Source: Candidatus Peribacteraceae bacterium (lineage in GTDB: Bacteria; Patescibacteriota; Gracilibacteria; Peribacterales; Peribacteraceae). From it: a DNA stretch of 28,801 bases. The position numbers were made by a program, and so were the translations under genes. The stretch spans positions 1 to 28,801 of the forward strand of contig JAGOUB010000001.1 of NCBI GenBank assembly GCA_018061525.1, read 5' to 3'. Positions 1-28,801 of the stretch are shown in pieces. The number at the start of each line of letters is the position of its first letter. The stretch's first letter is position 1. Under the pieces are notes generated by a model that was given only the letters and a program-made list of their open reading frames with translations, made no database searches and had not been told where the DNA came from.

Positions 1-129
1 CTCATGGCCTTCGTCAACCGCACCGGCGGCCTGCTCCTCAACACGAGCAACAAGACCGAGCTGGCCCTCGGCTACGGGACGCTCTACGGCGACCTGTGCG
101 GCGGAATCGCGCCGATCGCCAATCTCTGT
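1..129 (+). pseudogene. nadE: NAD+ synthetase (NadE) internal fragment; 5' end outside the window, C-terminal part apparently missing
   Basis: Frame 1 reads [42 protein letters not shown], the NadE T[GS]NK[ST]E..GY.TLYGD motif. Similarity stops at about nt 129 and the rest of ORF 4..459 shadows the response regulator. Confidence 0.7.
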
Positions 130-146
130 TCTGGTACGATCCGGCC

Positions 147-524
147 GTGGCGACACTCCTCATCGTCGATGACTCCGCCGAGAAGCGCGCGATGCTCCGC
201 TCCGCTGCCGCCCGGCGCTGGTCCGGCGCGGTGCGCGAGGCGGCTACCACCGACGAGGCGCTCGCGCTCCTCCCCTCGCTGCCCGACGTGGCGGCGGCCT
301 TCATCGATTACTACATCCCGGCGGCAAACGGCCCCGCCGTCATCCGCGTCGTGCGTGCCGCGTTCCCGCGCGCCAAGATCGCGCTCGTCAGCTCGGCCGA
401 CAATCGTGACAACGCCGCCGAGGCCATCGCCGCCGGCGCCGACGAGATCGTGTGCGTGAGCTTGCCCGGAGCGGCCGAGCGGCTGGGTGCCCTGCTGACG
501 GAGTGGGAGGCGGAGATCGCATAA
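147..524 (+). CDS. Single-domain response regulator (receiver domain)
   Basis: TLLIVDD acidic pocket, FIDYYIP phosphoacceptor Asp, ALVSS, AGAD. GTG start chosen at 147, 6 nt after TACGAT (135-140). Confidence 0.85.
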
Positions 525-597
525 TGGACATAAAACATGAAGTGTGTTTCGATGGCGCATCTTTCACTTTCAACGTCGGAATTTGAGGAGTCTATCG

Positions 598-1020
598 ATG
601 ACAGGTCTTCAGTTCGCGTTCTTGGCGATGGTCACGACGGTGTGCCAGCACTTCGCGCTGCGCCGGATCGGTTGCTCGCCCGGAATCACGATGCTCACAG
701 CGGTTGTGGTAGTAGTGGGCGGGATGTTGGCAGTCCGGTACGAACCGCTCCGACTACCGCTCGGCCTGCGAGGCTGGGTGTTCTGGATGCTGCTCGGAGT
801 CTTCCTCGGTGCCACCCGCTTCTTCATCGCTAAGTCGTATCAGGCGGGAGCTGGCGAAGCTGTGGTCATCACCGTGCTCAGCATGGCACCGGTTGTGAGC
901 GCCTTGCTTACCGGAATAATTGAATGGCGCTGGCCGACCCTTCGTGAGCTGGTCGCGGCTTGCCTGGTCACCGCCGCTGTCATGGTCCTGGTGTTAGGGA
1001 AGGAGCCGCCGACCAAGTGA
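598..1020 (+). CDS. Small DMT/EamA-like membrane protein
   Basis: 140 aa with 4-5 hydrophobic segments and an EamA-like ending (VLSMAPVVSALLTGIIEWRWPTLRELVAACLV). GAGGAG SD 7 nt before ATG 598. Confidence 0.65.
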   Translation: MTGLQFAFLAMVTTVCQHFALRRIGCSPGITMLTAVVVVVGGMLAVRYEPLRLPLGLRGWVFWMLLGVFLGATRFFIAKSYQAGAGEAVVITVLSMAPVVSALLTGIIEWRWPTLRELVAACLVTAAVMVLVLGKEPPTK

Positions 1021-1025
1021 GGATC

Positions 1026-1047
1026 GGGCCTGTCGTGAGACAGGCCC
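1026..1047 (+). terminator. Intrinsic terminator hairpin
   Basis: GGGCCTGTC-gtga-GACAGGCCC followed by ATTTGTT, just after the stop at 1020. Confidence 0.7.
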
Positions 1048-1076
1048 ATTTGTTGCGCCTGTGTTATCGTGTTCCT

Positions 1077-2183
1077 GTGCGCATCCTCTTCACCCGCTTC
1101 CCGCTCGAAAGCGCGCTCGGCGGCGCCGAGATCCAGACGCTCGCGCTCATGGAGGGACTCCGCGCCCGCGGCCATGAGGTTTCCTTCCTTGGCAGTTGCC
1201 CGGTCCTGCTGCGCCTCACACGCGAGGCCGGTTTCGCCGCGTTGGCGCTTGATGTCGGCGAACCGCCGGTGAGCGCCAAACTCGCGGCCAGCTTCGGCTG
1301 GCGCCAGCGCCGAATGCGCGCCGCGCTCGAGCAGGCGTTGGCCGATCTGCCCGCACCCGACGCGGTCTGCATGCTCAGCCTCAGCGAGAAACTACTGCTC
1401 ACCGCGCCTCTCGCAGCCCGCGGCGTGCGTGTCCTCTGGATCGAGCACGACCGCCTGGGTCGTTGGCTCAAGATGAATCCCTGGCGCCCGCGTCTGCGCC
1501 ACCTGGCGCCGCTGGCCACTACCGTCGCCGTCTCGGAGCTGAGCCGCCGTCTCTACAGAGAGATGGGCTGGCCCGCCGATCACACCGTCGCCATCGGCAA
1601 CGGCGTCGATACCGACCGCTTCGCCGTCCTACCCCTGCCGCCGTCGCGCACCGGTCCGTTGCAGGTCGGCTGTGTTGCCCGCCTGACGCGCGACAAGGGC
1701 GTCGATCTGTTGGTCGAGGCCGTCGCCGGCCTGCCCGAGATCTTCCTGACGCTCGTCGGCTCCGGCCGTGATGAGGCCGAGGTGCGCGCTGCCATGGCCG
1801 CCGCCCGCGCCCGCGGCACCGACGTGGCGCTGCTGACGCCGCCGCTCGATACGGCCGAGTTCCTGCGTGAGCGCGACGTGCTCGTCCTCCCCTCGCGCGA
1901 CCACGACCCCTTCGGCCTGGTGGCCGCTGAGGCGATGGCTGCCGGCCGTGCCGTGATCGTCACCGGCGCCTGCGGTATCGCCGGCGAACTGCGCGACGGC
2001 GTCGACGCGCTCATCGTCCCGGCCGGCAACGCTGCCGCCCTGCGTGCCGCGATCGTCCGCCTGCGCAACGATGAAGAGCTGCGGCTGCGTCTCTGCGACA
2101 ATGCCCGCCAGACAGCCCTGGCGCGCTTCGGACTCCAGCCGATGGTCGAGGCCTACGAACGGCTGCTCACGCACAAAAAATGA
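1077..2183 (+). CDS. Glycosyltransferase family 4 (GT-B)
   Basis: GGAE N-terminal motif, GNGVDTDRF, VGCVARLTRDKGVDLL, DPFGLVAAEAMAAGRAVI. GTG start at 1077, 6 nt after TATCGT. Confidence 0.9.
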   Translation: MRILFTRFPLESALGGAEIQTLALMEGLRARGHEVSFLGSCPVLLRLTREAGFAALALDVGEPPVSAKLAASFGWRQRRMRAALEQALADLPAPDAVCMLSLSEKLLLTAPLAARGVRVLWIEHDRLGRWLKMNPWRPRLRHLAPLATTVAVSELSRRLYREMGWPADHTVAIGNGVDTDRFAVLPLPPSRTGPLQVGCVARLTRDKGVDLLVEAVAGLPEIFLTLVGSGRDEAEVRAAMAAARARGTDVALLTPPLDTAEFLRERDVLVLPSRDHDPFGLVAAEAMAAGRAVIVTGACGIAGELRDGVDALIVPAGNAAALRAAIVRLRNDEELRLRLCDNARQTALARFGLQPMVEAYERLLTHKK

Positions 2184-2206
2184 CCCGTCACACATGGTGA
2201 CGGGTC
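2182..2206. terminator. Hairpin terminator between convergent genes
   Basis: GACCCGTCAC-acatg-GTGACGGGTC. The preceding A-run gives a U-tail on the minus strand. Confidence 0.7.
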
Positions 2207-2235
2207 GGGGAGATGTTTCAACGAGCGAAGAAGGA

Positions 2236-2880
2236 TCAACAGTCGGGCGTGATCTGCATCATCAGCTGCAGCGCCAGGTTCGGCTTGCCCTTGCCACCGA
2301 TGGGCGGCGTGCCGGTATCGGCCTGGCCCTTGCAGCAGTTGTAGAACGTCAGCGTGGTCTGGAAGTGCTGCTCGAGGACGGGGCGGGCGTCGGCGGTGAA
2401 GAGCCTGCGGTACTGCTTGCCCTCGTCGCTGTGGGGCGGGAGGGTCAGCTCCTGCTGCTTCTCGGCGAGCTGGCGCTTGAGGGCGGCCATGCCCAGCGGC
2501 AGGTCGGCCTCGAGCTGCTCCAGTGTGACGGTCGGGATGACGAGGTCGCTCGTGCTGGCCACGGCGATGATGTGCTCACAGTGCAGGAAGGACATGTGCA
2601 CGCGCGGGTACTGCGGGCCGACGGCCAGCCAGAGGGCGTCGGTGAAGATGCGGCTGACCTGGGCGAGGATGGCGGGCTGCTTGTGCAGGCACTTCTTGAG
2701 CTGGAGCGGCGAACGCTCGGCCTCGGCCGCCAGCTGGTCGAGGAACTGGATGGCCAGCGGCAGGTCGCTGAACAGCGGGCCGTCATCCTTGCGGAAGAAC
2801 GGCAGCAGGTCGGCGTTGGTCGCCTGAGTCAGGTTCGGGAACAGGTTGGCAGCCGCGGCCGCCACGGTCGGGATCGACAT
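2236..2880 (-). CDS. Hypothetical protein (ORFan-like, 214 aa)
   Basis: Open frame with GC3-biased codons. AAGGAG SD 7 nt before ATG 2880. No family recognised. Confidence 0.65.
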   Translation of the reverse strand: MSIPTVAAAAANLFPNLTQATNADLLPFFRKDDGPLFSDLPLAIQFLDQLAAEAERSPLQLKKCLHKQPAILAQVSRIFTDALWLAVGPQYPRVHMSFLHCEHIIAVASTSDLVIPTVTLEQLEADLPLGMAALKRQLAEKQQELTLPPHSDEGKQYRRLFTADARPVLEQHFQTTLTFYNCCKGQADTGTPPIGGKGKPNLALQLMMQITPDC

Positions 2881-2942
2881 AGAAAACTCCTTCGGTCGGT
2901 GATGAGAAACATCGGACGATTGCCACGCACCATGCGCAGCCT

Positions 2943-3893
2943 TCAAGAGACGGCTGTCTCCTCAAGGCTGAGGACGGCCTCGTCCCAGTCGAACGAGGGG
3001 TCAATCTGATTCGCTAAGTCATGCCCGTGCGCAGCGTTCGCCCACGAGAGAGCGTTTCGGCGGTGGAACTCGTGTGCCAGCCGCGTGAAGCGTGCACCGT
3101 CACGACGCACCGTTCGGCGCAGGATTGCTTCCACCGCACCGCGGGCTGCGATCGGCAGGACGGCTGCATCCAGACCGCCGTCGCGCTCGCTGTCCTTCAG
3201 GGCTGGCACATGGGGAAAAGCGATGAACGGCTCACCGAGTTCGCGGCGCAAGAAGGCGACGTCAGCGTCGGTCTCCACCTTGTTGCCCACCACCACGCGC
3301 GGCAGACCGAACGCGTCGGCGTGTTCGCGATATTGCCGCCAGACGGCCAACGATTGGCGCGTGGGTTCCACGGCAAACACCGTCAGGTCGAAGCGCGTGA
3401 AGAGTCCCGAGGCCAGCATATCGGCGCCGGCGGTCATATCGACGAACGTTCGCTCGTCACCGCGCAACACCAGGTGGTTGAGCAGCAGTTCCACCGACCC
3501 GGTCTTGCCGTGATAGCAGCGCACGCCCACATCGTCCTCGTCCACCGCACCCGCCCGCAGGAGGCGGAGCGATCCGCGCTGGTCGGCTTCGGCGAAGAGC
3601 GGGTCATCGAGTCCGGCAATGAGGCCGGAGCCGCGTCCCGGGGGCGTGGTCTTGATCACGGGCGTGTCACCCGCGAGTCGGGCATTACTACCGCGGATAC
3701 GCTGCTTCAAGGTGGGCAGTCGCTCGTGGAGTGTCGGTGCGGCATTGGGCAGAGCGAGGAGATCGCCCAAGGTTTGGTTGAGGTCGGCATCGATCACCAG
3801 CGCGGGCCGGCCGGTTTCCGCCCATAGCAGCGCGCAGAGCGCCGCGAGGGTGCTCTTGCCGCTGCCGCCTTTGCCGAGGAATCCGATCACCAT
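2943..3893 (-). CDS. CooC/MinD-superfamily P-loop ATPase (actinobacterial CooC-like type)
   Basis: Deviant Walker A GKGGSGKST, IDADLNQ, KTTPPG.GS, CYH.KTG.VELLLNHL, DMTAG.D..ASGLFTRFD, GNKV. Confidence 0.85.
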   Translation of the reverse strand: MVIGFLGKGGSGKSTLAALCALLWAETGRPALVIDADLNQTLGDLLALPNAAPTLHERLPTLKQRIRGSNARLAGDTPVIKTTPPGRGSGLIAGLDDPLFAEADQRGSLRLLRAGAVDEDDVGVRCYHGKTGSVELLLNHLVLRGDERTFVDMTAGADMLASGLFTRFDLTVFAVEPTRQSLAVWRQYREHADAFGLPRVVVGNKVETDADVAFLRRELGEPFIAFPHVPALKDSERDGGLDAAVLPIAARGAVEAILRRTVRRDGARFTRLAHEFHRRNALSWANAAHGHDLANQIDPSFDWDEAVLSLEETAVS

Positions 3894-3901
3894 GGCTCCG
3901 C

Positions 3902-3940
3902 ATCATATGAATAACTTTTGCAAATGCAAGTATTTTGCAA
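3902..3940 (-). promoter_or_regulatory. Sigma70 promoter overlapped by an inverted repeat
   Basis: Minus strand TTGCAT-16 nt-TATGAT, 8 nt before the ATG. Inverted repeat TTGCAAA-N9-TTTGCAA at 3918-3940 covers the -35. Confidence 0.55.
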
Positions 3941-4059
3941 TTACTTCGGATCAGGATGAAGCGGATGGCTGGCCAAGGCCAAGGGTTCTTCGGGGTATCT
4001 CCCGAAAATCTTTCCGAAATCGGTCGGCGCCGGGCGGCCGATGCTATAGTGCGATCTCC

Positions 4060-6627
4060 ATGCTGACCTGCCTGACGTGCGCCGCGGTGGCGCTCCTCTC
4101 CGCCGCCATCCCACACCAATCCGTCCAAGATTTCCCGAACGGTATCGATGCCGTCTCGGTCGGATTCCAAGCGGAGACGCGCGCGGTCGCAGTCCGTCCC
4201 GTGCTGCCCGACGGCACGCGCGGCCAGTGGAGCGAGCTCGCGATCGAAAACGAGCAGGATCCGACTCTCGTCGAGAGCAACTTGGTGATGTTCCCACGCG
4301 GCGTCACGCGCGTGGAGTGGCGCGTATCGGGCGCGACGCCGGCGGTCCATCCTATCGTCATTTCCTCGGCGCTGCCGACCATCCAGATCGCCGCGATCAA
4401 CGAGGTCTCGTCGCCCTTCATCATGACGCGCTCGCAGTGGGGTGCCGACGAGTCCTTCTCTACCACCTCGGCCCGTCCCAGTACGGCCCCCGCGGCCGAT
4501 TCCGTCTCGGACGTGGGTGACAACGGCGGCAGTTCGCAGCGCGAGAAGGACTGCTTGGCCGACCAGACGAACTACCCGAACGAATTCAAAATTTCCTCTA
4601 CCTCACGCACGAACGCCGACGGCGACACGCTGCGCTGGCCGTGGCAGTACTCGCCCAAGGTGAAGCTCTTCGTGGTGCACCACACCGCCGGCCTGGTGAG
4701 CGGCGACGGCCGCAGCGGCCTCGAGCGCATGCGCGCCCTCTACCAATTCCACGCCAACAGCCGCGGCTGGGGCGACATCGGCTACCACTACATCGTCGAT
4801 GAATCGGGCCAGGTCTACGAAGGCAAGAGCGGCGGCAAGTCGGTGGTGGGCGGTCATGCCTACTGCCACAACGTCGGCACGATTGGCATTTCGCTCATGG
4901 GCAACTTCGACGAGGAGCGCCCGACACAGGCGCAGGTGAAGGCTTTGCAAAAGCTGCTCATGCTCTTGGCCGACAGCTACGACGTGGATCTTTCCAAGTC
5001 TGTTACCTATCACGGCGAGACGATGCCGGCCGTGGTGGGTCATCGCGACTTGCTCTCCACTGACTGCCCCGGCTTCGCGCTGTACGGCGTGTTGGACCAG
5101 GTGCGCAAGAACGTTCAAGACGGCGATGCGTCGTTGGGCGTCACGTTCCCGGCCTGGCCGGACGTGTCCGATAAGCCTCACGTCGACCAAGCCGAGCAGC
5201 GACGTCTGGACCGCCTGCGTGAGCGCGGCCTCACCGATCCTAGCCCATCGGCGTCGTCGTCGGCCTCGTCGGTCAAGAGGACCGGCTTCCACACCTATGC
5301 TTCCACCACGCTCACCGGCCGCCCCGGCATGCGCACGCTCGTCACGCTCACCTACGGCGCCGAGAAGACACTCCAGGCCGGCGCTTCGGGCGGCGACATT
5401 TCCCGTGCCGACGACGGCATTGGCCTCTGGTTGGCCAAGGGCGACGACCGCCAGCGCCTCAACCGCAAGGCCCTACTCCCCGAGCGCGTGCTCGCCGGAC
5501 AGAGCATCCCCGTCACCTTCGAGATCCAGTTCCCGGCCGAGACCGGCACCGACCGCCTGACCATCGGCGACCTGACGCTGACGCTCGTCACCGAAGGCCG
5601 TCGCATGCCCACCGCGCCGGGCCAGGTGCCGGCGTCTTCCTCCAGCCGCCGCTCGTCATCCTCGTCCATCCGCTCCTCGTCTTCGTCCCGCCCGCGCTCG
5701 TCGTCCAGCGTCAGCTCGTCGCGTTCGTCCTCGTCGAGCCGCTCAGCATCCTCGTCTCGGAGCTCCTCGTCCCGCGCCTCGTCGTCTTCCTCCAAGTCGA
5801 GCGTCACGCTGCCGAGCTCGACCATCCGCATCCGCCTGACGGCCGTCAGCGGCGGCGACACGGCCTCCGTCACCGTCCCCTCGGGCACCAACGTCGGCTC
5901 GTCCTCGGTCTCGTCGACCGCGTCGCTGGTACTCGCGCGCGACAACGGTGCCTGTTCCGTCATGCAAGGCCAGCAGACCGTCGCCTCGGCGGCCGTGGTG
6001 CGCCTGGCGCCCGGCGAGGGCAAATTCACAACCATCGGCGACCGCAAGTACCGCGGTGTCGTGGAGTGTCGCGTGATCGGCGACAAGCTGGTGGTGATCA
6101 ACGAGCTGCCGCTGGAGGACTACATGCGCGGCATCAGCGAAGAACCCGATACCGAGCCCTACGAGAAACAGCGCGCCTTCGCCATCGCCGCCCGCACGTA
6201 CGCCGCGTTCTACCTGAGCCCCGACAACCGCAAGTTCCCGGACATGCCCTACGACGGCAGCGACAGCCCGGCCGAGTTCCAGGCCTACGCCGGCGTCACG
6301 CTCGAAGAAAAGAACCCGCGCTGGCTCAAGGCCGTCGATTCCACCGCCAGCGAAGTGCTGACGGTCGGCGGTTCCATCATCAAAGCGCCCTACTTCTCCA
6401 GCGACGACGGCCGCACCCGCGCACCTATCGAGGCCGGCTGGAAAAGCTTCCCGCACGCCGAAGTGTTTTCCTCCAAAGACGATCCCTGGTGCGACGGCAT
6501 GACACTCCGCGGTCACGGCGTGGGCATGAGCGGCTGCGGCGCCGAAGGCCAGGCTAATGAAGGCAAAACGGCCGAGCAGATCCTGGGCTACTACTACCCG
6601 GGAACACTGATCAGCGTGGCGAAGTGA
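4060..6627 (+). CDS. Secreted N-acetylmuramoyl-L-alanine amidase (Amidase_2/PGRP-like) fused by a Ser/Arg-rich linker to a SpoIID/LytB domain
   Basis: Signal-peptide-like N-terminus. Amidase motifs VVHHTAG, GWGDIGYHY, GGHAYCHN, GISLMGNF, VVGHRD..STDCPG. SpoIID motifs YRG..E, VINELPLEDYMRGI.EE, AIAARTYA, FQAYAG, GHGVGMS, EQILGYYYPGT. ATG 4060 lies 9 nt after TATAGT. Confidence 0.9.
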   Translation: MLTCLTCAAVALLSAAIPHQSVQDFPNGIDAVSVGFQAETRAVAVRPVLPDGTRGQWSELAIENEQDPTLVESNLVMFPRGVTRVEWRVSGATPAVHPIVISSALPTIQIAAINEVSSPFIMTRSQWGADESFSTTSARPSTAPAADSVSDVGDNGGSSQREKDCLADQTNYPNEFKISSTSRTNADGDTLRWPWQYSPKVKLFVVHHTAGLVSGDGRSGLERMRALYQFHANSRGWGDIGYHYIVDESGQVYEGKSGGKSVVGGHAYCHNVGTIGISLMGNFDEERPTQAQVKALQKLLMLLADSYDVDLSKSVTYHGETMPAVVGHRDLLSTDCPGFALYGVLDQVRKNVQDGDASLGVTFPAWPDVSDKPHVDQAEQRRLDRLRERGLTDPSPSASSSASSVKRTGFHTYASTTLTGRPGMRTLVTLTYGAEKTLQAGASGGDISRADDGIGLWLAKGDDRQRLNRKALLPERVLAGQSIPVTFEIQFPAETGTDRLTIGDLTLTLVTEGRRMPTAPGQVPASSSSRRSSSSSIRSSSSSRPRSSSSVSSSRSSSSSRSASSSRSSSSRASSSSSKSSVTLPSSTIRIRLTAVSGGDTASVTVPSGTNVGSSSVSSTASLVLARDNGACSVMQGQQTVASAAVVRLAPGEGKFTTIGDRKYRGVVECRVIGDKLVVINELPLEDYMRGISEEPDTEPYEKQRAFAIAARTYAAFYLSPDNRKFPDMPYDGSDSPAEFQAYAGVTLEEKNPRWLKAVDSTASEVLTVGGSIIKAPYFSSDDGRTRAPIEAGWKSFPHAEVFSSKDDPWCDGMTLRGHGVGMSGCGAEGQANEGKTAEQILGYYYPGTLISVAK
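5635..5802 (+). repeat. Low-complexity Ser/Arg-rich linker coding region
   Basis: Encodes SSSSRRSSSSSIRSSSSSRPRSSSS...KSS with mixed TCN/AGY codons. Confidence 0.85.
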
Positions 6628-6912
6628 TTACTTCGGGCAGTTGAGCGCCTTGCGCCAGCCCGCGTCCTTCGCCTCCTTCTCGGTGCAGAACCAGCGCTCG
6701 CCCTTGGCCGTATCGATGATCGTGGCCTTGTACGAGGTGCAACCGGCGACGTGGTAGATCTTCTCCTTCTTCTTGTCGGTGGAAATGTTGCCCTTGATCA
6801 GGCAGCTCTGGCTGCTGGAAGACGATGACTTGGCGGACGAGCTGCTCTTCGCTGCGAGCGCGGTCGAAGGACTGAGGACAACGAGAACGGCAAGAAGGGA
6901 GAGGAGGCGCAT
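6628..6912 (-). CDS. Small secreted protein with a sunset/Ada-like (ExoI or thermonuclease C-terminal type) domain
   Basis: Signal peptide, Ser linker, then CLIKGNI...KIYHVAGC.SY..T.I....GERWFCTE.EA..AGWRKA. Confidence 0.8.
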   Translation of the reverse strand: MRLLSLLAVLVVLSPSTALAAKSSSSAKSSSSSSQSCLIKGNISTDKKKEKIYHVAGCTSYKATIIDTAKGERWFCTEKEAKDAGWRKALNCPK

Positions 6913-6958
6913 GCGCAGATCCTAGCATGTTCTGAATAATTCCATTGTAAAACAGCGT

Positions 6959-7113
6959 GGCCGCCTCGTTGTGGTGCCGTCGCGCGATTGGCGAAGCTGT
7001 CCGCGAATAGTGGCGGCGCAGGTTCGAGGCCGCGCGACTCAAGAGAGGCGCGGCCGAGTTTGCGCCGCCCGCGGACCGAGCCATTTCGCGCAGGCAACAC
7101 AACGTCAGCGGCC
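6959..7113. ncRNA. Candidate structured ncRNA or palindromic repeat element (155-nt imperfect rod)
   Basis: Nested complementary blocks: GGCCGC/GCGGCC, CGTTGTG/CACAACG, TGCC/GGCA, GCGCGA/TCGCGC, TGGC/GCCA, GTCCGCG/CGCGGAC, GGCGGCGCA/TGCGCCGCC, GGCCGCGC/GCGCGGCC. Intergenic. The structure is clear but its identity is not. Confidence 0.5.
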
Positions 7114-7124
7114 TGTTTCTTTCT

Positions 7125-7151
7125 CCACTTTCTTTGCGCCAAAGAAAGTGG
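7125..7151. repeat. Perfect 12-bp hairpin next to the rod element
   Basis: CCACTTTCTTTG-cgc-CAAAGAAAGTGG, preceded by TGTTTCTTTCT. Confidence 0.75.
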
Positions 7152-7233
7152 ATACCGTTGGCTGTCGCCAGCCTAAAAGTTGCAGGCTAAATAGTGGCAT
7201 GACGCCTGACCGGAAAGGATATACTGACCCCCG

Positions 7234-8637
7234 ATGCTTACCGCCACCCGCCCCTTCTCCCTCATCATCTTCGGCGCCTCCGGGCACCTGGCGAAGATCA
7301 AGATCTATCCGGCGCTCTACGTCCTCTTCTTGAAGAAACGCCTGCCGGCGTCGTTCTCCATCGTGGGTTACGCGCGCACAGCCATGGATACGGGCGCTTT
7401 CCGCGCACTCGTCGGCGAGGCGGTGAGGGCCGACCTCGAAGAGGTGAATGCCACGTTGTTGGAGGAGTTCCTGAGCCACGTCCACTACCGCGCCGGCCAG
7501 TACGACAAGGTCGATGACTTCCAGGCGCTCGCCGCGCAGCTCACTGAACTTGAAGGTAACGAGGCTGCCGTTCGCCTGGCGTACCTCTCCATCCCGCCCG
7601 ATGTTTTCGGCGCCGTACTCGAGAACCTCTCGGCCGGCGGGGTCCGCAATACCGACTTCCGCTGCATCCTCGAGAAGCCTGTGGGCTACAACCTGGCGAG
7701 TTTCAAGGTCTTGAAGAAGCAGCTCATGGATTCCTTTAAGGAGTCCGAGATCTACCTGCTCGACCACTACCTGGGCAAAGAGGCCGTCCGTAACCTCTAC
7801 TACCTGCGCAGCGGTAATCCCATCTTCGAGCGCGTCTTCGACCATGAGCTCATGCACCACGTCGAGGTGGCGGCCATCGAGTCGGCGGGCATCAGCAGCC
7901 GCGCCGGCTATTTCGACAAATCCGGCACGCTGCGCGACATGGTCCAGAGCCACCTGCTCATGGCCCTCTCGCTGCTCACCATGCGCCTGGGCGGCGAGGA
8001 CGACATCCAGGCCGGCCGCTACGCCGCGCTCAAGGAGTGGTCCGTGGCCGAGGGGCCGCTCTCGGAGGTGATCGTGCAGGGGCAGTACGAGGGTTACGCG
8101 CAGGAGAAGGACGTCGCCGCCGGCTCGCGCTCCAACACCTACGTGGCCCTACGCCTGCAGAGCCGCTGCGAGCGCTACAAGGGCATTCCCTTCGTGATCA
8201 AGACGGGCAAGAAGCTCGACCGCAAAGAGACGCGCATTTCGGTGCAGTTCAAGCCCGCCAGCAACGCCCTCGTCGGCAACGCGCCCAACCAGCTCGACGT
8301 CATCCTCCAGGGCGAAGCCGGCCTCAAGCTCCATCTGCAAACCAAGCTCGGCGGCAGCGAGCCTGCCTTCCGTCCGCTCGTGCTGGCCGACCCGCTCGTC
8401 TGCGTGGGCGACTGCCTGCCCGAGCACGGTCTGCTCCTGCTTGAGGCCATCAACGGCATCCGCCGCTGGTTCCTCACGTTCGAAGAGGTGGAAGCCTCGT
8501 GGGCGCTGGTCGATCCGCTGCAGACCCACCTGGACGATCCCCAGACTCCGCTCGTCTCTTATCCCGCCGGTTCTCGCGGTCCCGCCCAGGCCGACGCTTG
8601 GATCGCCGGCCACGGCTTAGGCTGGCTCGCCTGCTGA
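7234..8637 (+). CDS. zwf: Glucose-6-phosphate 1-dehydrogenase
   Basis: IIFGASGHLAK, EKPVG, DHYLGKE, AGYFDKSGTLRDMVQSHLL, GIPFVIKTGK. Confidence 0.95.
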   Translation: MLTATRPFSLIIFGASGHLAKIKIYPALYVLFLKKRLPASFSIVGYARTAMDTGAFRALVGEAVRADLEEVNATLLEEFLSHVHYRAGQYDKVDDFQALAAQLTELEGNEAAVRLAYLSIPPDVFGAVLENLSAGGVRNTDFRCILEKPVGYNLASFKVLKKQLMDSFKESEIYLLDHYLGKEAVRNLYYLRSGNPIFERVFDHELMHHVEVAAIESAGISSRAGYFDKSGTLRDMVQSHLLMALSLLTMRLGGEDDIQAGRYAALKEWSVAEGPLSEVIVQGQYEGYAQEKDVAAGSRSNTYVALRLQSRCERYKGIPFVIKTGKKLDRKETRISVQFKPASNALVGNAPNQLDVILQGEAGLKLHLQTKLGGSEPAFRPLVLADPLVCVGDCLPEHGLLLLEAINGIRRWFLTFEEVEASWALVDPLQTHLDDPQTPLVSYPAGSRGPAQADAWIAGHGLGWLAC

Positions 8638-8645
8638 CCAGATCT

Positions 8646-9341
8646 ATGAGTATCTCCCCCTTGATCATCGCCCCCGACCACGAGCAATTCGTGGAAGACG
8701 CCGCTGCCCTCATCGCCGCCGCCATCCGCGGTGCCATCGACGAGCGTGATCGCTGCACCATCGCCCTCTCCGGCGGCTCCACGCCCGGTCCCGTCTACAC
8801 GCGCCTGGCTGGCCTGCCCAACATCGACTGGTCCAAGGTGATCATCATGCTGGCCGATGAGCGCTGCGTGCCCATGACCAGTGCCGAGAGTACGCAGGGC
8901 ATGATCATCGAGACCCTGATCAAGCGCCTGCCTGTCCGTCCGTTGCGCTTCGTGGTGCCCGATACCCGCCTGGATCCCGAGCCCGGCGCCGAGGACTACG
9001 CGCTCCAGGTGGAAGACGTCCTCGACGTCGATCCGCTCGATTGCTGCGTGCTTGGCATGGGCGACGATGGTCACATTGCCTCGCTCTTCCCGCCACTCAG
9101 CGAGCTCGCCCAGAGCGCGCTCACGGCCTTCCACGCCGAACAGGAGATGTTCGCCGTCCGCGACCGTATCAGCCTAACGCTGCCCGTGCTCGCCTCAGCC
9201 CGCTCACCGTTGCTGCTGCTCTCAGGTGCCAAGAAGAAGGCCGCCTGGGACGAAATGCGCGCCTCGCCCGAGGGCCAAGAGCGCTGGCCGTTCAAGGCCG
9301 TGCTGGCCGGACGCAAGGCCCGCGTGGTCGCGCAGTGGTGA
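8646..9341 (+). CDS. pgl: 6-phosphogluconolactonase
   Basis: IALSGGSTP, DERCVP, LGMGDDGHIASLFP, RISLTLPVL. Starts 8 nt after zwf. Confidence 0.93.
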   Translation: MSISPLIIAPDHEQFVEDAAALIAAAIRGAIDERDRCTIALSGGSTPGPVYTRLAGLPNIDWSKVIIMLADERCVPMTSAESTQGMIIETLIKRLPVRPLRFVVPDTRLDPEPGAEDYALQVEDVLDVDPLDCCVLGMGDDGHIASLFPPLSELAQSALTAFHAEQEMFAVRDRISLTLPVLASARSPLLLLSGAKKKAAWDEMRASPEGQERWPFKAVLAGRKARVVAQW

Positions 9342-9362
9342 CGCGGGCCCGGTCCGGTGTGA

Positions 9363-9770
9363 TCACATCATGTTCTTCGGCTGCAGCGTGCTGCAGCGGT
9401 TGCCTTCGCTGTCGATGAACGACACGAACATCCCGATGCCCGGGATCTCCATGGGCTCGCCGAGCACCTTGCCGCCTGCCGCCGTGATGTCTTTGACCGT
9501 GGCGTTGATGTCGCGCGTGGCGATCACCAGCGACGGGTGCTGGGCCGCGTCGTCGGCCGGCGGCGAGAAGAAGCCGCCGTTGATCGCGCCGGGCGTCTTG
9601 ATCATGCGCTGCTCATCCGTCTCGGTGGTGGTGACGGTCATGTAGTCGCCCATCTCCGGGCCGAGCTGCTTGGTCTCCCAGCCGAAGACGTTCTGGTAGA
9701 ACTCCGCCATGCGCTTGCGGTCCTTGGCCGGCATCTCAAAGTGCACGACGGGATGCATGTCTTTCTTCAT
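9363..9770 (-). CDS. VOC (glyoxalase/bleomycin resistance) family protein
   Basis: VVHFEMPA.D..R...FY..VFGW, GAINGGF, AGGKVLGEPMEIPGIG.FVSFIDSEGNR. Confidence 0.9.
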   Translation of the reverse strand: MKKDMHPVVHFEMPAKDRKRMAEFYQNVFGWETKQLGPEMGDYMTVTTTETDEQRMIKTPGAINGGFFSPPADDAAQHPSLVIATRDINATVKDITAAGGKVLGEPMEIPGIGMFVSFIDSEGNRCSTLQPKNMM

Positions 9771-9853
9771 GGATTCTGGGGGAAAAGAATACGGCTTCTT
9801 CGGACGATACCCGCCGCTCGCAGCGGCTCAAGCGAAAAGACAAGCTCTTCGGA

Positions 9854-10249
9854 TCAGGCCTCCGGCTCGCTCCAGGCCAAGTCTTTCAGGTGCTGCGTCA
9901 CGCGGCCGCCCTCCACGCAGAGCAGGTCGAGGCGGTAGCCGATCTCGCCCAGCCGCTCACGCTCCATCCAGGTGCGCGCCGCCCGGCTCATGGCCGCGCG
10001 CTTGCGGGGCGTCACGTTGATCGCGGGGTCGTAACCGCTGCGCTGGCGAGCCTTCACCTCGATGAACGCCAGCACGCGGTCGGTGGGGTCGTAGGCGAGC
10101 AGGTCGATCTCGTCGCGATCGACGCGCACGTTGCGGTCGAGGACGCGGTAGCCGAGCAGGCGGATACGCCGCTCCGCCACTACTTCACCCTCGCGTCCCA
10201 CGACCGCCGAGTTGTTGCCTCCTGCCAAGCGATTGAGCCAGTTCTGCAT
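9854..10249 (-). CDS. yraN: YraN (UPF0102) PD-(D/E)XK nuclease
   Basis: G.EGE..A...GYRVLDRN.R....EIDL......LAFIEVKAR, YRLDLL. ATG 10249 has GGAAGG 7 nt upstream. Confidence 0.9.
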   Translation of the reverse strand: MQNWLNRLAGGNNSAVVGREGEVVAERRIRLLGYRVLDRNVRVDRDEIDLLAYDPTDRVLAFIEVKARQRSGYDPAINVTPRKRAAMSRAARTWMERERLGEIGYRLDLLCVEGGRVTQHLKDLAWSEPEA

Positions 10250-10349
10250 GTGCACACCTTCCCACAGAGGTGTCTATTCGTCCACCACATCCACTCGACA
10301 GGGAAGCCAAAGGTATGGTGTACTTTCGTTCACTTCCTCCTCTCCCCCA

Positions 10350-11846
10350 ATGCTCACCAAGCTCTTCTCCTTCGCCAACGTCGGCCTGGCCGGCGAACGC
10401 GTCACCGTCGAGGTCGGCTCGGCGCTCGGCGAGTCGCAGATCGTCATTGTCGGCCTCGGCGACACGGCTGTGCAGGAGAGTAAGCAGCGCGTGAAGATGG
10501 CCATCCGTTCGAGCGGCTTCAAGCTTCCCAGTGGCCGCTCCGTCACCATCAACCTCGCCCCCGCCGACTTAAAGAAAGTCGGCCCGCGTTACGACCTGCC
10601 GATCGCGCTCGGACTTCTCATGGCGCACGACCTGATCGACGTGGACGAGAAGCTGCTGTCATCCACCGCTTTCATCGGTGAGCTCGCGCTCGACGGCGGC
10701 CTGCGCCACGTCAGCGCCGTGCTGCCCGCGGCCATCGGCTGCCGCGAGTCGGGACTCAACCGCATCGTCGTGCCGGCCGCCAACGGTCCCGAGGCCGCGC
10801 TCGTCCCTGGCCTGGAGGTGGTCGCGGTCGAGACGCTCGGCGAATTGGTGGAGGTGCTCACGGGCAAGCGCGTGCCGGTCGTGGTCACGCCGCCCGCCGC
10901 GGCCGCCGGCTATGACGCCGGCATCGACTTTGCCGATATCCGCGGCCAGGAGCAGGCCAAACGCGCCCTCGAGATCGCGGCCGCCGGCGGCCATAACGTG
11001 CTGCTCAGCGGCGCGCCCGGCTCCGGCAAGACGCTGCTCGCCAAGGCGCTGCGCGGCATTTTGCCGCCGCTGTCCCAAGAGGAATCCATCGAGGTCTCAC
11101 GCATCTACTCCGTCGCCAACCTGCTTCCCTCCGACCGGCCGCTCCTCACCGAGCGCCCGTTCCGCTCGGTGCACCACACCGCCAGCGGCGTCTCCATCGT
11201 GGGCGGCGGGCAGATCCCCGGCCCGGGCGAGATCAGCCTGGCGCACCGCGGTGTGCTCTTCTTGGATGAAGTGATCGAGTTCCCGGTGCAGGTGCTGGAG
11301 GTGCTGCGCCAGCCGCTGGAAGAGCGCACGGTCACCATCACGCGTGCCCAGGGTTCCGTCGCCTTCCCGGCCGACTTCCTGCTGGTGGCCGCCATGAACC
11401 CGCCGGACCAGGTGGGCCTTACCGGCCGCCGCACCAAGCGTGCCCTCTCGGCGCCGCTCATGGACCGCATCGACCTGACTGTCGACGTGCGCCCAGTCCC
11501 AATCGGCGAGCTGCAGGGCCGCCCGGCCATGGCTGAAAGCACCATCCAAATCCGCGCCCGCGTGTCCGCCGCGCGCGACCGCCAGCTCAAGCGCCTGGCC
11601 GCGAGCGGCATCCGTACCAACAAGGAGATGAACATCCGCCAGCTGCAGGAGCTCTGCCCGCTCTCGCCGGCCTGTGAACAACTGCTCAAGACCGCCGCCG
11701 AGCGCCTCAAGCTCTCGGCCCGCAGCTACCACCGCACCATCAAGGTGGCACGCACCATCGCCGATCTGGAGGACAGTGACGACATCGCCCCGGGTCATGT
11801 CGCCGAGGCTCTGCAGTACCGTCATGCCGCCCAAATGGATGCCTAA
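10350..11846 (+). CDS. comM: YifB/ComM Mg-chelatase-like AAA+ helicase
   Basis: IVGLGDTAVQES, INLAPADLKK.G..YDLPIALG, GHNVLLSGAPGSGKT, HHTAS, PGEISLAHRGVLFLDE, DRID, LSARSYHR..KVARTIADL. Confidence 0.93.
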   Translation: MLTKLFSFANVGLAGERVTVEVGSALGESQIVIVGLGDTAVQESKQRVKMAIRSSGFKLPSGRSVTINLAPADLKKVGPRYDLPIALGLLMAHDLIDVDEKLLSSTAFIGELALDGGLRHVSAVLPAAIGCRESGLNRIVVPAANGPEAALVPGLEVVAVETLGELVEVLTGKRVPVVVTPPAAAAGYDAGIDFADIRGQEQAKRALEIAAAGGHNVLLSGAPGSGKTLLAKALRGILPPLSQEESIEVSRIYSVANLLPSDRPLLTERPFRSVHHTASGVSIVGGGQIPGPGEISLAHRGVLFLDEVIEFPVQVLEVLRQPLEERTVTITRAQGSVAFPADFLLVAAMNPPDQVGLTGRRTKRALSAPLMDRIDLTVDVRPVPIGELQGRPAMAESTIQIRARVSAARDRQLKRLAASGIRTNKEMNIRQLQELCPLSPACEQLLKTAAERLKLSARSYHRTIKVARTIADLEDSDDIAPGHVAEALQYRHAAQMDA

Positions 11847-11933
11847 TGGGTATGGGTTTTTCGTCTGCCGCGAATCGCCTCAGCAAGCCCTCCTTATTTG
11901 ACGGTTTACGGGGATGGTCTCTAGTCTGCGCGC

Positions 11934-12899
11934 ATGCGCCTCCCCCGCCTCTCCCTCCTGTCTTTGTCCGTGGCCGTGCTTGTGCCGGCTCTTACCTTCG
12001 CCGCTCCGGCTGTGTCGCTTAGCGACCTACTGATGCGCTTCACGGCCGATGCCGGCCCGCGCCAGTTCTCGCTCCAGGCGACCATCGCCGAGTCGCCGTT
12101 GGGCTCCGCCACCTCCGTCTCCGTCCGCGGCAAGATGCAGGGCGCCGGCGCCGATGCGATCGCGCACGGCATCGTCTCCATCGCCTCCGAGGGCAAGACC
12201 ATGCGTCTGCGCATGGCCATGCTCGAGCAGACGCTCTACCTCAAACTCTCCAAGGCCGGCGATTCCGAAGACGCGCTCGGCGTGGAGGATGAGCTCGGCG
12301 TCGATCCGTGGATCATGGTCGACCTCGGCGAGGGCGCCGAGATGCTGCCTGCTTCGGCCTCGGACCTCTCTATTGTCGATACCTTCTTCGCCATCCAGTC
12401 CGCCGTCTCCGACGGTAAGGGCGGCACGACCTACACCGTCGGCCTCGTCCCGCGCCCGGCGCTCGCCTTCTCGCAGCTCGTGGGCGGCGAGTGGTCCATG
12501 TTCGGCGAGACAGAGGACACGCTCGACCTGCGCCGCGCCGACGGTTGGATCCGCGACGCCGTGACGGTCGTCTTCCATCTGCAGGAGACATCCGCCGGCC
12601 GCCTGGGAGCCGCCGACTTCTCCGTGTCCGTCGCCGATGGCGATCTGGGCAGCTTCTCCGTCTCCGGCTCGTCCTCGCCGCTGGCCCAGTCCTTTACGCT
12701 CGTGAAGCCGCTTCTCACCGTCCCGCTCGAAGAGGTCTTGGCTGACGAGAGCCTGGGCGGCGACTGGTCCGATCTCCTCGGCAGCGCCGAGCTCTTCGCC
12801 TCTGTGCCCGAGTCCACGCCCGAGGGCTGCACCTCCGGCGACGTCCGCCGCGGCACCTGCCCGGCCGAGTACCAGAGCCGCCGCCAGCTCGGGAACTGA
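11934..12899 (+). CDS. Secreted hypothetical protein (beta-rich, possible LppX/LolA-like fold)
   Basis: Signal peptide, a TLYLK...WIMVDL pattern and a C-terminal two-Cys tail. TTGACG-18-TAGTCT promoter ends 6 nt before the ATG. Confidence 0.7.
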   Translation: MRLPRLSLLSLSVAVLVPALTFAAPAVSLSDLLMRFTADAGPRQFSLQATIAESPLGSATSVSVRGKMQGAGADAIAHGIVSIASEGKTMRLRMAMLEQTLYLKLSKAGDSEDALGVEDELGVDPWIMVDLGEGAEMLPASASDLSIVDTFFAIQSAVSDGKGGTTYTVGLVPRPALAFSQLVGGEWSMFGETEDTLDLRRADGWIRDAVTVVFHLQETSAGRLGAADFSVSVADGDLGSFSVSGSSSPLAQSFTLVKPLLTVPLEEVLADESLGGDWSDLLGSAELFASVPESTPEGCTSGDVRRGTCPAEYQSRRQLGN

Positions 12900-12918
12900 T
12901 CCTTCTTCGCCTCCCAAC

Positions 12919-12947
12919 AAAAGAGCCCCGGTGACCGGGGCTCTTTT
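12919..12947. terminator. Bidirectional intrinsic terminator
   Basis: AAAAGAGCCCCGG-tga-CCGGGGCTCTTTT between convergent genes. Confidence 0.9.
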
Positions 12948-12968
12948 CGTAGTGATGAGGAAGCGCGC

Positions 12969-14588
12969 TCAGTCCAGCCAAGGACCGGCCGGGAGCGACG
13001 GTAGGTCGACCCAGCGGAAGTGGCCGACGCCGTCGGTCCACTCGATGTCGCCCAGGTCCGTCAGGCTGCCGGGCAGCGTGAGTGAGACCTGCAGCGAGGG
13101 CGTGGAGCCCACGGGGATGGTGATGTCGGCGAAGACCGAGACCTCGCGCATGGAGCCGACGACGTCCTGGCGGCCCTCGGGCAGCGGGCAGGTGAGCAGT
13201 GTCGGGTTGCTGGAGCTGCGCGAGCAGCTCGTCTCCTGGTTGTCAGCCAGCTTCAGGCCGATGTTCGCCAGGTCCACATTGGCTGTGGCCAGATGGAGCT
13301 GCAGCGAGGTGATGGAGAGCTCAGCGTCGGGCAGCGACTCGCCCGCGAAGGCGAAGCGTCCGATCTCGCGCTTCTTGCCGGCCGCCAGCGCGCCGTCGGG
13401 CATGGTGTTCTGCACCGAGGTGATGCGGGCGAAGGCGGTCTGGCTCGGGGGCTGCACCGGCTTGTCCGACTGCACCATCGCCGAGTCGCCGTTCGTGGTG
13501 CTCGTGATCGTCACGTAGAAAGCCTGCACCAGCACAAACTCCTCGCTCACGCCGCCGTTGTCGGCGGGCTTGAGGTCTAGCACCACGCCGAGCTTGGCCT
13601 TCTGGTTGGCGGCGACCGTCAGCATTTCGCCGTCGTCGGTGCCGCGCCAAATCTTGCGCTTACCCGGCTCGTCGGCCTGGCGCTGCAGCGTAAAGAGCGG
13701 CTGGCCCAAGGCGTCCACGATCGTCACACCCTGCACGCTCGTCAGCTCGCGATCGAAGCGCACCTCGGCACCCTGCACGCGCACCTCCGTGTCGCTGCCG
13801 AAGTTGCCCTCGGCCACGGGCTGCGTCATTTGTCCCAACAGGAGCAGGCGGCTCTTGGCCTCCCAACCGGTCGACGAGCTGCTGCTCGACGAGGACGAGC
13901 TCACGCTGGAGCTGCTCGACGAACTGCTGCTGGAAGTCGAAGAAGAGGAAGAGCTGCTCGGAGGCGTCCAGTCGCCGGCTTCGGCGTCGCGGTAGTCATC
14001 CAGCTCGCCTTCGCTCTCGGCCCAGAAGCCGGCGGCCAAGCGGGCCATCTCGCCGCGCGTCAGGCTGTGGTCGTAGGCGGTCGAGCCCGGCAGCGTTGTG
14101 CCGCGGGCGCGCGCCGCGGAGGCGTAGCGCAGGTACCACTCGCCGCCGCTCGGCTGCACGTCGTAGTCGAAGAGCAGTGTCATCATCTTAAGAGCCTCGG
14201 CGTAGTTCACCGGGTTGGCCGGGCGGAAAGTGCCGTCGGGGTTGCCGGCGACGATGCCGAGCGCCTTAGCCGTGCAGACTGCGGCCGAGAACCAATCCGA
14301 CGCACGCACATCGGGGAAGCAGTTGGCGGCCGCGCCGGCATCAACGCCACCCTTCAGGCGCATCACGATCGCCGTGAACTCGGCGCGGTTCAGCGTGCGG
14401 CTGGGGCGGAAGGTGCCGTCGGGGTTTCCCTCCAGCACGCCCTCGCGCGTCAGCAGGCTGATGCCTACCGACTGCGGTAGGTTGAACGGTCCGTCTTCGT
14501 ACTGGCCGGAGATGTCCGAGAAATCGAGCGCGGCGCTGGCCGTGAGCGGCAGCAGTGCGAGCGCCAAGGTGGAGATGAGGCGTTTCAT
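12969..14588 (-). CDS. S-layer homology (SLH) domain surface protein with a poly-Ser linker and beta-rich C-terminal domains
   Basis: Signal peptide. SLH repeats EGNPDGTFRPSRTLNRAE, FPDV...DWF.....GIVAGNPDGTFRPANPVNYAEA, LTRGEMA. Ser run at about 13872-13958. Confidence 0.9.
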   Translation of the reverse strand: MKRLISTLALALLPLTASAALDFSDISGQYEDGPFNLPQSVGISLLTREGVLEGNPDGTFRPSRTLNRAEFTAIVMRLKGGVDAGAAANCFPDVRASDWFSAAVCTAKALGIVAGNPDGTFRPANPVNYAEALKMMTLLFDYDVQPSGGEWYLRYASAARARGTTLPGSTAYDHSLTRGEMARLAAGFWAESEGELDDYRDAEAGDWTPPSSSSSSSTSSSSSSSSSSVSSSSSSSSSSTGWEAKSRLLLLGQMTQPVAEGNFGSDTEVRVQGAEVRFDRELTSVQGVTIVDALGQPLFTLQRQADEPGKRKIWRGTDDGEMLTVAANQKAKLGVVLDLKPADNGGVSEEFVLVQAFYVTITSTTNGDSAMVQSDKPVQPPSQTAFARITSVQNTMPDGALAAGKKREIGRFAFAGESLPDAELSITSLQLHLATANVDLANIGLKLADNQETSCSRSSSNPTLLTCPLPEGRQDVVGSMREVSVFADITIPVGSTPSLQVSLTLPGSLTDLGDIEWTDGVGHFRWVDLPSLPAGPWLD

Positions 14589-14635
14589 AGTGGGGTCACT
14601 CTAGCACGACGCGCGACCGTCCTCTTCCTGACACG

Positions 14636-14665
14636 AAAAACCCCCGGTTTCCCGAGGGTCTTTTT
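14636..14665 (-). terminator. Intrinsic terminator after the pilin gene
   Basis: Minus strand GACCCTCGG-gaaa-CCGGGGG followed by TTTTT, flanked by A/T runs on both sides. Confidence 0.75.
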
Positions 14666-14686
14666 AGAGGAGAGGCGAATGTGCGT

Positions 14687-15130
14687 TCAGCGCGAGACCG
14701 AGACGGACGCGCCGCCCTCGGCCTGGGGAGCGGCCACCGTCAGGCGGTTGCCCGCATCCACCGAGATGACGTAGAGCGTGCCGGTGCCCACCGTGGGCGC
14801 GAGCGGGTCAAAGGGGATGGCGGGCAGGTACTTGCCGTCCTTGGTGAGGGCCGTCAGGTCGATGCCGTTCTTGCACGACTCGGCACCCGTCTTGCAGATG
14901 CCCTTGGGCGTCACCGCCACGCCGGCGGGCAGGGCCTTGGTGTCGGCGTAGTACTGGTAGACGGCGCCGAGGATCTGGTTCACGTCCTTGGTGCGCTGCA
15001 TATTGCGCACCTGGTCGATCTGCTTGGCCGGGTTCACGGCCACAATGACGATCAGGGCGAGGATGCCGATGATGCCGACGACGAGCAGGAGCTCGATCAG
15101 GCTGAAGCCCGGGCGGGAGCGGAGGGACAT
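14687..15130 (-). CDS. Type IV pilin / prepilin-type N-terminal methylation protein
   Basis: RSRPG|FSLIELLLVVGIIGILA class III signal, AVNPAKQ, a Cys pair and YLPAIPFDP. Confidence 0.92.
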   Translation of the reverse strand: MSLRSRPGFSLIELLLVVGIIGILALIVIVAVNPAKQIDQVRNMQRTKDVNQILGAVYQYYADTKALPAGVAVTPKGICKTGAESCKNGIDLTALTKDGKYLPAIPFDPLAPTVGTGTLYVISVDAGNRLTVAAPQAEGGASVSVSR

Positions 15131-15251
15131 GGCGGGAGGGGGAAGGAGGAAGTGCGATCCGGACACGGATCGGGTCGCGCACAAGTATACGACCGCACGT
15201 CGTCGCTTCGCCTTGACCGTACCGGTGCGCGATGACGCCTTGATCGCCGCC

Positions 15252-16430
15252 TTACTCCGCTTTCCAGCGGATGACGAACGCGTCGGCACCCGTGCCCGTG
15301 CGGCTCATGAGCAGCACCGAGCGGCGGTCTGGTGCGATCACGGCCTCGTCGCCGGCGGCTCCATCGTTGGTCATGCCGTCGTGCAGATCGCCCGTGGCGG
15401 CCGAGTCCGCTTCCACACTCTCAATGGTCGCGCCCGCCAGCGTCACGCGCAGGTCGGCGATGGCCGTGCCCCGGCCCGAGCCGGCGTGCGTCACCTTGAG
15501 CGTGCGCGCCGCCCCCTGCCGCTGCACCGAGACGCCTGCGCCGTTCGACATGCCGGCGTCGTTCACGGGCTGGCCCTCCTCTGTGAGGTGGATCCACTCA
15601 TGGTCGGCGCGCGGCGTGCCCACTGCACCCACGCGCACCCGGCGCTCCGCTTGGCCGGCGCGATCCTCCAAGCGCTCAAAGCCGATGCTCGCACGCGGCG
15701 TACTGCCCTCCTCTTGTCCGCAAACGCCGGCGGGCTGGCCGACATGCAGCAACACCGTGGCGTGGCGCCAGTCGGCATTGCTCGCGTTGGTGTCGTTCAA
15801 GTAGGTGACGAGCAGGAGGTCGTGCGCGCCGATGCGGACGTGGCCGTCGCGGGCGTACTCGCCGAGATCGCCGACGAGCCCGCCGCTGCCGGGTAGGCGG
15901 TCGCCGTTTTGGAGCAGGCGCACGCGCGTGCCGACTGTGGTTTCGGAGCGGGCGTAGGTCGAGCCGTCGTTGGCCTGCACTTTCACTTCCACCGTTGCGC
16001 CGGCTGGCAGCGTGGCGAGCGTGCGGTCATCGGCCTGGGTGGCCGCACCGCGCCGGCCGCGCAGGGCCTTGCCGCCAAAGAGCGGGCGCCACGGCCCGCC
16101 GTCCACGCTGGCGCTGAGCGTCACCGGCACCGTCGTGGCGCCGTAGGCGATCTCGCTGCCCAGCACGTACGCTGCCAACGAACCACTGGCCGTCAGGCGG
16201 ATCGTGCCGTCATCCAGTGTGAAGCGGTCGAGGCAGGTGCCGCTGCCGCTGTCCTCTTCTACTGCCATACGGCTGCTCGTCGAGGAGGTGCCGGATGCCT
16301 TCTCGCCGTCGGTGGGCACCGAGAGTGCGCGCCAGAGCGGCACGGCGGTGCCGAGGGTGACGGCGACGATGCCGATTGTGAGGACGATCTCGGTCCTTGA
16401 GATCGCGCGGCGGAGGGAGGGGCGAGGCAT
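15252..16430 (-). CDS. Large pilin-like or membrane-anchored surface protein with an atypical class III signal
   Basis: LRRA|ISRTEIVLTIGIVAV has Glu at +5 and a hydrophobic helix, followed by about 350 aa of beta-rich, Gly/Thr-rich sequence. Confidence 0.65.
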   Translation of the reverse strand: MPRPSLRRAISRTEIVLTIGIVAVTLGTAVPLWRALSVPTDGEKASGTSSTSSRMAVEEDSGSGTCLDRFTLDDGTIRLTASGSLAAYVLGSEIAYGATTVPVTLSASVDGGPWRPLFGGKALRGRRGAATQADDRTLATLPAGATVEVKVQANDGSTYARSETTVGTRVRLLQNGDRLPGSGGLVGDLGEYARDGHVRIGAHDLLLVTYLNDTNASNADWRHATVLLHVGQPAGVCGQEEGSTPRASIGFERLEDRAGQAERRVRVGAVGTPRADHEWIHLTEEGQPVNDAGMSNGAGVSVQRQGAARTLKVTHAGSGRGTAIADLRVTLAGATIESVEADSAATGDLHDGMTNDGAAGDEAVIAPDRRSVLLMSRTGTGADAFVIRWKAE

Positions 16431-16539
16431 GGGTGTGGGTTTCTTCTCAGTATAGAGCCAAATGGTTCTTTCTTCTAGGCAACGACCCCATCAAAAGAGG
16501 CGCCGGTCAATGGCGACGGACAGGTTTGTAAAAAGATGC

Positions 16540-16567
16540 TTGACTCCAATTTCCCACTGGGTAGGAT
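16540..16567 (+). promoter_or_regulatory. rRNA promoter
   Basis: TTGACT-16 nt-TAGGAT, then a leader hairpin and a boxA-like GCTCATTCACAAC at 16614-16626. Confidence 0.7.
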
Positions 16568-16624
16568 GGCTCCTGCTTCCGCCCTGGGCAACTGGGGAGC
16601 GGAGGCAGCGTCGGCTCATTCACA

Positions 16625-18447
<1,823 letters not shown>

Positions 18448-18475
18448 GGTGAAGCCGAAAGCTTTACTGCCAATA

Positions 18476-18498
18476 GACACCCCCGACGGGGTGTTTTT
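18476..18498 (+). terminator. Terminator ending the 16S-only transcript
   Basis: GACACCCC-cgac-GGGGTGTT followed by TTT, downstream of the processing stem. Confidence 0.8.
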
Positions 18499-18562
18499 GG
18501 CGTGCCTGCCCCGCTAGCATAGAGTCGCGTCCGCCCGTTCCTTTCCTCGTAGGAGTCCTGTC

Positions 18563-18952
18563 ATGTCCGTTCCCAACAAGTGGCTGGGCCCGACCGTCGC
18601 CGTCCTGGGGTATCTCGCCGCTCTGGCCCTGCTCGGCGCCGCTGCCTGGCAGTTCCTCCGCGAGGGCGTCGCCAGCATCGAATGCCCGCTGCGCACATCG
18701 CAGCTCCAGGCCATGGCCCTCTGCGTCAGCCTCCCCACCGGCCTCGGCCTGCCGGCTGCCTATCGCGCGCTCGGCCGTGCCGCCTGGCGTCCCCTCTTGG
18801 AGCCGGTGCTCCTGAGCCTGGCGCTCTTCCTGCTGATCAGCGGCGACGTCCTGGCCGCGGCTGGCCTGCATGCCTTGCCGTTGGTCTTCGGTATCCTCCT
18901 CGGCCTGGGCGTGCGCCGCTTCTTGGCCGACTGGCGCCCCGTCGTCTCCTGA
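18563..18952 (+). CDS. Small integral membrane hypothetical protein
   Basis: 129 aa with about 4 hydrophobic segments. AGGAG SD. TTGGCG-17-TAGAGT promoter at 18497-18525. Confidence 0.65.
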   Translation: MSVPNKWLGPTVAVLGYLAALALLGAAAWQFLREGVASIECPLRTSQLQAMALCVSLPTGLGLPAAYRALGRAAWRPLLEPVLLSLALFLLISGDVLAAAGLHALPLVFGILLGLGVRRFLADWRPVVS

Positions 18953-18968
18953 GGCGTTCATCGCCTCC

Positions 18969-18996
18969 CATCCCCAGACTCGCACTGGGGATGTTT
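18969..18996. terminator. Hairpin terminator between convergent genes
   Basis: CATCCCCAG-actcgca-CTGGGGATG followed by TTT. Confidence 0.65.
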
Positions 18997-19004
18997 CTCA
19001 TGCC

Positions 19005-19805
19005 TCACAGGCACTCCCGGCAGACCACCTCCCGCTCCTCGGGCAGCAGCAGCGCCCGGGCGCGCTCGCGGTGCGCTTCGGGCACGCGGGACAGCAGCTC
19101 TTGGAGAAAGCCCTCTGTGAGCATCGTTCGGGCCTCTGCTGGGGCGATACCGCGCGCCGCACAGGCGAAGACGTCCTCGGCCGTCAGGCGCGTGACCGTG
19201 GCGCCGTGGCTGGCCCTCACGTCGTTGGTGCGGATCTCCAGGGCCGGCACGGCCTCGATGCGCGCCTGCGGGTCGAGCATGAGCGCCTTCTGGCTGAGGT
19301 AGGTCTGCGTGCCGCCGCCATGCTCCCCAATCTCGATCAGTCCGTGCGCGTCGATGCGTCCGCGGCCCTTGGCTGCCAGCCGCATGGCCGTCTCTCCCCC
19401 GCCGCGCGGCCCGTCAAAAATATTCTCGGCTGTGATTCGCAGCCGCTGCCCATCATCGGCTAGCGCGATCCAATCCACCGAGCTCTTGGCGTCGGGGCCG
19501 GCCAGATGCGAGCGCAGCGTCTGGTGTACTTCACCGCCGCCGACCGACACCAGGTGCCAGCGGACCTCCGAGCCGCCGGCCAGCTCGGAGGAGAGTTCGA
19601 TCTCGGCGCTCTCCCCTGCTGGCAGCGCCTGCAGCACCGTGCAGTCACAGACCGCTCCCGCACCCAGCTCCAACCGCAGGGCTCGGAGTCGGGTTCCCGC
19701 TTCCAATGAAACGAACAGGTTGGCCGTCTCGCCCGCTGCCAACGTTACCGTCTGCGCTGCCAGAGCGGCATTGAGGGAATGGCCGATGTTGGGCGTCTTC
19801 GCCAT
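19005..19805 (-). CDS. sufD: SufD-like Fe-S assembly protein (short)
   Basis: SufBD beta-helix C-terminal half: QTYLSQKALML...ARIEAVPALEIRTNDVRASHGATV, ARGI...EAR.MLTEGFL. Start taken 8 nt after CATACT. Confidence 0.85.
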   Translation of the reverse strand: MAKTPNIGHSLNAALAAQTVTLAAGETANLFVSLEAGTRLRALRLELGAGAVCDCTVLQALPAGESAEIELSSELAGGSEVRWHLVSVGGGEVHQTLRSHLAGPDAKSSVDWIALADDGQRLRITAENIFDGPRGGGETAMRLAAKGRGRIDAHGLIEIGEHGGGTQTYLSQKALMLDPQARIEAVPALEIRTNDVRASHGATVTRLTAEDVFACAARGIAPAEARTMLTEGFLQELLSRVPEAHRERARALLLPEEREVVCRECL

Positions 19806-19884
19806 GCCCATGGAGTATGGCGCCGCCCGCCCCTGTCGGGAAGGACGCAAATCGGCTATACTAGTGAGATTCCTCCCCCTTTGT

Positions 19885-20154
19885 ATGTCGACCATCCCAC
19901 CCCTCGGCCCCAGCGACCGCGTCCAGCCCGTCTCTCCCGCCGCCGACGTGGGTGACGCCACTCGCCAGCCCAAGCCCCAGCCCGAGCAGCTCACGCCGAA
20001 GAAGCAGGTCGTCCTACGCGACGACGGCCAAGTAGAGATTCACCTTGAGGCGGGAGATCCGGTGGTCGTAGCCCTCGACGAGTTCGTCGCCAAGTACCGT
20101 GAGATTTTCGGCCAAGATCCACCCTCCGGATTGCTCGTGAACGAGCAGGCTTGA
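19885..20154 (+). CDS. Small hypothetical protein (89 aa)
   Basis: Plausible codon usage, TATACT at 19857-19862, pyrimidine-rich leader. Confidence 0.6.
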   Translation: MSTIPPLGPSDRVQPVSPAADVGDATRQPKPQPEQLTPKKQVVLRDDGQVEIHLEAGDPVVVALDEFVAKYREIFGQDPPSGLLVNEQA

Positions 20155-20161
20155 GACAGCG

Positions 20162-20187
20162 AAAAAAGCCTGGGGATGTCCCCAGGC
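20162..20187 (-). terminator. Intrinsic terminator
   Basis: Minus strand GCCTGGGG-acat-CCCCAGGC followed by TTTTTT. Confidence 0.8.
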
Positions 20188-20197
20188 GGTTCGGTCG

Positions 20198-20659
20198 TCA
20201 TTTGACGACCTGGATGGCCTTCAGGGCCGCTCTGTCGTGGCCCATGAAGTAGCGGGCGTAGGGGATGCTGATCCGCTCGTTGATGATCCTAAGCCCGCCG
20301 GTGGCGGCATGCAGGACCACCTGGCGCATCCAGCTCGAGTCCGGCCAGAGCAGGGCGAAGAGAGTCACATCGCGTCCGTGCGATTCGTACTGTTCCAGGA
20401 GTCGGACGCGCTGACGGTCATCCGCCACCATCTGCCCGATGATCGGTCCCAATTCCTCCTCGGCCTCGCGGATCATGCCGTCCACCACGCAGCAATCCGT
20501 TTCTTTCAGGCAGCCGTAGCACGTGACCTGGATGAACCCGGGCCACGTCTCGTACGCCATCCGCTCGGGGTCGAAGTGGCCCCGGGCATGCATCACGGCC
20601 ACGCGCCCGATCTCGGGCAGATCCGTCACGATCACTAGTCCTGTCGCTTGCGGTTTCAA
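20198..20659 (-). CDS. Degenerate NUDIX-like hydrolase
   Basis: G.LKETD......MIREAEEELG resembles the Nudix box. TTG start with an AAGGAGG SD. Confidence 0.6.
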   Translation of the reverse strand: MKPQATGLVIVTDLPEIGRVAVMHARGHFDPERMAYETWPGFIQVTCYGCLKETDCCVVDGMIREAEEELGPIIGQMVADDRQRVRLLEQYESHGRDVTLFALLWPDSSWMRQVVLHAATGGLRIINERISIPYARYFMGHDRAALKAIQVVK

Positions 20660-20703
20660 AGGACCTCCTTTAGCGCGAAAGCACCTGTTTCGATGATGGT
20701 ATT

Positions 20704-20731
20704 ATTATACGTATTTTATTGATATTGGCAA
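20704..20731 (-). promoter_or_regulatory. Near-consensus sigma70 promoter for the NUDIX-like gene
   Basis: Minus strand TTGCCA-16 nt-TATAAT in an AT-rich patch immediately after the sufB stop. Confidence 0.7.
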
Positions 20732-22165
20732 TCATCCGACGGAGCCCTCCATCTCGAGCTCGATCAGGCGATTCATCTCCACGGCGTACTCCAGCGGGAG
20801 CAGGCGGACGATGGGCTCGATGAAGCCCGAGACGATCATCGCCTTGGCCTCCTCTTCGCTGAGTCCGCGTGATTGCAGGTAGAAGATGTCTTCGGCCGAG
20901 AGCTTCCCCACCGTCGCCTCGTGCGCCACGGTCACGTCGTCGGTCTGCACGTCGATGTCGGGGATGGTGTCGGTGCGGCTGAACTCATCGAGCAGCAGCG
21001 CGTCGCACTCCACGCTGGCGGCGCTGCCGACGGCCTGCGGGGCCACCTTGAGCACGCCGCGGTACACGGCCGCGCCGCCGCCCTTGCTGATGGATTTACT
21101 GACCACGTTGCTGGAGGTGCGCGGAGCCAGATGAAAGACCTTGGCGCCCGTGTCCTGCCACTGGCCGGCATTGGCGAAGGCGATGGCCATGTGGTCGGCA
21201 CGCGCGCCCTCGCCCACGAGCATGGAGCAGGGATAGAGCATCGTCGCGCCGCTGCCCATGTTGCCGCCGATCCACTCGATGGCGCCGTCCCGCTCCACGA
21301 TCGCACGCTTGGTGTTGAGGTTATACGTGTCGCGGCTCCAGTTCTCGACCGAGCTGTAGCGGCAGTGCGCGCCGGGCTTTACGAAGACTTCCACCAGGCC
21401 GGCGTGCAGCGCTTGGCTGCCGTACTTGGGCGCGCTGCAGCCCTCGATGTAGTGCACTGAGGCGCCCTCCTCTACCACGATCAGCGTGTGTTCGAACTGG
21501 CCCATGTTGCGCGCATTCATGCGGAAATACGCCTGCAGCGGATCACGGACCTTCACGCCCTTCGGCACGTACAAGAAGGTGCCGCCGCTCCAAACCGCGC
21601 CGTGCAGCGCCGCGAATTTGTGGTCGGCGGGCGGCACACACTTCATGAAGTACTCCTTCACCAGCGCCTCGTGCGAATGTAGGGCAACGTCCATATCCAG
21701 GAACACCACGCCGAGCTCGTCCCACTCCTTCTTGAGTGAGTGGTAGATGACTTCGCTCTCGTACTGCGCGCCCACGCCGGCCAGCACCTTGCGCTCGGCT
21801 TCGGGAATACCGAGGCGGTCGTAGACGCGGCGGATCTCCTCGGGCACTTCGCCCCAGGTGGCCGACTCGCCGGCGCCGGCCGAGGCATAATAGATGATGT
21901 CGTCGAGGTCGAGCCTGGAGAGATCGGCGCCCCAGGTGGGCATCGGCTTCTCTCTAAAAATCTTCAGCGATTCCAAGCGGTGCGCGAGCATCCACTCCGG
22001 CTCGTTCTTATCGGCGCTGATCTTTCGGACGAGGTCTTCGTCCACGCCGCGCTTGGCCCCCACCGCGTACGGCGAGGGGTTTGGGGTATCGAGAATCTCA
22101 CGCGATAAGCCGGCGAAAATGCCCTGATCGTCGTTTTTAGCCGTTGCTGTCGGTTCCTTTCCCAA
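20732..22165 (-). CDS. sufB: Fe-S cluster assembly scaffold SufB
   Basis: LAGVGAQYESE, FAALHGAVWSGGTFLYVPKGV, QFEHTLI, YIEGCSAP, LHAGLVE, YSSVENWS, HEATVGK, FYLQSRGL, LPLEYAVE. TTG start 7 nt after TATACT. Confidence 0.96.
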   Translation of the reverse strand: MGKEPTATAKNDDQGIFAGLSREILDTPNPSPYAVGAKRGVDEDLVRKISADKNEPEWMLAHRLESLKIFREKPMPTWGADLSRLDLDDIIYYASAGAGESATWGEVPEEIRRVYDRLGIPEAERKVLAGVGAQYESEVIYHSLKKEWDELGVVFLDMDVALHSHEALVKEYFMKCVPPADHKFAALHGAVWSGGTFLYVPKGVKVRDPLQAYFRMNARNMGQFEHTLIVVEEGASVHYIEGCSAPKYGSQALHAGLVEVFVKPGAHCRYSSVENWSRDTYNLNTKRAIVERDGAIEWIGGNMGSGATMLYPCSMLVGEGARADHMAIAFANAGQWQDTGAKVFHLAPRTSSNVVSKSISKGGGAAVYRGVLKVAPQAVGSAASVECDALLLDEFSRTDTIPDIDVQTDDVTVAHEATVGKLSAEDIFYLQSRGLSEEEAKAMIVSGFIEPIVRLLPLEYAVEMNRLIELEMEGSVG

Positions 22166-22208
22166 GCGACGAAGTATAGCACATCCGCGCTTTCCGGAGA
22201 CAATCGGC

Positions 22209-23495
22209 TCAGGCCGCCTGGACCGTCGCGGCCGAGAGAGCGCTCATCAGCTGGAGCTGGGTCTTGGTCTGCAGAATCATGATGCGCTGCCTGGCGATGA
22301 TCTGGTCCTTGTCTTCGAGCAGGCAGATTTCAGCCATCGTCTCGTCGATCTCGCGGCGCAGCTTGTCTACCGACCACATCAGGCGGGCGATGATCTGCTC
22401 TTTGGCGCCGAGCTCATTGAGGAGTCCGCGCCCTTCGGCGTTGCGCATGAGGAAGGCGTAGAGCTTTGGGTCTTCTTCTTTCATCCGCTGCTTCTTCACG
22501 CGCTTGTGGCTGCCGGCGGCCGCATCGGCGGCGTCGACCATCAGCTGGAAAGCGTTAAACGCGACGGTATCGAAGGTGACCTCCTCGCTGTCGGCGCTCT
22601 GGTCGGCGGCCTGTTCCACTGCGCGTTCTACGGCGGGAGACAAGCGCGACGAGCCGATGCTCACCGAGGGCACGAAGGTCGAGGGCAATTGGTTGCGAAT
22701 GTCGGTGAGGGCCTCGCGCCGTTCGCCGTCGCTGCCCATGGCCAGCACGCTCTCGCGGCGGTCCTCGCCGGCGAAGCCGTAGTCCAGCAGGAAGGCGGCG
22801 TCGTCGAATCTCACAAAATCCTCGCTCAACGCACGATCGCCCTGGATGACGGCGCGCAGGCGGTCCTCCAGCTCACTCAGCACGGCGTCGGTCAGGGGCG
22901 AGCGTGAGCGGACTTTCATCATGAACTCATCGCCGCCGACGCTGTAGGCCTCGGTCCGGAGCCCCTGCTCTTGGCACCAGGCTGCCAATGCCTCCGGCGG
23001 CCGCACTAGGATATCGGCCAGGCGCTGCAGGTAGGCGCAGGCGTTACTGTGGTTCGTGCAGTCGACGATCGTCTTCATGCCGTCCACATCCAGGAAGACG
23101 GCGCCGGTATGCTCGATGACGGGCTTAGCTGCGGGATCAAGCAGCTCCTGCTCCAGCTCGTGGGCGATGATCGGCCGCAGGCACTGGTAGCTCTGGATGA
23201 TCGTGCCGTTGTGCGAGAGCACCAGGTCGGTGGCCACCTCCTTGTAGCCGGCCTTCACGCGCTGATTGAGAGCGGCCTCCATCTGCTCGCCCGTGAGGTG
23301 GTTTTGCGGATCGGTAAAGACGCTGCGCAAGATGACCACCTCGCCGTTCACGCGCTCGCGCAGGTACGGCGGCATTTGCTGGAGCAGGCGCTCGTAGAGG
23401 GGCGGACGCGCAGTGTCGGCGCGCAACGGTTCGGCGAGCCGCGAGAGTTCGGAACGCCAGTCGTCGTGGGCCGATACTGAATCCAAGTGAGGCAT
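22209..23495 (-). CDS. GGDEF-domain nucleotide cyclase-like protein with a divergent base-specificity site and C-terminal coiled coil
   Basis: AVFLDVDGMK...D...H, YSVGGDEF (22923-22937), SVSIG, ADAA....K. Confidence 0.8.
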   Translation of the reverse strand: MPHLDSVSAHDDWRSELSRLAEPLRADTARPPLYERLLQQMPPYLRERVNGEVVILRSVFTDPQNHLTGEQMEAALNQRVKAGYKEVATDLVLSHNGTIIQSYQCLRPIIAHELEQELLDPAAKPVIEHTGAVFLDVDGMKTIVDCTNHSNACAYLQRLADILVRPPEALAAWCQEQGLRTEAYSVGGDEFMMKVRSRSPLTDAVLSELEDRLRAVIQGDRALSEDFVRFDDAAFLLDYGFAGEDRRESVLAMGSDGERREALTDIRNQLPSTFVPSVSIGSSRLSPAVERAVEQAADQSADSEEVTFDTVAFNAFQLMVDAADAAAGSHKRVKKQRMKEEDPKLYAFLMRNAEGRGLLNELGAKEQIIARLMWSVDKLRREIDETMAEICLLEDKDQIIARQRIMILQTKTQLQLMSALSAATVQAA

Positions 23496-23580
23496 TCGGG
23501 CAGCCCTTTTACCGGCTCAAATCCACCTGCGCAACCTTTTCTGTACTTTTTTCTTTTTCAGGATGAAATATATTTCTGAG

Positions 23581-24024
23581 TCAGCGCTTCTGGAACAGTC
23601 CTGCGAGCAGCAAGACGACGGCGCCGATGGTGATGCACGAGTCGGCCACGTTGAAGATGGGGAAGGTTCCCACTTGGAACATGTCGGTCACGAGACCGTC
23701 CTGTGCGCGATCGAGCAGGTTGCCGAGCGCACCGCCGATGATCAGTCCGAAGCCCGCCTGCGCCAGCGGCGAGCGCGCGTCCTTGAGTGCGACCCACACC
23801 ACCAAGAGCAACGCGATGATGATCAAGATCGTCTGCACGGCCGGCGCGAACGTGAGGCCAAAGGCGATGCCGGGATTGAAGGCGAGCACCAATCCAACCC
23901 ACTCGCCGATGATCGCGATGCGGCCGGTGAGCAGCGCGTCCGCTAAGAATTTGCCGAGCAGGCTCAGCGCCAGCGCTACAACAGCGGCGATGAGGAGCGG
24001 GTGGCGGTCGCGAATCGTGAGCAT
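23581..24024 (-). CDS. lspA: Lipoprotein signal peptidase II
   Basis: NPGIAFG, GGALGNLLDR, G.VTDMF, FPIFNVADSCITIG. Confidence 0.95.
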   Translation of the reverse strand: MLTIRDRHPLLIAAVVALALSLLGKFLADALLTGRIAIIGEWVGLVLAFNPGIAFGLTFAPAVQTILIIIALLLVVWVALKDARSPLAQAGFGLIIGGALGNLLDRAQDGLVTDMFQVGTFPIFNVADSCITIGAVVLLLAGLFQKR

Positions 24025-24059
24025 GCGAAAACTCTAGCGGCGCGTTCCGGTGCGGTCGA

Positions 24060-24350
24060 TCAGCTCTCGTTCACTTCGATCTCCACCTCGCCCTCGGCTT
24101 TCACCCGCGTCTGGCAGCCCAGGCGGTAGGGATCCATCGTCACGCCCATGTTCTCCTCGCGGTCATTGCGGTCGTTCAAATTCTCCATGCCCGCCTTCAC
24201 CTGGCAGAGGCAGGTGGTGCAGAAGCCGTTGCCGCCGCAGGCGTGCTCCATGGGGATGGCGTTATCGAGCGCGATCTTGAGCACGCTCTGGCCTTCGGCC
24301 GCCTCGACGGTCTTGCTCTGGCCGGCGTAGTGGAATGTCACCTTGGTCAC
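24060..24350 (-). CDS. fdx: [2Fe-2S] ferredoxin (adrenodoxin/ISC type)
   Basis: HACGGNGFCTTC and RLGCQ. GTG start at 24350, 7 nt after TACCCT. Confidence 0.9.
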   Translation of the reverse strand: MTKVTFHYAGQSKTVEAAEGQSVLKIALDNAIPMEHACGGNGFCTTCLCQVKAGMENLNDRNDREENMGVTMDPYRLGCQTRVKAEGEVEIEVNES

Positions 24351-24399
24351 GGGCGCCAGGGTAGCGCCTGCGCCCCTTCGGGCCAATGCGGCGGACCGA

Positions 24400-24427
24400 T
24401 TGACAATTGGTCGATGCGTAGCAGAAT
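24400..24427 (+). promoter_or_regulatory. Sigma70 promoter for the small ORFan
   Basis: TTGACA-16 nt-CAGAAT. Confidence 0.55.
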
Positions 24428-24460
24428 GCGCGCGCGTTCGTTCCTATCTGGAGACCTGTC

Positions 24461-24724
24461 ATGCGTTGTCTTGTCCGAGCCGTCTGCCTCGTCGCCGCTT
24501 TCGTCGCCCTGGCGGGCGCCTCCTACCACTGCCACAAGGCGGACATGATCGGTCCGTCGATCATTCGCGCTAAGGATGCCGATCTGAAGCTTGTCCTCCA
24601 GGCACAGCTCGTCGAGCACAAGCTGGCGATGACCGCCTTCATCGTGGTCCTGCTCCTCGTGGGCACGGCCTTCGCCATCTTGGACCCCAGCCCGCCCGAG
24701 CGCGCCGACGCCGTGACGGACTGA
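24461..24724 (+). CDS. Small two-TM hypothetical protein
   Basis: 87 aa with two hydrophobic segments. GGAG SD, own promoter and terminator. Confidence 0.6.
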   Translation: MRCLVRAVCLVAAFVALAGASYHCHKADMIGPSIIRAKDADLKLVLQAQLVEHKLAMTAFIVVLLLVGTAFAILDPSPPERADAVTD

Positions 24725-24737
24725 ACAACCGTTCCCC

Positions 24738-24765
24738 TGGGGCCGACCGCGTGTCGGCCCCATTT
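24738..24765 (+). terminator. Intrinsic terminator
   Basis: TGGGGCCGAC-cgcgt-GTCGGCCCCA followed by TTT. Confidence 0.7.
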
Positions 24766-24807
24766 CTCCTGGCCCAACCTCCGCTGTTCTCCGATACTGT
24801 CCACGTC

Positions 24808-25593
24808 ATGCCTTCGCCCCTACTCTCGCTCCGCGGCCTGCGCGTCACCATCGCTGGCAAAGAGGTCGTGTCCGGCGTCGACCTGGAGATCCCCCAAGGC
24901 GAGGTCCACGCGCTGATGGGGCAGAACGGTTCGGGCAAGAGCAGCCTGGTGAGCGCGCTTGCCGGGCATCCTTCCTTCGAGGTCACTGCCGGCAGCGCCG
25001 AGTTCTTGGGGCAGGACCTGCTCGCTATGGAGCCGCACGAGCGAGCTCGCGCCGGACTCTTCCTAGCCTTCCAGTACCCGCGTGAATTGGCCGGCGTCTC
25101 GCTGCGTCAGTTCTTGTTCGCGGCCGTCTCGGCCCAGCGCACGGCCCGGGATCCTTCGGCGCCGCCCCTCTCGCCCATCGCCTTCCGCGACGAGTTGGCC
25201 GCGGCCATGGCTGCCCTCCACGTGGATCCCGCCTTCGCCGAGCGCTCGCTCAATCAGGGTTTCAGCGGCGGTGAGAAGAAAAAAGTAGAGGTGCTCCAGC
25301 TCTCCGTCCTCAAGCCGCGCCTGGCCCTGCTCGACGAGACCGACTCCGGCCTCGACGTGGATGCGCTCAAGATCGTGGCCGCCGGCGTGGAGCGCCAGCG
25401 CGGGTCCGAGTTCGGCGCGTTGGTCGTCACGCACTACGCGCGCATCCTCTCGCACCTCAAGCCCGACCGCGTGCACGTCATGCTCGCCGGCCGCCTGGTG
25501 GAGTCTGGCGGCGCCGATCTGGCCCACACCCTCGAGCGCGACGGCTACGCCAAGTACCGCTCAGCCGCCCAGTCGATCCCGCTGGATCGCTGA
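24808..25593 (+). CDS. sufC: Fe-S cluster assembly ABC ATPase SufC
   Basis: GEVHALMGQNGSGKS, GLFLAFQYP, GFSGGEKKK.E.LQ, LDETDSGLDVDAL, VTHY.R, GG..LA..LE..GY. Confidence 0.96.
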   Translation: MPSPLLSLRGLRVTIAGKEVVSGVDLEIPQGEVHALMGQNGSGKSSLVSALAGHPSFEVTAGSAEFLGQDLLAMEPHERARAGLFLAFQYPRELAGVSLRQFLFAAVSAQRTARDPSAPPLSPIAFRDELAAAMAALHVDPAFAERSLNQGFSGGEKKKVEVLQLSVLKPRLALLDETDSGLDVDALKIVAAGVERQRGSEFGALVVTHYARILSHLKPDRVHVMLAGRLVESGGADLAHTLERDGYAKYRSAAQSIPLDR

Positions 25594-25685
25594 TGAGGCT
25601 GTAACTTTCAGCCCTTTCATCCGTAGAAGATTGCGGAAGAGGTCCGTTCCTCTACTATCCTATTCGTTCTTCCCTCCCTCTCTTT

Positions 25686-26438
25686 ATGGCCGATACGACC
25701 ACCGTTAACGTCCGCCCGCCTGTATGGGCCCTCATCATCGCCGTCGCCCTCGGCGGCGGGTTCTACCTGGCCGGTAAGAACATCGAGACCGACTCGGTGC
25801 GCAATCCGCCCATGGTCATTTCTGTCAGCGGCGAAGGCAAGGTGACCGGCACGCCGGACATCGCCATGCTCTCGTTCGGCGTCCAGACCGACCGCCTGCC
25901 TACCGCGGAAGGTGCCACCAAAGATCTCGGTACGCGCATGAAGAAGATCGTCGACGCGCTCAAGGCGCAGGGCATTGCCGAAGGCGACATCGGAACACAG
26001 TCGCTCTCGCTCTACCCCGTCTACGACTACAACGACGGCCGCACGATCCCGCGCGGCTACCAGGCTGGCCAGACGCTCTCCGTGAAGGTGCGCGACACGG
26101 CCAAGGTCGGTGATGTGCTCTCGCTCGCCGCCACCAGCGGTGCCAACCAGATCGGCGGCGTCTCGTTCACGATCGACGATCCGGAAGCTCTCCGTGATGC
26201 CGCTCGCTCCGAGGCCATCGCCCAGGCCCAGGAGAAGGCCCAGGAGCTCGCCGGCCAGCTCGGCGGCCGCCTTGGCCGCATGACCGGCTTCAGCGAGAAC
26301 AGCGGCGGCTATTACCCGCCCATGATGTACGCCCGCGACGCGATGGCCGGAGCCGTGGCCAATGAGGCTAAGCTGGAAGTGCCCGCCGGCGACCAGGAGG
26401 TGACGGTGAACGTGTCTCTCACCTATGAGCTTCGCTGA
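25686..26438 (+). CDS. SIMPL (DUF541, YggE/BP26) domain protein
   Basis: N-terminal TM, ISVSGEGKV...PDIA, LK..GI...DI.T....LYP.Y, GANQIGGVSF, AR..AI..A..KA..LA, V.V.VS.TYEL. Confidence 0.9.
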   Translation: MADTTTVNVRPPVWALIIAVALGGGFYLAGKNIETDSVRNPPMVISVSGEGKVTGTPDIAMLSFGVQTDRLPTAEGATKDLGTRMKKIVDALKAQGIAEGDIGTQSLSLYPVYDYNDGRTIPRGYQAGQTLSVKVRDTAKVGDVLSLAATSGANQIGGVSFTIDDPEALRDAARSEAIAQAQEKAQELAGQLGGRLGRMTGFSENSGGYYPPMMYARDAMAGAVANEAKLEVPAGDQEVTVNVSLTYELR

Positions 26439-26997
26439 AGCCGCGTCGTTCCTGGCGAGCTACATCCGCCATCCCCGCGTCGTCTCGTCCGTCATTCCCA
26501 CGTCCAAGACCAGTGCCCGCGCGATCGCCGCCCTCGTGGCGGCCCGCGCGGGCTTGGTCGTGGTGGAGTACGGACCCGGCAGTGGTCCGGTGAGCGCCGC
26601 CGTGCTCGAACGCTTGGGTCCCGACGGCCGCCTCATCCTGATCGAGATGACGCCTGCATTGGCCGCCGGCCTCAGCCGTCGCTTCGCGCATGACGCGCGG
26701 GTGGATGTGGTGGAGGGGGATGCCGTCGACGTCGAGGCGATCCTCGCCGCTCGCGGGCTCACGCACGCCGACTACGTTCTGTGCAGCATCCCACTCTCGC
26801 TCATCGACCCGCCGGTCCGCGAGCGCATCCTGACCGCCACCGCACAACTGCTCGGACCCCAGGGTCGCTTTATCGTCTTCCTCTTTCGCCCCAAGGCGAC
26901 GGCGTCGCACCTGGCGCCGCACTTTCCGCGCACGGCTCCGCCTCGCCTGCTCCCGTGGAATATCCCGCCGCTCTGGCTCTTCGACGGTCGAATTTGA
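26425..26997 (+). CDS. SAM-dependent methyltransferase, PmtA/OlsG-like (phospholipid or ornithine-lipid N-methyltransferase)
   Basis: FL......P..V.SVIPTS, VVEYGPGSGPVS, LILIE, GDA, D.VLCSIPL. Overlaps the SIMPL stop by 14 nt. Confidence 0.8.
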   Translation: MSFAEAASFLASYIRHPRVVSSVIPTSKTSARAIAALVAARAGLVVVEYGPGSGPVSAAVLERLGPDGRLILIEMTPALAAGLSRRFAHDARVDVVEGDAVDVEAILAARGLTHADYVLCSIPLSLIDPPVRERILTATAQLLGPQGRFIVFLFRPKATASHLAPHFPRTAPPRLLPWNIPPLWLFDGRI

Positions 26998-27096
26998 CCC
27001 CAACCCAGCCGTGACGAACTGTCGAGTTTGGGTTTCTGGCGCCTTGTCACCTATGTTTTACGCTGCTAGGCTCATTTGCCGTGTAAACCCGGTTCC

Positions 27097-27861
27097 ATGG
27101 TCTACCTTGTCGTCCTCATCGGATCGGCCAGCATCCTTGCCGGTATCCTGCTGGGCAAGCTCTTGCTCAAGCAGCGCGCTGTCCGCCGTTTCGTCCGCAG
27201 CATCCGCCAGCGGCTGCAGTCGGCTGAGGATCGCGGTGCGGTGATGGTGGAGGAGACGGTGGTGGAGCGCCCGGCCAAGGACCCTCGCACCTCCGCGATC
27301 GAATTGCAGCAGGTCCGCTCGTTCGTGCGCCTGGCCGAGAAGGCCCTGGCCCAGGAGAAGACCGAAGAAGCCGAGCGCCACTACATCCAGGCGCTCACCA
27401 TCCAGCCGCACGCCCAGGACGTGAAGGCCCAGCTCGCCAAGCTCTATCTCACCAGCAACCGCGAGGCCAAGGCCGAAGCCATGTACCGCGAGCTGCTCAA
27501 GGAGCGCGACGAGGTGAGCTTCCATGCCAACCTCGGCCTGGCCTACTACCGCCAGGGCAAGTACGTGGACGCCTGCTTCGCCTACCAAGAGGCGCTCAAC
27601 CTCGATCCCAAGAACCCCGCCCGCGCCGCCGCCCTCGGCCGTGCCTGCATCGCTGCCCAGCGCTTCGCCGAGGCTATCCCGTTGCTCGAGAAGGCGTCGA
27701 GCTTCCTGGCGCGCGACACCGAGATCCTCCACCTGCTCGCCGAGTGCTACCTGCAGATCGGCGACAAGGAGCACGCCGAAGAGACGTACCGCCGCATCAA
27801 CAAGCTTGAGCCCTACGACGAGGCGGTGAAGCAGAAGCTGCTGAGCTTGGCGCAGGCCTGA
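27097..27861 (+). CDS. Membrane-anchored tetratricopeptide repeat protein
   Basis: N-terminal TM followed by TPR-like helices (ANLGLAYYRQGKY.DA..AYQEAL.LDP; LLAECYLQIGD...A...Y). Confidence 0.85.
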   Translation: MVYLVVLIGSASILAGILLGKLLLKQRAVRRFVRSIRQRLQSAEDRGAVMVEETVVERPAKDPRTSAIELQQVRSFVRLAEKALAQEKTEEAERHYIQALTIQPHAQDVKAQLAKLYLTSNREAKAEAMYRELLKERDEVSFHANLGLAYYRQGKYVDACFAYQEALNLDPKNPARAAALGRACIAAQRFAEAIPLLEKASSFLARDTEILHLLAECYLQIGDKEHAEETYRRINKLEPYDEAVKQKLLSLAQA

Positions 27862-27862
27862 G

Positions 27863-28633
27863 TCACTCGATCCGTCCGATCATGATGTTGTTCGTCCGCG
27901 ACGACGTCACGAATATCCAGCGATCGTCGCCGAGCCCGAAGCCGTCTTCGAGCTCGTTCGTCAGGGGCAGTACGTTGCGTGCGGCGTCGAGAGCGTTTCC
28001 TTTCGCGATCGCGGCGACTAGGTCGATCGTGTCCACCGCCCAACCGCGGCCGGCGGTGATGTTGCGGAAGGCGATGAGGCGCTCACCGTCCCACCAGAGC
28101 GATTGCGTGAAGGGCGCGGTTGGGAGCGTGTGCCGCACAATGCCATCGGCGCCTGTCCGCACAGCAGATTGCATCGTCTCGGGATCGAGCAGGCGGATCG
28201 TCGGCGAGACATCGCCGTAATCGGCGGTTGCCAAATACGCCGTGTCGGACAGCGTGACGAACTCCGGCCGGCAGCCGTTCACGGCTGTGTCGTCCTCTGT
28301 TTTGTGCAAGATGCAGCCGTCGAGCGTGCCCGTCTCGAGCGCGCTCTCCAGGTTGATCCGGTAGATCGCCCCCTGCTGGCGCACGGTGTTCCCCAGGAAC
28401 GTGCCGTAGCGGTCGTGGTGCGTTAGGCCTGTCGGATGGGTGATCGGCGCCGGCAGACGCACCTGGCGGCCCGTGGGGACGGCGTGCTCATCGCACTCCA
28501 CGATCAGTCCTTCTTTGCCGCCCATGTCGCCGTACACGTAATAGTGCGCGCCGATGCGGGCGACGCCCTGCGCCGCCCCGACGGGAAGCGTGGCGGTGAT
28601 CTCGGCCGAGAAGCGGCGGGCAGTATCGTCCAT
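27863..28633 (-). CDS. Hypothetical protein, possible beta-propeller
   Basis: 256-aa ORF with short beta-strand repeats (AQGVA, HPTGLT, FTQSLWWDG, ELEDG). Confidence 0.6.
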   Translation of the reverse strand: MDDTARRFSAEITATLPVGAAQGVARIGAHYYVYGDMGGKEGLIVECDEHAVPTGRQVRLPAPITHPTGLTHHDRYGTFLGNTVRQQGAIYRINLESALETGTLDGCILHKTEDDTAVNGCRPEFVTLSDTAYLATADYGDVSPTIRLLDPETMQSAVRTGADGIVRHTLPTAPFTQSLWWDGERLIAFRNITAGRGWAVDTIDLVAAIAKGNALDAARNVLPLTNELEDGFGLGDDRWIFVTSSRTNNIMIGRIE

Positions 28634-28692
28634 GGCGCGCGTGGAGCGCGGGATGCTACGGTAGGACTGTACCTTTCTCCCGCCCCTCCCGC

Positions 28693-28801
28693 ATGGACAC
28701 TGCCGCCGCGCGCAAGCGCATCGCTGGACCCGGATTCATCGCCGCTCTCGACCAAAGCGGCGGCAGTACGCCAGATGCCCTCAAGGCTTATGGTCTTGAT
28801 C
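28693..28801 (+). CDS. fda: Class I fructose-bisphosphate aldolase, 5' part (runs off the window; absent from the ORF track)
   Basis: MDTAAARKRIAGPGFIAALDQSGGSTPDALKAYGLD matches the GFIAALDQSGGSTPKAL motif of bacterial class I FBA. Confidence 0.9.
   Translation, partial: MDTAAARKRIAGPGFIAALDQSGGSTPDALKAYGLD

What the first reader, a model, noticed from the sequence alone, without database searches (positions are those of the whole stretch)
22209..23495. GGDEF enzyme with catalytic residues intact but all guanine-reading residues swapped: candidate novel nucleotide-messenger synthase
Aligned by eye to PleD numbering, the metal and catalytic positions are kept: D327 (DVD), K332, D336, H340, the GGDEF motif and the late Lys (ADAAAGSHK). 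The three base-recognition residues are all changed: N335 to V, D344 to C, R366 to S. Degenerate GGDEFs usually lose the signature motif itself. In Hypr GGDEFs (GacA), substitution at the D344 position is known to permit 3',3'-cGAMP synthesis. The protein also has a long insertion before the SIG strand, a novel N-terminal region, a C-terminal coiled coil that could dimerise it, and an A-tract promoter region with a 12-bp palindrome (GAAATATATTTC, 23565-23576). It may make a non-c-di-GMP product.
Basis: partly seen in the sequence, partly recalled or inferred. Interest (0 to 1): 0.7.

Follow-up and report, generated by a model that had tools for sequence, protein, structure and literature searches.

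The report
Divergent GGDEF enzyme lacking guanine readers
A tiny-genome Peribacteria bacterium encodes a distant relative of the enzymes that make the bacterial signal c-di-GMP, with the catalytic residues intact but the guanine-recognising residues replaced, so it may make a different signalling nucleotide, which only a biochemical assay can show.

Summary
Window 22209-23495 (-) is a 428-aa ORF. It gets no Pfam, NCBIfam, PADLOC or PHROGs hit. Profile-profile comparison shows a GGDEF palm domain (hhalign prob 99%, E 2.5e-18 and 4.3e-20).

In that alignment D136, K141, D145, H149, GGDEF 187-191, K331 and K335 sit at the canonical catalytic and phosphate positions. The canonical N, D and R are V144, C153 and S185.

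The protein belongs to a small GGDEF offshoot found in Patescibacteria: 175 representatives at E<=1e-3. One well-supported clade of 38 representatives has lost N335 and D344, yet keeps the metal Asp, G-D-E and the late Lys in 38 of 38. V/C/S is fixed in 5 of 5 genomes of one Peribacteria genus, with dN/dS 0.16-0.33.

These 5 genomes show no canonical GGDEF, EAL or PilZ.

Best reading (0.45): an active, dimeric NTP-condensing enzyme that is no longer guanine-specific. The product is unknown, and no fold or complex prediction was available. The 12-bp palindrome is not conserved. The sufB linkage holds only within the genus.

The parts
22209..23495 (-). Whole ORF, 428 aa (P0001), divergent GGDEF-family protein
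   Evidence: orthologues in 4 Peribacteria MAGs
23211..23495 (-). N-terminal region, residues 1-95. No known family, probably helical. Strongly conserved among the orthologues.
   Evidence: no Pfam hit; orthologue alignment; Atlas part search gives only sub-threshold leads
22476..23210 (-). GGDEF-like palm domain, about residues 96-340, with two insertions
   Evidence: hhalign against canonical GGDEF: prob 99.0 and 99.3; family profile hits solved diguanylate cyclases down to E 6.7e-8; Atlas look-alikes are GGDEF clusters
23028..23090 (-). First catalytic motif, D136-L156 (DVDGMKTIVDCTNHSNACAYL). D136 = PleD D327, K141 = K332, V144 at N335, D145 = D336, C146 (clade-specific), H149 = H340, C153 at D344.
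22953..22982 (-). Insertion 1, residues 172-181, between the helix after motif 1 and the GGDEF strand. Shared by the whole family.
   Evidence: gap in the canonical template
22923..22943 (-). S185-V186-GGDEF (187-191). S185 sits at the PleD R366 position. G188, D189 and E190 are invariant in 134 of 134 family rows.
22674..22823 (-). Insertion 2, about residues 225-274, before the SVSIG strand. Family-specific and conserved (P271 in 109 of 134 rows).
22653..22667 (-). SVSIG strand, residues 277-281, equivalent to the canonical 'saSiG'
   Evidence: G281 in 125 of 134 rows
22485..22529 (-). AADAAAGSHKRVKKQ helix, residues 323-337. K331 = PleD K442 (133 of 134 rows). K335 sits at the R446 position (K in 119 rows, R in 9).
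22212..22475 (-). C-terminal extension, residues 341-428. It holds a family-conserved motif around R351 (112 of 134 rows), then a heptad-like tail of variable length in the orthologues.
23496..23563 (-). Non-coding block upstream of the ATG, conserved in 5 of 5 orthologous loci. It reads TTGCGC (23529-23534), a 17-nt spacer, TAAAAG (23506-23511), then 10 nt to the ATG. A possible promoter of a near-leaderless mRNA (inference).
   Evidence: the simple sigma-70 scan did not call it
23565..23576 (.). 12-bp palindrome GAAATATATTTC, just after the lspA stop. Kept only in the window and L001.

Best explanation
The gene encodes a catalytically competent GGDEF-type palm-domain enzyme. It is a genus-level variant of a Patescibacteria-borne offshoot of the diguanylate cyclases.

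Proposed mechanism, by analogy with solved GGDEF enzymes, inferred and not shown here. Two protomers are brought together by the helical N- and C-terminal extensions. Each binds one NTP-Mg through D136, D189/E190 of GGDEF, K331 and K335. Each attacks the other's alpha-phosphate to give a dinucleotide.

The residues that make canonical enzymes GTP-specific are replaced: N335 by V144, D344 by C153 and R366 by S185. The enzyme is therefore most likely no longer guanine-specific. It would accept ATP or mixed purines, as the Ser-for-Asp Hypr enzymes do, or another NTP. Its product would not be only c-di-GMP.

Shown: homology, register, residue identities, clade-wide conservation, purifying selection, and absence of recognisable c-di-GMP partners. 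Inferred: activity, dimerisation, substrate and product.
For: (1) Homology and register. hhalign of the close clade (A2) and of 60 diverse members (A3) against 10 PF00990-verified proteins gives prob 99.0, E 2.5e-18 and prob 99.3, E 4.3e-20. The A3 profile hits 67 PDB sequences at E<=1, led by diguanylate cyclases. 26 of 60 members match PF00990 at E<=0.01. 29 of 30 Atlas feature hits are GGDEF clusters.

(2) The catalytic core is invariant over deep divergence. D136, G188, D189 and E190 are kept in 134 of 134 rows and K331 in 133 of 134. Mean column identity among 60 members is only 19%.

(3) Loss of N335 and D344 marks one clade of 38 representatives (SH-like support 99). That clade keeps D136, GDE and K331 in 38 of 38 rows and gains C146 in 30 of 38. 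This is the pattern expected of a changed function, not of decay.

(4) V/C/S is present in 5 of 5 genomes of the genus. Pairwise dN/dS is 0.157-0.330 over 10 pairs.

(5) All 134 rows have D at the centre of GGDEF. Hallberg 2019 reports that natural enzymes with a short Ser/Thr at the D344 position carry GGDE[F/Y] exclusively (passage).

(6) Two family members, P0037 and P0047, are tandem fusions of two complete modules. This fits a module that works as a dimer.

(7) There is precedent for related palm enzymes that make non-G dinucleotides and tune the product through helix residues: Hypr GGDEF and mCpol OptS.

(8) No PF00990 over cut-off, EAL or PilZ was found in the own genome or in the four same-genus genomes. 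No HD_5, MshEN or DAC was found in the own genome.
Against: The protein itself gets no hit in Pfam, NCBIfam, PADLOC or PHROGs even at E<=10, and none in PDB by sequence.

No structure could be predicted. The Atlas model's TM-scores to GGDEF proteins are only 0.36-0.41.

PMC7288161 (passage) says D327, N335 and D344 were reported essential for GGDEF activity. Hallberg 2019 (passage) says the D-to-S change inactivated four of five canonical enzymes. Loss of both base readers could therefore mean loss of substrate binding.

Absence of EAL, PilZ and HD-GYP does not separate this clade from family members that keep N and D. Eight other family-bearing genomes show EAL in 1 of 8, PilZ in 0 of 8 and HD_5 in 0 of 8.

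No candidate receptor or degrading enzyme for any product was identified.

The own genome is only 86.64% complete.

The tree is FastTree with local supports, and several long branches were flagged. dS exceeds 1 in 8 of the 10 pairs.

Evidence of expression is limited to short contigs in two RNA libraries of one study, which may hold DNA.
Confidence: 0.45

Rival explanations
1. It is still an ordinary diguanylate cyclase. Guanine would be read by other residues, for example C146, T147, N148 or the insertions, and the product is c-di-GMP.
For: The whole catalytic apparatus of a DGC is present. More basal family members keep N and D (97 and 77 of 134 rows), and 26 keep the full N/D/R triad, so the ancestor was probably a DGC. 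One family-bearing relative, G182, has two EAL ORFs.
Against: N335 and D344 are invariant or nearly invariant in the canonical reference set and are described as the specificity-determining pair (passages). Both are lost together throughout a 38-representative clade. No EAL, HD-GYP, PilZ or MshEN was found in the own genome. No EAL or PilZ was found in the four same-genus genomes.
Confidence: 0.15
2. It binds or hydrolyses a nucleotide but makes no dinucleotide messenger. It would be a regulatory, scaffolding or NTPase protein built on a GGDEF fold.
For: Losing both base readers inactivates most canonical enzymes when engineered (passage of PMC6456294). No downstream partners were found. The long helical extensions and conserved insertions could be interaction surfaces.
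Against: The family keeps D136, G-D-E and K331 in 133-134 of 134 rows. From recall, not tested here: non-catalytic GGDEF domains usually lose the GGDEF motif and keep an RxxD I-site. The sequence has no RxxD at the expected place; residues 178-181 are GLRT. Tandem two-module fusions fit a two-site condensing enzyme better than a simple binder.
Confidence: 0.25
3. Its role is tied to Fe-S or redox status. Four cysteines conserved in the genus (C105, C146, C153, C174), two of them in the nucleotide pocket, would sense or bind a metal or cluster. The gene would be co-expressed with sufB.
For: The gene lies 43 nt upstream of sufB on the same strand, with no terminator-like site called in 22000-24500. 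sufB follows directly in 4 of 5 genus genomes. All four cysteines are kept in 5 of 5 orthologues. C146 is clade-specific. A 2Fe-2S ferredoxin, sufC and a sufD-like gene are close by.
Against: The sufB linkage is not found outside the genus, apart from one locus about 1 kb away (L047). C105, C153 and C174 are not conserved in the sister subclades; P0009 and P0010 lack two or one of them. No metal-binding motif or family was detected. Spatial proximity of the cysteines could not be checked without a model.
Confidence: 0.1

Closest known systems
Canonical GGDEF diguanylate cyclases (PleD, WspR, TM1788/4urs, SiaD/7e6g)
   Same: The palm domain aligns over the whole length. The metal Asp, K332, D336 and H340 equivalents, the GGDEF hairpin, and K442 and R446-position lysines are the same. 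The helical N-terminal segment aligns weakly to the SiaD stalk region.
   Different: N335, D344 and R366 are V, C and S. There are two insertions, of 10 and about 50 residues. A conserved C-terminal extension centres on R351. There is no RxxD at the I-site position (the position is recalled). The protein itself fails PF00990. No sensor domain was found.
Hypr GGDEF enzymes (GacA, Bd0367), which make 3',3'-cGAMP
   Same: A short uncharged side chain replaces the Asp that reads the Watson-Crick face, and it is combined with GGDEF rather than GGEEF.
   Different: Hypr enzymes have Ser/Thr and keep the sugar-face Asn (Asn339 in GacA). Here the residue is Cys and the Asn is Val. The status of the cross-dimer residue is unresolved, because R107 aligns to the canonical Arg only at the weak edge of the alignment. 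No cGAMP riboswitch could be assessed.
mCpol / OptS of the Panoptes defence system, and Cas10 palm domains
   Same: They are related palm folds that make non-guanine cyclic dinucleotides, with variable helix residues that tune the product (passages of PMC12657218).
   Different: The paper says mCpol nearly lacks the GGDEF motif and is coupled to S-2TM-beta or other effectors. Here GGDEF is invariant and the neighbours are lspA and sufB. PF22335 matches 1 of 60 family members at E 1.1e-3 and does not match this protein. PADLOC gives no hit.

Membership tests
GGDEF domain superfamily (PF00990 fold) | Significant profile-level homology to verified GGDEF domains over the whole domain | tested here: met
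   hhalign prob 99.0, E 2.5e-18 and prob 99.3, E 4.3e-20 over 162 columns. All 10 of 10 reference proteins match PF00990.
GGDEF domain superfamily (PF00990 fold) | The protein itself reaches Pfam's gathering score for PF00990 | tested here: not met
   0 families at E<=10. Relative P0009 reaches 25.2 bits against a cut-off of 23.8. 26 of 60 family members match at E<=0.01.
GGDEF domain superfamily (PF00990 fold) | GG(D/E)EF motif on the hairpin, plus the metal-binding Asp of strand 1 | tested here: met
   G187-G188-D189-E190-F191 and D136. D136, G188, D189 and E190 are kept in 134 of 134 rows.
Diguanylate cyclase (c-di-GMP synthase) | Guanine-reading Asn335 and Asp344 (PleD numbering) | tested here: not met
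   V144 and C153 align to these positions. Their roles come from passages of PMC7288161 and PMC7186502.
Diguanylate cyclase (c-di-GMP synthase) | Arg two residues before GGDEF (PleD R366) | tested here: not met
   S185. The column is R in only 26 of 134 family rows.
Diguanylate cyclase (c-di-GMP synthase) | Phosphate-binding Lys442 and Arg446 | tested here: met
   K331 and K335. K331 is kept in 133 of 134 rows. Position 335 is K in 119 rows and R in 9.
Diguanylate cyclase (c-di-GMP synthase) | Makes c-di-GMP from two GTP as a homodimer | not testable with these tools
The only indirect hint is the tandem two-module fusions P0037 and P0047.
Hypr GGDEF (cGAMP synthase) | Ser/Thr at the D344 position together with GGDE[F/Y] | tested here: not met
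   The residue is Cys153, not Ser/Thr. The GGDEF part is met. The rule comes from a passage of PMC6456294.
Hypr GGDEF (cGAMP synthase) | Sugar-face Asn retained (Asn339 of GacA) | tested here: not met
   V144. Passage read.
mCpol / Cas10 palm | Closer to Cas10/mCpol profiles than to GGDEF, and coupled to a nucleotide-sensing effector gene | tested here: not met
   PF22335 matches 1 of 60 members and PF00990 matches 26 of 60. The neighbours are LspA, Fer2, SufB and SufC. PADLOC gives none.
Degenerate (receptor-type) GGDEF domains | Degenerate GGDEF motif with a retained RxxD I-site (definition recalled, not from a call) | tested here: not met
   The GGDEF motif is intact. Residues 178-181 are GLRT, not RxxD.

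The most novel reading that the evidence does not exclude
The protein represents a Patescibacteria clade of GGDEF-derived synthases (38 representatives at 50% identity) that gave up guanine recognition and make a nucleotide messenger other than c-di-GMP. Its receptors and degrading enzymes would be unknown, in organisms that otherwise show no cyclic-dinucleotide machinery. The subclades (V/C/S, V/G/x with AGDEF, K/T/A, I/T/T) may each have their own substrate.
Probability: 0.3. Interest if true: 0.85.

Novelty: new variant of a known kind. Interest (0 to 1): 0.62.

Why it matters
GGDEF enzymes are the largest family of bacterial second-messenger synthases. The only established natural change of their product is the Hypr Asp-to-Ser switch. 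Here a whole clade keeps every catalytic residue but has replaced both base-reading residues. It sits in ultra-small Patescibacteria genomes with no recognisable c-di-GMP turnover or receptors. If active, it would show that GGDEF chemistry has been re-aimed at another nucleotide. It would also open a signalling pathway in a phylum whose physiology is almost unknown. The subclade-specific residue sets give a natural series for learning how the pocket encodes specificity. If inactive, it is an unusual pseudo-enzyme that conserves the catalytic residues and discards the substrate readers.

Tried and rejected
Direct family scans of the protein found nothing: Pfam, NCBIfam, PADLOC and PHROGs at E<=10.

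PDB sequence searches with the protein and with the close-clade profile A2 gave no significant hit. The best GGDEF hit was 4rnf at E 1.4.

The RF01051 riboswitch search of the own genome found none. The control rang in no genome, so the answer is uninformative.

Metagenome scans with A2 and with a back-translated motif pattern found no relative. The viral scan with A3 was not run, because the alignment had no conserved stretch for a pattern.

The palindrome as a conserved operator is rejected. It is present only in the window and L001.

The simple sigma-70 scan called no promoter upstream of the gene, and no terminator between it and sufB.

sufB linkage as family-wide context is rejected. It is absent from the 8 more distant loci. 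It is absent from 24 of the 25 non-genus loci of the same taxonomic family within +/-1.5 kb; the exception is L047, about 1 kb away.

I asked whether clade members that lost N/D differ from N/D-keeping members in having EAL, PilZ or HD-GYP. They do not: nearly all of these genomes lack them.

Pfam scans of ten longer family members found no fused informative domains.

The Atlas search with residues 1-125 gave scores of 0.87 or less and TM of 0.42 or less, so no family can be named.

Read laying gave only 7 short contigs. Parts without cover say nothing. RNA-library contigs over the gene are a weak hint only.

Membership in mCpol/Cas10 and in receptor-type degenerate GGDEFs was considered and rejected (see Membership tests).

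Rows dropped before counts. The 134-row alignment, tallies and tree use the 155 proteins then held, minus 20 shorter than 300 aa, minus P0008, which departs from the family after residue about 128.

Supplements of papers were not opened. The supplementary lists of natural position-344 variants in Hallberg 2016 and 2019, and the mCpol tables of PMC12657218, might already include Cys or Val variants or this family.

The searches listed no paper on GGDEF proteins of CPR/Patescibacteria. In one search the 15 papers listed, of 31 found, had zero occurrences of 'GGDEF'. That is not proof that none exists.
Full report
THE OBSERVATION

Window 22209-23495 on the minus strand is an uninterrupted 428-aa ORF with an ATG start and a TGA stop.

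The protein matches nothing in Pfam, NCBIfam, PADLOC or PHROGs, even at E<=10. It matches nothing significant among PDB sequences. The GGDEF reading could therefore not be taken for granted.

IS IT A GGDEF DOMAIN, AND IS THE REGISTER RIGHT?

A word-indexed search found eight relatives. One of them, P0009 (31% identity), just passes PF00990 at 25.2 bits against a cut-off of 23.8.

A profile of the close relatives (A2) was scored against 1.84 billion representatives. It found 175 proteins at E<=1e-3, 75 at E<=1e-10 and 31 at E<=1e-30.

A profile of 60 diverse members (A3) hits 67 PDB sequences at E<=1. The list is led by diguanylate cyclases: 7e6g at 6.7e-8, 4urs at 2e-6, and PleD 1w25 at 0.14. 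Of the 60 members, 26 match PF00990 at E<=0.01.

I built a canonical reference set (A4) from five Patescibacteria RxGGDEF ORFs and five tail hits. All 10 of 10 match PF00990, best E 1.3e-50.
- hhalign of A2 against A4 gives probability 99.0, E 2.5e-18.
- hhalign of A3 against A4 gives probability 99.3, E 4.3e-20 over 162 columns, spanning the whole domain.

In these alignments the positions match as follows:
- D136, K141, D145 and H149 face the invariant D, K, D and H of the reference set.
- V144 faces its invariant Asn.
- C153 faces its nearly invariant Asp.
- S185 faces its invariant Arg.
- G187-F191 face GGDEF.
- K331 and K335 face the Lys and the Arg/Lys of 'AK..G(R/K)N'.

From motif spacing, and from passages of two reviews (PMC7288161, PMC7186502), these are PleD D327, K332, N335, D336, H340, D344, R366, G368-F372, K442 and R446.

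The family has a 10-residue insertion (residues 172-181) and a roughly 50-residue insertion (about 225-274) before the SVSIG strand.

The ESM Atlas agrees independently. 29 of 30 feature neighbours are GGDEF clusters. The Atlas's own model (pTM 0.64) aligns to GGDEF proteins, but only at TM 0.36-0.41. I could not make a model myself, because structure prediction was off.

WHAT KIND OF FAMILY IS THIS?

I aligned the 134 held members of at least 300 aa. This is 155 proteins minus 20 short ones and minus P0008, which departs from the family after residue about 128. Column tallies:
- Metal Asp: 134 of 134.
- Second Gly, Asp and Glu of GGDEF: 134 of 134 each.
- K331: 133 of 134.
- K141: K in 122 rows, R in 8.
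- D145: 117 rows.
- H149: 112 rows.
- N335 column: N 97, V 13, K 10, I 9.
- D344 column: D 77, T 22, N 14, C 8, G 6, S 4.
- R366 column: R in only 26 rows.
- Full N/D/R triad: 26 rows. V/C/S triad: 7 rows.

A FastTree on the domain columns, rooted on three canonical tail hits, places the window's protein in a clade of 38 representatives with SH-like support 99. In that clade N335 survives in one row and D344 in one row. Within it lies an 11-row 'V' clade (support 96) and the 6-row V/C/S clade (support 100).

Inside the 38-row clade, D136, G-D-E and K331 are kept in 38 of 38 rows. A Cys at position 146 appears in 30 of 38 rows, and C is not among the four commonest residues at that position outside the clade.

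Caveats: the tree method is quick, several long branches were flagged, and distant columns depend on one MAFFT alignment.

WHO CARRIES IT?

The four public genome records with an orthologue are all titled 'uncultured Candidatus Peribacteria'. P0013 is named a hypothetical protein of Candidatus Peregrinibacteria.

The window's genome is 0.95 Mb in 135 contigs and 86.64% complete.

In 401 genomes sampled across the phylum, 70 have a match at E<=1e-5. This tally includes one unpublished genome, G154, as a weak partial hit. Only about eight matches cover the family model end to end. The others hit the motif region and include plain RxGGDEF proteins.

In 151 genomes of the same taxonomic family, 40 have a match at E<=1e-10, in 28 of 84 genera. 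The own genus has it in 5 of 5 genomes, counting the window's. By coordinates, the other four genus genomes are the four named MAGs.

In the 30 loci returned for that taxonomic family, the triads are:
- V/C/S: 5, all from the genus.
- V/G/(S,A,T): 13, all with AGDEF.
- K/T/A: 6.
- Six other combinations: 1 each.

None keeps Asp at position 344, and 28 of 30 lack Asn at position 335. All keep D136 and G-D-E. K331 is missing only from one truncated ORF.

V/C/S is therefore a genus-level state inside a larger clade that abandoned the guanine readers.

SELECTION

Among the five orthologues, pairwise dN/dS (Nei-Gojobori) is 0.157-0.330 over 10 pairs. dS is already above 1 in 8 of the 10 pairs. V144, C153, S185 and the cysteines C105, C146 and C174 are identical in all five.

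CONTEXT

The gene lies between lspA (23581-24024, -) and sufB (20732-22165, -). A 2Fe-2S ferredoxin, a divergent sufC, a SIMPL protein and a sufD-like gene are nearby.

sufB starts 43 nt downstream, and no terminator-like site was called. sufB follows directly in 4 of the 5 genus genomes; in the fifth the gap is 1.6 kb. Outside the genus the linkage is not seen. The one exception is L047, where sufB lies about 1 kb away.

In four low-GC Patescibacteria loci the family gene sits by a roughly 1150-1180-aa ORF and a roughly 580-590-aa ORF. From their N-termini I read these as DnaE and ThrRS; this is recall and was not tested. The context therefore gives no family-wide functional partner.

About 70 nt upstream of the ATG is conserved in all five orthologues: TTGCGC, 17 nt, TAAAAG, 10 nt, ATG in the window. 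It may be a promoter for a near-leaderless mRNA (inference). The simple sigma-70 scan did not call it. The 12-bp palindrome lies upstream of this block and is kept only in the closest relative.

PARTNERS

The own genome has no match to PF00990, EAL, PilZ, HD_5 (HD-GYP), MshEN or DAC.

The four same-genus genomes (91-98% complete) have no PF00990 over cut-off, no EAL and no PilZ. The only sub-threshold PF00990 hit is the orthologue itself.

This absence does not discriminate within the family. Eight other family-bearing genomes, most of which keep N and D, show EAL in 1 of 8, PilZ in 0 of 8 and HD_5 in 0 of 8.

The riboswitch search was uninformative because its control was silent.

MECHANISM

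The roles of the conserved residues were read in passages of these papers:
- D327 and E370 hold the Mg ions.
- K442 and R446 hold the phosphates.
- The fourth GGDEF residue is the cross-dimer general base.
- N335 and D344 read the guanine.

All except the base readers are present here.

Hallberg 2019 reports that natural enzymes with a short Ser/Thr at position 344 always have GGDE[F/Y]. Every row of this family has Asp at the centre of the motif, which is compatible with a pocket that still holds a purine NTP against a short side chain. Cys153 is the nearest analogue of the Hypr Ser; that is my inference.

Two family members, P0037 and P0047, consist of two complete modules in tandem, as expected if the unit works as a dimer. 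The C-terminal tail shows modest heptad periodicity, reached by 26 of 2000 shuffles.

I therefore rank the readings as follows:
- An active dimeric condensing enzyme that has lost guanine specificity: 0.45.
- A non-synthase nucleotide-binding or hydrolysing protein: 0.25.
- A plain diguanylate cyclase: 0.15.
- A Cys/Fe-S-linked role tied to the suf cluster: 0.10.

EXPRESSION AND OCCURRENCE

Near-identical DNA is held by metagenome runs labelled wastewater, drinking water or simply metagenome, across 10 coded studies. Short contigs of 150-224 nt, 97-99% alike, from two metatranscriptomic libraries of one study lie on the gene. This is a weak hint, because such libraries can hold DNA.

COMPARISON AND NOVELTY

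The protein is a member of the GGDEF superfamily by profile homology. It fails the defining base-recognition features of diguanylate cyclases. It also fails the Ser/Thr-plus-Asn signature of Hypr enzymes.

It is not an mCpol. mCpol proteins nearly lack the GGDEF motif and are coupled to effectors. Here PF00990 matches 26 of 60 family members against 1 of 60 for PF22335.

Public sources name relatives 'hypothetical protein' or 'GGDEF domain-containing protein'. My five literature searches listed no paper on this family. Supplements were not seen.

I class it as a new variant of a known kind, with interest 0.62.

PAPERS: WHAT I SAW

For PMC7186502, PMC7288161, PMC6456294 and PMC12657218 I saw passages found by term search, plus the starts of abstracts. 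For all other papers I saw search listings only. The PleD I-site RxxD position and the general statement about receptor-type degenerate GGDEF domains are recalled, not read here.

Noticed in passing
window 16794-18291 (+): A complete bacterial 16S rRNA gene (RF00177, 1449.5 bits, model positions 1-1533). It explains the GC dip at 17-18 kb.
   Followed up: partly
window 20198-20659 (-): A 153-aa ORF between sufB and the sufD-like gene carries a Nudix-box-like G-x5-D-x8-REAxEELG. Support is weak: Pfam NUDIX E 0.078, and the two best PDB profile hits are both Nudix proteins at E 0.28 and 0.69. It is conserved in 3 of 4 orthologous loci. It could be a hydrolase for a nucleotide product.
   Followed up: partly
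window 19005-25593: A split suf cluster: sufD-like (-), Nudix-like ORF (-), sufB (-), the GGDEF-like gene (-), lspA (-), 2Fe-2S ferredoxin (-), then sufC on the opposite strand. The order is kept in L001, L003 and L004.
   Followed up: partly
window 23496-23563 (-): An upstream non-coding block is conserved in five genomes whose coding dS is about 1 or more. It has a TTGC-type hexamer, a 17-nt spacer and TAAAAG only 10 nt before the ATG, which suggests a near-leaderless transcript.
   Followed up: partly
P0037 and P0047 (proteins): Proteins of 987 and 998 aa made of two complete tandem copies of the family module, each at E 1e-71 to 1e-85 against the family profile.
   Followed up: partly
L027, L029, L030, L031: In four low-GC Patescibacteria genomes of three taxonomic families, the family gene sits in a recurring cluster. 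The cluster has a roughly 1150-1180-aa ORF and a roughly 580-590-aa ORF, read from their N-termini as DnaE and ThrRS (recalled, untested), and a roughly 380-400-aa ORF beginning MYIGKIETG.
   Followed up: no
G182:C3:13206-13853 and G182:C1:63485-63886: One related Peribacteria-family genome that carries a V/G/S-AGDEF family member also has two EAL-domain ORFs above Pfam's cut-off. The other 7 family-bearing genomes searched in that call and the five genomes of the window's genus have none.
   Followed up: no
window 26419-27003, 27058-27774, 27863-28633 (all -): Three ORFs of 194-256 aa have no Pfam family at E<=1, apart from one sub-threshold DUF6060 hit. orf238 and orf194 have relatives in the orthologous loci.
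   Followed up: no
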